In this document: positions 1 to 64,000 of the stretch, one piece after another
Layout: every line of letters starts with the position of its first letter
How positions within the stretch are numbered: position 1 is the first letter of the stretch
DNA from: Actinomycetota bacterium
Lineage (GTDB): Bacteria > Actinomycetota > Thermoleophilia > Miltoncostaeales > Miltoncostaeaceae
Direction: 5' to 3'
Assembly: GCA_031372145.1 (NCBI GenBank)
Contig: JANMKR010000176.1
Location: 1,876-65,875, forward strand
Length of the DNA: 64,000 nucleotides
The notes under the pieces: generated by a model
The model's database searches: none
Told to the model about the DNA's origin: nothing
What the model saw: only the letters and a program-made list of their open reading frames with translations
Made by a program: the position numbers and the translations under genes

Positions 1-1154
1 GCGCCGCCGAGCAGCAGCACGGCGAACACGATCAGCTTGACCAGGAGCGCTTGCCCGTACCCGGTGTCGATCAGGTCGTCGAACGCGGTGAGTTCGGCGA
101 TCGCACGATAGACGCCGGTCACGACAAGCGCTCCGACACACAGGATCGCAACCGTCGAGAATCGAACGACGACCGCCGCGCTGAACCGCGTCCCGTCGGC
201 ATCTGCGCTGCCGCGCAGCGCGCGGGGCACGACGGCGAGCAGCGCGGCAAGCCCACCCAGCCAGATTCCCGTCGCCCACACGTGGATGGCGTCGATGCCG
301 ATCGCGATGGCCGAGTCGGTTCCCGAAGACGCGTGGCCCGCCCACGCGATCCCGGCGGTGGCGATGCCGAGCGGAATCGCCACCGCGTACCCCCATGACC
401 CTGCAGGGTCGGGCGCATCACCGCTCGCTGACCGAAACAGCAGCAGCGACGCGACGATCGCGACAACGAGCCCCACGAGCTGGACGACCCACGTGATGCC
501 CCACCGCGTTTCCAGCAACGCGCCGATGTCGGTCGAATCGAGCTCGGCGAGCAGGCCGATCACACCACAGGCAAGACCGAGCGCGGCGGCCGCCGCAAGA
601 CACCACCATGTGGTCCACCAGACGCGAATGCCGCTCCGCAGCGGCGGTCCCATGAAATCTCGCCACGCTTCGACCGACACGCTCCCCGGCGGTCGCGTGC
701 CGCCGGCGCGCCAGGCCGGAGCGATCACCGCAAACCGCACGCCGATCATTCCGACCAATCCCAGCAGCGCCGCGAACGACAGGACATCGGCCAGCACCGA
801 CAGCGGACTGCGCCGGGATGGCCCCGCGACCGGAGTCGATCCCCGGACCAGATTGACGCGCCCCTCGGTGACGTGACCGTCGCGCGACAGCACGCGCCAG
901 CGAAGATCGGGCTCGGCGCGCGTCGCGCCGGGGACGACCACCGTCTGATCATCGGCGGGATCGACGTCCGCCGCCAGGCTGCGTCCGTCCACCGCCGTGA
1001 TCCGAAGAAACGCCCCCTCGACGGGCGCCGAATAGCTCAGCCGGACCCCCGGGCCGGTGGTCTGGCCAACCGTCTGGAGTTCGGAATGCGCAAGCGCGCC
1101 TGCCGGCCCCGCAAGCAGCGCAATCGCGAAGCTGAGCCAGATCGGGGCGCGCAC
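1..1154 (-). CDS. CopC-CopD fusion copper-resistance membrane protein (YcnJ-like); C-terminus runs off the left edge
   Basis: Absent from the ORF track because it has no stop in the window. Manual minus-strand translation from GTG 1154-1152 gives VRAPIWLSFAIALLAGPAGALAHSELQTV..., a signal peptide plus a CopC-type AHSxL start. A multi-TM CopD-like region follows (...GSWGYAVAIPLGIATAGIAWAGHASSGTDSAIAIGIDAIHVWATGIWLGGLAALL...). The frame stays open to base 1. Confidence 0.7.
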   Translation of the reverse strand, partial: MRAPIWLSFAIALLAGPAGALAHSELQTVGQTTGPGVRLSYSAPVEGAFLRITAVDGRSLAADVDPADDQTVVVPGATRAEPDLRWRVLSRDGHVTEGRVNLVRGSTPVAGPSRRSPLSVLADVLSFAALLGLVGMIGVRFAVIAPAWRAGGTRPPGSVSVEAWRDFMGPPLRSGIRVWWTTWWCLAAAAALGLACGVIGLLAELDSTDIGALLETRWGITWVVQLVGLVVAIVASLLLFRSASGDAPDPAGSWGYAVAIPLGIATAGIAWAGHASSGTDSAIAIGIDAIHVWATGIWLGGLAALLAVVPRALRGSADADGTRFSAAVVVRFSTVAILCVGALVVTGVYRAIAELTAFDDLIDTGYGQALLVKLIVFAVLLLGG

Positions 1155-1363
1155 GCGCCCGAGGGTGTCAGGTCGGGGGACCTACGCCAAGAGGACATGC
1201 AGCATCAGCAGGGCCACTGTGGCGAGGACAAAGCCTGCGGCGGCACTGCGAAACGCGGGGGTGGGGTTCATTCGGTCTCTCGCGGTCGTATGGACTCATC
1301 ACCCATATCGACTCCGCAACCACCACCTTGATACACCGGAGCGCGAAATCGTCCGCACGACGC

Positions 1364-2263
1364 TCAGATGTGCTGTCGCAACCCGACCCCCCCGCCGATG
1401 GCGGACGAGGCGTGGTCACCTGCCTCCTGAACGAGACGGGTCAGGACCTCGTGGTCCAGGCGCCAGCGCTCGGCGGGGCACGACAGCCCGATGGAGGCGA
1501 CCGGATGTCCCTGCGGACCGATGATCGGCACGGCCACGCAGCAACATCCGTCGGAGAGCTCCTCCAGATCCTTGCCGACACCCAACTCGCGGACCGCACC
1601 CAGGTTGCGCTTGAGGTGACGGCGCTCGACGAGCGTGCGACGGGTGAACGCCTCCAGGCGCCGCGCGCCGAGGTAGTCGTCCAGGATGGGTTCGGGCGCA
1701 GCCGCGAGCAGCACCTTGCCGAGCGCGGTCGTGTGCGCCACCCGCGAGAAACCGACGTCCACACCAGGCAGATGGAGTGCGTCATCGGCGCCCTCGGCCA
1801 GGTCGACGATGATCATCTCGCCACCGCGAAACACTGCGAGGTAGCAATCCTCCCGAATCTGCTCAGCGAGGTCCGACAGGATCGGACGGACGGTCGGAAC
1901 AAGGTCGAACTGCTCGTAGAACAGTCGGTGCAGACGTGCGACCTTGCTGCCCAAGCCGTAGCAGCCGTGACCGACGCGAACGACATACCCCGCGTTTTCC
2001 AAGGTGTGCAGCACGTGGTAGCTCGTGCCGAGGCTGATCTCGAGCGTCTGCGCCACCGCCTTGGCCGGCAGCGGAAGTGGTGACGCGGCGACCGCCTCGA
2101 GCACGTCGAGGGCGCGGCTGACAGATGTCAGGACATCTTTGGGTCCCTGACGGCCTTCATCAATCAAAGCCCGCAAAGCCCCACCCTGCATGCCGGCAGC
2201 AGGTGTGGGCACGGCTTCGGTATCCCCCTGGACGCCGTCCATATCGCGCAACCCTATGTCCAC
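1364..2263 (-). CDS. IclR-family transcriptional regulator
   Basis: 299-aa ORF with a winged-HTH N-terminus (SRALDVLEAVAAS...AVAQTLEISLGTSYHVLHTLENAGYVVR) and an IclR effector domain. It is divergent from the 2411..5171 operon. The start is uncertain because there are several in-frame Met codons. Confidence 0.8.
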   Translation of the reverse strand: MDIGLRDMDGVQGDTEAVPTPAAGMQGGALRALIDEGRQGPKDVLTSVSRALDVLEAVAASPLPLPAKAVAQTLEISLGTSYHVLHTLENAGYVVRVGHGCYGLGSKVARLHRLFYEQFDLVPTVRPILSDLAEQIREDCYLAVFRGGEMIIVDLAEGADDALHLPGVDVGFSRVAHTTALGKVLLAAAPEPILDDYLGARRLEAFTRRTLVERRHLKRNLGAVRELGVGKDLEELSDGCCCVAVPIIGPQGHPVASIGLSCPAERWRLDHEVLTRLVQEAGDHASSAIGGGVGLRQHI

Positions 2264-2410
2264 GAGTACTCCCTGTAAACCCGTGGGGACCTGCCCCGAC
2301 GCCGCAGTGCGATTTCACATGCTGGAGAAACAGGGCGCATTTGCCGGTGCGCGGCGCTCGCTCCCTGGCAAGTCTTCGGCGGACACTTGTCATCCACCCC
2401 GGAGGCATCC

Positions 2411-3436
2411 ATGTATCGCAGCGCCGCTGGCGACGAATACTTCGTGGTCGACGGGCACGTCCACTGGTGGGACGGAAGCCCTGCGAACCAGAAGAACGAG
2501 TACGGCAAGGGGTTCATCTCGTGTTTCTACGACTATCACTCGGGCCTGTCGCCCGCGGAGTACGTCTGGCCACGGGAGAAGTACGAGAAGTACGACAAGG
2601 AGACGATGTTCCAGGACATGTTCGTCGACGGGTACGTCGATGTCGGCATCTTGCAGCCGACCTACCTGACGGATTTCTACGTCAACGGGTTCAACACGAC
2701 CGCCCGGGACGCGGAGCTGAAGAACCTGCACCCCGACCGGTTTGTCCTCAACAGCGCGTGGGATCCGCGTGACGGCGACCGAGGCCTGGCCGAGTTCGAG
2801 GAGAAGGTCGCGACCTACGGGATCAAGGGCGTCAAGCTCTACACGGCCGAGTGGCGCGGTGACTCGCGCGGCTGGAGCCTGACCGACCCGATGGCCGAGC
2901 GGTACCTCGCCAAATGCCAGGAACTCGGCGTCAAGAACATCCACGTGCACAAGGGCCCCACGATCTGGCCGCTCAACAAGGACGCCTTCGACGTCGCCGA
3001 CATCGACCACGCCGCGACGAACTTCCCGGAGCTCAACTTCATCGTCGAGCACGTCGGCATGCCGCGGACCGAGGACTTCTGCTGGATCGCCGTGCAGGAG
3101 CCGAACGTCTACGGGGGCCTGGCAGTGCTCATGCCGTTCATCCACCCACGGCCGCGGTATTTCGCTGAGGTGATGGCCGAGCTGCTCTTCTGGCTCGGGC
3201 CTGACCGCCTGCTGTTCTCATCCGACTACGCGCTGTGGCACCCGAAATGGCTCATCGAGAAGTTCGTGGACTTCGAGATCCCGGAGGACATCGCGTCCCA
3301 AGTGGGCGTGCAGCTCAGCGTCGAGACCAAGCAGAAGATCCTGGGGCTCAACGCCGCCAAGCTCTACGACATCGACCCCGAGGCGCACGCCGCCAAGCTG
3401 GCGGACGACGTGTTCAGCAAGATGGTCGCGGCGTGA
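2411..3436 (+). CDS. Amidohydrolase_2-type metal-dependent TIM-barrel hydrolase/decarboxylase
   Basis: Lies within ORF 2387..3436. ATG 2411 is preferred because GGAGG sits 5 nt upstream. It has the FVVDGHVHWW HxH metal motif near the N-terminus, and its length and sequence resemble the ACMSD/LigI-like family. Confidence 0.7.
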   Translation: MYRSAAGDEYFVVDGHVHWWDGSPANQKNEYGKGFISCFYDYHSGLSPAEYVWPREKYEKYDKETMFQDMFVDGYVDVGILQPTYLTDFYVNGFNTTARDAELKNLHPDRFVLNSAWDPRDGDRGLAEFEEKVATYGIKGVKLYTAEWRGDSRGWSLTDPMAERYLAKCQELGVKNIHVHKGPTIWPLNKDAFDVADIDHAATNFPELNFIVEHVGMPRTEDFCWIAVQEPNVYGGLAVLMPFIHPRPRYFAEVMAELLFWLGPDRLLFSSDYALWHPKWLIEKFVDFEIPEDIASQVGVQLSVETKQKILGLNAAKLYDIDPEAHAAKLADDVFSKMVAA

Positions 3437-4146
3437 TCAGCGCCGAGCAGGTCTGGACGGTCCTCGCGGACGTCCGCGACCCGGAGCTCGACCGAAGCGT
3501 GGTCGAACTCGATTTCGTCCAATCCGTGTCGGTGGAGGGCGATGACGCGACGGTCGCCCTGCGTCTGCCGACATTTTGGTGCTCCCCCAGCTTCGCGTAC
3601 ATGATGGTCAGTGATGCGCGTGACGCCGTCTCGGCCCTCGATGGGGTCGGGACGGTGCACATCGATCTGGTCGACCATCACGTGGGTGCCATCGTCACCG
3701 AAGGGGTCCGGTCAGGACGAACGTTCACCGAGACGTTCCCGGACCACGCCGACGGGGAACTCGGTGAACTGCGACGGAAGTTCCGGCTCAAGGCGTTCCT
3801 GGTGCGCCAGGAGCCGGTCCTGCGAGCGGCCCGGGACGCGTTCGGCGCCGCCCGGGCCGTGGAGCTGCGCCTGGGCGACGGGAGCGCTCCGGTCGGCATC
3901 GACGGCGAGGAGTGGCGTGAATATCTGCGCCGGCGACGCGAACTGGACATGGATGACGGTCCTGATGCACTGGTGTTCACGAGCGCCCAAGGCGAACCGC
4001 TGGACACGGAGGGGCTCGACCATTTCATCCGCATCTCACGTTCGGTGCGGGTGAGCCTGATGGCCAACACCGAGTTCTGCACCGGGCTCCTGGCAGCGCG
4101 GTATGACGAGTTGGAACACTGGCAACACGCGGAGGTGACCCGATGA
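3433..4146 (+). CDS. DUF59 (MIP18/PaaD-like) domain protein with an uncharacterised C-terminal domain
   Basis: The real start is GTG 3433, which overlaps the upstream TGA as GTGA. The N-terminus VISAEQVWTVLADVRDPELDRSVVELDFVQSVSVEGDDATVALRLPTFWCSP is a typical DUF59 domain. The upstream part of ORF 3235..4146 overlaps the amidohydrolase and is discarded. Confidence 0.6.
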   Translation: MISAEQVWTVLADVRDPELDRSVVELDFVQSVSVEGDDATVALRLPTFWCSPSFAYMMVSDARDAVSALDGVGTVHIDLVDHHVGAIVTEGVRSGRTFTETFPDHADGELGELRRKFRLKAFLVRQEPVLRAARDAFGAARAVELRLGDGSAPVGIDGEEWREYLRRRRELDMDDGPDALVFTSAQGEPLDTEGLDHFIRISRSVRVSLMANTEFCTGLLAARYDELEHWQHAEVTR

Positions 4147-5171
4147 AGGCCGCAGTCCTTCCTGCATACGATGCGGACCTGTCGCTCGAGACCGTTCCGG
4201 CCCCGGAAGTCCAGGGGACCAACGACGTCATCGTGCGCATCGGGGGCGCGGGACTGTGCCGCACGGACCTCCACATCATCGAGGGGGTGTGGAAGAACAA
4301 GGTCGAAGTCGAGTTGCCCTACATCCTGGGACACGAAAACGCCGGGTGGGTCGAGGACGTGGGTCCGGGCGTCAAATCGATCAAACACGGCGATGCGGTC
4401 ATCGTCCACCCGGTCATCACGTGCGGGTTGTGCCGGGCGTGCCGGGCTGGTGAGGACATGCACTGCATCGACCTGCAGTTTCCCGGCATCACCCAGAACG
4501 GCGGGTTTGCGGAGTACCTGCGCACCGGGGAGCGAGCGATCATCAAACTCCCGGAGGGACTTGAGCCCAAGGCGATCGCACCGTACGCCGATGCCGGCAT
4601 CACCGCCTACCGGGCGGCCAAACGGGCGGCCAAGCATCTGTACCCGGGCACCCGCGCGGCCATCATCGGCGTCGGTGGGCTGGGGCACATCGCGGTGCAG
4701 GTGCTCAGGGAGCTGTGCGCGACGGAGATCATCGCGATCGATCGCAACCCGGCTGCATTGAAGCTCGCCGGTGGGTGGGGTGCCCACCACTTGGTGGACG
4801 GATCCGGCGGGGACGCTGTCGAGCAGGTGCTGGAGCTGACCGATGGGCAGGGTGCCGAGGCCGTCATCGACTTCGTCGGTGAGGGCACCGCCATCTCGGA
4901 GGCCGTGGGGATGCTCAAGAAGGGCGGCATCTACTGGGTCGTCGGCTATGGCGGCATGGTCGAGATCCCCGCGATCGACCTGATCTTCAGCGAGATCGCG
5001 GTGATGGGCAGCCTGGTGGGCAATTACAACGAACTCGCCGAGCTGATGACCATGGCTGGGCAAGGACGCGTGACCCTGCATGCGGCGGAGTACGCACTGG
5101 ATGACATCAACACCGCCATCCACGATCTGCACCACGGCCAACTCCAAGGCCGCGGGGTGATCATTCCCTAA
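4143..5171 (+). CDS. Zinc-dependent alcohol dehydrogenase (MDR family)
   Basis: 342 aa with the GHENAGWVEDVG catalytic-zinc motif, a CGLCRACRAGEDMHC structural-zinc cluster and the IIGVGGLGH Rossmann motif. Its start overlaps the previous gene as ATGA. Confidence 0.85.
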   Translation: MKAAVLPAYDADLSLETVPAPEVQGTNDVIVRIGGAGLCRTDLHIIEGVWKNKVEVELPYILGHENAGWVEDVGPGVKSIKHGDAVIVHPVITCGLCRACRAGEDMHCIDLQFPGITQNGGFAEYLRTGERAIIKLPEGLEPKAIAPYADAGITAYRAAKRAAKHLYPGTRAAIIGVGGLGHIAVQVLRELCATEIIAIDRNPAALKLAGGWGAHHLVDGSGGDAVEQVLELTDGQGAEAVIDFVGEGTAISEAVGMLKKGGIYWVVGYGGMVEIPAIDLIFSEIAVMGSLVGNYNELAELMTMAGQGRVTLHAAEYALDDINTAIHDLHHGQLQGRGVIIP

Positions 5172-5196
5172 TTTCCTGCGTCGGACCACTCGTGAT

Positions 5197-5232
5197 GTGC
5201 CGGGTTGCTCAGCGCGACGGGCAACCCCGCAC
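5197..5232. terminator. Bidirectional hairpin between convergent genes
   Basis: GTGCCGGGTTGC (5197-5208) pairs with GCAACCCCGCAC (5221-5232) as a 12-bp stem with one mismatch and a 12-nt loop. It lies between the ADH stop (5171) and the transglutaminase stop (5260). Confidence 0.5.
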
Positions 5233-5259
5233 ATCCGCGAGGCGGTCAGCGCATCAGGA

Positions 5260-6134
5260 TCAGCACACCTCGCGCAGTTCGACGCTCACGACCATCGACT
5301 CGGTGATCCCGCCGAGGTAGGTGCCCTTGATCGGAACCACGTCCGCGTAGTCGCGGCCGCACGCGATGCGCACGTAGCGGTCGCTGACCTCGCCCACGTG
5401 TGTGGGATCCTCTTCGACCCAGCCGATTCCGGGAACGTGAACCTCTGCCCAGGCATGACTCTCGACCATGCCCTCACGATCGGGCTCGAACATCCACCCG
5501 CTCACATACCGCGCCGCAACGCCACGCAGCCGGCAGAGCGCGACGAAGACATGGGCGAAGTCCTGGCACACGCCGCGCCCCGCCCCGATCACCCCGTCGA
5601 CGGTCGTGGTGACGTCGGTCGCCCCACGCTCGTAGACCAACGCGGCGTTGAGCGCACTCGCCAGTCGGCGGACCCATGCCGCTACTCCGATCGCGGACGA
5701 GACCGCGAGCCCGTCGGCGAACACGCGCGTCGCGTCCGACCACGCGACAAGCTCGGATGGGAGCAAAACTCGGCCCAGGCCTCTCGGTAGGCCTCACCCT
5801 GGAGCACCGTCCACCCGTCCGGGCCGTCCACCTCGCCGATCACCGGGACCGGAGCCCGCATCGAGATCAGCGACTCCGCCTCGACGACAAGGCGTGGATG
5901 GTCATCGACGATCTGGCACCACCACACCCGGTTGCCCCACACGTCGGTGGACTCGGCGACATCGGCGTTCGGCGTCAACGCGATGCGTGCGTACTCGACC
6001 TGCTGCCTGGGACCGTCGACGGGGCCGAGCCGGATCTCGTTGACGCTCTCGCGCGCGGAACCTGCGTACGTGAACTCAGTTCTGTGCTTGACGAACAGCT
6101 TGCGCGTAATGAGGTCCACCGGTGAACTCCGCAT
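5260..6134 (-). pseudogene. Transglutaminase-like cysteine protease (COG1305 type) split by a 1-nt frameshift
   Basis: ORF 5682..6164 carries the N-terminal Bact_transglu_N-like part (HRTEFTYAGSARESVNEIRLGP...). ORF 5260..5766 carries the catalytic core (GVCQDFAHVFVALCRLRGVAARYVSGW...HAWAEVHVPGIGWVEEDP). The two are in different frames and overlap by 85 nt. Adding one base to the A4 run at 5765-5768 joins them as ...YREAWAEF-LLPSELVAWSD.... The start (6134 or 6119) is uncertain. Confidence 0.75.
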
Positions 6135-7065
6135 CTGGAAGGAATATCGAGGCGATCGCCTCATGGATGTCAGTCAAACGGGTCTGCAACCGTGCCAGGC
6201 CGTGCTCGACGGACTGGGTCTGTGCCGCCGACGCTGCCGCGCGCGCGGCAGCGAACACGACAGCCCTCGGCGTGGCGTCGGCCGACCTGACGCTGAGTGA
6301 GCGAAGCGCGTCGATGCCGGCGCCGACCTCGTCCAGACAGAACGCCACTGACGACGGCAGCTGACGGTCCACGAGCAGGAATGCCGTTGGGGTGAGACCG
6401 TCGCGACCGGGCAGCGCGACCCTCAGGTACGCCTCGTACGACGAAGCGAGTTTGAGCAGCGTGCGCCAGTCACCGATGCCCTGCGCCCGCCCGTCGCCAA
6501 CCGCGATCAAGCCGTTGTGCACGGCCAGCAGTCGTGTCACCTGGATGGCCCGCTCGAGATGACGTCCCACGCGCAGAAACTGCCAATACTCGTCGCGACG
6601 CACTGCGCGGTCCACGATGCCGTCCACAGCCGCAATGTGCCCGCGCACCTGATGACAGAAGGCAAAGACCCCTTCCTGGTTGAGCCGTCGCGGCGTCCAC
6701 GCACGAGAGGTGATCTCAGCGGAGCTGATCACCTCGGCCATCTCGGTCGGCAAGCGCGACCGGATTGACCGGATGCGCTCGCGCGCACGACCGAGACACG
6801 CGATGACGCTGTCGGGGTTCGCCTCACTCAACGTCAGGTACCAGGAGACGCTGCGCTCGTCAGCGCGGCGATGACCGATCAGGAACGACGTGGGATCGCC
6901 GACGATGCCCAACACCGGCTCCCAGATGTGTGTCCGCCCCGCGCCGTTCTGCAACGCGCCCTCGAGCGAGGCCGCGTGGCTGATCTCGAGCGCGCGCGCA
7001 ATGGCAGACGCACGCTCGACGTCACGCGCGATCCAATACAGGGTCTCGGCGACGCGGGCCAACAT
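6076..7065 (-). CDS. Alpha-E domain protein (DUF403/COG2307)
   Basis: MLARVAETLYWIARDVERASAIARALE is the canonical family N-terminus. ATG 7065 shares one base with the upstream stop (TGATG), which suggests translational coupling. Confidence 0.75.
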   Translation of the reverse strand: MLARVAETLYWIARDVERASAIARALEISHAASLEGALQNGAGRTHIWEPVLGIVGDPTSFLIGHRRADERSVSWYLTLSEANPDSVIACLGRARERIRSIRSRLPTEMAEVISSAEITSRAWTPRRLNQEGVFAFCHQVRGHIAAVDGIVDRAVRRDEYWQFLRVGRHLERAIQVTRLLAVHNGLIAVGDGRAQGIGDWRTLLKLASSYEAYLRVALPGRDGLTPTAFLLVDRQLPSSVAFCLDEVGAGIDALRSLSVRSADATPRAVVFAAARAAASAAQTQSVEHGLARLQTRLTDIHEAIASIFLPDAEFTGGPHYAQAVRQAQN

Positions 7066-8483
7066 CAGTCGCGGCCCACCACCCACGTGTCCTTGCTGCC
7101 GCCGCCCTGCGAGGAGTTGACGACGAGCGATCCTTCGCGAAGCGCAACGCGTGTCAGACCACCCGGCACCACGACGGGCTCGTCGCCGAACATCACGAAC
7201 GGCCGCAGATCGACATGCCGCGCGGTGAAGCCCCCGTTCAAGAAGACCGGAGCGCGCGACAGCTTGACGACTTCCTGCGCGATGTAGCCGCGAGGGTTCT
7301 CACGCACCCGCCGGGCGAAGGACTGCCGTTCCTGGACCGTTGCCTGCGGCCCGATCATCATTCCGTATCCCCCGGCTCCGTCAACCGCTTTGACAACCAG
7401 CGAGTCGAGATGGGACAACACGTAGTCGAGGTCGTCCTGGCGGCTGAGCGTGAACGTCGGCACCTGTCGCAAGATCGGCTCCTCCCCGAGGAAATACCGG
7501 ATGAGGTCCGGCACGTAGACGTAGACCGCCTTGTCGTCGGCGACCCCGTTGCCCGGTGCGTTCGCGATCACCACGTTGCCGTCCCGATAGGCCTGGAGAA
7601 GACCCGACACACCCAACATCGAATCGCCCCGCAGTGACGCCGGATCCAAATACGCGTCATCGATGCGCCGGTAGATCACGCTGACCTGGCGCAAGCCGAC
7701 GGTCGTGCGAATCCAGATCCGGCGATTGCGCATGACCAGATCGCGGCCCTCGACCAATTCGGCCCCCATCTGCTGGGCCAGATAGGCGTGTTCGGCGTAC
7801 GCGGCGTTCCATTGACCCGGCGACAGGAGCGCCACGCATCCGGCGCCACCGGCCGGCGACATCGCCGTGATCGCATCGCGCAGGAGCAATGCGGCGTGGT
7901 CGACCTGCGCGACGTGTTGCGCGGTGAAGGCCTCCGGCATCAACCGCCGCATGAAGGCCCGGTTCTGCAACAGATACGAGAGGCCGGAGGGGTTGCGGAG
8001 ATTGTCTTCGAGCACCCGCCACTCGCCCTGGTCGTCGCGGACCAGGTCGACACCGGCCAGGTACACCCGCCGACCACCTGGTGGCTCGAGACCTGCGACC
8101 GGTCGCAGGTAGCCGCTGCACGTGGCGATCAGGCTGTTTGGGACGATGCCGTCGACAATTGCCCGTCGCGGCCCGTAGATGTCCGCCAAAAACAGATCCA
8201 GCGCGCGTACGCGCTGAATCAACCCGGCCTCGATCGTCTGCCACGCGTCGGCGTCGATCACCCGTGGCAGCAGGTCGAACGGAAACGTCTGCTCGCGACC
8301 CCCGTGGGCGAACGTGATGCCGTGGTTTGCGTAGTGGCGGTCGACCTGCGCCGCCCGCGCGGTGAACGTCTCGCGCGACATCCGCGACATGCCACGCGCG
8401 ACCTCCGCATACGAGGTACGCGGGCGGGTCTGATCGTCGAACATCTCGTCGTAATACCCGGCGGAGCGATACCCAGTGAACAT
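7065..8483 (-). CDS. Circularly permuted ATP-grasp type 2 protein (DUF404/DUF407, COG2308)
   Basis: The real start is ATG 8483 (MFTGYRSAGYYDEMFD...) with AGGAG 6 nt upstream. It encodes 472 aa of a typical family sequence. The 146-aa upstream extension in the ORF track is Arg-rich junk. Confidence 0.75.
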   Translation of the reverse strand: MFTGYRSAGYYDEMFDDQTRPRTSYAEVARGMSRMSRETFTARAAQVDRHYANHGITFAHGGREQTFPFDLLPRVIDADAWQTIEAGLIQRVRALDLFLADIYGPRRAIVDGIVPNSLIATCSGYLRPVAGLEPPGGRRVYLAGVDLVRDDQGEWRVLEDNLRNPSGLSYLLQNRAFMRRLMPEAFTAQHVAQVDHAALLLRDAITAMSPAGGAGCVALLSPGQWNAAYAEHAYLAQQMGAELVEGRDLVMRNRRIWIRTTVGLRQVSVIYRRIDDAYLDPASLRGDSMLGVSGLLQAYRDGNVVIANAPGNGVADDKAVYVYVPDLIRYFLGEEPILRQVPTFTLSRQDDLDYVLSHLDSLVVKAVDGAGGYGMMIGPQATVQERQSFARRVRENPRGYIAQEVVKLSRAPVFLNGGFTARHVDLRPFVMFGDEPVVVPGGLTRVALREGSLVVNSSQGGGSKDTWVVGRD

Positions 8484-8699
8484 TGTCTGCTCCTGTCGTG
8501 GCTGAACGAAACGATAGGAGTGGTTGGGACGCTCGTCCTTCGACGAACGACCAACCAGGGACGGCGCCGTCTCGCCCTGGGGACCAACGCCGGCCATTCG
8601 GGCCAACCGGAGCGCCCTGCAATCGGGCCCGGGGGCGGTTCGACCAAACGACGCTCGGTGCAACCGTAGATGCAGAGACCACACCAGGAGGTGACACAG

Positions 8700-8900
8700 A
8701 TGCACCGTCCACTGCGCACCGCTCGGCCACCCGCAACCGAATCGCGCGTTGACGTGCGCCAGGCCGCCCGTCTCATGTGTGGTTGGTGTTGGGGCCAGCG
8801 AGCCATCTACGAGTCGTCGCCGTTCGGCCTGATGCCAATCGTCTGCGGACGTTGCGATGGACACGGACACGAGGAGTCCGCAGACCCGAACCTGCGGTGA
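8700..8900 (+). CDS. Small DnaJ-type zinc-finger protein (66 aa), hypothetical
   Basis: ATG 8700 is preceded by AGGAGG (8686-8691) with an 8-nt spacer. The protein contains CGWC-x18-CGRCDGHG, and the second motif fits CxxCxGxG exactly. GC3 is moderately high. Confidence 0.45.
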   Translation: MHRPLRTARPPATESRVDVRQAARLMCGWCWGQRAIYESSPFGLMPIVCGRCDGHGHEESADPNLR

Positions 8901-9016
8901 ATCGCGCCCCGACGGGCGCATCAGCGACAGACCCGTGTGGAAGGTCGTCGAGCCCCGGGCGGATCTGGCCGGCCGGGCGGCTCACAGCGATCGCCGGACC
9001 GCGATCTTCGCACGAC

Positions 9017-9058
9017 GAAAATGTTAATAAATAATTAGCAAGATTTTGGAGTTTTTGT
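9017..9058 (+). promoter_or_regulatory. AT-rich island, candidate promoter/UP region for the 9296 gene
   Basis: GAAAATGTTAATAAATAATTAGCAAGATTTTGGAGTTTTTGTG is the only strongly AT-rich stretch in this part of a very GC-rich window. It lies about 240 nt upstream of GTG 9296. Confidence 0.25.
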
Positions 9059-9295
9059 GCGCTGCCGATAACGGTTGAGTACGGGTGAGATCGACCACTA
9101 GTACCGATCCCCCCGTCTGCTCGCCAATTCCGCTGGGCGCCGCTCGTGCCCAACCTGAGCACCGCCTCAAGCACCTGACCGATGTTCGGTTTCCGTACGA
9201 CGGGGGGTGAATACGCGGGCTGAACCGCGTGTACCTGATACGGCGCTCCCCTCCCGGCGCTTGACATCCATCCATTCCTACAAGGAGCGATTCTC

Positions 9296-12200
9296 GTGAA
9301 ACCCCAGTCCCTCAGCCGAATGACGCGTCGGGCGCTCGGGCTGCTGACGACCATCGGAGCACTTGGCGCGGGAGCGTCATCGACCCTGGCCAATCCCGTC
9401 GTGGAGGTTGGCGGGAGCTGGACGGCCATCAGCGGAGCGGCAGGACCGTTCACCACTCCGGACGGCGGCAACACGATCACGGCCCCGGGTGGCGGGGGGT
9501 CGATCCCCGCCGGCTCCCACCTGCAGACCCAGTACTGCAACCAGTACGGGCCGAACACCCAGCTGGTCGGCGCCCATGTGCGGCGGGTGCGCTGGCACGC
9601 GACCTCCAGCGACATCTTCGGATACATGCGGATCCAAGGCCCGGACGGCGTCGACCTGCACAACCGGTACCTCTACAACCAACTGATCTCCCTTGAGATG
9701 CAAAAAGACACCGTGTACGACGACGACGTCAACTTCGGGGCAGGACAGTGCTTCTACGGTGGCATCTACGCCAACAACACGACGAGCAACTTGGGGTTCA
9801 CCACGCTGGTGACCAACCAGATCCTGGGCGTCAAGGTCGAGGACCTGCAGGGTCCGGCGATCGCAAATCCCGTCAGCACGGGTGCGTGGTTGACAGGCGA
9901 TGCGGCGCCGATCGAATGGGACCAGTCCGACAACAACTTCCTGCGCGCCAACACGTACGCACAGGTGGTCGGAGGAGGCACCGCAGATCTCGGTGACGCA
10001 GCCAACGGCCATGTCGGGGCCTGGGTCGGTGCCGGTGCCCTGACCGACGGTCAGCATCAGATCTGCGCCTACCGGGCGGCACAGTCCGCCTCGTGGCCGG
10101 TCGCCGGCGCGTGCACCATCTTCAAACTCGACCGCACCGACCCCGGTGTGCCGCTGATCAGCCTCAGCCCGGACACCGGTGGGGCTTGGACCAGCCAGGA
10201 CGTGACAGTCACCACGGGCCAGACGGCCGACGGCACCGGCTCCGGCTGGAACCGCAACCAATTCAACACCAACGGTGCCGGATGGAGCGACTCCCCCGCC
10301 GCTTTCACCCGCACCATCGAGGGTGACCTGTCGATCACCGCGCGCGCGATCGACAATGCCGGTCGCGCGAGCGGCTCCGCCACCGCCCGTGTGGTGCGCA
10401 TCGACAAGACCAACCCGATCGCCGCGGTCGCAATCGCATCGCAAACCACACCGGGCCTGGTCACCCTCTCGAACGACCTGACCGGCGACGCGTTGTCGGG
10501 GCTCAAGAAGTTCGCGGTCCACCTCGGTGCGGCAGACGGGCCGGTGGTCGCCACCAACGGGGCGGAGCTTGCCGACATCGGCCAATCCTTTCCCGCCAAG
10601 GACGTCGGATCGACGAAGTTCTTCCTCGTCGCAGAGGACAACGCCGGCAACACTGCGACTGCCGCCAGTGCAACGGTGCGGCTTGATTCGATTGCCCCGT
10701 CGCCGGCGTTGCAGACGGCACCTGCAGGGTGGATCAAGGATTTCGGTGTCACCGGCCCGGTCGACAACCGCCTCGAGGCGACGCTGACCGACAACGTGGC
10801 CGATGGCCTCGGCCCGGTTGAGGTGCAGATCCGTCAGGGCACCGGCGCATGGCAGAACATGGCCGCCTACAACCAGCCGGGCAGCCCCAACCTGGGTCAG
10901 GGACAACACTTGCTCGCCCCGTCGACGGCGGGACTCGTCCTGACCGACGGGACCGCCGAGATCCGTGTTGTCGCCCATGACCCCACGTTCAACACCCTGA
11001 TGGGCACCACCCCGGTTCAGACGGTCAAGATCGACCAGACCAGCCCCGAGGTCGCCGACGCCACCGGGTGGACGTCCACGCCGACCGGAGTCCCCGGTGC
11101 GTACCGGCTGACGCTCCCGACCCTGACGGATGTGACGTCCGGGTTGGCCACCGTCGAGGTCTTGGTCAACAGCAACCCCGCCGGCGGGCAAGCCGAGGCC
11201 GGGTTCGCCATCGCCGGATCGGTCGGCGACCCGACCGGCACCGTGGCCGTCACCGTCGACGCGGCGGGACTGCCCGCTGGGATCCACGCGACACGCGTGC
11301 GGGCAACCGATCGTGCAGGCAACGTCTTCATCACGAGCGGCCCGGTGGTCAACCTCGACAAGGACATCCCGATGGTGACCCCGGTGACCGTCACCGGCAC
11401 CGGCGTGGTGTCGTTTACCCTGCTGGACGCCGGCGGGTTCGGTGCCTGCCCGGTCAAGATCGAACTCAACGGCCCGGCCACCAACGCTGCGTGGCAGACC
11501 ATGTTCGAGCAGGCTGCGGGAACGCTCCCGGCCAACTTCAGCTTCCAACTGCCGATGTCGGGTATGGCAAACGGCGACTATCGGGTGCGTGCCGTTGTCT
11601 GTGACGCCGCGGGCAACACCGCAACTCAGGTCACGACGTTCAGCTGGACCGGTGGCCCCGTGCCCGGCTCCGGCGTGTCAACCGTGCTCAGCTACCAGGT
11701 GACCCAGCTCGCCGCAGACGGTCAGACCACAACCCGCGTTGTCGGTGGGCGGATCCTTCCGGTCATCCGTGGGATCTACAACCGACCCTTCGTCCTTCGG
11801 GGTCACATGCAGAAACCCGATGGCAGCGCCTTGAGCGGCGTGGGGATCGAGCTTCGTGACTCCGCCGGTCGGTACATCACTGGTGCGCGCACTGATGCGG
11901 CGGGCAACTTCGCGATCGCGACCCGGGCGACCGTCGGTGGAGTCTGGACCGTCAACCAGGTCGGCCAGGCCGAACGCGCGTCCGCCGCGCTCCTCGAGGT
12001 CAAGCCGATCGTACGGGTCGCGATGAAGATGACCCGTGGCGCCAAGGGCGGTCGCAAGCTCATCGTCACCGGCCGGCTCATCCCGCAGGCAGGCATGTAC
12101 AACAAGGCGATCCAGCTCCAGTGGAAGGACCCGGCCACCGGCAAGTGGCGCCCCGCGGTCAACGGGCGCATCGCCAGGAACGGCCGGTTCCGGATGGTGT

Positions 12201-12316
12201 ACCAGTTCCGCCGCCCCGGCGGGTACAAGGTGGCGTTCCGCGTCGCCGTCCCGACCGACAACGGGTGGCCGTACCTGGCGACCAACAGCCGCCTCGTGAC
12301 GCTCGCGATCGCCTGA
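9296..12316 (+). CDS. Large secreted/cell-surface protein with multiple Ig-like repeats and a CarboxypepD_reg-like domain
   Basis: GTG start with AGGAGC upstream and a signal peptide (MKPQSLSRMTRRALGLLTTIGALGAGASSTLA). A recurring xDxAGNxxT...(I/L)DxxxP motif appears at least four times, for example ARAIDNAGRASGSATARVVRIDKTNP and AEDNAGNTATAASATVRLDSIAP. The C-terminal part contains GVGIELRDSAGRYITGARTDAAGNFAIA. Confidence 0.6.
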   Translation: MKPQSLSRMTRRALGLLTTIGALGAGASSTLANPVVEVGGSWTAISGAAGPFTTPDGGNTITAPGGGGSIPAGSHLQTQYCNQYGPNTQLVGAHVRRVRWHATSSDIFGYMRIQGPDGVDLHNRYLYNQLISLEMQKDTVYDDDVNFGAGQCFYGGIYANNTTSNLGFTTLVTNQILGVKVEDLQGPAIANPVSTGAWLTGDAAPIEWDQSDNNFLRANTYAQVVGGGTADLGDAANGHVGAWVGAGALTDGQHQICAYRAAQSASWPVAGACTIFKLDRTDPGVPLISLSPDTGGAWTSQDVTVTTGQTADGTGSGWNRNQFNTNGAGWSDSPAAFTRTIEGDLSITARAIDNAGRASGSATARVVRIDKTNPIAAVAIASQTTPGLVTLSNDLTGDALSGLKKFAVHLGAADGPVVATNGAELADIGQSFPAKDVGSTKFFLVAEDNAGNTATAASATVRLDSIAPSPALQTAPAGWIKDFGVTGPVDNRLEATLTDNVADGLGPVEVQIRQGTGAWQNMAAYNQPGSPNLGQGQHLLAPSTAGLVLTDGTAEIRVVAHDPTFNTLMGTTPVQTVKIDQTSPEVADATGWTSTPTGVPGAYRLTLPTLTDVTSGLATVEVLVNSNPAGGQAEAGFAIAGSVGDPTGTVAVTVDAAGLPAGIHATRVRATDRAGNVFITSGPVVNLDKDIPMVTPVTVTGTGVVSFTLLDAGGFGACPVKIELNGPATNAAWQTMFEQAAGTLPANFSFQLPMSGMANGDYRVRAVVCDAAGNTATQVTTFSWTGGPVPGSGVSTVLSYQVTQLAADGQTTTRVVGGRILPVIRGIYNRPFVLRGHMQKPDGSALSGVGIELRDSAGRYITGARTDAAGNFAIATRATVGGVWTVNQVGQAERASAALLEVKPIVRVAMKMTRGAKGGRKLIVTGRLIPQAGMYNKAIQLQWKDPATGKWRPAVNGRIARNGRFRMVYQFRRPGGYKVAFRVAVPTDNGWPYLATNSRLVTLAIA

Positions 12317-12338
12317 CCGCGCTCCGGGTCTCACACCC

Positions 12339-12373
12339 GGGGACGCTCCGCGCACGCCGCGTGGAGCGTCCCC
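12339..12373 (+). terminator. Rho-independent-type hairpin after the 1006-aa gene
   Basis: GGGGACGCTCC (12339-12349) pairs perfectly with GGAGCGTCCCC (12363-12373) as an 11-bp stem with a 13-nt loop. It starts 23 nt after the stop codon. There is no obvious U-tract. Confidence 0.5.
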
Positions 12374-12423
12374 ATGCCTCCCGCTCCCGCGACATCCCGT
12401 TCCCGAACCTCGACGAGGCTGCA

Positions 12424-13776
12424 ATGAGCACGCACACACCCAGACATACCGACGGGACACGCCCCCGCCGAGCACCCCGGCGCTGGGCGAGCGCCACGGT
12501 CCCGATGGATCTGACCGATCAGCTCGGACGTTTCGCCGATGCGCGCGATCAGCTCGCAGCGATCGCGATGTACCACTTTCGTGATCTGGTGCGCCAGGTC
12601 GGGTGGCAGGTCGGCGACGCCAAAGCGGAGGATCTCGTCCAGGATGTGATCCTGCGCCACCTGGGTCGTCACGACACCGACCCGCAACCGCAGTACACGA
12701 GCGTCAACGCATACCACAAGCTGCGCTCAAGCCTCATCACGTCGACAAAGAACGCGGCGATCGACCATCTCCGCAGAACGGCGACGCGCGCTGAGATGCC
12801 GGTCGGAACGTTCGGGGGCGACCGGGTCGACACCGTCGTCGGACGCGCCGGCGGCGTCCTGACATCCGATGTCTGCGACGACCTCGTCCGCGATCTGGAC
12901 AGCTCGGCCCTCCATGACGGGTTGCGGCGCGTCGACGGACGCCACGCCCAGCTGCTTCGCATGAAACTCAACGGGGCGACCTTCAGCGACATCGCAACCC
13001 ACATGGAGGTCTCCACGACCACCGCCTACAAGGCCTACCAACGCGCAATGCGCAGCGTGCAACCGGTTCTCGAGCGGTACGGCGCCGGCGGCTTCTGCAA
13101 CGAGTACGGGCCGTACCTGATGATCGCGCGGCAGGAACACGACCGAGCTGACGATCCGTCAGGTGAACAACCGTTGACCGACATGATCGGCATTGAGCGT
13201 GCCCTCGAACTTCGTCTGCACGTCTACGGCGACCCCGACGTCGACTCCGACGAGGGCTGCGTCGCATGCCGACATGCCGGTGCCCAACACGGAGCGGCGC
13301 TCGTCATGTACCTCCCGGCGCCGTTGCTCCTGATGCCGGCGACCGGCGTCATCGCCGTCGCAAAGGGTGCGGCGGCAAGCGTGTGGAGTTCGGTGACGGG
13401 CTGGTTCAGCGGACTGCTGGGCGGATCTGCGGCCAGCGGCGTTGCCGCCAAAGGGGTGGGTGTCGTCATCGCCGCCGCCGTCGCGATCGGCGGGACGATC
13501 ACGGTCAACCATGTCGCCGACGGCCACGTCGCCCCCGCGCGCGGAGCGAAGGGGCTGACCGCCGCGCCCGCAGTGACGATCGCGGGACAACCGAAACCTG
13601 TGACGCCACCACCGATTCCCGCCAGAACATCGTCGCGTCGATCCACTCCTGCGACGAGCACGGCGCGCTCCGGTTCACCGGCATCGGGGTTGACACCCAC
13701 CCCGCAGCCACGCACCGGTGCCGATCGACCGCGCAGTGGTGGTCACGGCAACCCCGCTGCGGAGTTCACGCCATAA
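12424..13776 (+). CDS. ECF-like sigma-70 factor fused to a Cys-containing linker, one TM helix and a Pro/Ser/Thr-rich tail
   Basis: The start is ATG 12424. Region 2 is AEDLVQDVILRHL...NAAIDHLRR. Region 4 HTH is LLRMKLNGATFSDIATHMEVSTTTAYKAYQRAMR. These are followed by ...DEGCVACRH..., a hydrophobic segment (VGVVIAAAVAIGGTITV) and a P/S/T/R-rich C-terminus. The ORF-track extension 12121-12423 overlaps the previous gene and is discarded. Confidence 0.65.
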   Translation: MSTHTPRHTDGTRPRRAPRRWASATVPMDLTDQLGRFADARDQLAAIAMYHFRDLVRQVGWQVGDAKAEDLVQDVILRHLGRHDTDPQPQYTSVNAYHKLRSSLITSTKNAAIDHLRRTATRAEMPVGTFGGDRVDTVVGRAGGVLTSDVCDDLVRDLDSSALHDGLRRVDGRHAQLLRMKLNGATFSDIATHMEVSTTTAYKAYQRAMRSVQPVLERYGAGGFCNEYGPYLMIARQEHDRADDPSGEQPLTDMIGIERALELRLHVYGDPDVDSDEGCVACRHAGAQHGAALVMYLPAPLLLMPATGVIAVAKGAAASVWSSVTGWFSGLLGGSAASGVAAKGVGVVIAAAVAIGGTITVNHVADGHVAPARGAKGLTAAPAVTIAGQPKPVTPPPIPARTSSRRSTPATSTARSGSPASGLTPTPQPRTGADRPRSGGHGNPAAEFTP

Positions 13777-13946
13777 CCGGCGCCGACCGATCCCGAGCGC
13801 GTCGGCAGACGACCACAAATGCGACCTGGGCAGGGCATTCCCGACGCTGGCGCGTCGCGTCGCCGCTGCATATGGCAAAATGCGCGACCGCCAGCGGAAC
13901 GCGGCATGCATTCGCCTGGCCCAACCTCAAGCGAAACGGGTCCTTC

Positions 13947-14405
13947 ATGTTGATCAACGAACTGAGCAAGCGGGTCATCCCGTTTCGCGCGCATGACGCC
14001 AAACACGTCGGCGAGGGATCCTTCTACGTCGACCAGATCGTCTGGCTGAACGGCGACCGCATCGAGCTGGGCGAGAAGGTCGGGTTCAACTTTGGTTGCT
14101 ACGTCAACGGTTTCGGCGGTCTCACGATCGGGAACAGGACCATCATCGGGCCCTACACCATGATCCACACCGCCAACCACGAGATGGCGACCGACCGGCC
14201 AATCCCCGAGCAGGGGTGGAACCTGGGGCCGGTCGTCCTCGGTGCGGACTGCTGGATCGGAATGGGCGTCTGCATCCTGCCCGGCGTCACCTTGGGCGAC
14301 GGCTGCGTCGTCGGCGCGGGCAGCGTGGTGACACGCGACGTCGAGCCGTATTCGATCGTCGTCGGCAACCCGGCGAAGGCGATCAAGAGTCGCGTGGCTT
14401 CGTGA
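13947..14405 (+). CDS. Left-handed beta-helix (hexapeptide repeat) O-acetyltransferase
   Basis: Starts at ATG 13947 (MLINELSK...). Hexapeptide repeats such as IGNRTIIGPYTMI and LGADCWIGMGVCILPGVTLGDGCVVGAGSVV end in ...IVVGNPAKAIK, as in the Maa/LacA family. Confidence 0.75.
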   Translation: MLINELSKRVIPFRAHDAKHVGEGSFYVDQIVWLNGDRIELGEKVGFNFGCYVNGFGGLTIGNRTIIGPYTMIHTANHEMATDRPIPEQGWNLGPVVLGADCWIGMGVCILPGVTLGDGCVVGAGSVVTRDVEPYSIVVGNPAKAIKSRVAS

Positions 14406-15517
14406 GGGTTCTCTTCCTGCAACGTCAGCCGTGCGTCCGTGCGCTCAAGTACGCGGTCAGCCTGCGCGGCGCATGGCCCGAGCTGCAGTTGGGATTCGCC
14501 TATCAGGGGCGGACGCTGAGCGAGTTCTACGGCACGGGGGACGAGCTGTTCGACGGATGGTGGGACCTGGGTCAGGACGCCCAACCGATCGACGAGCTGC
14601 AGGCCGTGCTCGACGACTTCCAACCGGACCTGATCCACAGCCACAACCTGCCCGATGTGCTGACGGTACTCACCCTTGCGCTCGTGGGCGATGACATCCC
14701 GGTCGTCCACGACATCCATGATCTGCAGAGCCTGCGCTCCACGCCCTATCGCGACGGGTTCCCCGAGCCCGTCAACCCACTCGACCTCGAGCGGATCGCG
14801 ATCGAGGGTGCATCGGCACTCATCACCGTCTCACCCGAGCTGGTCGACGTCGTGCGCGCCCGATACGAACTGCCGGCGCGGACGCTGGTCCTGGGTAACC
14901 TGGCGTTGCGGCGCGACCGCGTCGTCGAGCTGCCGGAGCACCACGGCGACAGGACGGCCCAAACGATCGTGTACGAAGGAAGCCTCGCAACCGACGGTGG
15001 CCACTACGACCTGCGCGACATCTTCAGTTCGGTTGCGAACGCCGGCTTAGCGGTCGCAATCCACCCATCGCGTGCGGTTCCGGCCTATGCGCAACTGGCG
15101 GCAGGGCATCGGGGGATCCGGTGCCATGAATCGCTCGACCCGGCGACCCTGATGCAGACGCTGCCGCGCTACGACCTCGGCTGGGCCGGTTTCAACGCCA
15201 CCTTAAACGGGGCACACCTGGACACGGTGCTGCCGAACAAACTGTATGAGTACCTCGGTGCCGGACTCCCGGTGGTGACCCTGCACGACCACCTCGCGCT
15301 CCGCCGGTTCGTGGAGCAGGAGGGCATCGGTCTCGTCTTGCACGATGTCGCGGACATCGCGGACGCGGTACGCAGTCTGGACATGGAATCGCTGCGCCGC
15401 ACCGTCGCCGAAAAACGCGATCGCTACACGTTCGAGGCACAGGTGGGCGAGGTCATCGAGCTCTACCGCGACCTGGTCGGCAGGCCCACACCGCTCGACA
15501 GCGCGGTCGGCGTCTGA
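14402..15517 (+). CDS. GT-B fold glycosyltransferase (GT4-like)
   Basis: GTG 14402 overlaps the previous stop as GTGA. The C-terminal motif LPNKLYEYLGAGLPVVT is typical of GT1/GT4 enzymes. 371 aa. Confidence 0.7.
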   Translation: MRVLFLQRQPCVRALKYAVSLRGAWPELQLGFAYQGRTLSEFYGTGDELFDGWWDLGQDAQPIDELQAVLDDFQPDLIHSHNLPDVLTVLTLALVGDDIPVVHDIHDLQSLRSTPYRDGFPEPVNPLDLERIAIEGASALITVSPELVDVVRARYELPARTLVLGNLALRRDRVVELPEHHGDRTAQTIVYEGSLATDGGHYDLRDIFSSVANAGLAVAIHPSRAVPAYAQLAAGHRGIRCHESLDPATLMQTLPRYDLGWAGFNATLNGAHLDTVLPNKLYEYLGAGLPVVTLHDHLALRRFVEQEGIGLVLHDVADIADAVRSLDMESLRRTVAEKRDRYTFEAQVGEVIELYRDLVGRPTPLDSAVGV

Positions 15518-15578
15518 CGGCTGACGTCGGGCGTCGCCGGCCCTTGCCCGGCCAGGCGGCGCCAGCCATGCTGCCACG

Positions 15579-16673
15579 GTGAATCCGGAATCGATCCTCG
15601 CCCACGGCGGCGGCGCCAACCCGAGCGGTGGGCTGTCATCCCCGCTCGACCGCTCCACCACGTTCGCAGGCACGGCCGGCCAGTCGTCCGCGTACGGGCG
15701 CGCCCACAGCCCCATCCTGGAGGGGGTCGAAGCGACGCTCGGCGCGTTGGAGGACGCCACGGCATTGGTGTTTGCAAGCGGGCTGACCGCCTGGACCGCC
15801 CTCTGCCAGACGGTCCTTCGGCCAGGTGATGTCGCAGCGATCCCCACGCGCGGCTACTACGGGGTCGAGACCCACGCCCAGCTTCTGCTCGAGCCATGGG
15901 GAGTTGAGGTTCGTCGCTTCGATCCGATCGTACCGGCTGCTGTGGCGAACGCGGCCCGGGGAGCGCGCCTGGTCCTCGTCGAAACCCCCTCCAACCCGGA
16001 CATGCGGGTCGTCGACATCGCGCAGGTGGCCGAGGTCGTCCACGCGGCCGGCGCACTGCTCGTGTGCGACAACACGGTCGCCACCCCGCTGCTGCAGCGC
16101 CCGCTCGATCTGGGGGCCGACGTCACCTGGCAGAGCGCGACCAAGTATCTGGGCGGTCATTCCGACGTGCTGGCGGGTGTGCTCGCCATGCGCGATCCGG
16201 AGCTTGCCGGTCGGATCCGTCGCATCCGCACCCACATCGGTGGTGCGCTGGCCCCCGACCCCTCGTGGCTGCTCAACCGTGGCATGCAGACGCTCGCGCT
16301 TCGCGTCGCGCGCCAATGTGCGACGGCGCTCGACCTGGCAGCACGACTCGAGTCACATCCGGCGGTGGTGCGCGTCAACTACCCGGGCCTGCCCCATCAT
16401 CCGGACCACGCAATCGCGGCCGCGCAGATGACCGACGGGTTCGGCGGGCTGCTCTCATTCGAGCTCGCCGACGCGGCGACCGCTGACGGGCTCATCGCCT
16501 CGCTGACGATGATCCGTGGTGCGACCAGCCTTGGAGGTGTCGAGTCACTGATCGAACGCCGCAGCCGGATCGAGCCCCAGGGGCGCGTCCCGGCCGGACT
16601 GCTCCGCCTTTCGGTCGGCATCGAGCACGTCGACGACCTGTGGACCGACCTGACGGGCGCGCTCGAAGGGTGA
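15579..16673 (+). CDS. Cys/Met-metabolism PLP enzyme (cystathionine gamma-synthase/lyase family)
   Basis: 364 aa with the PLP-lysine motif SATKYLGGHSDVLAGV and typical family sequence throughout. Confidence 0.8.
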   Translation: MNPESILAHGGGANPSGGLSSPLDRSTTFAGTAGQSSAYGRAHSPILEGVEATLGALEDATALVFASGLTAWTALCQTVLRPGDVAAIPTRGYYGVETHAQLLLEPWGVEVRRFDPIVPAAVANAARGARLVLVETPSNPDMRVVDIAQVAEVVHAAGALLVCDNTVATPLLQRPLDLGADVTWQSATKYLGGHSDVLAGVLAMRDPELAGRIRRIRTHIGGALAPDPSWLLNRGMQTLALRVARQCATALDLAARLESHPAVVRVNYPGLPHHPDHAIAAAQMTDGFGGLLSFELADAATADGLIASLTMIRGATSLGGVESLIERRSRIEPQGRVPAGLLRLSVGIEHVDDLWTDLTGALEG

Positions 16674-16680
16674 CCCGTGG

Positions 16681-16704
16681 TCGGGCGGCGTGCGGACCGC
16701 CCGA
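16681..16704. terminator. Bidirectional hairpin between convergent genes
   Basis: TCGGGCGG (16681-16688) pairs perfectly with CCGCCCGA (16697-16704), with an 8-nt loop. It lies between the stops at 16673 and 16712. Confidence 0.5.
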
Positions 16705-16711
16705 TCTGGTT

Positions 16712-19815
<3,104 letters not shown>

Positions 19816-19861
19816 CCGGTGCGACGGGCGCGGCCCCCGTTGCCATGTGACACTCTCGCGC

Positions 19862-20740
19862 ATGAGCGCGACCGTTCTCCTTGGCTTGGTGTTCGCGTTG
19901 GTGACGGCGCTGACGGCGGTCATCGCGCTCCTGATGAAGCACAAGGGCGCCGTGACGGCGCCCGCGGTCGATGCCCGGCGGCCCGTGCGGACGTCGCTCG
20001 CCCTGTTTCGGGTCAAGTGGTACACGCTGGGAATGCTCGTCGCAGTGGGCTCGTGGGGGTTCCACGTCGCGGCCCTTGCGCTGGCGCCGATCTCGCTGGC
20101 GCAGGCGGTCATCGCAGGCGGCCTCGTCTTCTTGACGGCGGTGGCGGACCGACTCTTCGGACTCCACATCACGCGCCGCGAAGTCATCGGCGTCGTGCTG
20201 GCGGCGGCCGGGCTCGCGATCCTGGCGGCGACGCTCGATGGCGGCGCCGATGCCGCGCACGATCACTACGACACGGTCACGCTGCTCGCCTACGTGGGTG
20301 CCATCATCGCCACCGGCCTCGCCACCGCCTGGTGGGCACGACGGACTCCCAACGGCGGGGCGCTGCTGGGCATCTCAGCCGGATGCCTCTGGGGCGCTTC
20401 GGACGTGTGCATCAAGGGTCTCGCCGGCAACCTGGCCGGCGATACCGTGGGCACGCTCACCCATCCGCTCGTGCTCGTCATCGTCGGGGCGTCGCTCGTC
20501 GGCATGACCGTCTCCGCCCGGAGCCTGCAAGTGGGTCCGCCCATCGGGGTCATCGCCATGACCACCGCGGCAGGAAACATCAGCACGATCGTCGCGGGAC
20601 CGGTCGTCTTCGGTGAGCCGCTGCCCGACGGCCTCGGCGGAGTCGTGCTGCGCGTGATTGCATTCGGGCTCGTGATCGTCGCCGCAACCCTGACCCCTCC
20701 TGCAGCGACCTCGGAATCACCGGTGATCGGAGGACCATGA
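19862..20740 (+). CDS. Multi-pass membrane protein (DMT/EamA- or NIPA-like transporter)
   Basis: Starts at ATG 19862 (MSATVLLGLVFALVTALTAVIALL...). It has about 9 hydrophobic helices in 292 aa. Its end overlaps the next gene as ATGA. Confidence 0.5.
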   Translation: MSATVLLGLVFALVTALTAVIALLMKHKGAVTAPAVDARRPVRTSLALFRVKWYTLGMLVAVGSWGFHVAALALAPISLAQAVIAGGLVFLTAVADRLFGLHITRREVIGVVLAAAGLAILAATLDGGADAAHDHYDTVTLLAYVGAIIATGLATAWWARRTPNGGALLGISAGCLWGASDVCIKGLAGNLAGDTVGTLTHPLVLVIVGASLVGMTVSARSLQVGPPIGVIAMTTAAGNISTIVAGPVVFGEPLPDGLGGVVLRVIAFGLVIVAATLTPPAATSESPVIGGP

Positions 20741-22104
20741 CGCCCGACGACGATTGGGGAACATTCCTTCGGGTCGAGGGCGCCAAGGCCCTCGAATGGG
20801 CCGCCGGATACCTCGACCGGGTCGGTGATCTTCCGGTCCTTGCATCCGCATCGCCCGGCGACATCCGCGCCGCGCTTCCCGCCACGGCACCCGACGAGGC
20901 CGAATCGTTCGACGCGATCCTTGCGGACCTTGACCTGTTGCTGCCCGGCATCACCCACTGGCAGCACCCGCGGTTCTTCGCGTACTTCGCGACGACCGCG
21001 TCGCCGCCCGGCATCGTCGCCGAGTTGATCGCCGCGACGCTCAACCAGGTGGCGTTCATCTGGCGGACCTCCCCCGCAGCCACCGAGTTGGAGTACCTGG
21101 TCGTGGACTGGTTGGCGGATCTGCTGGGATTGCCGCAGGGCTGGCACGGGCACATCGAGGACACCGCGTCCACATCGACGATCGCCGCCCTGGCGGCTGC
21201 GCGTCACGTCACGGGGCGCCGTGTGGTCGTGTGTTCGGAACATGCGCACTCGTCAGTCGACAAGGCAGCGCGACTCTTGGACATGCCGATCCGCAAGGTG
21301 TCAACGGACGCGGCATTCCGCATGCGGGCAGACCTGTGTGGCGAGGCCGTCGCCCTGGGGGACGTCGCTGCGGTCGTCGCAACCGTCGGAACCACGTCGA
21401 CCACCTCGGCCGATCCGGTAGAGACCATCGCGGCAATCACCCATGCCGCCGGAGCCTGGCTTCATGTGGATGCCGCGTATGCCGGGTCGTCGTGGGTCTG
21501 CCCCGAGATGCGCTGGTCGGCAGCGGGGGTCGCGTCGGCCGACTCGCTCGTGGTCAACCCCCACAAGTGGCTCTTCACGCCGATGGACTGCTCGGTCCTG
21601 TGGACCAGCCGACCGGACGCGCTGCGCGACGCGTTCAGCCTGGTGCCGGAGTACCTGCGCACCACTGACGACGCAGACAGCCTGAGCGACTACGGGCCCG
21701 CATTGGGTCGGCGGTTTCGGGCCCTCAAACTGTGGGCGGTGATCCGCGCGTACGGCCGCAACGGCCTGCAGATCCGCATCCGCGAGGCCATCCGCCTGGC
21801 CGCGCTGTTTGAGAGGTGGGTGGGTGATGCGCACGGTTGGGAGTTGTGCGCCCCGCGACCGTTCTCGGCCGTGTGCTTTCGGATGGAGGGCAGCGACGCG
21901 GCCAACGCGCAGTTGCTCGACCGCATCAACGCGACCGGCGAGATCTTCATCTCGCACACGAAACTCGATGGGCGCTACGTTCTGCGCCTGGCGATCGGAC
22001 ACGAGCGGACGCGTGAGCACGACGTCGTCCGCGCCTGGGAGGTCATTCAGCGCGAGGCGGTGTGTGACGGCAGGGCTGACCGGCTGACAGACTCCGCGGG
22101 ATGA
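20737..22104 (+). CDS. Group II PLP-dependent amino-acid decarboxylase (DDC/GAD/DesA-like)
   Basis: 455 aa with the SLVVNPHKWLFTPMDCSVLW PLP-lysine motif, and an N-terminal FLRVEGAKALEWAAGYL region typical of the family. Confidence 0.8.
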   Translation: MTPDDDWGTFLRVEGAKALEWAAGYLDRVGDLPVLASASPGDIRAALPATAPDEAESFDAILADLDLLLPGITHWQHPRFFAYFATTASPPGIVAELIAATLNQVAFIWRTSPAATELEYLVVDWLADLLGLPQGWHGHIEDTASTSTIAALAAARHVTGRRVVVCSEHAHSSVDKAARLLDMPIRKVSTDAAFRMRADLCGEAVALGDVAAVVATVGTTSTTSADPVETIAAITHAAGAWLHVDAAYAGSSWVCPEMRWSAAGVASADSLVVNPHKWLFTPMDCSVLWTSRPDALRDAFSLVPEYLRTTDDADSLSDYGPALGRRFRALKLWAVIRAYGRNGLQIRIREAIRLAALFERWVGDAHGWELCAPRPFSAVCFRMEGSDAANAQLLDRINATGEIFISHTKLDGRYVLRLAIGHERTREHDVVRAWEVIQREAVCDGRADRLTDSAG

Positions 22105-22997
22105 GTGCGAGCCCCACGATCCGGATCATCGGTGTGCCCATGGACTTGGGTCAGTCGCGGCGGGGTGTGGACATGGGACCGTCGGCCATCCGGCATGCGG
22201 GCCTGCACGAGCGGCTGCGCAGCCTCGGGTACGTCACCGAGGATGCCGGCAACGTGGACATCCCCGAACGGGCGACGTTGGCCACCCATCCCGACCGGTC
22301 ATTCCTGTCGGCGGTCGTGGACGGCTGCACGGCGGCCTACGATGCGGGGGCCCAAGCGATCGCCGACGACCGCTTCCCGATCTTCCTCGGCGGCGACCAC
22401 TCGATGGCGGCGGGCACTGTCGGAGGTGTGTCGGCTGCCGGCCCGATCGGTCTGCTCTGGATCGACGCGCACGCGGACGCGAACACCCCCGAGACGTCGC
22501 CGACCGGCAACATCCACGGCATGCCGCTGGCGGCGTTGATGGGCCTTGGCGCACCCGCGCTGGTCAACCTGGGGCGTCCGGGACCCAAGATCCCGTTCGC
22601 GCGGATCGCGTTGATCGGGCTCCGCGACGTGGATCCGGGCGAGCGATTGTTGCTGCGCGATCACGGGGTGGCGGCGTTCACGATGACCGACGTCGACGAA
22701 CGCGGCGCGGGCGACGTCGCCCGGCACGCGTTGACCCACCTGTCCGGGGTCGAGCGGCTTCACGTCAGCCTCGACATGGACGTGGTCGATCCACTCGAGG
22801 CACCGGGCGTCGGAACACCCGTGCCCGGGGGCCTGACCTACCGGGAGGCGCACCTGGTGATGGAGGTCGTGAGCCGGGACGGACGCGTACGGTCGGCCGA
22901 CCTCGTCGAGGTCAACCCCATCCTGGACGAGCACAACCGCACCGCCGAGATGGCCGTCGAACTCATCGCGTCGTTGCTCGGCAAGTCGATTTTGTAG
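22101..22997 (+). CDS. rocF: Arginase (ureohydrolase family)
   Basis: Motifs GGDHSMAAGTVGG, LWIDAHADANTPETSPTGNIHGMPLA and SLDMDVVDP are present. The SxxGNxHGMP signature favours arginase over agmatinase. Its start overlaps the decarboxylase gene as ATGA. Confidence 0.8.
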   Translation: MSASPTIRIIGVPMDLGQSRRGVDMGPSAIRHAGLHERLRSLGYVTEDAGNVDIPERATLATHPDRSFLSAVVDGCTAAYDAGAQAIADDRFPIFLGGDHSMAAGTVGGVSAAGPIGLLWIDAHADANTPETSPTGNIHGMPLAALMGLGAPALVNLGRPGPKIPFARIALIGLRDVDPGERLLLRDHGVAAFTMTDVDERGAGDVARHALTHLSGVERLHVSLDMDVVDPLEAPGVGTPVPGGLTYREAHLVMEVVSRDGRVRSADLVEVNPILDEHNRTAEMAVELIASLLGKSIL

Positions 22998-23054
22998 CCA
23001 CTCGAGTCGGTGCGAACGAGGTCACGGTGCGTCAATCGGCGACGCGGTGGGGGC

Positions 23055-23741
23055 TCAGCTCACCGGTACGTGCAGCCCGCACTCCGTCTTGCCCTGACCG
23101 GACCAGCGCCCCTCGCGACCGTCGCCGGGCATCGTGCAGTACGTGCAACCGATCGAGGCGTAACCCTTGTCGTGGAGTGCGTTGTGCGGCAGCCCGCGCT
23201 CGCGGATGTACGCCCAGCAGCGCTCGTCATCCCAGTCGGCCAGCGGGTTTGCCTTCCACAGGCCGTGCGGCTCGTCCCAGCTCAGCTTGGGTGCGTTGGC
23301 ACGCGTGGGCGACTGATCGCGTCGCACGCCCGTGATCCAGCAGTCGCGGCCCGCCAGCGCCCGTCCCAAGGGCTCCACCTTGCGGATCGCGCAGCAGCGA
23401 TCCGGCGCCGTCTCCCACAGGTTCGGCCCGTGTCCGGCTGCCTGGCGTCCCATCGACGGCCCCTCGAACACCTCGATCGTCTTCGCGTAGCGCTCCTCGA
23501 CCTGTTGCCAGTAGGCATAGGTCTCCGGGAACAACACGTGGGTGTCGAGCGCAAAGACGCGGGCTGAGGGGTCGGCCGTCAACACCATGTCCAGCAGGAC
23601 TGTCTCTTCCTTCTGGAAGGAGCACGCCAGCACGAGCCCGGTCCCGAACCGCTCGACCAGCGCCGCGATCAGTTGGGGAGCCTCAAGCGACTCGACGTCA
23701 CGGTCTCCGAGCGGCGGGGCCTGCGAGGCGGCAGTCGTCAT
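23055..23741 (-). CDS. cysH: APS/PAPS reductase (thioredoxin-dependent, Fe-S type)
   Basis: 228 aa with the C-terminal KTECGLHV motif. The CC...C cluster (RCCAIRKVEPL, GCTYC) suggests the Fe-S adenylylsulfate-reductase type. Confidence 0.9.
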   Translation of the reverse strand: MTTAASQAPPLGDRDVESLEAPQLIAALVERFGTGLVLACSFQKEETVLLDMVLTADPSARVFALDTHVLFPETYAYWQQVEERYAKTIEVFEGPSMGRQAAGHGPNLWETAPDRCCAIRKVEPLGRALAGRDCWITGVRRDQSPTRANAPKLSWDEPHGLWKANPLADWDDERCWAYIRERGLPHNALHDKGYASIGCTYCTMPGDGREGRWSGQGKTECGLHVPVS

Positions 23742-23796
23742 ACCCCAGACGGTATCAGGAGGTCGCGATCCCGGCCGGGCGCCCTGACAGGCCCGG

Positions 23797-23937
23797 CGAG
23801 TGCCCTGTCATGGAAGTCTCTTTGCGGTTTGGCGGCTGCAAAGCTCCGCCGGATTCGATCCGCCGGCAGCAGGAACCATCGCCCCTGGGGCTTTTCACTC
23901 GCCAAACCATCAAAGAACTTCTGCGACAGGGCACTAG
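23797..23937. repeat. Palindromic MITE/REP-like element, copy A (compact form)
   Basis: Imperfect terminal inverted repeats of about 36 nt: AGTGCCCTGTCATGGAAGTCTCTTTGCGGTTTGGCG and CGCCAAACCATCAAAGAACTTCTGCGACAGGGCACT. Its reverse complement matches 48690-48892 almost base for base, apart from a 63-nt insertion in the latter. It lies in the cysH/aldehyde dehydrogenase divergent spacer. Confidence 0.8.
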
Positions 23938-23969
23938 ACTCGCACCACAGGCAAAGGAGTGTGGAACCC

Positions 23970-25556
23970 ATGGGCCCGGTACGTTCGAAGCCCGCCCCCT
24001 CGGTGCGGCGCGTCACGTCGATCATCAACGGCAAGCCGACCCGGCAGCACACTGCCCGCGTCGAGCAGTCGACGAACCCCGCCAACCTGTCTGATGTCGT
24101 TGCCGAGGTCGCGCTGATGCGCCCGGCGGGAGTCGTCGCCGCGTGTCGGGCAGCGCATGCCGCACAGGCGGGCTGGGCCTCCACCCCACCGCCGCGCCGC
24201 GCGCGCGTCATCCAGCAAGCCGGGCGCCTGGTCGAAGCCAACAAGGAATCCCTGGCGCGCCTGCTGACCCGTGAGATCGGCAAGCCCTACGTCGAGTCGC
24301 TCGGCGAGGTCCAAGAGATCATCGACCAATGCGACTTCTTCGTCGGCGAAGGCCGGCGCCTGTACGGCCAGACCGTGCCGAGCGAGATGCAGAACAAGCA
24401 GCTGTTCACCTACCGCATGCCGGTCGGGGTCTCGTTCATCATCACCGCCGGCAACTTCCCGGTGGCCGTCCCGGCCTGGTACATCGTGCCCGCGTTGGTC
24501 TGCGGCAACACGATCGTCTGGAAGCCCGCGGAGTACACGCCTGCCCTGGCCGACGCGCTCGCGTCGCTCTTCTTGAACGCCGGCCTGCCCAAAGGCGTCT
24601 TGCAGGTGGTCCACGCCGACGGACCGTCGACATCGGCCGGCCTTGAGATGGCCCTCGCCGAGGGGCTGGTCGGCAAGGTGGGCTTCACCGGCTCGACCGC
24701 CGTCGGCCAGAGCATCGGTGAGCTCTGCGGGCGTCACCTGCAGAACCCGTGTCTGGAACTCGGCGGCAAGAACCCGTTGGTGGTCATGCCCGACGCCAAC
24801 CTGGACCTTGCCGTCGAGGGCGCGATCTTCTCGGGCTTCGCCTTCGGCGGTCAGCGCTGCACGTCGCTGGGAACGGTGTTTTGCCACGCCAAGGTCCACA
24901 AGGAGTTCGTCAAGCGGTTCTCCGCCGCCCTCGCGAGCGCGAAGCTCGGTGACCCCACCAAGAACGTGCTGTTCGGTCCGCTGATGCACGAGCGGTTCCA
25001 CGCACGATTCTTGGAGTACCTCGAAATGATCCAGCCGCACCACTCGGTCTCGGGATCGGGCGGCGTCGGAGCAATCACGCGCACCAACCCACGAGCGGGT
25101 TTCGTCGGTAACCCCGCCAAGGGCCTGTTCGTGCACCCGACGATCGTGGACGGCATCCGCCCCGACGACGATCTGTACTTCACCGAGACCTTCGGCCCCC
25201 TCGTCGGTGTCGGCAGGTTCTCGACGATGGACGAGGCGATCGCGCTGGCCAACGGACACGGCTACGGCCTGTCGTCGGCGATCTACACCAACACACCCCG
25301 GTGGGCGTTCCAGTTCCGCGCCGGGATCTCGGCCGGGATGCTCTCGGTCAACAACTCGACCGCCGGCGCCGAGTCACACCTGCCGTTCGGAGGCAACGGC
25401 AAGTCCGGCAACGGCGGCCGCCAATCCGGGATATGGGTCTTGGATCAGTTCACCCGTTGGCAGTCGATGAACTGGGACTACGCCGGACACCTGCAGCGCG
25501 CTCAGATCGACGTCGAAGACGTGCCTGCCAACCTCGGGTTCAGGCTGACGCACTGA
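23970..25556 (+). CDS. NAD(P)-dependent aldehyde dehydrogenase
   Basis: Starts at ATG 23970 with AAAGGAG upstream. ALDH motifs FTGSTAVGQ, ELGGKNP, GQRCTS and the FGG...SGNG C-terminal region are present. The ORF-track extension 23673-23969 runs through repeat copy A and is discarded. Confidence 0.85.
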   Translation: MGPVRSKPAPSVRRVTSIINGKPTRQHTARVEQSTNPANLSDVVAEVALMRPAGVVAACRAAHAAQAGWASTPPPRRARVIQQAGRLVEANKESLARLLTREIGKPYVESLGEVQEIIDQCDFFVGEGRRLYGQTVPSEMQNKQLFTYRMPVGVSFIITAGNFPVAVPAWYIVPALVCGNTIVWKPAEYTPALADALASLFLNAGLPKGVLQVVHADGPSTSAGLEMALAEGLVGKVGFTGSTAVGQSIGELCGRHLQNPCLELGGKNPLVVMPDANLDLAVEGAIFSGFAFGGQRCTSLGTVFCHAKVHKEFVKRFSAALASAKLGDPTKNVLFGPLMHERFHARFLEYLEMIQPHHSVSGSGGVGAITRTNPRAGFVGNPAKGLFVHPTIVDGIRPDDDLYFTETFGPLVGVGRFSTMDEAIALANGHGYGLSSAIYTNTPRWAFQFRAGISAGMLSVNNSTAGAESHLPFGGNGKSGNGGRQSGIWVLDQFTRWQSMNWDYAGHLQRAQIDVEDVPANLGFRLTH

Positions 25557-25617
25557 CCAATCGGCCGCTTCCCCCCGCAATGGGGGATATCCGCGACCGG
25601 GAGTACCCTTCCGCGCA

Positions 25618-28143
25618 ATGAGAGACGCGACCAACGACGACCAGGTGACATCGCGCGAATCGGATGCCCTACGGAGCGCGACGTTCGCCGAGAAGCAGGT
25701 GCCGTCCGCACCCGAACCAGGGCAGGACCAGCCGTTCCACCAGCCGATGTACGGTGAGGAGACTCGGGCATTGTCCGCGCAGTGGCGTGTCTTCGCGCGG
25801 TTCGCAACCGGCGTCGCCGTCCTCACGGCGCCGGTCTTCTTTCTCGTGTTGTACCGCGCCCTCGGCTGGAGTGCGGTTGCGGCCGGACTCGTCGCCGCAC
25901 TCGCGGTCTTCGCGTTCCGCGGGCTCATGGACATGGTCTCGCGGTGGCTGATCCCCTATCCGAGCCTGTTCGGCGACGACGACCGCCTTCGCGAATCGGA
26001 CATCGTCTCCCGGCGCCGCGCCTGGTTCTGGAGATCGTGGTTTCGTCGCATCTGGATCCTCGGCGTCCTGTATCTGGTCCTCGCCCTCATCACCTTCGTG
26101 GTGCATGCGGCAAATGGCGACACCGGCATCACCAGTGCACTCGCAGCACCCGGCTCCTGGATTGGCGACCAGATTGCACGCCCGGAGAACCGCACCAACC
26201 TCGTCATCACCGCGTTGACGCTGCCGCTGATCCTCGTGTTCAACGTCATCATCCTGCTCGGCCCGTTGCTCTATGCCGGTATCAAGCAGATCAACGCGTT
26301 CGAACCCGGCGACGCCGATTGGGGTGTCCGGATGGCCGATGTGCGAGGACAGGCCGAACCCAAGGAGGAGATCCGCCGAATCGTTGGTCTGTGGCAGGCG
26401 GGTGATGAATTTGAGCGCGCCGGCGGAAAGCGTGAGCGCGGCGTGTTGTTCCTGGGTCCTCCCGGAACCGGCAAGACCATGCTGGCCAAGGCGATCGCCT
26501 CGGGCTTCAACTGTCCCTTCGTCTCGGTGCCGGGTTCGGCGTTCGCGCAAACGTTCATCGGGGTTGACGTCATCCTCGTCATGTGGCTGTCGTGGCGCGC
26601 GCGGCGCCTTGCGCGCAAGTGGGGCGGCCAATGCATCGTGTTCATCGACGAGATCGACGCGGTGGGAATGCGCCGGGCCAGCCTCGGTGGGGCGTACGCC
26701 ACCCCCGCCGGTCAACCGTCGCTCCACGACCTCTGTTTCTTCGGGCCGTACGGGTCCATCAACCCCAGCGGCGACCTCGTCGTCGAAACCGAAGAGTGGC
26801 GAAAGCGGATGTTCGCGGCCCGTGCTCCTGGGCTGCAGCCCCTGTACTCCGCGCCCGTGCAGCGCCTTGCCGACGCGATCCGCAACACGGTGTTTCCCGG
26901 TGTCGGCGGGACGATGGGACAAGGCGGCCTGCAGCAGCTGCTCGTTTCGATGGACGGCGTGAGCACACCCAGCCTGACCCGTCGACTCCTCGTCAATCGC
27001 CTCAACACGTGGTTGGACGCGACGTATGTGATTCCGCCCCGAATCAGGAACATCCGCCTGCGACTTCCCGCGGCGCGTCCTCGCCGTGAGCAGCTGTACT
27101 TCATCGGCGCATGCAACGCACCATTGGAGTCCCTCGATCCGGCACTCACCCGCCCCGGACGCATGGGCCGCCACGTGGAGTTCCGGACGCCGAACCGTCA
27201 CGACCGCAGCGACATCTTCGACCTGTACCTCGGCAAGGTGGCGCACGACCCGGAACTGGACTCTGAGGGCCGCCGTGACGAGCTGGCGCGCATCACCATG
27301 GGCCACTCCCCCGCCATGATCGAACAGGTCTGCTCCCTCGCGTTGACCAACGCACATCACAAGGGCCGGCAGGCGTTCGAATGGCGCGACCTGGTCGAGG
27401 CCATCACGGTCGTCGAAGCAGGTATCGAGTCGGGCTTCAAGTACGGCGACGACGAGGCCCGGGCGATCGCCATCCACGAGGCCGGACACGCGGTCACCGG
27501 CCACCTGTACATGAAGGGCCACACCTCGACACGCCTGACGATCAAACCTCGGGGCGACTCGGGCGGACACCACATGATGCAGCGGATCGACGAGCGGATG
27601 TTCAAGTGGCGCCACGAACGGTTCGCAGATCTGGTGTGGAGCCTTGGAGCCATCGCTGCCGAGCGCGTCTTCTACAACGAGAACGGCAACGGCGTCGCCG
27701 GTGACATCTCGGGAGCCACGGCATCGGCCGCGATGATGGTCGGTGTCAACGGCATGCCGCCAGAGATCCCGGACCTCCGCGACCGGTTTGCGACCGAGGC
27801 CGAGGCGCAGGTCGCCGAGCGCAGGCTCATGCGCCGATTCGAGCGTATCGGCAACCAGATCATGAATCGTGCCTCGATGGGCAGCGCGCTCCATGGCGAC
27901 CCGGTCGCGGCCGTACTGAGTGACCCGACCAAACGCACCATGGTCGCCGAACTTCTGGGGCAGGCGTATCTGACCGCCTACTGGTTCGTTCGACACAACC
28001 GCGAGGCCACCGAACGCGTCGCTGATGCGCTCCAGGAGCGCCGCGAGATCTTCGGCGACGATGTCCTGAGCCTGCTGGACAGCGTGCATTTGGCAATCCC
28101 GCAGATCGACCCACTTGATGAGGCAAATTGGCCGAGGATCTGA
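25618..28143 (+). CDS. Divergent FtsH-like AAA+ ATPase / M41 zinc metalloprotease with a 4-TM N-terminus
   Basis: Walker A is GVLFLGPPGTGKTMLAKA and Walker B is IVFIDEIDAVG. The second region of homology is LDPALTRPGRMGRHVEF and the zinc site is AIHEAGHAV. There are four predicted TM helices in the first 230 aa. An insertion of about 130-150 aa lies between Walker B and the sensor-1 region. Confidence 0.7.
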   Translation: MRDATNDDQVTSRESDALRSATFAEKQVPSAPEPGQDQPFHQPMYGEETRALSAQWRVFARFATGVAVLTAPVFFLVLYRALGWSAVAAGLVAALAVFAFRGLMDMVSRWLIPYPSLFGDDDRLRESDIVSRRRAWFWRSWFRRIWILGVLYLVLALITFVVHAANGDTGITSALAAPGSWIGDQIARPENRTNLVITALTLPLILVFNVIILLGPLLYAGIKQINAFEPGDADWGVRMADVRGQAEPKEEIRRIVGLWQAGDEFERAGGKRERGVLFLGPPGTGKTMLAKAIASGFNCPFVSVPGSAFAQTFIGVDVILVMWLSWRARRLARKWGGQCIVFIDEIDAVGMRRASLGGAYATPAGQPSLHDLCFFGPYGSINPSGDLVVETEEWRKRMFAARAPGLQPLYSAPVQRLADAIRNTVFPGVGGTMGQGGLQQLLVSMDGVSTPSLTRRLLVNRLNTWLDATYVIPPRIRNIRLRLPAARPRREQLYFIGACNAPLESLDPALTRPGRMGRHVEFRTPNRHDRSDIFDLYLGKVAHDPELDSEGRRDELARITMGHSPAMIEQVCSLALTNAHHKGRQAFEWRDLVEAITVVEAGIESGFKYGDDEARAIAIHEAGHAVTGHLYMKGHTSTRLTIKPRGDSGGHHMMQRIDERMFKWRHERFADLVWSLGAIAAERVFYNENGNGVAGDISGATASAAMMVGVNGMPPEIPDLRDRFATEAEAQVAERRLMRRFERIGNQIMNRASMGSALHGDPVAAVLSDPTKRTMVAELLGQAYLTAYWFVRHNREATERVADALQERREIFGDDVLSLLDSVHLAIPQIDPLDEANWPRI

Positions 28144-28976
28144 TCGAGCACGTCGACGACGTGGTGTCTGACGACGCCGACGCCGCGGCGCGCGGTGGCT
28201 CTGACGGTCCACACACGTCGCAGCCGAAGCGCCCCTGGGCGTACCAGCGTCGCTTCGTCGCAGCGTTTGCGGTGCTGGCGCTCGTCATCGTCGCGGCGGC
28301 GGGCCTGACGTGGCTGCTCATCGCCCAGACCGACCGTCCGGCGGCGTTCTCGTCGTTCGTGACCAAGGAGAGCGATCCCGTCAAACGCGCCGAGGAGATC
28401 GGCACCTACGTCTCGGGCCGCTACCTGGCGGCTCCCGGCCAGACGCCGATCGTTCGCGTCGATGGCGGCGAGGACGACAAGGCCGCGCTTCCCGCCGCGC
28501 CGCAGGCGTTGGCCGTCGGAACGAACCCCCCTGGACTCGTCTCGTACGAGTACGGCGACATCCTGTTCTTCCGGATGTGCGCGACCGGACCCGACTGCGA
28601 CCTCGGACCTGACCAGAGTCGGGATGTCCTCGCGCCGATCCTCGCGCGGCAGGCCCACGAGCTGGCGCTCTATGGCCTCAAGTACGTCTCCGAGGCCGCG
28701 TTCGTCATCATCATCCTGCCACCGGGCTTCGTCAGCGGACCAGACCCCAAGGCCCTCCCCCGCGCAGTCCACTTCTACCGACGCTCCGATCTCGAGGATG
28801 AACTCGATCAGCCGATCGCCACGACCCTTCCGGGCACCCCCCCGACACCGGCGACGCTGACCCCGGCCCAGGTCGCAACCTTCGAAGCCCAGGGAGCCAG
28901 GACCCGCTATACCCTCACGTCCGGGGTGGACAGCGCGAACACGCTGAACGTCTACACGCTGACGCCCTTGTTCTAG
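28128..28976 (+). CDS. Hypothetical membrane-anchored protein coupled to the FtsH-like gene
   Basis: The TTG start overlaps the FtsH-like stop by 16 nt. It has an acidic N-terminus, one TM helix (FVAAFAVLALVIVAAAGLTWLLIA) and an extracytoplasmic domain of about 200 aa with no motif I recognise. Confidence 0.4.
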   Translation: MAEDLIEHVDDVVSDDADAAARGGSDGPHTSQPKRPWAYQRRFVAAFAVLALVIVAAAGLTWLLIAQTDRPAAFSSFVTKESDPVKRAEEIGTYVSGRYLAAPGQTPIVRVDGGEDDKAALPAAPQALAVGTNPPGLVSYEYGDILFFRMCATGPDCDLGPDQSRDVLAPILARQAHELALYGLKYVSEAAFVIIILPPGFVSGPDPKALPRAVHFYRRSDLEDELDQPIATTLPGTPPTPATLTPAQVATFEAQGARTRYTLTSGVDSANTLNVYTLTPLF

Positions 28977-29000
28977 CCGAGCCTTGGCGGCCGGCCGGCG

Positions 29001-29519
29001 CTACTCGCCGCCCGCTGCCTCCGGCCCGGCACCGCGCGCGAGTTTGCGGGCGACGTAATCCTCCACGAGCAGCAGGTTGGCCTCGCCGGCGCGACGCACC
29101 ACCTGCTGCAACTGCGTCATGGTGGCGACCTCCTCGACCTGCTCGGTCACGAACCAGTGCAGGAAGGTCTCGGTCGCATAATCGTTGTGATCGCGCGCCA
29201 AACCCACCAGGCCATCGATATAGCGCGTCACGCCGATCTCCCAATCCACTGCGGCAGACACGGCATCGTCGGCGCTCGTGAAGTTTGCCCGCGGCGCCTC
29301 GACTCCCGGTACGGCAAGCGTTGCACCGGAATCCTGGATGTAGCGCCAGAACTTCATCGCGTGCATGTGCTCCTCTGCGGCCTGTGTCGCAAAGAACCCT
29401 GCCAGCTCCGGCAGTCCCTCCTTGTCGAACCAGCCCGACAGCGACAGATACTGAAAATGAGCGCCGAACTCCCTGCCCATGTGCACGTTGAGCGCGTCAG
29501 CGACGTCCTGAGTGATCAT
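29001..29519 (-). CDS. ftn: Ferritin (non-haem, Ftn-like)
   Basis: Starts at ATG 29519 with GGGAG 5 nt upstream. MITQDVADALNVHMGREFGAHFQYLSLSGWF...AEEHMHAMKFWRYI carries the ferroxidase-centre residues. Confidence 0.85.
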   Translation of the reverse strand: MITQDVADALNVHMGREFGAHFQYLSLSGWFDKEGLPELAGFFATQAAEEHMHAMKFWRYIQDSGATLAVPGVEAPRANFTSADDAVSAAVDWEIGVTRYIDGLVGLARDHNDYATETFLHWFVTEQVEEVATMTQLQQVVRRAGEANLLLVEDYVARKLARGAGPEAAGGE

Positions 29520-29550
29520 TTGTGCTCCCATCGGGGGTCGGTCTCGTACG

Positions 29551-30948
29551 CTACTCGCCGCCCTCGTCCTTGCGCCCCGTCTCCGGGAGGCGCACCTCGC
29601 TCGCCTGGATCGCTGCGCCGAACCCGCGCGAGGCGAGCTGGCCCCGCAATGCCTCCAGGGCGTCAGGCTCGCCATGCACCAGGCGAAATGATGCATTCGG
29701 ACCGGCTCCCGCTGCCCACTCCAGCAGCTCGGTGCGATCGGCGTGGGCCGACAGGCCACCGATCGTCACGACCCGGGCCTTGAGCTGAACGGCCTGGCCC
29801 ATGATCTTGACCTCGGGCCGGCCGTCGACCAGCAACCGTCCCAGACCACCTGTGGGTTGAAAACCGACGATCATGACGGTCGTGTGCGGGTCGTCCAGGT
29901 GCGCCTGCAGGTGATGCAGGATGCGACCGCCGGTCATCATTCCCGAACCGGCGATGATGACCGCCGGCTCATCGGACGCATTGATCTTCTTGGAGTCCTC
30001 GACGGTCTTGGTGTACGTCAATCGTGCCGGCGCGAACGGGTCTTTGCCGGTTGCCGCGATCTGGCGCACGTTGTCGGCCATCTCGTCCATGCACGCCTGA
30101 TACACGTCCTCCACGCGGTCCGCCAGCGGGGAGTCGACGTACACCGGCATGGGTTCGATCTCACCGGCTTCCTCGAGCCGGGCAATGTGGAACAGGACGT
30201 CCTGCGTGCGTTCCAGGGCGAACGAGGGGATCAGGATCTTGCCCTTGCGCCGGTGGGCCTCACGCAACACCTCGGCGAACTCGGCGATCGTCGCGTCGAA
30301 GTCGCGGTGGTCCCGATCGCCATACGTGGACTCGATGAGCACGAGGTCCGCTGCGGGGCACGGCGTCGGATCCGGAAGAATGTCCTTACGGGCATTGCCG
30401 ATGTCACCGCTGAACACGATCCGTGTGCCGCCCGCCTCGACCAGAAAGCTGGCCGAGCCGGGGATGTGCCCGGCAACCTGGGGCGTGACCGGAAGCCCCG
30501 CCACCTGCGTGGTTTGACCGTAGTGGACCTCCCTGAACAGCTCCAACGTCGCGTGGACGTCGTCCTCGTCGAAGAGCGGATCCTCGGGCACCTTGCCGTG
30601 ACGCTTGTCGCGCGCGGCATCTTCGGCCTGAATCTTGGCGCCGTCCAGCAGCAGGTACTCCGCGAGCATCCTGGTGGCGGGCAACGCGTAGATCGGCCCC
30701 GAGTACCCGCGCTTGACGAGCAGCGGCAGACGCGCGGCGTGGTCCATGTGGGCGTGGGTCAACAGCAGCGCGTCGATCGCGCCCACATCGAAGCCGAACG
30801 GCTCGCGGTTGAGATCAGCGAGCGCCGCAGAACCCTGAAACGCGCCGCAGTCGACCAGGAGGTTGACCGTCCCCGTGTCGAGCAGATGACACGACCCGGT
30901 GACCGTCATCGCCGCGCCGTACGACCGTACCTGTGGTCCGCTATTCAT
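29551..30948 (-). CDS. MBL-fold beta-CASP ribonuclease (RNase J/CPSF-like family)
   Basis: 465 aa with LLLTHAHMDHAARLP (HxHxDH) and downstream beta-CASP and RNA-specificity-domain-like sequence. Confidence 0.75.
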   Translation of the reverse strand: MNSGPQVRSYGAAMTVTGSCHLLDTGTVNLLVDCGAFQGSAALADLNREPFGFDVGAIDALLLTHAHMDHAARLPLLVKRGYSGPIYALPATRMLAEYLLLDGAKIQAEDAARDKRHGKVPEDPLFDEDDVHATLELFREVHYGQTTQVAGLPVTPQVAGHIPGSASFLVEAGGTRIVFSGDIGNARKDILPDPTPCPAADLVLIESTYGDRDHRDFDATIAEFAEVLREAHRRKGKILIPSFALERTQDVLFHIARLEEAGEIEPMPVYVDSPLADRVEDVYQACMDEMADNVRQIAATGKDPFAPARLTYTKTVEDSKKINASDEPAVIIAGSGMMTGGRILHHLQAHLDDPHTTVMIVGFQPTGGLGRLLVDGRPEVKIMGQAVQLKARVVTIGGLSAHADRTELLEWAAGAGPNASFRLVHGEPDALEALRGQLASRGFGAAIQASEVRLPETGRKDEGGE

Positions 30949-31192
30949 TCGTATCCTCGTTTCGCTCGTTCTCGAGCCGACGTGCCCGCTCGGCGCGACT
31001 CGCCACCACGAGGAGCGCGGTCAAGATCGCCCCCCAGAACACCGCGTACGCGATCGCCCGCCCCAGCGGTTGATTGAACGGCCCCAGGTGGAGCAGCAGC
31101 ATCGCGACAAACGCCACCGGGAATCCGATCGACCCTTGTTTGCGGGCCGAGAGCGCCTCCCAACGTCGTACGAGTGGCGTGGGCTCCGCCAC
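30941..31192 (-). CDS. Small two-TM membrane protein (83 aa), hypothetical
   Basis: GTG 31192 shares one base with the apt stop (TAGTG). Its own stop overlaps the beta-CASP start by 8 nt. Hydrophobic segments are FPVAFVAMLLLHL and AIAYAVFWGAILTALLVVA. Confidence 0.4.
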   Translation of the reverse strand: MAEPTPLVRRWEALSARKQGSIGFPVAFVAMLLLHLGPFNQPLGRAIAYAVFWGAILTALLVVASRAERARRLENERNEDTNE

Positions 31193-31731
31193 TATCCGGG
31201 CACGGCCTCGGAGTCGTACTGCACGAGTGACATGACGTCGCGCCCCACCAGGCGCTCGCGCCCAGGAAGGAACGTCAGCTCGACCACGAATGCCACGCCT
31301 GCGACGATTCCACCGAGACGTTCGACCATGTCGCATTTGGCCTGTGCCGTGCCGCCGGTCGCCAGCAGGTCATCGTGGACCAGCACGCGCATGCCGGGCT
31401 CGATGGCGTCCTCGTGGATTTCGAGTGCGTCGGTGCCGTACTCCAGATCGTAGTCCTGACGCACCGTCTTCCAGGGTAGCTTGCCGGGCTTGCGAGCAGC
31501 TGCGAACCCCACACCCAGTGCGTGCGCGACGGCTCCACCGATGATGAATCCACGGGCCTCGGCGCCCAGCACGACGTCCACCCGACGCGGCCGGGCCCAG
31601 TCGGCGATGCCGTCGATGCACGCGGCGAGTCCGGCCGGACTCGCGAACAGCGGCATCAGGTCGTAAAACAGGATCCCAGGTTTGGGATGGTCGGGGATCT
31701 TTCGAATCGCAGCGTCAAGATCGAAGGCCAC
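31192..31731 (-). CDS. apt: Adenine phosphoribosyltransferase
   Basis: 179 aa with the PRPP-binding loop VLVHDDLLATGGTA and typical Apt sequence. Confidence 0.9.
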   Translation of the reverse strand: MAFDLDAAIRKIPDHPKPGILFYDLMPLFASPAGLAACIDGIADWARPRRVDVVLGAEARGFIIGGAVAHALGVGFAAARKPGKLPWKTVRQDYDLEYGTDALEIHEDAIEPGMRVLVHDDLLATGGTAQAKCDMVERLGGIVAGVAFVVELTFLPGRERLVGRDVMSLVQYDSEAVPG

Positions 31732-31765
31732 TGGCAGCCGTCTCCCAGTCGTCGAATTGGTCAGG

Positions 31766-32482
31766 TCAGGTCGAGATGATCTTGCGAAGCTCGGAGACGA
31801 GCATCAGGTGCCGCATGTGGGACGCGAGCGCAGCAAGGTTCTCGAGTTCTTGAAGCGCCTCGTGGCGGCGCTCGGGGTTCTTGGAGCGCAACCCGGCGGC
31901 CAGCACCTGTTCGAGCAGACCGGCTTCGCGCTCGGCGGCGACGCGGAACAACCGCAGGTGACGGGGCTCGACGCCGAACGCCGCCAGCTCCAGTGCGGTC
32001 TGCACCGTCTCGCGATCCGTATCGGTGTAGCTGTCTGACTCGCCCTCCCCGATCAGTCCGAACTGCTGGAGCGCTTGGATGAGCGAGCGGGGAGCACCCG
32101 TCGATTCGACCAGATCATCGGCGGTCACGCGCAGTGTCGGCGCCGGTTCGGTCAAGTTCGCGCGCTTGAGTTGACGCGCCTGGTTGGCGACGCTGAAGCT
32201 GCCGGTGGCCGATGTCTCGAGCTCCTGACGGATCACCCGCAACGGCAGGAACTCGTCGCGCTGCAATCGCAGGATCGTGCGTAGCCGCTCGACGTCGCGT
32301 TGCGAGTACTTGCGATACCCACCCGGGCTTCGCTGCGGAGTGACCAACCGCTGATCCTCGAGGAATCGGATCTTCGAGATCGAGACCGACGGAAACTCGG
32401 CCTTGAGTTCCTCGCAGACGCGCCCGATCGTGAGGGCCTTCTCCCCCGGGTCCTGCACCGTTGCCGTTGCCACGTCGCTCAT
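31766..32482 (-). CDS. MerR-family transcriptional regulator (FtsR/Rv1828-like context)
   Basis: The MerR HTH is LTIGRVCEELKAEFPSVSISKIRFLEDQRLVTPQRSPGGYRKYSQRDVERL. It sits immediately downstream of the FHA gene, as in the corynebacterial odhI-ftsR and mycobacterial garA-Rv1828 arrangements. Confidence 0.75.
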   Translation of the reverse strand: MSDVATATVQDPGEKALTIGRVCEELKAEFPSVSISKIRFLEDQRLVTPQRSPGGYRKYSQRDVERLRTILRLQRDEFLPLRVIRQELETSATGSFSVANQARQLKRANLTEPAPTLRVTADDLVESTGAPRSLIQALQQFGLIGEGESDSYTDTDRETVQTALELAAFGVEPRHLRLFRVAAEREAGLLEQVLAAGLRSKNPERRHEALQELENLAALASHMRHLMLVSELRKIIST

Positions 32483-32937
32483 GCGATGTACGCGAGTCGG
32501 AACTTGCCAATCTGTAGCTCGTCGCCGTCGCTCAACGTCTCCGGTTCGTCGATCCGCCGACGATTGACGTAGGTCCCGTTGAGGCTCGCGAGGTCCTGCA
32601 GCGAAGCCCCGTCGTCGCCCAGCATGATGACCGCGTGGTTGCGTGACACCGTCACGTCGTCCAGGAAGATGTCGCTGCCGGAGTCGCGTCCGATCGTGAC
32701 ACGTTCGCCGGTGAGCCGGAAGATCTCGCCGGACAGGCCACCACCCGCCCGTACCGCCAGCGCCGGGCCCTCGATGACGTGACCGGCGAGCCCGCTCAGA
32801 TCGTGCTCACCGTCCCCGATCGAGAATGGTCCCGTGGTCTCAATCGTGCCGCCCTCGAGATGCAGCAACGCGCCGCAACGCTCACAGTAGTTGTGTGCCT
32901 CGCTTTGGTGGAAGCCGCACTCCGGGCAGTACATCAC
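32479..32937 (-). CDS. FHA-domain protein (GarA/OdhI-like) with an N-terminal zinc ribbon
   Basis: The zinc ribbon is CPECG...CERCG. An IETTGPF motif resembles the GarA/OdhI ETTS phospho-site. The FHA core is VTIGRDSGSDIFLDDVTVSRNHAVI...SLNGTYVN. Confidence 0.8.
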   Translation of the reverse strand: MMYCPECGFHQSEAHNYCERCGALLHLEGGTIETTGPFSIGDGEHDLSGLAGHVIEGPALAVRAGGGLSGEIFRLTGERVTIGRDSGSDIFLDDVTVSRNHAVIMLGDDGASLQDLASLNGTYVNRRRIDEPETLSDGDELQIGKFRLAYIA

Positions 32938-33206
32938 GCGTCCCTGTCCGGTCCGTCGAGAATGCGGTTGAGCTCCTCGACATCCAGCATGCTGAGCTCG
33001 CTCGGGCTCATCTCGGTCAGGCGGCGCATCAGCTCCGCGCGGGCAAGTTCGATCTGCCCATGCAGGTATCGCCGCTGAAACGAGATCTCACGCTCGCGTC
33101 GCGTCAGACGGTGAATCTCGGTCTTGAGGTCCCCGTCGGTCAGCGCCGTCAGGTCAGGTGCCGGGACCGGCGGCTGCGCGTTTCCTTGATTTTCCAGGGC
33201 GTCCAT
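32934..33206 (-). CDS. Small coiled-coil protein (90 aa), hypothetical
   Basis: Starts at ATG 33206 (MDALENQGNAQ...). It contains the heptad-like helix DLKTEIHRLTRREREISFQRRYLHGQIELARAELMRRL. Its stop overlaps the FHA start. Confidence 0.4.
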   Translation of the reverse strand: MDALENQGNAQPPVPAPDLTALTDGDLKTEIHRLTRREREISFQRRYLHGQIELARAELMRRLTEMSPSELSMLDVEELNRILDGPDRDA

Positions 33207-33240
33207 TCGCGCAGAGCATACCCGAAACGGCATCCGAACC

Positions 33241-33798
33241 TCATGTGGAGCCTGAGCTTTGCAACTTCCGCGCCGTGCTCCACGCGTAGTTGGCGAACGT
33301 TGCGATCGACACGGCAACCGCGATCCAGAAGTAGACATCGATCGCCCGGTTGTCGATCAGGAGTGCCAGACCGACGGCGAACATCGCCATGCCCGAGCTG
33401 ATCTTGCCCGCGATGTCGACGCGGAGCGTCACGCCCCGCCGCGCGAGAACGACGAACGCGATCACTGCGATGACGTCCCTGGCCAGGATGATCGTCGGCC
33501 CGGGCCAGGAGTACCGGCCGATCGTGATCAACCCGACCAGGCCGACCGCCATCAGCATGCGATCGGCGAACGGATCGGCGATCGCTCCGAACTTGGACTC
33601 GGCTCCGAGGCGACGGGCAAGTTGCCCGTCGATGAAGTCCGTGGCGCCGATTGCGCCGAAGAACCACGCCGCCCGGGCGGATGTCGGACCGGGATCGACG
33701 GCGAGAAACCACGCCAGAACCGGCAGCGCCGCGAGTCGCAGGCTCGTGATGGCGTTGGGCAGCCATCGGAGGCGTGTCGTCCTGGGGTGTCCCTCCAC
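33241..33798 (-). CDS. pgsA: CDP-alcohol phosphatidyltransferase (PgsA-type)
   Basis: Carries the motif GATDFIDGQLARRLGAESKFGAIADPFADR (DGx2ARx8Gx3Dx3D). GTG 33798 is the furthest possible start because the tRNA occupies 33804-33877. Confidence 0.8.
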   Translation of the reverse strand: MEGHPRTTRLRWLPNAITSLRLAALPVLAWFLAVDPGPTSARAAWFFGAIGATDFIDGQLARRLGAESKFGAIADPFADRMLMAVGLVGLITIGRYSWPGPTIILARDVIAVIAFVVLARRGVTLRVDIAGKISSGMAMFAVGLALLIDNRAIDVYFWIAVAVSIATFANYAWSTARKLQSSGST

Positions 33799-33801
33799 GT
33801 G

Positions 33802-33877
<76 letters not shown>

Positions 33878-33963
33878 CGACGGCTCGTACGGTACCACGA
33901 CGGGCAGGGCAGCGCACTCACGACGGTACGTGGGCAGCTCCTGCCCGACCGAGCAAAGCGTCG

Positions 33964-34011
33964 CGAAATGGTCATTTGGCCGTCGCTGCCACGGCCACTT
34001 GTGTCGTCAAC
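33964..34011 (+). repeat. Direct repeat unit 1 of a conserved 47-48 nt hairpin motif
   Basis: Sequence CGAAATGGTCATTTGGCCGTCGCTGCCACGGCCACTTGTGTCGTCAAC. The internal inverted repeat TGGCCG/CGGCCA is conserved between units while the loop varies. Confidence 0.7.
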
Positions 34012-34114
34012 CGGCACAGAGTTGTGACACATCCGGCACATGTTGACGACGACGAGGCATCGTCGGCACGCCGCGCACCAGACGACCACCTGACTCGCCC
34101 GCCGGACGGCTCCA

Positions 34115-34161
34115 CGAAACGGTCATTTGGCCGCAACCGCGACGGCCACTTGTGTCTTAAC
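34115..34161 (+). repeat. Direct repeat unit 2 of the same motif
   Basis: Sequence CGAAACGGTCATTTGGCCGCAACCGCGACGGCCACTTGTGTCTTAAC. It is identical to unit 1 outside the hairpin loop except for 3 substitutions, and starts 151 nt after unit 1. Confidence 0.7.
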
Positions 34162-34306
34162 ACGCACACGTCGGTCGAACGGAGTTGCGGCGCCGACGTC
34201 AAGGGCTGCGTTGGACGCAACCGGCCTGGCGCGGGGTCAGCTCGGTCGACGGGCGAAGCGCCATCGCGTAGCCTTCGCCCGAGGCAACGGTCATCGGGAG
34301 CATTTC

Positions 34307-34783
34307 ATGGGTAAGGTCGTCTACCGCAGTACGGTCACGATCGAGCGGGAGCAACCGCCGCTTCGCCGTGCACATATCGACGTCACGGGAGAGTCGGTGC
34401 TCTTCGGCGTTCCCGGAGATGTCGGCGCGCATTACGGGTTCGCAGGCGATCACCCCGCGACCCAACACGCCGGCACGATCGATTACATCATCGCGGCGGC
34501 CGGCGGTTGACTGACCGGAACCTTCGGAGGCGCGCTGGCAGCGCGTCAAATCAATTCAAGCGGTGATCGACTCGTCGGAATCGCCGAGGGCGAGGTCGAA
34601 GAAGAGGACAAGGTCCTGATCCTCAAGCGCATCCACGTGACCTACCACCTGAAGCTCGAGGACCCCGACAAGCGTGCAGCCGCCGAGCGCGTCCTGGGCG
34701 CCCACGCCAAGTTCTGCCCGGTGGCCCGGTCGCTGATGCCCGCCATCGACATCACCACGTCGCTGGAGATCGAGCCGGTCTAG
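34307..34783 (+). CDS. OsmC/Ohr-family peroxiredoxin-like protein with an in-frame TGA (34508-34510) at the conserved first Cys: candidate selenoprotein or nonsense pseudogene
   Basis: ATG 34307 has GGGAG 6 nt upstream. The ORF track stops at ...DYIIAAAGG*. The same frame then continues stop-free to TAG 34781-34783 as LTGTFGGALAARQI...RIHVTYHLKL...AHAKFCPVARSL..., which completes an OsmC fold of 158 codons. Confidence 0.7.
34529..34547 (+). promoter_or_regulatory. SECIS-like hairpin downstream of the in-frame TGA
   Basis: GGCGCGC (34529-34535) pairs with GCGCGTC (34541-34547) as 7 bp including one G-U, closing the loop TGGCA. The stem starts 18 nt after the TGA. Confidence 0.35.
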
Positions 34784-34826
34784 CTCATAGGCGGTCCCAT
34801 GTCCGATCAGACCCGGCCGCGCAGCG

Positions 34827-35249
34827 TTAGCTTCCTTCCGCGGCCAGCTCCAGCTTGTTCTTGAGGTCCACCCAACCTGCGCCGGTGTCGGGGAACCGTT
34901 TGATGCAGTCGCCGATCTGGGTTGCCTGCCGTTTGGCGACCTCGCCGACGGTTGACGGGGACTGCCCCGAGGCACCCGGTACCTTGGCCTTGGGATTGCG
35001 CTTGGCCTCGCCGGCGATGGTCTCGACGGCGTCACGCACATTGCCTGGTGCCGTCTGGCCGACCTTCTTGCAATCGCCTCCCGTGGCGCTGTCAAGCACA
35101 CCGAGCGTTGCGCGAGCGGTGTCGAGCTTCTGCTGGACGTCATTCGTGAGGTGCTCCACATCGTCCTTCCATGGGGCCGTCCAGACCACACCGAACGTCC
35201 CGGCCACCAGAACCGCGATGACGAGCCACTTGATCAGAGCGCGTCCCAC
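34827..35249 (-). CDS. Hypothetical membrane-anchored/secreted protein (140 aa)
   Basis: N-terminal anchor [23 protein letters not shown] and two Cys residues. Its start overlaps the proS stop by 16 nt. I recognise no domain. Confidence 0.45.
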   Translation of the reverse strand: MGRALIKWLVIAVLVAGTFGVVWTAPWKDDVEHLTNDVQQKLDTARATLGVLDSATGGDCKKVGQTAPGNVRDAVETIAGEAKRNPKAKVPGASGQSPSTVGEVAKRQATQIGDCIKRFPDTGAGWVDLKNKLELAAEGS

Positions 35250-36982
35250 AGTTTGCGGATGGCTGCTGCCGCCCCTGTGATCGGGACCTCGCGTTTCTCA
35301 CGGCCACGACGGATCTGCACCTCAAGCGGCCCGTCGGGCAGGGTGCGCTTGCCCACCGTCACACGCACGGGACATCCCAAGAGCTCCGCTTCGATGAACT
35401 TCTGCCCCGGCGACAAGCCGGCACGGTCGTCGTAGAGCACGTCCAGACCACCGTCGGTCAACTCCTCGTAGAGCCGGTCGGCAAACTCGACAGGCGGGGT
35501 TCCGGGCTCGCCGATCAGGACCAGGTGCACGTCGAACGGCGCAATCGACTTGGGCCACACGATCCCGAACTCGTCGTTGCCGTGTTCGATGGCGCCGGCT
35601 GCGATACGGGCCGGGCCGATCCCGTACGAGCCCATCACGATCAACTGCTCCTTGCCGTCACCGTCCAGATACGTGGCGCCGAGCGGCTCCGAGTACCTGG
35701 TGCCGAGCTTGAAGATGTTGCCGATCTCGATGACCGGTTCGAGCTCGAGCGGCACACCCGAGACCGGGCACCCCTCCCCTGCCATGGCCTCACGGATGTC
35801 GGCGGTCTCGGCCTGGAAGTCGCGACCCAGCATCACACCGCGCAGATGGACACCGGTGCGGTTGGCGCCGGTGACGTAGTGCCCGCGGATGATCGACTCG
35901 TCGGCGACGATGCGGACCTGGTCCGCCACGCCAACGGGGCCGAGCGAGCCGGGGTCGGCGCCGAACCACTGGACGATCTCCTCGGGGTGCGCAGCGCGGT
36001 AGGTCCCGACGAGGTTGGTCAGTTTGACAGTGGAGACCTGGTGCTCACCGCGGACGATGGCAAGAACGGGTCCCGATTCGGTCACGACCACCACGCTCTT
36101 GGCCAGCACCGCCTCGTCGAGCTTCGCGAATTCGGCCAGCTGCGCGATGGTCTCGATGCCCGGCGTGTCGAACGGCTCGGGCGCGCCGGGGTCGGGGCCG
36201 AACTCCGGCTCACGCGCGACCGAGGTCGCGATCTCGAGGTTGGCGGCATACGCGTCGCTGCGTGCCACGACGTTCTCGCCGACCGCCGATGGCGCCATGA
36301 ATTCGTGAGCGCCGGCGCCGCCCATCATCCCGACGTCGCTCTCGACCATGTACCAGCGCAGACCGCAGCGATCGAAGATGCGCCCATAGGCGTCGCGGTG
36401 GGCCTCGTAGCTTCGGTTGAGCCCGGCGTCGTCGCGATCGAACGAATACGAGTCCTTCATGATGAACTCGCGCACGCGCAGCATGCCGCTCTTGGGGCGC
36501 GGCTCGTCGCGCATCTTGGTCTGCAAGTGGTACCAGCTCTGCGGCAGGTCGCGGTACGACCGGATCTCGCGGGCGGCATGCCACGTGACGATCTCCTCGT
36601 GGGTCATCGCCAGCACCATCTTGCGACCGGTGCGATCCTCGAGTCGAAATTGCTCGGACAACCCGTAGCGACCGGTTTGCTCCCAGATCTCGGCCGGATG
36701 CAGCACCGGCATGAAGATCTCCTGGGCGCCGATGCGGTCCATCTCCTCGCGAATGATCGCGTCAACGCGTTTGATGACCCGCAACCCCAGCGGCATGATC
36801 GAGTACAGGCCAGAGGCCAGCTGGCGAACCAGTCCCGCCCGCACCATGAGCTTGTGGCTGATGGCCTCGGCATCCGCGGGCGCATCGCGCAGCGTCGGCC
36901 AGAACCGCCCGGTCAGCCGCCACGATCCACGTCGTGGCGCGGCGGCCATCACCCAGTCGTCGGAAGTCTCGTCGTCGCTCAT
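35234..36982 (-). CDS. proS: Prolyl-tRNA synthetase (bacterial type with editing domain)
   Basis: 582 aa with typical ProRS sequence ([24 protein letters not shown]..., class II motifs). Confidence 0.95.
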
Positions 36983-38214
36983 CGGCCGGGCACGCTAGCA
37001 CCCGCTCCCGGAGCAAACGTGCGCTCGACGTACTGCTCGACCATCACCAGGAAGTCCTCGGCCAGGGTCGGCCCATCCAGCGTCGTGACCTTCTTGCCGT
37101 CCACGTAGACGGGCGCGCGGGGTTCCTCTCCTGTCCCGGGCAGGCTGATGCCGATGTCGGCGGCGCGACTCTCTCCCGGCCCGTTGACGATGCAACCCAT
37201 GACCGCCACCTTGAGCGTCGCCGCTCCGGGACGCTCCTGCCGCCATACCGCCATGCGCTCCTCGAGGCGCGCCTCGATGCGCTGGGCAAGCTCCTGGAAC
37301 ACGGTGCTGGTCGTGCGGCCGCAACCCGGGCACGCGGTGACCTCGGGGCGGAACGAACGCAGACCCAGACTCTGCAGGAGATCCAGGCACACACGGACCT
37401 CGAGGGTGCGGTCGCCCCCCGGCTCGGGGGTAAGTGACGCGCGGATCGTGTCGCCGATGCCGTCCTGCAGCAAGATCCCGAGAGCCGCACTGGTCGCAAC
37501 GATGCCCTTGCTCGACATTCCGGCCTCGGTCAGCCCGAGGTGCAACGGGTAGTCGCAGACTGCGGCAAGGTCGCGGTAGACGGCCACCATGTCCTGGAGC
37601 CGGCTCGCCTTGCACGAAAGGACGATCGCGTCGTGGGCGAGCCCGAGCTCCTCGGCCGCCTCGGCCGAGGAACGGGCGCTGGCAACCATGGCGCGGCGCA
37701 CGACCACCTCTGCCCCTTCGGGTTCGGACAACGCGGCATTGGCGTCCATCAGGCCATCGACCAGCTCGGGGTCGAGCGAACCGGCGTTGACTCCGATGCG
37801 CACAGGTTTGCCGTACTCGATCGCGGTGTGGACGATCGCGGCGAAGTTGGCGTCGTGCCGCGCGCCGCGCCCGACGTTGCCCGGGTTGATACGGTACTTG
37901 TCCAGCGCCGCCGCCGCCTGAGGGAACTCGCGCAACAGGGTGTGGCCGTTGTAGTGGAAGTCGCCGACGATGGGCACGTCGATGCCGTGCTCATCACGCA
38001 ACCGCGTCCGTACCTCGGCGACCTTCGCCGCGGCGGCCCGGTTGTTGACGGTGATTCGCACGATCTCTGAACCGGCCTCGGCCAGGTCGGCGATCTGTTG
38101 TGCAGTGCCCTCTGCATCCGCGGTGTCGGTGTTGGTCATCGACTGCACGACGACCGGCGCGCCACCACCGACCTGTACGCCGCCGATGACACATCCGACG
38201 CTGACCCGCGTCAT
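36979..38214 (-). CDS. ispG: 4-hydroxy-3-methylbut-2-en-1-yl diphosphate synthase
   Basis: 411 aa with typical GcpE sequence ([12 protein letters not shown]..., ACPGCGRT Fe-S cysteines). It overlaps proS as ATGA. Confidence 0.95.
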
Positions 38215-39350
38215 GGTCGGAACCCCTGACCGGTCAGGCGCCCGATGTCGTTGTTGAGTGCATAGACGAACAGCACCGCAAAGAGCGCGATGCCGATGAC
38301 CGAGGCGCGCTGGTAGACGGCGATGTTCATGCGTTTGCCGCGGAGGCGCTCGAAAAGCGCGAACACGATGTGCCCTCCATCGAGTGGCAAGAGCGGGATC
38401 AGGTTCATGATCGCCAGGATGAGGCTGATGATCCCGACGAACCGCATGATCGTACCGAAGCCCTCCTCGGCGAATTGGTTATACGTCGCGCCGATCCCGA
38501 CGACGCTCGAGACCTGCTTACGCGTCTCGCGATCGGTGAAGAGCTTGCCGAGTGCCTTGACCTGTTCCCGGGTGACGAACCAGGTGAAGCTTCCCGAAGC
38601 AGCCATTCCACCCACGACGCCGCGATGCACCGTTTCGACGCGTTGCTCGAACCCGAAGCGCAGTCGTCCGACTTTGGGATCTGTCTCATCAGGCACAGGA
38701 ACCGCCGCCACGGCCGGAAGCGGCTTACCGGCTCGTTCGTAGACGACCTGGACCGGCTTGCCGACGTTGCCTTCGATCTGGGGAAGGACCGATTCGGGGT
38801 TGTCCCCGACGACGCGGATCCCGTTGATCGAGAGGATCTTGTCGCCCGCCTTCACACCGGCGGCTGCAAGGGGTCCGTCCTGCTTGACCACCCCGACCGT
38901 ATTGGTCACCTGACCATCCACCGCCAGCGGCAGGCCGACCCAGAACGAGATGGTGAACGCAACCAGCGCAACCAGGACGTTGGCGACTGGACCCGCGAGG
39001 ATCGTCGCGACTTTCCGTGGCGTGGTGGCATTGCAGTAGGCACGTGCCTGAACCTCGGGTGGTTCGGGTGTTTCACTGATGACCGCGCCGGTCTGAGGAT
39101 CGTACTCGCGGCGAACCAGCTCATCGCGGGTCATCCCGGTGATCTTGACGTATCCGCCGATGGGGAGCCAGCCGACGCCATATTGGGTCTCACCGCGTGT
39201 GAACGACCACAGCGGTCGTCCCATGAAGACCGAGAAGCGTTCCACGCGCATGCCGCAGAGCTTTGCGACGATCATGTGGCCTGCCTCGTGCAACACGATC
39301 AACACGATCATGATCACGACGAACACGAGGATGTTGCCGACGCCACTCAT
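38211..39350 (-). CDS. rseP: Site-2 (M50) intramembrane zinc metalloprotease
   Basis: The real start ATG 39350 overlaps the dxr stop as ATGA. It has the [10 protein letters not shown] HExxH motif, a PDZ-like middle region and the C-terminal [13 protein letters not shown] motif. Confidence 0.85.
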
Positions 39351-40474
39351 GCGCGTACCGCCATCGCGTCCGAAGCATGGCGACGAGCCGTGTGGTCGGC
39401 GAACAGCACCGCCTCCAGCGAGTCCGCGGGACCGAGCGGCGTCTGGGACAGCGCGTGCTCGACGAGGACCGGGATATCGGTGAACCGGATCCGCCGCTCC
39501 AGGAAACCGGCGACGGCGACCTCGTTGGCCGCGTTCAGGACCGCCGGGGCAGTGCCGCCCTCGCGCCCGGCCAGACGTGCCAACGACAGGCACGGGAATG
39601 TCTGTTCATCGGCGGTTCCGAACTCCAGGGTCTTCCCGACGAGGTCGATTGGCGGTGCCTGTGGCGGTGCCTGGGGCCACCGCAACGCAAAACCGATCGG
39701 GACGCGCATGTCCGGGGGGCCGGCGTGCATCAGCACGCTGCCGTCGTCCATGCGCACCATCGCGTGGACGAACGACTGCGGGTGGAGTGCAACCTCGATG
39801 TCATCGTAGGCCAGGTCGAACAGGTGGTGCGCTTCGATGATCTCGAGTCCCTTGTTCATGAGCGTTGCCGAGTCAATCGTGATCTTGGCGCCCATGCTCC
39901 AGGTCGGATGGGCGAGCGCCTCGTCGACGCTCACGTCATCGAGTTGCTCGCGCGTCCGCCCCCGAAACGGCCCGCCCGATGCGGTCAGGACCGCTCGGTG
40001 CACGCGGTGGCGCGGAACGCCCGCGATCAGCTGGAACAGCGCGGAGTGTTCGGAGTCGACGGGGATCAGCGTGGCACCACTCTTCGCACGCACGGCCGCG
40101 ACGAGTTCACCGCCGACGACGAGGCTCTCTTTGTTGGCGAGCGCCACGGGGATTCCGCGTTCGAGCGCGGCGAGCGTCGGCCGCAGACCCGCCGCGCCGA
40201 CCAAGCCGTTGAGCACCAGATCCGGCTCGCTTGCATCGATGAGCGCCGCCAGATCCGGGTCGTACGGGACGGTACCGCCGCCGGCTTCCCCGCATGTCGC
40301 AGCAATGCCTCGGGTGTCGGCCTGCGCTGACATCTCGCTGACCCGACGCCCGCACGCCAGGCCACACGTGACGAGGTCATCAGCCCGGTCGATGACGTCA
40401 AGTGCCTGTACGCCGATGGACCCGGTCGAGCCGAGGACGAGAATCCGTTTCACACACGGATGGTAGCGGGGCAT
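39347..40474 (-). CDS. dxr: 1-deoxy-D-xylulose-5-phosphate reductoisomerase
   Basis: ILVLGSTGSIGVQALDV NADPH motif with typical Dxr sequence. The start is either ATG 40474 or GTG 40453. Confidence 0.95.
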   Translation of the reverse strand: MPRYHPCVKRILVLGSTGSIGVQALDVIDRADDLVTCGLACGRRVSEMSAQADTRGIAATCGEAGGGTVPYDPDLAALIDASEPDLVLNGLVGAAGLRPTLAALERGIPVALANKESLVVGGELVAAVRAKSGATLIPVDSEHSALFQLIAGVPRHRVHRAVLTASGGPFRGRTREQLDDVSVDEALAHPTWSMGAKITIDSATLMNKGLEIIEAHHLFDLAYDDIEVALHPQSFVHAMVRMDDGSVLMHAGPPDMRVPIGFALRWPQAPPQAPPIDLVGKTLEFGTADEQTFPCLSLARLAGREGGTAPAVLNAANEVAVAGFLERRIRFTDIPVLVEHALSQTPLGPADSLEAVLFADHTARRHASDAMAVRA

Positions 40475-41163
40475 TCCCTCGAGTCGCCGCCCCCTGGGCG
40501 CAGGACGGTATCGTCAGGGGCATGTTCGAGCGGTCCACGACGGCGCAGGTAAGGTGCGGTGCCGGCACGCGACGAGCCCCGCACCCATTGCCACCTGCAC
40601 AGCGGGTCACAGCACCTCGTCCTTGGCCTGCTGCGCCAGGCACCCCGGGATCGCCGGCCAGCGGATGACCGATGGTTGATCGAGACGTTTCAGCATCCGC
40701 GCCTGAGCCGATCCCAGGGAGCCATCCGGTACGTGCGATGGCAAGCAACCCGGCCAACATGCGCTTCGCGCGACACCGTGACCTGCTCGCGCGCTGGCCG
40801 ATCCTCGACGAAGCATGGGCCCGGGCGATCGAGCGGAACCGCGTCGCCTCGGTCGACCGGACGCCGGGCCCAGCGACGTTCGGCCGCTGAGACCGCCTCC
40901 GCCCACCAAATCGTCGGCAATGCCCGGCAGCGCGGGCGCAAACTGCCATTTGGCTGTCTGCGCGGCCAATTGTTACATCGCGCATGTGAGTGTTGTGACG
41001 CGATTGGCACAAATCGGTGTAGCGCTGTAACGGGTTCTGGGTGGAGCATCTGATTCATGCCAAACGGGTCATGCATATATGACGAAGCCAGTTGTCGTCC
41101 CTCGGATCGACTCTGCGGTTGGTCCCGGCGCCGGGTGGATTGCGCAGCTGGGGACGTGGCGGG

Positions 41164-41823
41164 ATGAGTAGGCGGCGTGAACGGGGTGCGTCCCGTCCGC
41201 TTGAGGGAGCTCCGTACTCCGACTCACCGGTGCCGCAGGAGCGGAACTTCCCGCCTTGCGCACTCTGTGGTCATCGCGGCGACGCCGACCGGGTGCGACA
41301 CCACCTGACGCACGGGCTCGTTGTGTGGTTGTGCCACGCGCATCGAAGCGAGGCGTTCTTGACACGACGGTCCGGACACGAGTTCACCGAACGGCTCTCC
41401 GCCGTGTGGGCCGCGTCTGGCGTGCTTACGGTTCGTCGGCGTGAGGCACTCACGGCGCACCTCCGCGCGGTTCACCAGGCGACGTTCAGCGCTCCGAAAC
41501 CAGGTTCATATTCATGGCCGCAACTGCGTCGCGAAGCGGAACGGCGGTTCGCCGCGGGTGACCCGCCCGCGCAGGTGATCGCCGAACTTCGTCAGAACCA
41601 CCGCGACGGTCCCGCGATGGTGCCGTCTGTTCGCACCATGCGTCGCTGGTTCACACAAGCGCGCTGGCTGGAAACCGCTCCGACCAAGCAACGCATGCAG
41701 TCCCGGCACACCGTGCCACCCAGACGCTCGGCATCGCCCTGGCAACCGTTCGTCGACCTGATCATCACCGGCGTCGCGTACCCCACGCCACCGCGCCCAC
41801 GCCACCTGCCCCGAGGGCCGTGA
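41164..41823 (+). CDS. Hypothetical Cys/His-containing protein
   Basis: Part of ORF 41092..41823. It contains PPCALCGHRGD...VVWLCHAHRS, a possible zinc site. It uses more A/T-ending codons than neighbouring core genes. I recognise no family. Confidence 0.4.
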   Translation: MSRRRERGASRPLEGAPYSDSPVPQERNFPPCALCGHRGDADRVRHHLTHGLVVWLCHAHRSEAFLTRRSGHEFTERLSAVWAASGVLTVRRREALTAHLRAVHQATFSAPKPGSYSWPQLRREAERRFAAGDPPAQVIAELRQNHRDGPAMVPSVRTMRRWFTQARWLETAPTKQRMQSRHTVPPRRSASPWQPFVDLIITGVAYPTPPRPRHLPRGP

Positions 41824-41856
41824 CACCCGTTGAAGTGATCGTCACCGGTTGATCCT

Positions 41857-42750
41857 CTAGACGAGCCAAATCGTGGCGAAGTACCCGGCCATGGCGGTGA
41901 ACAGCATCGCGTCGAAGCGATCCAATACGCCTCCGTGCGCGCCGAGCAGGCGCCCCGAGTCCTTGACGTCGATGTCGCGCTTGATCATTGACTCGAACAG
42001 ATCGCCAACGTAGGCGGACGCACAAAGGATGAGACCGAGCATCAACGACTGCCAGTAGTCGATCCAATCCATGTAGAGACCAGCCACCCAGACCGCGACG
42101 GTTCCGCCGACGATGCCGCCGATGAACCCCTCGACCGTCTTGTTGGGCGAGGTGCGCGGCGCGATCGGATGCGAGCCCCACATCTTCCCCGCGAAATAGG
42201 AGCACGTGTCGAACGCCCACGTCCCGACCAGGATGTTGGCGATCGCACCGGCGCCGTTCGGCAGCTCGCGGGTCGCGACGAACAGCCCCAACGGGACGCC
42301 CAGGTAGACCGCACCGAACACGCTCAGCGCCATCCGGATCGTCACCTCTTGGCGGTGCTTCAGAATCAGGCCCGCGATCGCACTGAGCACCACCGAGATT
42401 CCGACTCCGAGCGCAACGGCCCGCTCAGCCGGGTCGATCAGCGACGGCAGGACCACCGTCGCGACCGTTCCGGCAAACGCCGCCCACCGCAGGGGCACGA
42501 TCTCGGCGACAAGGTTGAGGTACTCGTAGACGCCGACCAAGGCGATCGCGAGCGCCATTGCGACGAACACGGGCCCACCGACGTACACGACGACGATGGC
42601 GAGCACGATCCCGGGAATCGCAACGGCAATCCGGTTGCCCACGCCCGCCCCGTCTAGTGGTCCGACACCGAAATAACACGGGGTTTCGCGCGGCTGCGAG
42701 CGTCGCGATACGGCGTCCTCGGCATGGCAAATACTCCCGGTATTCGCCAC
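41857..42750 (-). CDS. cdsA: Phosphatidate cytidylyltransferase
   Basis: CdsA signature GDLFESMIKRDIDVKDSGRLLGAHGGVLDRFDAMLF in a multi-TM protein. The start is uncertain. Confidence 0.85.
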   Translation of the reverse strand: MANTGSICHAEDAVSRRSQPRETPCYFGVGPLDGAGVGNRIAVAIPGIVLAIVVVYVGGPVFVAMALAIALVGVYEYLNLVAEIVPLRWAAFAGTVATVVLPSLIDPAERAVALGVGISVVLSAIAGLILKHRQEVTIRMALSVFGAVYLGVPLGLFVATRELPNGAGAIANILVGTWAFDTCSYFAGKMWGSHPIAPRTSPNKTVEGFIGGIVGGTVAVWVAGLYMDWIDYWQSLMLGLILCASAYVGDLFESMIKRDIDVKDSGRLLGAHGGVLDRFDAMLFTAMAGYFATIWLV

Positions 42751-42817
42751 GGCCTGCGTCCACCGTCCCGTTCGCTCTCGCTCACGCGAAACAGCCGGTC
42801 ATTTGCGTGTCGAACCA

Positions 42818-43582
42818 CTAGCGCGCCCCGAAGCGCCGCTGGCAACCCGCATAGTGGGCCAGCGCCGCGTCGAGGTCATCCGGCGTGAAATCCGGCCACA
42901 GCCGATCACAAAAGTACAACTCCGCATACGCCGCCTGCCAGAGCAGAAAGTTGGACAAGCGCTGCTCACCGCTCGTGCGGATCACCAGCTCGGGGTCGCG
43001 CAGGTCGGCGTCATAGAGGAACCGTCCGAACTCCTCCTCGCCGGCATCGGGTCCCGTCTCGGCGACAAACCGGCGGGCCGCGTCCAGGATCTCACCCCGG
43101 CCCCCGTAGTTCATCGCCACGAACAGGTTGAGCCCTGTGTTTCCGGCGGTACGCTCCTGCGACCACGCGATGCGGGTCTGCAACTCCTGAGGCAACCCGT
43201 CGAGGCGACCGATGAACCGCATCCGCACGTTCTCGGCATCCAGCTCGTTGGTTTCACGGTCGATGAGCTCGATGAACAGGCCCAGCAGGTCGACGACCTC
43301 CGGTTCCGGACGTGACCAGTTCTCGGTCGAGAACGAGAACACCGTCAGATCCTCGATACCGGCGTCGCTCGCAGCCCGCACCACGCGCTTGAGGGCCTGG
43401 GCACCGGCACGATGGCCCGCGGCGACGGGCAACCGCCTGCGCTGCGCCCAGCGGGCATTGCCGTCCATGATGATCGCGACCGAGACCGGAACGTCGCGCG
43501 ACACACCGGGGTCGCGCGCCTCTTCACCGCTCTTGAGACGCAGCAGCGCCCGGGCCGAGCGCCAACGCGTGCGAAACGTCAT
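42818..43582 (-). CDS. uppS: Isoprenyl (undecaprenyl) diphosphate synthase
   Basis: Motifs AIIMDGNARWA and ...FLLWQAAYAELYF are present. 254 aa. Confidence 0.95.
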   Translation of the reverse strand: MTFRTRWRSARALLRLKSGEEARDPGVSRDVPVSVAIIMDGNARWAQRRRLPVAAGHRAGAQALKRVVRAASDAGIEDLTVFSFSTENWSRPEPEVVDLLGLFIELIDRETNELDAENVRMRFIGRLDGLPQELQTRIAWSQERTAGNTGLNLFVAMNYGGRGEILDAARRFVAETGPDAGEEEFGRFLYDADLRDPELVIRTSGEQRLSNFLLWQAAYAELYFCDRLWPDFTPDDLDAALAHYAGCQRRFGAR

Positions 43583-43603
43583 CGGCCGCTCGGCTGTGCC
43601 GAA

Positions 43604-44158
43604 TCAGATCGCAAGAATCTCCGCTTCCTTCTTTGCCATCGCCGCATCGATCGACTTGACCTCACCATCGGTCAGCTTCTGCACCTCGTCCTGGACCCGC
43701 GATGCCTCGTCCTTGGAGACATCCCCGTCCTTTTCGCGCCGCTTCACATCGTTGAGGGTGTCACGCCGGACGTTGCGCACAGCGATGCGGGCGTCTTCGG
43801 CCATCTTGTGGACGAGCTTGACGTACTCCTTGCGCCGCTCCTCAGTCAGATCTGGGATCGGCAGGCGGATCATCTGTCCATCGTTGGACGGGGTCAGCCC
43901 GAGCTGGGCCTCCATGAGCGCTTTTTCGATCACCTTCATCAGGGTCTTGTCGAAGGGCTGGACCGTCAACAGGCGGGCCTCCGGGGCATGAATCGTCGCG
44001 ACCTGGTTGAGCGGCATGTCAGAACCGTAGGCCGCGACGGTGACCCGGTCCAGCAGGTGCGTTGACGCGCGACCGGTACGCACGCTCGCGAACTCGGCCT
44101 CCAGGCTCTTGAGGGCGCCCTCCATCCGGCGCTTCGCGTCTGCAATCAGCTCCTTCAT
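43604..44158 (-). CDS. frr: Ribosome recycling factor
   Basis: 184 aa with typical Frr sequence ([21 protein letters not shown]...). Confidence 0.95.
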
Positions 44159-44946
44159 TTTGCCTCCCCGTCGCCGCTTGCGACGATCGTGCCGATGTGC
44201 TCGCCGGCCAGGATGCGCGCGACGTTGCGCTCATCCGCCATGTTGAACACCATGATCGGCAGGTCGTTGTCCATGCAGAGGGTCAGGGCCGTCGTATCCA
44301 TGACCTTGAGGCCGCGCTCGATGGCCTCCATATGGGTGATGTTGGGGATCAGCTGCGCTGCGGGATCTTCACGCGGGTCGCGATCCAGCACGCCCTCGAC
44401 GTTGTTCTTGGCCATCAAGATGCACTCTGCACCGATCTCGAGCGCCCGGAGCGCCGCGGTCGTGTCCGTGGTGAAAAACGGGTTGCCGGTACCACCCGCG
44501 AAAATCACCACGCGTTGCTTTTCGAGATGGCGGATCGCCCGACGGCGGATGTACGGCTCCGCAACCTCCTGGATGGCGATGGCCGATTGCACACGCGTCG
44601 GTACCCCGACCTTCTCAAGCGCGTCCTGGATCGACAGGGCGTTGAGGACCGTCGCGATCATCCCCATGTAGTCCGCCGTCGCACGGTCCATCCCACGCGA
44701 CGCGCCGGCCACCCCCCGGAAGATGTTGCCCGCGCCAACGACGATCGCGATCTCGGCGCCCATGGCGATCGCCTCACGCACCTGACGGGCGATGGCGCCG
44801 ACGCGCTCCGGATCGATGCCGTAGGTACGCTCGCCCAGCAGCGCCTCACCGGAGAGTTTGAGCACGACGCGGCGATACACGCTGCGCCCCTCGGGGGTCG
44901 CGACGACCGATGGCGTGCCGATGGGTGTGTTACCCGCCGAGCTCAT
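44155..44946 (-). CDS. pyrH: UMP kinase
   Basis: The real start is probably ATG 44946 (MSSAGN...[13 protein letters not shown]), which overlaps the tsf stop by 17 nt. Motifs [12 protein letters not shown] and [17 protein letters not shown] are present. Confidence 0.9.
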
Positions 44947-45538
44947 ACCGTACGAATCGCCGGATTGTGATGTTCTCCTTGAGCCGCGAGGACACCTCCG
45001 CGCGAAGTTCCTCGATCGTGCGCGCCTTCTTCTCGTTCTGGTCGCGGACGAACTCCTGGTCGAGCAGCGCGATCTCTTTGAGGTGTTTGGTGAGCTTGCC
45101 CTCGACGGCCTTGTGGCGGAACTTCTCGTCAACGTCCTCCGCCTGCGCCAGGTAGACCGCCCGCTCCCGCTCCTTGTACTCATCGGACACGTCGTCCGAC
45201 GATACGAACTTCGGGTTCATTGCGGCGATGTGCAGCGCCAGATCGTGGACGAACGTGGTGAAGTCGTCGCTGAGGGCGACGAAGTCGGTCTCACAGTTGA
45301 CTTCGACCAACACGCCAACGCGTCCACCCGTGTGGATGTAGCTGTCGACGATGCCCTCGCGGGCCTCACGGCCCGACCGCTTGGCGGCGTCCGCCGCACC
45401 CTTGATGCGCAGCAGATCGGTGGCCTGCTCGATGTCGCCACCGGCCTCGACCAGGGCGCCCTTGCAGTCCATCATGCCGGCGCCGGTGCGGTCGCGCAGC
45501 GCCTTGACCTCCTTCGCGGAGGGCTGGTACTCGCTCAC
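44930..45538 (-). CDS. tsf: Elongation factor Ts (short form)
   Basis: [32 protein letters not shown] is the UBA-like N-terminus typical of EF-Ts. 202 aa. Confidence 0.9.
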
Positions 45539-46521
45539 GCGTTGTGCTCCTGATCTTCGGTTGCGGTTTCGGTTGCGTTCTCAGCAGGCGCCTCGGGCGC
45601 GACGGGCAGCGCGACGGTTTCTGGAGCAGGCACACTCGGCGCGACCGGCGCAGCGGGTACTTCGGCCTGTGGTTCGGCGGCAACGGGGGCAGGCGCGATC
45701 GGCGCAGCCTCGACAACCGGTGCGGGTGTGGCCGCAGCCACCGGCGCGACGGGTGCCGGTGCAGCGGGCGCCGCAGCCGGCGGGTCGGCAGCGACCGGAG
45801 CGATGGCGGGCTCCGCGTCAGTTCCGTCCGGCTCAGGCGCGACAAAGCCACGGCTGTCGGCGAGCCCCTGAGCGAGCGCACCGAGGATCAGGTTGCACGA
45901 CCGGATGGCATCGTCGTTGCCCGGAATCACGTACGTCGCCTCGTCCGGATCGCAGTTGGTGTCGACCAGGCCGATGACCGGGATGCCCAGACGATTGGCC
46001 TCGCGGACACCAATGGCCTCACGCTTGAGGTCGACGACGACGATCGCATCCGGCAGGCGCTGCATTTCGGAGACGCCGCCCAGGTTGGTCTCGAGCTTCA
46101 AGAGCTCGGCTTCAGCGGACAGCCGCTCACGCGTCGGAAGCAGATCCAGCTGGCCCTCGATCTTCTGACGGCGAAGCTCGTGCAGCCGCTTGATCCGGTC
46201 GGCCATGGTCACCCAGTTGGTCAGCAGGCCGCCGAGCCAGCGGTGGTTGACGTACGGCATGCCACAGCGCTTGGCCTGGTCACGCACCGCGTCCTGGCAC
46301 TGCTTCTTCGTGCCGACGAACATGACGGTCCCGCCCCGGGCACCGATGTTGCGCACGAAGTCGACCGACTCTCTCAGCAGCTCCAGCGTCTGCATCAGGT
46401 CGATGATGTAGATGCCTGCGCGCTCTCCGAAGATGTAGCGCTTCATCTTGGGATTCCAGCGGCGGGTCTGGTGTCCGAAGTGCACTCCGGACTCCAGGAG
46501 TTGTTTCATGGTGACGGGCAC
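45535..46521 (-). CDS. rpsB: 30S ribosomal protein S2 with an Ala/Pro-rich C-terminal tail
   Basis: [27 protein letters not shown] is a canonical S2 N-terminus. The last 100 aa or so are a low-complexity A/P/V/E tail. Confidence 0.95.
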
Positions 46522-46644
46522 GGTGGCTCCTCATTCGGTTGTGTGTCGAAACGATCCGGCGTGCGTTCCGGTGGAACCATCGACGTGATGGCACCGACCA
46601 CCGGCCGGCGTCGCCGGGGTATGGGTTGACGGGCGTCGCGCATC

Positions 46645-47571
46645 CTAGCGGTCCGGAGGGTGCTCCTGGGTCAATCCGTCGAGAACGTCCGCCAAGTCCT
46701 GGGGCAGTTGGCTCTCGACCTCGATCTGCTCGCCAGTCTCCGGGTGCGGGAACGACAGGCGCCACGCGTGCAGAAACTGCCGCGTCAAGTCGAACTCCTG
46801 GCCACGTCGGCCGTAGACCGGATCCCCGACCACCGGGAACCCGGCGGCCTCCAAATGCACACGGATCTGGTGTGTGCGGCCGGTGTCCAGGCGTGCCTCC
46901 AGCAGGCTGTGCCGCGGGTATGCGCTGACGCGACGGAAATGGGTCCGCGCCTCGCGTGGGCGATCGCTCTGCGTCGACATGCGCGTCCGGTTGCGCCGGT
47001 CGCGCCCAACCGGGCGATCCACCGTCAGGGCAGGCGGGAACTGCCCGTGTACGAGCACCAGATATCGCCGGTCGATCAGGCGCTCATTCAGCATGCGCTG
47101 CAGCCGCCGGTGGGAACGATCGCTCTTGGCCACCACCAGCAGACCACTCGTATCGCGGTCCAGGCGGTGCACGATACCGGGGCGCTCCGTATCGCCTCCG
47201 GTGATTCCATGCGCAAGCAACCCGTGGACGAGCGTGCCGGACTCGTGTCCCTTGCTCGGATGCGTGACAACACCCGCAGGCTTGTCGACGACGACGAGGA
47301 CAGCGTCCTCGTAGCGCACCGTCAGCGGAACATCCTGTGGGGTCAGGCCCGATGGCGGCCGCGGGATGAGCTCGATGACACACCGCTCGCCTGCTGCGAC
47401 CGCCCTGCGTTTGGTGACGGTCTCACCATCGATCAGCACCCGCCCCGCGGTGATCAGCCGTTGGGCCTCTGCCCGGCTTCCCACCTGCGGCACCGCCCCG
47501 ACGACCACGTCCACCCTGCGACCGGCGGCGCCGGCGTCCACGATGAGCTCGACGGTCTCGTGACCGGTCAC
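46645..47571 (-). CDS. rluD: RluA-family 23S rRNA pseudouridine synthase
   Basis: S4-like N-terminus and the catalytic motif HRLDRDTSGLLVVAK. 308 aa. Confidence 0.85.
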   Translation of the reverse strand: MTGHETVELIVDAGAAGRRVDVVVGAVPQVGSRAEAQRLITAGRVLIDGETVTKRRAVAAGERCVIELIPRPPSGLTPQDVPLTVRYEDAVLVVVDKPAGVVTHPSKGHESGTLVHGLLAHGITGGDTERPGIVHRLDRDTSGLLVVAKSDRSHRRLQRMLNERLIDRRYLVLVHGQFPPALTVDRPVGRDRRNRTRMSTQSDRPREARTHFRRVSAYPRHSLLEARLDTGRTHQIRVHLEAAGFPVVGDPVYGRRGQEFDLTRQFLHAWRLSFPHPETGEQIEVESQLPQDLADVLDGLTQEHPPDR

Positions 47572-48095
47572 TCCTGCCCGCCGGCGCGCAGCAGACCGAG
47601 CGCGATGATCACGGCTCCGACGACGATGCCGACATCTGCGACGTTGAACGCCGGCCAGGCCGGTGGGTCGATGAAGTCCGTCACGCCACCGTGCATCAAG
47701 CGATCCAGGAGATTGCCGACGCTGCCGCCGACCAGCAAACCACCGCCGAACGCGACGGTCACGCTCTGGCGGGCCAGCCGGATCAACGCCCCTGCGATGA
47801 TGGCCAACGCAACGACGGTCAACGTGGCGACGACGGCACGGTTGCCGGGAAAGAAGCCGAACGCGATCCCCTCGTTGCGCGCTCGGACCAAGCTGACGCC
47901 GAAGACCAGGTCGATGCGCTCACCCGGGTCGATGCCGGCGCGAACGATGATCTTGGTCGCTTGGTCGACGGCGAACGTCGCGATGGCGGCGCAGCCAAAC
48001 CAGAACCCACGCCGGCGGGCCGCACGACGATACCGACGGCCCTCGGCCTGGTCGACCGCATCACGGATCGGGCGGACCTTCAGCTCGTCGCTCAT
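47568..48095 (-). CDS. lspA: Lipoprotein signal peptidase II
   Basis: The real start ATG 48095 overlaps the DUF167 stop as ATGA. Motifs NEGIAFGF and NLLDRL...GVTDFI...FNVAD are present. Confidence 0.85.
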   Translation of the reverse strand: MSDELKVRPIRDAVDQAEGRRYRRAARRRGFWFGCAAIATFAVDQATKIIVRAGIDPGERIDLVFGVSLVRARNEGIAFGFFPGNRAVVATLTVVALAIIAGALIRLARQSVTVAFGGGLLVGGSVGNLLDRLMHGGVTDFIDPPAWPAFNVADVGIVVGAVIIALGLLRAGGQE

Positions 48096-48439
48096 CGGAC
48101 GTTCCCCTCGATCGCACCGAATCGACTCACGAGTCGCGCCACGATCTGGGCCGGGTCTCCATCGAGCACAATCAGCTTGCGCGCGCCACCCGACCCCCGC
48201 CGAACCGATGCGGCATTGGGACGGATGCCGGCCGCCTCGGCGAGATATGCGCACAACGCGGCGTTGGACTGGCCGTCGTGCGGGGCTGCGGCGATCTGCA
48301 CGCGCAGCCGGCCATCCTGGACCCCAACCGCCTGGGTCGTTCGCGCGCGCGGCACGGCTTTGACCTCGACCGTCACCCCGTCGCCGTGTGTCGACAACCA
48401 GTCAGGCAGGTCCGGCGAGTCAGCCAATGAGGTTGACAA
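48092..48439 (-). CDS. DUF167 (YggU-like) protein
   Basis: GVTVEVKAVPRARTTQAVGVQDGRLRVQIAAAPHDGQSNAALCAYLAE is typical of DUF167, and the neighbourhood matches (yggT upstream). Confidence 0.7.
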   Translation of the reverse strand: MSTSLADSPDLPDWLSTHGDGVTVEVKAVPRARTTQAVGVQDGRLRVQIAAAPHDGQSNAALCAYLAEAAGIRPNAASVRRGSGGARKLIVLDGDPAQIVARLVSRFGAIEGNVR

Positions 48440-48686
48440 CGAGGCGCTGGGCGATGAGCAACACGATCAGGGCGACCATCGGTGACAAATCGAGCGGACC
48501 CACCGGCGGAATCATGCGACGGAAGAAGTTGAGGTACCACCCGGTGGTGTCGTGGAAGAACTGAACCACCGCCTGCGACCACTGTCGCATCGGGGCGATC
48601 GTGACCCACGACATCAGGATGCGCACGAGGATGCACAGCTGGAAGACGAGGAACAGCGAGTTGACCCAGGTCGCGACGTGCTGCAT
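48420..48686 (-). CDS. yggT: YggT-family membrane protein
   Basis: An 88-aa two-TM protein (FQLCILVRILMSWV...DLSPMVALIVLLI) in the usual sepF-yggT context. Confidence 0.75.
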   Translation of the reverse strand: MQHVATWVNSLFLVFQLCILVRILMSWVTIAPMRQWSQAVVQFFHDTTGWYLNFFRRMIPPVGPLDLSPMVALIVLLIAQRLVVNLIG

Positions 48687-48689
48687 CCG

Positions 48690-48892
48690 CTAGTGCCCTG
48701 TCACGGAAGTTCTTTGACGGTTTGGCGAGTGAAAGCCCGCCGGACGAGGACGCAGTCTGTGCCCATATCGTTGGATATGGGTGCAGGCGAGGACAAAGCT
48801 CCAGGGGCGATTGCTCCTGCTGCCAGCGGATCGAATCCGGCGGAGCTTTGCAGCCGCCAAACCGTAAAGAGACTTCCGTGACAGGGCACTAG
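48690..48892. repeat. Palindromic MITE/REP-like element, copy B (long form, inverted relative to copy A)
   Basis: Near-perfect terminal inverted repeats CTAGTGCCCTGTCACGGAAGT... and ...ACTTCCGTGACAGGGCACTAG. It is collinear with the reverse complement of 23797-23937 except for a 63-nt insertion (48738-48800) carrying its own 8-bp hairpin CCCATATC-GTTG-GATATGGG. It fills the proC-yggT spacer. Confidence 0.85.
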
Positions 48893-49683
48893 AGCTCCGT
48901 GGCGCGGCGGGCGGCAGCGCGGACGGCATCGGCGACGTGCGCACGCACGCTCCCGCGTTCCAGCACGCCAATGCCCTCGATCGTCGTGCCCGCCGGCGAG
49001 CTGACGCGTTGGCGAAGGTCCGCAGGGTCGGTTCCGTCGGCCAGCAGCGCGGCGCTTCCGGCCAGCACGGCCTGCACCATCGCGCGCGCCTGATCACGGG
49101 CAAAGCCGATCGCGACCGCACCGTCTTCGAGCCCCTCGGCGATGAGCGCGACGAACCCGGGACCGCTGCCGACCAGGGCGGTCGCCGGGCCGATCAGGTG
49201 TTCTGGCATGTCGATCACGGCGCCGAGCGGCTCGAGGACGGTGCGCAAGGCCGCCTGGGTCGTTGCCGGCACATCGCGGGTCGCGACGGCGACGATGCCC
49301 GCCCCGTGACGCACGGCCAGGTTCGGCATCGTCCGCGCGATGCCGGCGGACGGGGCGAACGATCTGATCCGATCGATCTCCCAGCCGGCGATCACCGACA
49401 GCAACACCGTCTGTGGCGCCAGCGCGCCACCGATCTGCGTCAACGCCGCCTCGGCGTCCTTGGGCTTGACCGCGAGGATGATCAGGTCGCAACCGGCGAT
49501 GTCGGGGACCGATCCCACCTTGCCACCGACCTCCGTCGCCGCAGCCTGGGCGGCCGCCGGGATCGCATCGACCAGGACCGTGGTCGACGCCAGATCGGGG
49601 CGGCCGCGCACGAGGCCGACCGCCATGGCCCGACCCATCGCGCCACACCCCACCACACCGATGCTCCGCGGCCAGTCACTCAT
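48889..49683 (-). CDS. proC: Pyrroline-5-carboxylate reductase
   Basis: 264 aa with IGVVGCGAMGRAM Rossmann motif and the C-terminal SPAGTTIEG motif. Confidence 0.9.
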   Translation of the reverse strand: MSDWPRSIGVVGCGAMGRAMAVGLVRGRPDLASTTVLVDAIPAAAQAAATEVGGKVGSVPDIAGCDLIILAVKPKDAEAALTQIGGALAPQTVLLSVIAGWEIDRIRSFAPSAGIARTMPNLAVRHGAGIVAVATRDVPATTQAALRTVLEPLGAVIDMPEHLIGPATALVGSGPGFVALIAEGLEDGAVAIGFARDQARAMVQAVLAGSAALLADGTDPADLRQRVSSPAGTTIEGIGVLERGSVRAHVADAVRAAARRATEL

Positions 49684-49790
49684 GAGGACATCCTGACAGG
49701 GAGATGGGGTGCGAAGCGTCGTATCTCATACGCCGTGGACGGGCGGCCACGCCCAATGGCACTGAGCGGCGCACCGCGGGGCCCCCGGGG

Positions 49791-50336
49791 TCAGTATTGG
49801 TTGAAGAAGCCTTTCTCGAGGAGGCGCGCGCGCTCTTCGGCGGACACCTCGACGTTGCGTGGCGTCAGGAGGAACACCTTGTCGGCGACGCGTTGCATGC
49901 CACCGTCAAGCGCGTAGGTCAAGCCACTTGCGAAGTCGATCAACCGCTTGGCGAGGTCGGTCTCGGCGCTCTGGAGGTTGAGGATGACCGGCACGTTCGC
50001 CTTGAACTTGTCCGCGATCTGCTGCGCGTCGTTGAAGCTCTTGGGAACGATGAGGTGCACCTCCATCTGCGACCGGGCGGGTGCCTCGACCGCGCGGATC
50101 TGCGTCGAACGCGCTCCCGCTCCCATCGGCTGGTCCTCACCGAAGATCTCATCGAACTCGTCGCGACGACGCGGGCCCAGACGACGCACGTTGGGCCGCT
50201 CACGGTAGCTCTGCTCGAGTTCCTCCTGCGCGCGCGGCTGGGCTGCCCGCGGCTCCTGCTCCGGGAAGTCTTCCTCGTCATCATCGGCCATGCCGAAGTA
50301 GACGAGCGTTTTGTGCCACAGGTCAGAGACGGCCAT
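49791..50336 (-). CDS. sepF: Cell division protein SepF
   Basis: The N-terminal membrane-targeting helix LWHKTLVYFGM and a C-terminal core with PKSFNDAQQIADKFKANVPVILNL are present. Confidence 0.85.
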   Translation of the reverse strand: MAVSDLWHKTLVYFGMADDDEEDFPEQEPRAAQPRAQEELEQSYRERPNVRRLGPRRRDEFDEIFGEDQPMGAGARSTQIRAVEAPARSQMEVHLIVPKSFNDAQQIADKFKANVPVILNLQSAETDLAKRLIDFASGLTYALDGGMQRVADKVFLLTPRNVEVSAEERARLLEKGFFNQY

Positions 50337-50338
50337 CT

Positions 50339-51037
50339 TTAGCTCACCTGGCTTCGATCGATCAACGAACGTCCAATTCGCACAAACGTCGCACCTTCCT
50401 CCACAGCGACGGTGAAATCCTGACTGGTACCCATCGAAAGTTCCCTGAAATCATGCCTCCCAGACCATCGAATCGCCAGCTCATCGCGCAGCCTACGGAG
50501 TCGTTGGAAGTGTGGGCGGCTGTGTTCGGGATCTGGATCCGCGGGGGGCAGTGCCATCAGGCCGCCGAGCACGATCCACGGAAGCTCCGTAACCGACTCG
50601 ACAAATGTCTCGATTTGGCCGGGGAGAATACCATGCTTGGTGGGTTCTTCGCTGATGTTGACCGCGACAAGAACCCGGATCGGGCTCGCGACGCGCGACT
50701 GGATCTCGTGTGCAAGGCGCACCGAATCGACGGAGTGGATCAGCCGTGCCACGGCCAACACCGCGGGAACCTTGCGTCGCTGAAGGTGACCGATGAAGTC
50801 GAATGTGAGCGTGTCGCCGACGACCGCGCGCTTGGCCTCAAGATCCTGCAGCCGGTTCTCGCCGATCACCGGCGCCCCCGCGGCGACGAGGATCGGCGCG
50901 TCCTGCGCAGGCACGTATTTGCCTGCCAGGACGATCTCGACGTCGGCCGCGGTGCGCCCTGAGCGCCGAGCCGCCACGTCGATCTGCCCACGTGCCTCTG
51001 CGAGCGCCACGCGCAGCCGGTCCGCGTCAATCATCAC
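50339..51037 (-). CDS. yggS: YggS-family PLP homeostasis protein
   Basis: 232 aa with the alanine-racemase N-terminal-like fold, VAVNISEEPTKHG and MGTSQDFTVAVEEGATFVRIG. Confidence 0.85.
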   Translation of the reverse strand: MMIDADRLRVALAEARGQIDVAARRSGRTAADVEIVLAGKYVPAQDAPILVAAGAPVIGENRLQDLEAKRAVVGDTLTFDFIGHLQRRKVPAVLAVARLIHSVDSVRLAHEIQSRVASPIRVLVAVNISEEPTKHGILPGQIETFVESVTELPWIVLGGLMALPPADPDPEHSRPHFQRLRRLRDELAIRWSGRHDFRELSMGTSQDFTVAVEEGATFVRIGRSLIDRSQVS

Positions 51038-51777
51038 GGCCGGATCGCAATGAGGCCCGCGTGCCGGCCGGTGCGCGCGCCGTCACGACGGTATGAGTAA
51101 AAGCGGTCGGGATTGCACGATGTGCACGCTCCCACGTTCGTGACCTGGGGCACGCCGGCCTCTGCCAACGCGATCTGGGCAGCGGTGACTAGATCGACGG
51201 TGCCGCCCTGAACGGTCGCCGAGCCGAACCGATCGGCAAAACGCGCCCGCAGCCCGACATCGACCGGATAACAACAGGGCCCGACGCCAGGGCCGATCGC
51301 TGCGGATATCTGGGCCGGATTGCCGAGCGCCGCCACGACGTTCGCGAGCACGCCGTCCACCAACCCACGCCACCCCGCGTGGACCGCCGCGACCCGCGCT
51401 TCGTCGCGCCGCCACAGCAGCACGGGCAGGCAGTCGGCTCCGAGCACCACCAGCGCGATGCCAGAACGATCCGTGACGAGACCGTCCCCGTGCGGCCACC
51501 CGGACAGCGCGCCCGTGAACCGGCCGGGGCGCGACGGGGCGTCGATGTTGCGGACGTCGGTGCCATGCACTTGGTGACCAATGGTCACGCGTTCAGGATC
51601 GACGTCGACGGTCGCGCACAGGCGCGAGCGGTTCTCGCGAACCTTCGCAAGGTCGTCGCCGGTCGCAGCTCCCAGGTTGAGTCCCGCCCAGGGGCCCGCG
51701 CTCACTCCGCCCGCCCGGGTGGTGAAACAGGCCGTCACGCCGTGCCCGGCGGCGACGTCGATCACGGCGAGACTCAC
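51034..51777 (-). CDS. pgeF: Peptidoglycan editing factor / YfiH laccase-domain protein
   Basis: GTG 51777 overlaps the upstream stop as GTGA. Motifs FTTRAGGVS, GADCLPVLL, HAGWRG and CTSC...FYSYRR are present. Confidence 0.8.
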   Translation of the reverse strand: MSLAVIDVAAGHGVTACFTTRAGGVSAGPWAGLNLGAATGDDLAKVRENRSRLCATVDVDPERVTIGHQVHGTDVRNIDAPSRPGRFTGALSGWPHGDGLVTDRSGIALVVLGADCLPVLLWRRDEARVAAVHAGWRGLVDGVLANVVAALGNPAQISAAIGPGVGPCCYPVDVGLRARFADRFGSATVQGGTVDLVTAAQIALAEAGVPQVTNVGACTSCNPDRFYSYRRDGARTGRHAGLIAIRP

Positions 51778-52946
51778 CCCACGCTCCTGCGAGCAGCGTC
51801 GCATGCGATCACGAGCTGCGCACCGGCATCGCCGTCCACCTCGCCGTCCAGGAGCGCGATACGGGCGGCAGCGAGCCCCCGGCCGATCGCCGGACCTGGC
51901 GGGATGCCCGCGGCGACCAGATCCTCGCCCGAGATCGCAAGGCGGATGTCGCGCATCGTCGCCCACCAACCCGCGATCGCTGCGGCTCCGTCGGCGTGGG
52001 CGACCACGGCGGTTGCGGGCTTGGCGCCACGCACGACGTCATCCACCCGCGACGGTCGACCCGCAGCCGCCAGGCGTTCCGCGAGTTGCGGTGCCGCCGC
52101 CGCCTCGGCCGCAATCCCCCGTGCCCAACCATCCACCGCGGCCCGTTGGACCGCCTGCGGTGCGACCGAACATCCCATCCGCAGCGCCCACGGCTCCAGA
52201 CGAGGTGCGCCCGGCAGTCGCAGCGACGCATCGATCGCCGCGAACCGTCGCGTCAAGACCGCCGCATCGCCGTGAAGCCACGTGACGCCAAGCGCAATGG
52301 CGAGCCCGACCGCCGCCGCCGCCGAGGGTTCGGTGAACATGCGCCGCAGCTCGTCACCCACACGCGCCGACGTGATGTCCAGATCCGGGGCGCTCGCCCG
52401 AGCGGCGGCTTCGGTGGCGGGGTCGAACGCGAACCCGAGCCGTGCTGCGTAGCGCACCCCGCGGAGCAGCCGTGTCGGGTCTTCGACGAAGCTGTCGGCG
52501 CGAAGCGCACGGATGACACCCGCGTCCAGGTCGGCTCGTCCACCCAACGGGTCGACCACCTCCCCCGTCGCAGGACCGGTCAGCCGGTAGGCAATCGCAT
52601 TGACCGTGAAGTCACGGCGTGCCAGGTCGTCAACCAGCGTTCCCGGTTCGACGACGGGCAGCGCACCGGGATGGGGGTAGCGCTCACGGCGCGCCGTCGC
52701 GATGTCGATCCACCGCTCGTGCGGCAACTCCACGATTGCGGTGCCGAACCGTCCGTGCGTGACCACCCGGGCATTCAGGTCATGCCCCAAACGCTCGGCA
52801 AGCGCAAGCGCATCGCCCTCGACGACCAGATCGATGTCCTCGCTCTCCTCGACTCCCAACAGCGCATCGCGAACCGCGCCGCCGACCAGACTCACCGGCA
52901 CATCCATCAATGGCAGCGCCCGTACGAGGGCCGGGTGCGCTTGCAC
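51774..52946 (-). CDS. CCA-adding enzyme / poly(A) polymerase family nucleotidyltransferase (no HD domain)
   Basis: Motifs LVGGAVRDALLG...DIDLVV and RRDFTVNA are present. The start is ambiguous (GTG 52976, GTG 52946 or ATG 52907). The ORF-track N-terminus up to 53312 is judged non-coding in this frame. Confidence 0.7.
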   Translation of the reverse strand: MQAHPALVRALPLMDVPVSLVGGAVRDALLGVEESEDIDLVVEGDALALAERLGHDLNARVVTHGRFGTAIVELPHERWIDIATARRERYPHPGALPVVEPGTLVDDLARRDFTVNAIAYRLTGPATGEVVDPLGGRADLDAGVIRALRADSFVEDPTRLLRGVRYAARLGFAFDPATEAAARASAPDLDITSARVGDELRRMFTEPSAAAAVGLAIALGVTWLHGDAAVLTRRFAAIDASLRLPGAPRLEPWALRMGCSVAPQAVQRAAVDGWARGIAAEAAAAPQLAERLAAAGRPSRVDDVVRGAKPATAVVAHADGAAAIAGWWATMRDIRLAISGEDLVAAGIPPGPAIGRGLAAARIALLDGEVDGDAGAQLVIACDAARRSVG

Positions 52947-52976
52947 CGCCGCTGCGATCCGCTCAGAATCCGTCAC

Positions 52977-53231
52977 GTGGCCTATGACCCGCTCTCCGAA
53001 AAGCTCCGCGCGACGACGCCCGTCGCGATTCCCGAACTGATCGAGCTGTTCGCGCAGTTCGAAGGCCTCCCGCTGACTGAACTGCAGGCGGCGTTCGCGG
53101 CCTGCGAAGCCAGGTTCCGCGCATGGGTCGAGGCGCCCGAGAATGCCGGCAAACCCATCAGCGCCGCCCCCGACTACCTTGAGCGGATCGCGTTGGACAG
53201 CCTGGTCGAACGTCGAATGTGGGCCGAGTAG
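52977..53231 (+). CDS. Small hypothetical protein (84 aa)
   Basis: GTG 52977 opens VAYDPLSEKLRATTPVAIPELIELFAQFEGLPLTELQAAFAACEARFRAWVEAPENAGKPISAAPDYLERIALDSLVERRMWAE. By my count the GC at codon position 3 is about 81 percent, against about 69 percent for the codon-aligned antisense frame. The composition is protein-like, whereas the antisense frame is R/G-rich. Confidence 0.4.
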   Translation: MAYDPLSEKLRATTPVAIPELIELFAQFEGLPLTELQAAFAACEARFRAWVEAPENAGKPISAAPDYLERIALDSLVERRMWAE

Positions 53232-53232
53232 C

Positions 53233-53640
53233 TCAATCGACCGGCGTCGTGCCGGGAATGATCGCCACCGCCTCGATCTCGACGCGTGCCCCCAACGGGA
53301 GTGCCGCGACACCGATCGTCGCGCGCGCGGGCGCGTGATCTGTGAATGCCTTCGCGTAAATGTCGTTCATCGCGCCGAAGTCGTCGAAGTCCTTGAGGTA
53401 CACCGTGGTCTTGACCACCTGGTGCAGACTCGATCCCGCCTCGGCGAGGATCGCGGCGATGTTGCGCAGCACGAGCGCGGTCTGAAGGCGGATGTCGTCC
53501 TCGATGAGCCGGCCCGAGAGCGGATCAATCGGGACCTGCCCCGACACGTAGACGACCTCACCGGGCGTCGCGGCGATCGCCTGACTGTACGGGGCGCCCT
53601 GCACGGGCGCCGGCGCCTTCTCTGTGCGAATGGTTCTCAT
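53233..53640 (-). CDS. ridA: RidA/YjgF-family reactive-intermediate deaminase
   Basis: Starts at ATG 53640 (MRTIRTEKAPAPVQGAPYSQAI...GQVPIDP...). The C-terminal motif ARATIGVAALPLGARVEIEAVA is present. Confidence 0.85.
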   Translation of the reverse strand: MRTIRTEKAPAPVQGAPYSQAIAATPGEVVYVSGQVPIDPLSGRLIEDDIRLQTALVLRNIAAILAEAGSSLHQVVKTTVYLKDFDDFGAMNDIYAKAFTDHAPARATIGVAALPLGARVEIEAVAIIPGTTPVD

Positions 53641-53675
53641 CGGTCCGACACTAGCGCCTCCACCCCGCTGCGGGT

Positions 53676-54629
53676 TCATCCCAGCCAATCGGACATCTGT
53701 TGCGGGGTCAGATTGCCTCCACAGAGGATCGTTGCGACGCGGCGACCGCGCCATCGTTCGTGCGCCATGATCGCGGCCACCCCAACTGCGCCGGACGGCT
53801 CCACCACGAGTCCCAGATGTTCGTGAATGAGTCGCATCGCATCGATGATCTGCTGGTCTGCGACGAGCACGATGTCGTCGGTCACCGGCCCGATGTCCTG
53901 CAACGCTTGCGCAACCGGGATACGTACGCCGATGCCATCAGCGATCGTCGTGATGTGCTCGTGCGTGACGGTACGGCCAGACCGCCACGACTGCTCCATT
54001 GCCGGCGCACCCTCGGCGCACACGCCGATCACCTGTGTGGACGGGCTTGCGTGTTTGATCCAACACCCAACACCGGCGAGCAGCGCGCCATTGCCGAGCG
54101 GGATGAGGATGGCGTCGAGCGACGGGCCGTTACGTGTCAACTCGATTCCGATCGTGCCCGCCCCGATGGTGGGTTCAAGATCGCGACTGTCTTCGACGAA
54201 GCGTTCGGCGCGTTGTCTGGCAAACACCCGGGCCGCAGCCTTGGCATCGTCGAAGTCGTCTCCCTCCAATCTCACCTGCGCGCCCAGCGCTCGCATGCGC
54301 GCCAGCTTCAGCGGATTGGCCGTTCGGGCTGCGAACACCGTCAGCTCGACCTCGTGGTGTCGCGCCGCGTAGGCCATCCCCTGACCAAAATTTCCGGCCG
54401 AGGCGCAGACGACCGGGCCACCACCCGCGTCGACGTGGCGATGCATGAAGTACTCGGCCCCGCGCCCTTTGAACGACCGGATGGGGTTGAGCGTCTCGAC
54501 CTTGACCACCAGCTCGACGCCCAGCGCCGCCGTCAATGGCTCCGATATGAATTGTGGGCTGTCACAGAACACGGGGTCGATCACCGCGGCGGCCGCGGCG
54601 ATCGCATCGGGTGTGACACGAACGGTCAC
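53676..54629 (-). CDS. PLP-dependent threonine/serine dehydratase family enzyme (short, no regulatory domain)
   Basis: [17 protein letters not shown] carries the PLP-lysine motif, and the glycine-rich SAGNFGQG loop is present. 317 aa. Confidence 0.75.
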
Positions 54630-55384
54630 GCCACTCGCACGGAGACCCCCGCGGCGGCCATTGCCTTCTTGACCTGGGCGATCGAGTAGACGCCATCGTG
54701 GAAGACGGATGCCGCGAGTACGGCGTCAGCGTGGCCTTTGGTGACGGCTTCGGCGAAATGCTCGAGCGTGCCGGCGCCGCCTGAGGCGATGACCGGGACG
54801 CGGACGGTGTCGTTGATCGCGGCGAGCAAGTCCGTGTCGAACCCGTCTTTGGTGCCGTCGCGATCCATGCTCGTCACGAGTAGCTCGCCCGCCCCGCGCT
54901 CGGCGACCTCGCGCGCCCACGCGACGGCTTCGATGCCGGTCTCCAGGCGTCCGCCGTTGAGGTACACCTCCCAGCCCGTGCCATCGTCGCGACGCTTGGC
55001 GTCGATCGCGACGACGATGCACTGAGATCCAAAACGGTTCGCGCAACGCTCGATCAGCTCAGGATCACGCAGGGCGGCCGAGTTGATCGACACCTTGTCG
55101 GCCCCCGCCGCCAGAACCTCACGCACGTCCTCCACGGAGCGCAGACCACCTCCGATCGTGAACGGGATGAAGACCTCTTCTGCAGTGCGTCGGGCGAGTT
55201 CGACGATCGTGCGGCGCTGCTCATGACTCGCGGTGATGTCCAGGAACACCAGCTCGTCAGCGCCCTCCGCGTCGTATCGGGCGGCGAGCTCCACCGGATC
55301 GCCGGCATCGCGCAAGCCCACGAAGTTGACGCCCTTGACGACGCGCCCCTCCTTGACGTCCAGGCACGGCACGACCCGGATCAC
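54626..55384 (-). CDS. hisF: Imidazole glycerol phosphate synthase, cyclase subunit
   Basis: [20 protein letters not shown] is the canonical HisF N-terminus. 252 aa. Confidence 0.95.
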
Positions 55385-56121
55385 GCAGCGTCTCCGCGCA
55401 GCACCGCGAGGGCCTCCGCAATCGTGAACCTGCCCTCATAGAGTGCGCGACCGACGATCACGCCGGACAGGTTCGGCAGGCCCAAGTCGCGCAGCGCAAT
55501 CAGATCGGCCAGCGACGAAATCCCGCCGGAGGCGACAAGACGCAGCGGCGGTGCGACCTCGGACAGACGCCGCAACGCGTTGAGGTTCGGTCCGCTCAAC
55601 GTGCCGTCTCGGATGATGTCGGTGTAGATCAGGTGCCGCACCCCCGTGCCGACGAGCTCCGCGGCGACATGTGTCGCGTCACGGTCGCTGACCTGGGTCC
55701 AGCCGTGGGTCGCGACCTTGCCCTCGCGAGCGTCGATGGCCACCGCCAAACGATCCTCCAGACGCCTGACCGCCCATTCCAACAACTCCCGGTCCTGAAG
55801 CGCGACCGTCCCCAGGACGACCCGGTGCACACCCGTCGCCACTGCGGTCTCGATCGCCGCCTTGGTACGCAACCCACCGCCCAGTTGCACGTCACCGGGA
55901 AAGCGGTTCGCGATCTCGGCCACGAGTGGCGCCTGTGCCGGGACCCCTTCGCGGGCCCCATCCAAATCGACGACGTGGAGGGCCGTCGCGCCGTCGTCGG
56001 CGAACAGCTGCGCCTGCGCGACCGGGTCCTCGTTGAACGTGGTCGACGCGGCGAAGTCGCCTTGCACCAGCCGCACCGCAAGGCCGTCCTGCAGATCGAT
56101 CGCCGGATACAAGGTGATCAT
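55381..56121 (-). CDS. hisA: ProFAR isomerase (HisA/PriA)
   Basis: ATG 56121 overlaps the hisH stop as [27 protein letters not shown] is the canonical start. Confidence 0.9.
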
Positions 56122-56753
56122 GCGACGACCACCCCCGACTCGACATGGACGAGCCAGCGCTGCAGGAGCGCCAGGCCGGATCGGCTGGACTTCTCGGGGT
56201 GGAACTGGACCCCCATGACGTTGCCTTCCCCCGCGATCGCGCAGAAGGGCACGCCGTGCTCGGCCGCACCCCAGCATGCCGCGCGGTCCGTCGGCTCGAC
56301 CCCATAGCTGTGCAGAAAATAGTATGTCGACGGGTCGCCCGGGTCGCTGGTCGCGATCGGCGCCCGCTCTGACCACCGCACCTGCGCCCAGCCGATGTGG
56401 GGGATCTTGGCATCGGTGTGCAGGCGCTTGACGGTGCCACGGAGCAAACCGAGGCCCGGGACATCCGGCTCCTCTTCGCTCGACTCGAAGAGCACCTGCA
56501 AACCGATGCAGATGCCCAGGACGGGTGTACCCGCGGCCGCGAAGTCGATGATCGCGCGATCCAGGCCGGCGCCGCGCAAGCGCCTCATGGCCTCACCGAA
56601 ATGCCCGTCCCCAGGGAGCACGATCGCTTGTGTCCCGGCCATCTCGTCAGGGGTACGCGCGATCGTCACCTGAGCCCCGAGGCGCTCCATTGCCTTCGCT
56701 GCGCTGCGCAGGTTGCTCATCTCGTAGTCGAGGACCGCGACCCGAAGGCTCAC
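56118..56753 (-). CDS. hisH: Imidazole glycerol phosphate synthase, glutaminase subunit
   Basis: GTG 56753 overlaps the hisB stop as GTGA. Motifs VAVLDYEMSNLRS, PVLGICIGLQ and GVQFHPEKS are present. Confidence 0.9.
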   Translation of the reverse strand: MSLRVAVLDYEMSNLRSAAKAMERLGAQVTIARTPDEMAGTQAIVLPGDGHFGEAMRRLRGAGLDRAIIDFAAAGTPVLGICIGLQVLFESSEEEPDVPGLGLLRGTVKRLHTDAKIPHIGWAQVRWSERAPIATSDPGDPSTYYFLHSYGVEPTDRAACWGAAEHGVPFCAIAGEGNVMGVQFHPEKSSRSGLALLQRWLVHVESGVVVA

Positions 56754-57337
56754 AAGCTGCCTTTCGTCGACGGCACGCCGGTGACGCGGGGGTTCGGTGC
56801 CACCGCCACGCGGAGCGCGCGTGCCACCGCCTTGAAGCACGCCTCGATGACGTGGTGCGGATTTTCGCCGGCCAGGAGTCGCAGATGCAGCGTCAGCTTG
56901 GCGTGGTTGGCAAGGCCCCGCAAGAACTCCTCGAGCAGATCGGTCTCGAAACCGCCGACAACCGTGGCGGGGAGGGCCACGTCGCAGGCGACGAACGGAC
57001 GCCCTGAGATGTCGATCGCCGCCTGTGCCAGGCACTCGTCCATCGGCACGAGCGCCGACCCGTACCGCTCGATGCCGGCGCGGTCACCGAGCGCCTGGTC
57101 AAGCGCCTGTCCGATGACGATGCCGGTGTCCTCGACCGTGTGGTGGCTTCCGGTCGCAAGGTCGCCGCGGGTCTCGACTTCCAGGTCGATCAGGCTGTGA
57201 CGGGCGAGCAGGGTCAACATGTGGTCAAAGAACCCCACGCCGGTCGCGGTGGTGATCGCGCCCGTGCCGTCGAGTTCGACGATGACGTGCACATCGGTCT
57301 CTGCCGTCGTGCGCCGGACCTCTCCACGTCGACTCAT
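56750..57337 (-). CDS. hisB: Imidazoleglycerol-phosphate dehydratase
   Basis: ATG 57337 overlaps the hisD stop as ATGA. Motifs RTTAETDV, GFFDHML, DLATGSHHTVEDTGI and NPHHVIEACFKA are present. Confidence 0.9.
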   Translation of the reverse strand: MSRRGEVRRTTAETDVHVIVELDGTGAITTATGVGFFDHMLTLLARHSLIDLEVETRGDLATGSHHTVEDTGIVIGQALDQALGDRAGIERYGSALVPMDECLAQAAIDISGRPFVACDVALPATVVGGFETDLLEEFLRGLANHAKLTLHLRLLAGENPHHVIEACFKAVARALRVAVAPNPRVTGVPSTKGSL

Positions 57338-58614
57338 TCTGCTGCTCCTTCGCACGTGATTCTCGCCGCCCGCACCTCGGCGGATCGGCGGTGATTGGCA
57401 AACCCCTCGGCATCAGCGATGGCTGCGAGGTAGGGCGTCAGTCTGGTCACGGCGGCGTCCGGAAGCGCGACGACCGACATGCGACGCATGAAGGTGGCCG
57501 CCGACACCCCCGATGCGAAACGTGCAGCACCACCAGTCGGGAGGATGTGGTTCGAGCCGGCGACGTAGTCGCCGAACGCGGTTCCACCGTTCGCCCCGAC
57601 GAACACGGCACCTGCCTGGCGCACGTCATCGGCCAGACGCACGGCATCGGCGACCTGCAGTTGCAGGTGTTCCGGTGCGAATGCCTCTGCGAAGCGCAGC
57701 GCCGAATCCATGCTCGGGCAATCGATGAGCGTCACCGTGCCCGGGGTCTCACTCTCGGCGAGCACACCGGCGACGGCGCTGACGAGCGCCCGGTCCGGGC
57801 TCGCAAGGATCGCGGGTGAATCCGGGCCATGTTCCGCCTGTCCCAGCAGGTCTGCGGCGATTTCGACCGGGTCGGCGTCACCGTCGGCGACGACGACAAG
57901 CTCGCTCGGACCGGCGATCGCGTCGATCCCCACCGAACCGAACACCTGGCGCTTGGCCTCCTGCACCCATGCGCTGCCGGGACCTGCGATGACCGACACG
58001 GCGCCGATCGTCTGCGTGCCGAACGCGAGCGCCGCAATCGATCCCGGGCCTCCCACGGCATACACCTCGTCCAACTCGAGGAGCCCGGCCGTGCCCAGGA
58101 TGACGCCGTGCGCCACCCCATCCGTGGTGGGCGGCGTCACCACCGCGATGCGACCGACCCCCGCGACCTGTGCGGGGACTGCAGCCATGATCAGGCTGGA
58201 TGGATACGCGGCGCGCCCGCCCGGCACGTACACACCGGCGGCAACGACCGGCAACTGACGAACCGTGATTTGTTGCCCGAGCGGCAACGCCGCCGAGACG
58301 TCGGCTGGTCGCGTCGCCTGGGCCAGCGCACGGACCTGCGCGGCCGCGACCAGGATCGCCTCCCGCAACGCGGGGTCGAGGTCGGCGACGGCACGCGCAA
58401 TCGCATCCTGCGGCACGCGGATCTGGTCGTGCGTAAAGCCGGCACAGTCGAAACGCCGGGTCAGCTCCACGAGCGCGTCGTCACCATGGGCCCGGACGTC
58501 GGCGATGATCTCGGCAACGCGCTCGGCAATGGCGGCATCCGGCGGGGGCGGCGCCAGCGCACCGGCAAGCCGCTGCGCGCCGTCGGGCTCCAGCGTGACA
58601 CGACGAACGTTCAT
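57334..58614 (-). CDS. hisD: Histidinol dehydrogenase
   Basis: 426 aa with typical HisD sequence (GGPGSIAALAFGT, AGPSE, QAEHGPDS, APEHLQL). Confidence 0.95.
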   Translation of the reverse strand: MNVRRVTLEPDGAQRLAGALAPPPPDAAIAERVAEIIADVRAHGDDALVELTRRFDCAGFTHDQIRVPQDAIARAVADLDPALREAILVAAAQVRALAQATRPADVSAALPLGQQITVRQLPVVAAGVYVPGGRAAYPSSLIMAAVPAQVAGVGRIAVVTPPTTDGVAHGVILGTAGLLELDEVYAVGGPGSIAALAFGTQTIGAVSVIAGPGSAWVQEAKRQVFGSVGIDAIAGPSELVVVADGDADPVEIAADLLGQAEHGPDSPAILASPDRALVSAVAGVLAESETPGTVTLIDCPSMDSALRFAEAFAPEHLQLQVADAVRLADDVRQAGAVFVGANGGTAFGDYVAGSNHILPTGGAARFASGVSAATFMRRMSVVALPDAAVTRLTPYLAAIADAEGFANHRRSAEVRAARITCEGAAE

Positions 58615-59237
58615 TCCAGGCCCTGCTCAAGTCGCGCGATCAGGGTGTCGACGCTACCGGCCAGAATCTTGTGGCTGACGCGGTTCGCGATGAGCCGCGC
58701 CGATGCGTCGAGGATCGTCTCCCGTTCGACCAGGCCGTTCTCAACCAGGGTGCGACCGGTGGCCGTCAGATCGACGATGCCGTGCGCAAGGCCGACGAGC
58801 GGCGCAACCTCGACCGAGCCGTTGACTTTGACGACGTCAACCGCGCGTCCGGTTGCCGCAAAGTGGCGGCGCGCGATCGCCGGGTATTTCGTCGCGACGC
58901 GCACCGCGCCCAGGTGCGCCAGGGCGCCCGGCGTGGGGTCCTCGCCGGCGAGCGTCGCGTAGACCATTCGGCAGTGACCGAAGTCCAGGTCCAGGAGTTC
59001 GTAGACGTCCGGCGCCGACTCCCGCAACACGTCCTTTCCCACGATGCCCAGGTCGGCGGCGCCCGCCTGGACGTAGGTCGGCACGTCGCTCGGTCGCGTC
59101 GTGATGTACCGCGTGCCGTCGGGCGCGTCGACGACCAACCGCCGTCCGGCGTCCTCCAGAGGCGACACATCCAGGCCCGCGGCACGCAGACGCGCGACCG
59201 ATCCTGCGAACAAGGCGCCCAGTGGGACGCAGATCAC
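58611..59237 (-). CDS. hisG: ATP phosphoribosyltransferase, short (HisZ-dependent) form
   Basis: GTG 59237 overlaps the hisZ stop as GTGA, giving about 208 aa. Motifs RPSDVPTYVQAGAADLGIVGKDVL and DLTATGRTLVENGL are present, and there is no C-terminal regulatory domain. The ORF-track N-terminal 173 aa is Arg-rich junk. Confidence 0.85.
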   Translation of the reverse strand: MICVPLGALFAGSVARLRAAGLDVSPLEDAGRRLVVDAPDGTRYITTRPSDVPTYVQAGAADLGIVGKDVLRESAPDVYELLDLDFGHCRMVYATLAGEDPTPGALAHLGAVRVATKYPAIARRHFAATGRAVDVVKVNGSVEVAPLVGLAHGIVDLTATGRTLVENGLVERETILDASARLIANRVSHKILAGSVDTLIARLEQGLE

Positions 59238-60493
59238 GAGCGCAGCGATCGCAGTCCCTCCATGAGGTTGGCGCACGTCACCGTGCGGCTGTCGGTCCTG
59301 TCGGCGATCGTGAATCCCGCGTCGACGCGACGAGCGACATAGCGCCACCCTTCCGCGGCGGCCAACGCGTCGGCGACCCCTGGGTGATCGGACACGCCGA
59401 CGACGACCACCCCTGCGGAGCGCAGCGCCCGTGCCGCGGCGACGTCGATCTCGATCCCGCCTGCCAGCACGACCCCGTCGATGAACTGGGCCCGCCCGTT
59501 TCGCGCGGCGATGGCCTCGTGCACGCGATCCAGCAGCACTGCGGCCCCGACCGCGGGGCGCGCCATGCCGAATCGACCGATCAGGCCGTCGTAGCGACCA
59601 CCGACCGCCACGGGACGCCCCACGCCGGGGGCATAGGCCTCGACGACGATGCCCGAGTAGTAGCCCCAGTCGCGCAACACACCGAGATCCGTCATGACGT
59701 AGTCGGCGGTCCCGTGTGCCTCGAGCAGGTCGAGGGTCGTCAGCAGCGTCTCGCATTGCGGTGCGGCCGCGGGGACGGCCACCGCCAACGCGCGCAACAC
59801 GTCGCTGCCACCGCGCACGGTCGGAAGCTCCGCCACCAGGCGGCGTGCATCGTCATCGAGCGTGAGGGATGCTGCGATGCGCCTCCAGGCCACCAGGTTG
59901 CGTGCACGGACCGCGTGCTGCAGCCGTGTCTGGTCGGATTCGGAGACGCCGACTCCGTCCAGCACCGCGCGTGTCAGCGACACGTCCCCGAGCGCCACCT
60001 TCAGATCATCGATGCCGAGCGCCGTCAGCGCTCCGACGAGCAGCGACACGACTTCGGCGTCGGCGGCGGGCCCCGACAGTCCGACAAGCTCGATCCCGGC
60101 CTGACGTTCCTCGAGCCGCTCTGCCCGTCCCGATGGCGGCGGGCGCAGACACTCGGCGATATAGGACACGCGCAACGGACCGGGGTGGTCGCCAAGCCTG
60201 CCCGCGACGAGCCGCGCGACGGGAATGGTCAGATCCGGACGCACCACGAGTACCTGCCCGTGGTCGTCGAACAACCGAAATGCCCGACCCAGGCCACCCT
60301 CTTGCGCGCGGTCCATGACGCCGGCGAATTCCAAAAGCGGTGTTCGCACCTCGCGGTAGCCGAAGCCGGCAAACGTGGCGCGCAGTGACGCTTCGATCGC
60401 CGCCAGCTCAGCCGACTCGATCGGCAACACGTCACGTGCGCCGTCGGGCAGTGGAGCGGAATCGACCAGCTCGTTTTCGGACGGCCCGGTCAA
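59234..60493 (-). CDS. hisZ: ATP phosphoribosyltransferase regulatory subunit (HisRS paralogue)
   Basis: 419 aa with a HisRS-like class II core (LPDGARDVLP..., GYREVRTPLLEF, RPDLTIPVAR). It lacks an obvious anticodon-binding tail and sits directly upstream of the short hisG. Confidence 0.85.
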   Translation of the reverse strand: MTGPSENELVDSAPLPDGARDVLPIESAELAAIEASLRATFAGFGYREVRTPLLEFAGVMDRAQEGGLGRAFRLFDDHGQVLVVRPDLTIPVARLVAGRLGDHPGPLRVSYIAECLRPPPSGRAERLEERQAGIELVGLSGPAADAEVVSLLVGALTALGIDDLKVALGDVSLTRAVLDGVGVSESDQTRLQHAVRARNLVAWRRIAASLTLDDDARRLVAELPTVRGGSDVLRALAVAVPAAAPQCETLLTTLDLLEAHGTADYVMTDLGVLRDWGYYSGIVVEAYAPGVGRPVAVGGRYDGLIGRFGMARPAVGAAVLLDRVHEAIAARNGRAQFIDGVVLAGGIEIDVAAARALRSAGVVVVGVSDHPGVADALAAAEGWRYVARRVDAGFTIADRTDSRTVTCANLMEGLRSLRS

Positions 60494-61773
60494 TCCGGCA
60501 CCCGCTCGATCGTCGCGCCCAGATCGCGCAGGCGTTCGTCAATCCGCTCATAGCCGCGATCGATCTGCCCGATGTTGCCGATCGTGCTGATGCCCTTGGC
60601 ACACAACGATGCGATCAGCATCGCCATCCCGGCCCGGATGTCTGGACTCTCCAGGCGCGCGCCGTGCAGCTGCGCCGGACCGCTGACAACGGCACGGTGC
60701 GGGTCGCACAAGACGATGCGCGCACCCATGGCGACCAGCTTGTCCACGAAGAACAGGCGGTTCTCGAACATCTTCTCGAAGATCATCACCGTTCCGTGCG
60801 CCTGCGTCGCGACTGCCGTGGCGATGCTGGTCAGGTCCGCTGGGAACGCCGGCCAGATCCCATCGTCGATCTTGGGGATGGCGTCCCCTTCGTCCGCCTC
60901 GACCCGGAGGACCTGGTCAGGAGGCACTCGGAGCGTATCGCCGTTCATCTCGACGCGGATGCCGAGGCGTGCGAACGTCACGTTGATCATGCGCAGATCC
61001 GAGGCCCGGACGTCGGTGATCGTGATGTCCGAACCCGTGACCGCGGCGAGCCCGATGAACGACGCGACCTCGATGTAGTCGGACGGAATACGGAACCGGC
61101 CACCGTGCAGCCGCTCCACACCCCGGATGCGGAGCACGTTGGTGCCGATGCCGTCGATTTGAGCGCCCAGTTGCTCCAGGAACCGTGCAGTGTCCTGCAC
61201 ATGCGGCTCGCAGGCCGCGTTCAAGATCGTGGTCTCGCCCGACGCCAGGGCGGCCGCCATCAGCGCATTCTCGGTGGCGGTCACCGACGCCTCGTCAAGG
61301 AAGATCTCGGCTCCGTGCAGACCGGTGTGGCGCATCGCAAAATCACGGTCCGACTCGATCTGCGCTCCGAGCGCCTTGAACGCCAACAGGTGCGTGTCGA
61401 TCCGTCGGCGACCGATGAAGTCGCCACCGGGCAGCGGCAAGTCCACCGTTCCACAGCGTGCGAGCAACGGGCCCGCGATCAGGAACGACGCGCGGATACG
61501 CGCGGACAGGTCGGGGTTGAGGGACGTCGTCCGGATGTCACTGGCGGTGAGCGACAACACGTGTGGCCCGAGCTCCCGAATGCTCACCCCCAGGTCGTCG
61601 AGCAGCGCGAGCATGGAGTGCACGTCCCGGATGTCCGGCACGTTCTCGAGGATCACCTCTTCGTCGGTCAGCAGGCACGCCGCAAGGATCGGCAAGGCAG
61701 CGTTCTTGTTGCCGCTGGGCGTGACTGTTCCGGACAGCGGTTTGCCGCCCTCGATGACGAAGCGCTCGGACAC
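60490..61773 (-). CDS. murA: UDP-N-acetylglucosamine 1-carboxyvinyltransferase
   Basis: 427 aa with typical MurA sequence (GNKNAALPILAA, active-site loop, GARIVLCDPHRA). Its stop overlaps the hisZ start as ATGA. Confidence 0.95.
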   Translation of the reverse strand: MSERFVIEGGKPLSGTVTPSGNKNAALPILAACLLTDEEVILENVPDIRDVHSMLALLDDLGVSIRELGPHVLSLTASDIRTTSLNPDLSARIRASFLIAGPLLARCGTVDLPLPGGDFIGRRRIDTHLLAFKALGAQIESDRDFAMRHTGLHGAEIFLDEASVTATENALMAAALASGETTILNAACEPHVQDTARFLEQLGAQIDGIGTNVLRIRGVERLHGGRFRIPSDYIEVASFIGLAAVTGSDITITDVRASDLRMINVTFARLGIRVEMNGDTLRVPPDQVLRVEADEGDAIPKIDDGIWPAFPADLTSIATAVATQAHGTVMIFEKMFENRLFFVDKLVAMGARIVLCDPHRAVVSGPAQLHGARLESPDIRAGMAMLIASLCAKGISTIGNIGQIDRGYERIDERLRDLGATIERVPD

Positions 61774-61787
61774 CGTCCGTGACGGTA

Positions 61788-62290
61788 TCAGCCGCTCAGG
61801 TCGTCGAGCGCGGCCGCAAGGCGCTGGAGGTCATCTTCGTCGGTGAAGAAGCCGGCAGAGAGCCGAAGCGCGCGCGGCTGGGCACCCAGCGACGCACGAT
61901 GCCGCGCGCCTCCAACGGCCGCTGCGACTTCCACATCGACACCGTCAAGCGTGAAATGTGCTCCGAGCAGGCACGAGCATCTCGGACAGGAATCCCAGCT
62001 CCAGCCTGCGCGCATCCGGGTGCGGCGTCACGAAACCGTCCAGCCATGGTTGGTGCCCGAGCATCCGCCACCGAACATCAGATTCACGCGCTCCAAAAAC
62101 GCCCGTGACACTCGCCCAACCCGCGGGCAAGACTGCGTCCTGGCCTCCCTCAGTCTCGCTCACCCAGAACACCGCGCTCTGGTACGCGCCTCGCAAACAC
62201 GACCCGCCGATCCCGACCGGTTGTATCCGGGCCCGGGCCGCGGTATAACCGCTGTGCGCAGGCGGAATGCTCCGCCGCAAATGTCCGCAG
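61788..62290 (-). pseudogene. Decayed 3' remnant of a class-V aminotransferase / cysteine-desulfurase-like gene
   Basis: The C-terminal signature ...PRALRLSAGFFTDEDDLQRLAAALDDLSG* lies in one frame, LEARGIV in a second, and ...ETEGGQDAVLPAGWASV...WRMLGHQPWLDGFVTPHPDA in a third. At least three frame changes are needed to link them. The N-terminal half, including the PLP-lysine region, is absent. Confidence 0.55.
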
Positions 62291-62298
62291 GAGTGCTC

Positions 62299-62562
62299 AT
62301 GAGGTTGCTTCGCATGATGCCGGGGTACGGCGAGACGCTCGTTGCCGAAGGCGACCCTGCGGTCGATGCCGACCGGGAGCACCTGGTCCGGGAGTTCCGC
62401 CGTCAGCTCGACGAGGGCATGTGGGCTGGAGTCCCGACGACGGACGCGGCCACAGGACGCCGCGAGGCGGTCCTGGTCACGAGCTTCGAGCAGGTACCGG
62501 CAACCGCCGATCGCATCCTGTTCTGGCCACGCGCCGCAGGCGGCGCACATCACGTGGCGTGA
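62299..62562 (+). CDS. Small protein (87 aa) with a MoaD/ThiS/CysO-like C-terminus ...DRILFWPRAAGG plus a 5-residue extension
   Basis: ATG 62299 has AGGAG 5 nt upstream. The sequence is MRLLRMMPGYGETLVAEGDP...REAVLVTSFEQVPATADRILFWPRAAGGAHHVA. Its stop overlaps the next start as GTGA. Confidence 0.45.
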   Translation: MRLLRMMPGYGETLVAEGDPAVDADREHLVREFRRQLDEGMWAGVPTTDAATGRREAVLVTSFEQVPATADRILFWPRAAGGAHHVA

Positions 62563-63161
62563 CCGCCCTCGCCACCGCGATCATCATCGCCCCCCTCGTG
62601 CTCGCCGCGATGTGGCTCTGTCTGAGTCCCGCGGCGATCCGACAGCGCCCGCGCAGGCGACTCGCACCGGCGTGGGCACGTGAGACTCCGGTCAGTCAGG
62701 CCGAGGCCGACCGCCGCTCCCTCGATCTGTTGCGCTCGGTTGTCAACGATGACGAATGGGCCATGTTCACCGACTTGGGGTTCCTCTGTGTCACCGGCCG
62801 CCGGTTCCGTCGCGACGGACGCGAGGCGCTCCCTCGATACCGCTACCTGATCTACCCGCATCTGCCGCTGGTCGCGTTGCTCCCGCGGTCGATGGCGCCG
62901 GTTCGCGAGTACTGCATTCAGTTCCCCGACATCGCCCTCGGCGGCCCCGACGGCCTGCTGCCGATCGGTGACGACGTGCTGGCCAAGTGGATGACGGTTC
63001 GGGCCGACGAAGACCGGCTGTTGGCGTTTGCAAACGTCTCGAACGCCGGTTGCCAGATCCCGCTCAACCAGATCGAACGGGATCTGCGCCGGTTGTCGCG
63101 GTGGCAGGTCGTGAACCAGCCGACCGAGGTCGCCGGCCCGACCATCACCGCCCGCTACTGA
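62559..63161 (+). CDS. Hypothetical membrane-anchored protein (200 aa)
   Basis: GTG 62559 is coupled to the preceding gene. The N-terminal TM helix is ALATAIIIAPLVLAAMWLCL, followed by a soluble domain (DDEWAMFTDLGFLCVTG...YRYLIYPHLPLVALLP...IGDDVLAKWMTVRADEDRLLAFANV). I recognise no family. Confidence 0.45.
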   Translation: MTALATAIIIAPLVLAAMWLCLSPAAIRQRPRRRLAPAWARETPVSQAEADRRSLDLLRSVVNDDEWAMFTDLGFLCVTGRRFRRDGREALPRYRYLIYPHLPLVALLPRSMAPVREYCIQFPDIALGGPDGLLPIGDDVLAKWMTVRADEDRLLAFANVSNAGCQIPLNQIERDLRRLSRWQVVNQPTEVAGPTITARY

Positions 63162-63173
63162 TGATCCCCGGAC

Positions 63174-63422
63174 TCAGAACGGTTCGGCGCCCGCCGTGTC
63201 GTCGTGCGGCGCCGGCAGCTCAGCGGCGGTGAGCTCATCGATACGTCCCTGCGCGGCGCTCAGCCGCTCACGGCACATGGCGAGGTACCGTTGCCCTTGT
63301 TCGAACAGCCCGACGGCCTCCTCGAGGCCGATCTCGCCGCCTTCGAGCCGGGCGACCACGTCATCCAGTCCGGCGAGCGCCTCCTCGAAGCTCAACGACG
63401 TCGTGCCATCTGTCTCGCTCAT
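63174..63422 (-). CDS. xseB: Exodeoxyribonuclease VII small subunit
   Basis: 82 aa with the typical XseB sequence [44 protein letters not shown]. Confidence 0.9.
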
Positions 63423-64000
63423 CCGCGTACCTCCACGTGAACCCGCCCGTCACGAAGTTCGATCGACAGTGCGTCACCTGCATGGGCGGCCGCGGCGTCG
63501 GTCAGGACACGATCGCCTGCAACGGTGCGAACGATGGCGTAACCACGCCCGACGGTACGTGCCGGCGACAGCAGTTCGTGCAGCGCCGCCAGGTGTTCTA
63601 CGCGCGCCCGGGTCTCGACCAACAACGTACCCGTCGCGCGCTCGAGCGCGACGCGGCGTCGCTCAAGCTCGGTGGGGGCACGCATCCGAACACCTCGCAC
63701 CGCCGCGACCAGCCGCTCGGTCAAACCGCCGACCCGCGCACCCGCAACCGATCCACGAGTCCTCAGGCCCCCACCCAGACGGAGTGTCAGATCGTCGACG
63801 CGCCGACGCCGCCGAGCAGTCGACTCACGCAACGCCCGAGTGAGCGTCACATCCGCCCGGGCAAGGTGGGCGGTGAGTTGCGTGGCATCCGGGACGACCG
63901 CTTCCGCCGCCTTCGTCGGCGTCGAGACCCGCAGATCGGCGACGAGATCGCATAGCGTCACATCCGTCTCGTGTCCCACCGCCGAGACGATCGGCGTGAC
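63419..64000 (-). CDS. xseA: Exodeoxyribonuclease VII large subunit, C-terminal part (N-terminus beyond the right edge)
   Basis: The frame is open to base 64000. ...[28 protein letters not shown]... is followed by a coiled-coil C-terminus typical of XseA. It overlaps xseB as ATGA. Confidence 0.85.

Follow-up and report, generated by a model that had tools for sequence, protein, structure and literature searches.

Within the window, by which we mean the whole 64-kb stretch of DNA analysed here, a gene of the OsmC/Ohr type lies on the forward strand close to a tRNA-Pro gene, and its reading frame is interrupted by a single TGA codon. The features of the locus are as follows.

33803-33877, minus strand: tRNA-Pro(GGG), found with ARAGORN and Rfam; it marks the variable spot that holds the gene and is context only, outside the recoding system.
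34296-34300, plus strand: Shine-Dalgarno-like GGGAG, read from the sequence, 6 nt upstream of the ATG at 34307.
34307-34783, plus strand: probable coding sequence of an OsmC-like selenoprotein, 158 codons, with selenocysteine (Sec) predicted at codon 68 and TAG as stop.
34508-34510, plus strand: UGA codon 68, probably read as Sec, at the peroxidatic-Cys column (homologue column and OsmC alignments).
34529-34547, plus strand: candidate bacterial SECIS hairpin within the coding sequence (frozen synonymous sites, bSECIS criteria and compensatory changes).
34715-34717, plus strand: TGC codon 137, the second (resolving) Cys, in the motif FCPVARS, invariant in protein alignments.

The frame begins at ATG 34307-34309, the same start that gene callers assign to a 67-aa fragment, and ends at TAG 34781-34783, both read directly from the sequence; frame translation finds only one in-frame stop in between, the TGA at 34508-34510. 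The first-pass annotation, which had described 158 codons with a single internal TGA, was exact to the base. The joined product reads AAAGG*LTGTFGG around the interruption, where the asterisk marks the TGA, and contains FCPV further downstream. Conserved sequence resumes directly after the TGA, where the next codon is CTG, and any further in-frame ATG, GTG or TTG lies well downstream of that point.

The joined protein matches the Pfam OsmC family (PF02566) over residues 59-151 with E=1.3e-11 and 45.2 bits, against a gathering cutoff of 27.5, and its full-length homologues are ~157 aa long. An AF2 model of the nearest Cys-containing homologue (P0013; pLDDT 84.7, pTM 0.80) was compared with the PDB using Foldseek, and all 47 matches with E<=1e-3 were structures of the OsmC/Ohr family. 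Identity to solved OsmC/Ohr structures is only 11-20%, and the TM-scores are only 0.4-0.6, as one would anticipate when a single chain of an intertwined dimer is modelled alone. Together with the Pfam match, the predicted structure of the Cys homologue shows the product to be, with little doubt, a protein of the OsmC/Ohr/YhfA superfamily, as had been proposed from the sequence.

Members of the OsmC/Ohr families act through a peroxidatic and a resolving Cys (PMC8945050). In profile alignments, the U68 column coincides with Cys59 of E. coli OsmC, the Cys of the GGC motif in YhfA and the first Cys of Ta0195, and C137, which is invariant in both protein alignments of homologues, coincides with Cys125 in the GCPV motif of E. 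coli OsmC; the HHalign probabilities for the profile against single E. coli sequences are low (5.8% and 21.5%). A HMMER alignment to OhrB, in which the Cys is displaced by one helical turn and which begins past the Cys, was put down to a local effect of the FGGALE string common to both proteins, given that the alignments to OsmC, YhfA and Ta0195 are mutually consistent. The earlier placement of the TGA at the first conserved Cys, and of the second Cys in FCPV, is consistent with these columns, and the assignment of the TGA column to the conserved redox Cys is supported at the level of alignment. In Ohr and OsmC, a catalytic Arg and Glu lie beside the peroxidatic Cys, both being absent in YhfA. 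By eye, D59 stands 9 residues before U68, just as far as the Glu of the PEEL motif in OsmC precedes its Cys, and positions 20-21 often hold Arg or Lys. Compared with E. coli OsmC, Ohr and YhfA, the protein shares the fold, both Cys columns and the CPV motif, whereas its N-terminus is 15-20 residues longer and Sec would replace the first Cys.

Homologous loci show that the interruption is the rule in this group of genes. Among 154 loci, column 68 is TGA in 147, TGC in six and TGT in one, and the TGA forms span at least 8 phyla, with representatives in Desulfobacterales, Acidobacteriota, Chloroflexota, Gemmatimonadota, NC10, Polyangia, Acidimicrobiia and Thermoleophilia. More than 527 species genomes contain relatives, and the Sec form accounts for 73 of the best 80. 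The first-pass annotation had left two readings of the TGA, Sec recoding or a single-base TGC-to-TGA lesion, and had suggested looking for Cys and Sec orthologues; a TGA present in 147 loci from many phyla is hard to reconcile with a recent nonsense mutation in a Cys-type OsmC gene, in which the downstream hairpin would be a coincidence of G+C-rich coding sequence. Such a pseudogene could nevertheless draw on the neighbour-joining tree, where the nearest sister group of the window's gene carries TGC or TGT. In the Sec forms, the codon that follows the TGA is CTN in 70 of 70 (CTG 46, CTC 13, CTT 9, CTA 2), Gly occupies position +3 in 70 of 70, and Thr stands at +2 and +4, giving the motif U-L-T-G-T.

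The TGA could also be an artefact of sequencing or assembly at 34510, or belong to an organism that has reassigned this codon. The contig does come from a metagenome-assembled genome, Thermoleophilia-like by its ProS relatives, and some database entries render the codon as W; column 68 of the protein alignment holds only C or W. However, W is a mistranslated TGA here: the W-annotated entries have a TGA codon and do not translate under table 11. The same TGA is present in many independent assemblies and at loci L089-L092, and the 67-aa fragment ending at the TGA belongs to a cluster (>=90% identity) of 26 distinct sequences, one of which occurs on 50 contigs. As the first-pass annotation had already observed, other genes of the window use TGA as a normal stop: frr ends with it at 43604, directly before uppS, and so do most of the coding-like ORFs. 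An error at this base, which had been kept in mind as an alternative, was therefore discarded, and together with reassignment it ranks as the least probable of the explanations weighed here, with hardly any chance of being correct.

The hairpin downstream of the TGA begins 18 nt past it and consists of a 5' arm GGCGCGC (34529-34535), a loop UGGCA (34536-34540) and a 3' arm GCGCGUC (34541-34547), forming a 7-bp stem with one G-U pair; the GG of the loop (34537-34538) lies 27-28 nt after the A of the UGA. The bSECIS model allows a loop of 3-9 nt, an upper stem of 4-16 bp, a UGA-to-loop distance of 16-37 nt and a minimum free energy of at most -7.5 kcal/mol (PMC13188914), with a loop of the form N1-G-[G/U]-N-N2 and a G among its first two positions (PMC13188914, summarising Zhang and Gladyshev 2005). 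The element at 34529-34547 falls within all these limits, with a 5-nt loop whose U and A are able to pair, the 7-bp stem, a spacing of 25 nt and a folding energy of -13.3 kcal/mol, and the hairpin first proposed by eye stands as drawn. The DNA around it is 67% GC. In a single-sequence comparison, the 60 nt after the UGA fold no better than shuffled sequences (z = -0.69; 44 of 200 shuffles fold as well), a non-significant result that would agree with a pseudogene, and a Rfam scan returned only sub-threshold noise, with no match to SECIS or tRNA-Sec. Because the hairpin alone is not significant in DNA of this composition, the case for Sec is carried by the comparative evidence.

This evidence lies in the synonymous sites. 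Among the 70 Sec forms, third-position entropy is 0.42, 0.11, 0.00 and 0.22 bits at codons +7, +8, +9 and +11, whereas invariant Gly, Leu, Thr and Ala codons elsewhere show 1.2-1.8 bits; all 70 forms have CTG for Leu+9, and Arg+12 is exclusively CGY. The Cys forms use other codons over the region, their synonymous sites drift and the hairpin is degraded, so that the frozen sites are confined to the TGA forms, which speaks against both a pseudogene and a coincidental stem. The consensus hairpin has 6-7 pairs, with one compensatory change from G-C to A-U and several wobble changes; the near-invariance of the sequence in the main group leaves little covariation to observe. In a soil sub-clade, a second set of codons for the same peptide forms a different hairpin of ~13 bp, with the GG kept in its loop AGGCR. 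The UGGCA loop of the window is one base off the UGGAR of other Sec forms. In Sec forms the hairpin is thus conserved beyond what the protein sequence needs. The subfamily also documents a Sec/Cys switch between sister actinobacterial groups, in which the Cys side has lost the RNA constraint.

Selection within the window's own clade bears on whether the second half of the gene is still in use. The window's gene and its counterparts at L089, L090, L091 and L092 share 82-96% amino-acid identity, and in all five the TGA and hairpin are retained and the frame beyond them is intact; synonymous sites around the TGA and hairpin change while the TGA and hairpin stay. Over codons 69-158, dN/dS among the five is 0.00-0.28 (0.00-0.08 within the species-level clade and 0.14-0.28 against L092), at dS of 0.14-0.78. 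The upstream half is likewise under purifying selection, N-terminal ratios involving L092 being left out as invalid owing to a one-codon indel. These ratios show that the half downstream of the TGA is, as far as its evolution can tell, translated. The first-pass annotation had regarded close relatives with TGC and an unconserved hairpin as an argument against recoding, and this clade keeps both TGA and hairpin. A pseudogene would also gain something from the fact that the gene is dispensable, since genus-level relatives have no such gene; set against the distribution of the TGA, the frozen sites and this purifying selection, however, it appears highly improbable, and the lesion option of the first-pass annotation was excluded in favour of Sec recoding.

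Alternatively, the two halves could be made as separate proteins by re-initiation past the TGA, or a near-cognate tRNA could read the UGA as Trp, Cys or Arg without selenium. In favour of two pieces, gene callers find a start right past the TGA in some species (M-TGTFGG fragments), and the N- and C-terminal subdomains of the OsmC fold are separable (PMC8945050). However, the CTN codon that follows the TGA in every one of the 70 Sec forms is a poor start codon or no start codon, and a conserved Shine-Dalgarno sequence is absent upstream of it because the stretch encodes AAAGG. Both readings are also opposed by the specific alternation of TGA with Cys at the catalytic position and by the selection, in two sequence forms, of a hairpin with a GG loop at SECIS spacing. 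Together, re-initiation and selenium-free read-through have a very small probability.

The genomic setting raises a further alternative, namely that a true Sec gene was inherited or acquired by a host that now has no Sec machinery and makes only the 67-residue fragment. With E. coli SelA, SelB and SelD as queries, tblastn gave no match in the 64-kb window or in any of the related loci, and ARAGORN detected no tRNA-Sec in the window or in ~1.2 Mb of flanking sequence from the related loci. Scans of the window for other genes with an in-frame TGA produced no second selenoprotein candidate, although the same scans also missed the OsmC gene itself; their remaining matches were antisense artefacts, the frr/uppS junction, or ORF pairs without a Pfam match. 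The same tRNA-Pro adjoins the gene in L089, L090 and L092, whereas in the genus-level relatives L087 and L088 the tRNA-Pro is present and the OsmC-like gene is absent. The position in a variable spot beside a tRNA, and its absence from relatives with 85-87% ProS identity, would fit a recent horizontal arrival. In the first loci inspected, the flanks of L001 and L003 share no neighbours with each other or with the window. Against a relic gene stand the purifying selection downstream of the TGA, which within the clade has lasted through dS values as high as 0.5-0.8, and the clade-specific loop UGGCA, which is kept in all five members. Since selection downstream and the conserved loop require continued decoding in the window's lineage, a relic is quite unlikely, if somewhat less so than the other explanations considered above.

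Collectively, the distribution of TGA at column 68, the frozen sites of the hairpin and the purifying selection downstream make it very likely that 34307-34783 encodes one 158-residue protein of the OsmC/Ohr/YhfA superfamily in which residue 68, at the peroxidatic position, is Sec. When the ribosome reaches the UGA at 34508-34510, the hairpin at 34529-34547 would be bound by the SelB-GTP-Sec-tRNA(Sec) complex; SelB would compete with release factor 2 to deliver Sec, after which translation would run on to the TAG at 34781. By analogy with OsmC/Ohr, the selenolate of U68 may attack an organic or inorganic hydroperoxide and form a selenenic acid, which could react with the resolving Cys137 to give a selenenylsulfide, to be reduced in turn by a cellular dithiol system. 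The reductants of Ohr and OsmC are lipoyl-dependent systems. The OsmC-like product is accordingly best described as a putative hydroperoxide reductase.

The mechanism itself, Sec insertion through UGA and a SECIS element, is not new, and OsmC-like selenoproteins have been catalogued since 2005. An "OsmC-like protein" selenoprotein family (COG1765/PF02566, motif UxxT) was described from the Sargasso Sea by Zhang, Fomenko and Gladyshev (2005), and it also appears in the GOS analysis of 2008 and in reviews of 2022 and 2026. Like that family, the genes described here encode Sec where the first conserved Cys would stand, have homologues with Cys, and carry a bacterial SECIS element just past the UGA; unlike it, they carry the motif U-L-T-G-T with an invariant Gly at +3, a comparison made with the published motif rather than with exemplar sequences. 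The published proteins were reported as rare, with three sequences in Sargasso and five in GOS, against the hundreds of species genomes with relatives of the present subfamily, and the review exemplars MBR72571.1 and MCS5647933.1 are absent from the accessions recovered for it. In comparison with the SECIS of E. coli fdhF, the hairpin likewise follows the UGA closely within the coding sequence and has a small apical loop, an early G-G and a spacing within 16-37 nt, whereas its sequence is unrelated, no Rfam model or match covers it, and the subfamily has two hairpin architectures over the same peptide.

No dedicated model matches the subfamily. NCBIfam NF041052 ("OsmC-related (seleno)protein") spans the region in question, Sec column included, and is the best or second-best NCBIfam match for several members; however, the window protein scores 16.6 bits against its cutoff of 95, and among ten relatives six score 13-18 bits and three have no match at E <= 1. 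Scores against TIGR03562 (OsmC), TIGR03561 (Ohr) and TIGR03563 (SACOL1771), with cutoffs of 85.8, 88.9 and 166 bits, are all <=21. Because the subfamily lies below the NF041052 cutoff, GenBank splits its genes into two ORFs. Gene callers divide the Sec forms into an ORF of 66-67 aa and one of 87-89 aa that starts one codon past the TGA, or the TGA is read as W. In the current record, the window's gene is entered as a "hypothetical protein" of 67 residues, and the catalytic two-Cys domain is either absent or left as a separate fragment; GenBank, IMG and ENA entries for well over a hundred of the sampled loci carry the same mis-annotation.

We tentatively suggest, at a little less than even confidence, that these genes form a distinct, undescribed OsmC subfamily, neither the marine UxxT family nor NF041052. 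As proposed, it would be mostly of the Sec form and occur in hundreds of species from at least 8 phyla, the Actinomycetota being represented by groups that include Thermoleophilia and Acidimicrobiia. Public annotation would systematically split or mistranslate its genes, and its SECIS element would exist in two architectures over the same peptide. Corrected annotation would add a selenoprotein to many genomes and mark the organisms as selenium users. The finding adds a large clade to the part of the OsmC/Ohr peroxidase superfamily that uses Sec. For RNA evolution, two SECIS hairpins over identical amino acids provide a clean example. If the proposal is true, the subfamily would count as one of the more widely distributed families of unannotated bacterial selenoproteins, and it would offer a natural system in which to study the evolution of SECIS elements inside coding sequence.

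The gene under study runs in a single frame on the forward strand, and both its frame and its downstream hairpin, as described in the first-pass annotation, proved exact on direct reading:

34296-34300 (+): Shine-Dalgarno-like GGGAG, preceding ATG 34307
34307-34783 (+): OsmC-like coding sequence, ATG 34307 to TAG 34781-34783, 158 codons in a single frame
34508-34510 (+): in-frame TGA, codon 68 (U68), the sole interruption of the frame
34529-34535 with 34541-34547 (+): predicted SECIS hairpin, GGCGCGC paired with GCGCGUC (7 bp, one G-U pair), loop UGGCA, starting 18 nt past the TGA

The conceptual product reads ...TIDYIIAAAGG-[TGA]-LTGTFGGALAAR...AKFCPVARS.... Elsewhere in the window TGA is an ordinary stop, as had been claimed, terminating frr (at 43604, directly before uppS) and most other genes. 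When the stop is read as Cys, the translation hits the Pfam OsmC family (PF02566; E = 1.3e-11; 45.2 bits versus a gathering score of 27.5), and it reaches none of the NCBIfam subfamily cutoffs (TIGR03562 OsmC, TIGR03561 Ohr, TIGR03563 SACOL1771, and NF041052), scoring 16.6 bits against NF041052, "OsmC-related (seleno)protein", versus a cutoff of 95. For P0013, the nearest homologue with Cys, AlphaFold2 gave a model with a pLDDT of 84.7; its significant matches in the PDB number 47, every one an OsmC or Ohr structure. The family of Cys-based peroxidases with peroxidatic and resolving Cys residues is recognised to have three branches (OsmC, Ohr, and YhfA), and Ohr and OsmC are recycled via lipoyl-dependent systems (PMC8945050). 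The subfamily has only two candidate redox residues, position 68 (Cys or TGA) and an invariant Cys137. In profile alignments, U68 falls on Cys59 of E. coli OsmC (AAHAAC|F), on YhfA's GGC, and on the first of the Cys residues in Ta0195 (PDB 2onf), and C137 (FCPV) falls on OsmC Cys125 (GCPV), which bears out the proposed assignment of both conserved Cys columns.

Across a search space of 5.8 billion proteins, matches fell into three classes: full-length proteins of ~157 aa whose column 68 is Cys, others of full length reading "W" there, and numerous fragments of 87-89 aa, named "OsmC family protein", that start M-(T/L)-G-T-F-G-G, one codon past column 68. The underlying DNA carried TGA at the column in every case checked, including an Acidimicrobiia MAG, a complete Desulfobacterales chromosome (CP070694.1), and a contig annotated "W" although the codon is not W under table 11. 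Some JGI, ENA, and NCBI metagenome calls give Trp for the TGA, apparently from code-4 gene models. With each GTDB species represented by a single genome, a scan found a relative in more than 527 genomes, and the best 80, typed at the column, comprised 73 with TGA and 7 with TGC or TGT; a further 74 loci from a metagenome scan and near relatives all had TGA. Altogether the column holds TGA at 147 loci, TGC at 6, and TGT at 1. The Sec forms span Desulfobacterales, other "delta proteobacteria", Polyangia, Chloroflexota, Gemmatimonadota, Methylomirabilota/NC10, Acidobacteriota (Bryobacterales, Pyrinomonadales, and Thermoanaerobaculia), Acidimicrobiia, Gaiellales, and Thermoleophilia. Of the two readings first offered, Sec recoding is supported, whereas a TGC-to-TGA nonsense lesion is ruled out because TGA at codon 68 is a trait of the family. 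At 90% identity or more, the 67-aa ORF that the TGA closes falls in a cluster holding 26 distinct sequences, and one of these is present on 50 contigs; this rules out an assembly error. P0123, in the same cluster, is a 158-aa read-through call.

Close relatives with TGC and an unconserved hairpin would have spoken against Sec, and the four orthologues of the window clade (L089-L092; 82-96% amino-acid identity) all retain the TGA and the hairpin, with the loop UGGCA specific to the clade, while adjacent synonymous sites vary. Over codons 69-158, dN/dS is 0.00-0.08 in the species-level clade and 0.14-0.28 versus L092 (dS 0.14-0.78), and of the changes between the window and L090, 17 are synonymous and 1 is non-synonymous. 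Conservation begins at the first codon past the TGA, CTG, far ahead of any in-frame ATG, GTG, or TTG. Because of this purifying selection and the lack of an early start codon, the C-terminal two-thirds must be translated, which takes read-through of the UGA; it appears still to be decoded in the window's lineage. Neither the 64-kb window nor 1.2 Mb of related-locus flanks contained selA, selB, selD, or tRNA-Sec, and we infer the host Sec machinery from selection on the gene. Since this machinery was not itself seen, our confidence stops short of certainty, but 34307-34783 is very probably a genuine Sec-containing OsmC-type gene (a predicted peroxidase) with an in-frame bacterial SECIS.

Taken alone, the hairpin is unremarkable in DNA of 67% G+C (z = -0.69 versus dinucleotide shuffles for a 60-nt single-sequence fold), and its meaning is therefore decided by comparison with other sequences. 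Among 70 distinct Sec forms, third-position entropy is 1.2-1.8 bits at the invariant Gly, Leu, Thr, and Ala codons flanking the hairpin; counting codons from the TGA, it is 0.42 bits at Gly+7 (GGC in 64), 0.11 at Ala+8 (GCG in 69), 0.00 at Leu+9 (CTG in all 70), and 0.22 at +11 (GCG in 65). Arg+12 is always CGY, and both C and U pair with the facing G. In RNAalifold and explicit pair counts, six pairs (columns 23-28 with 34-39) range from invariant to wobble, and two further pairs are optional, an outer G-C, which the window has, and a closing U-R. GG in the loop never varies, and the only true compensatory change, from G-C to A-U, is in the homologous locus L066. In the seven Cys forms, an almost identical peptide is written with CTC, AAG, GCC, GCA, and CGG instead, and most of these forms have lost the canonical stem. 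This codon-level pattern argues that the hairpin is selected as RNA in Sec forms. The published bSECIS model calls for 3-9 nt in the apical loop, 4-16 bp in the upper stem, the loop pattern N1-G-[G/U]-N-N2, a spacing of 16-37 nt, and an MFE of at most -7.5 kcal/mol (PMC13188914), and the window element (UGGCA, 7 bp, 25 nt, and -13.3 kcal/mol) agrees on every point, upholding its description as SECIS-like.

Eleven soil-derived Sec forms with 70-76% G+C (L098, L100, L101, L103, L105, L106, L110, L121, L132, L139, and L165) keep the GGALEAR peptide but, in contrast to the canonical GGCGCGC-UGGAR-GCGCGY, use other, coordinated synonymous codons (GGA GCA CTY GAG GCR CGR GGC TTC). Within the first 66 nt past the TGA, these form a longer hairpin (~13 bp, a bulged A, loop AGGCR), which appears to be an alternative SECIS architecture inside one protein family. 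That one peptide carries two RNA solutions, both with GG in a small apical loop ~25-30 nt past the UGA, is the picture expected of a SECIS under selection.

The neighbouring dxr, rseP, ispG, proS, RsiG-like, FHA, and MerR genes are core genes of the window lineage, and ProS, whose gene lies 450 bp away, shares 72-74% identity with proteins from Miltoncostaeaceae and Thermoleophilia and 85-97% with metagenomic relatives. By this ProS comparison, the source is an uncultured, Thermoleophilia-like actinobacterium. Wherever the lineage has the OsmC-like gene (the window, L089, L090, and L092), tRNA-Pro(GGG) adjoins it. Two genus-level relatives, L087 and L088 (ProS 85-87% identical), share the synteny and hold no trace of the gene. 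The slot, bounded on one side by proS plus a 126-140-aa conserved ORF and on the other by tRNA-Pro(GGG), varies as follows, L092 resembling the window:

Window, 33803-35249: OsmC-like gene
L087, 12141-12545: empty
L088, 12141-12336: empty
L089, 11746-14172: OsmC-like gene and two extra ORFs
L090, 11746-14209: OsmC-like gene and acetyltransferase

The tRNA-Pro spot is variable, and the OsmC-like gene is accessory. A neighbor-joining tree, which is indicative only as it carries no bootstrap, pairs the window's Sec clade of five members with 11 Cys forms from actinobacteria as its sister group. The pattern looks like a switch between Sec and Cys in sister groups, with the hairpin lost on the Cys side.

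Several other features of the window were recorded. Between tRNA-Pro and the OsmC-like gene lie two copies of a 42-nt element (33964-34005 and 34115-34156; 86% identical, 151 nt apart), each with an internal 6-7-bp hairpin (TGGCCG...CGGCCA); it has 2 matches in the window versus 0 expected and none in 172 loci, near relatives included, and could be a regulatory operator or an insertion remnant. In-frame TGAs also separate coding-like ORFs at 3712 (3367-4035, reverse strand) and 13159 (12730-13674, reverse strand); neither half of either pair has a Pfam match, start codons lie 6-10 codons past the TGA, and these are probably just adjacent genes. An 841-aa FtsH-like ORF at 25618-28143 (+) combines AAA and Peptidase_M41 domains with long, unmatched N-terminal and central regions, an unusually long form common to relatives (840 aa in L087).

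Sec-containing OsmC-type proteins are already known as a kind: the "OsmC-like protein" has been accepted as a family of bacterial selenoproteins ever since the Sargasso Sea analysis of 2005 (3 sequences, COG1765, motif UxxT), and the GOS analysis (5 sequences) and reviews of 2022 and 2026 list it again. This literature is bioinformatic throughout, and we found no biochemical study. The subfamily described here differs in its motif, U-L-T-G-T (position +3 is always Gly) versus the published UxxT, and in falling below the cutoffs of NF041052 and all other NCBIfam OsmC-type models. It may be new within the known kind; compared with the published motif description rather than exemplar sequences, it has about an even chance of being the published family itself. 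The Sec reading has solid value for annotation, as GenBank splits members in two, a 66-67-aa "hypothetical protein" and an 87-89-aa "OsmC family protein" (e.g., L003/L045 on CP070694.1, and L001).
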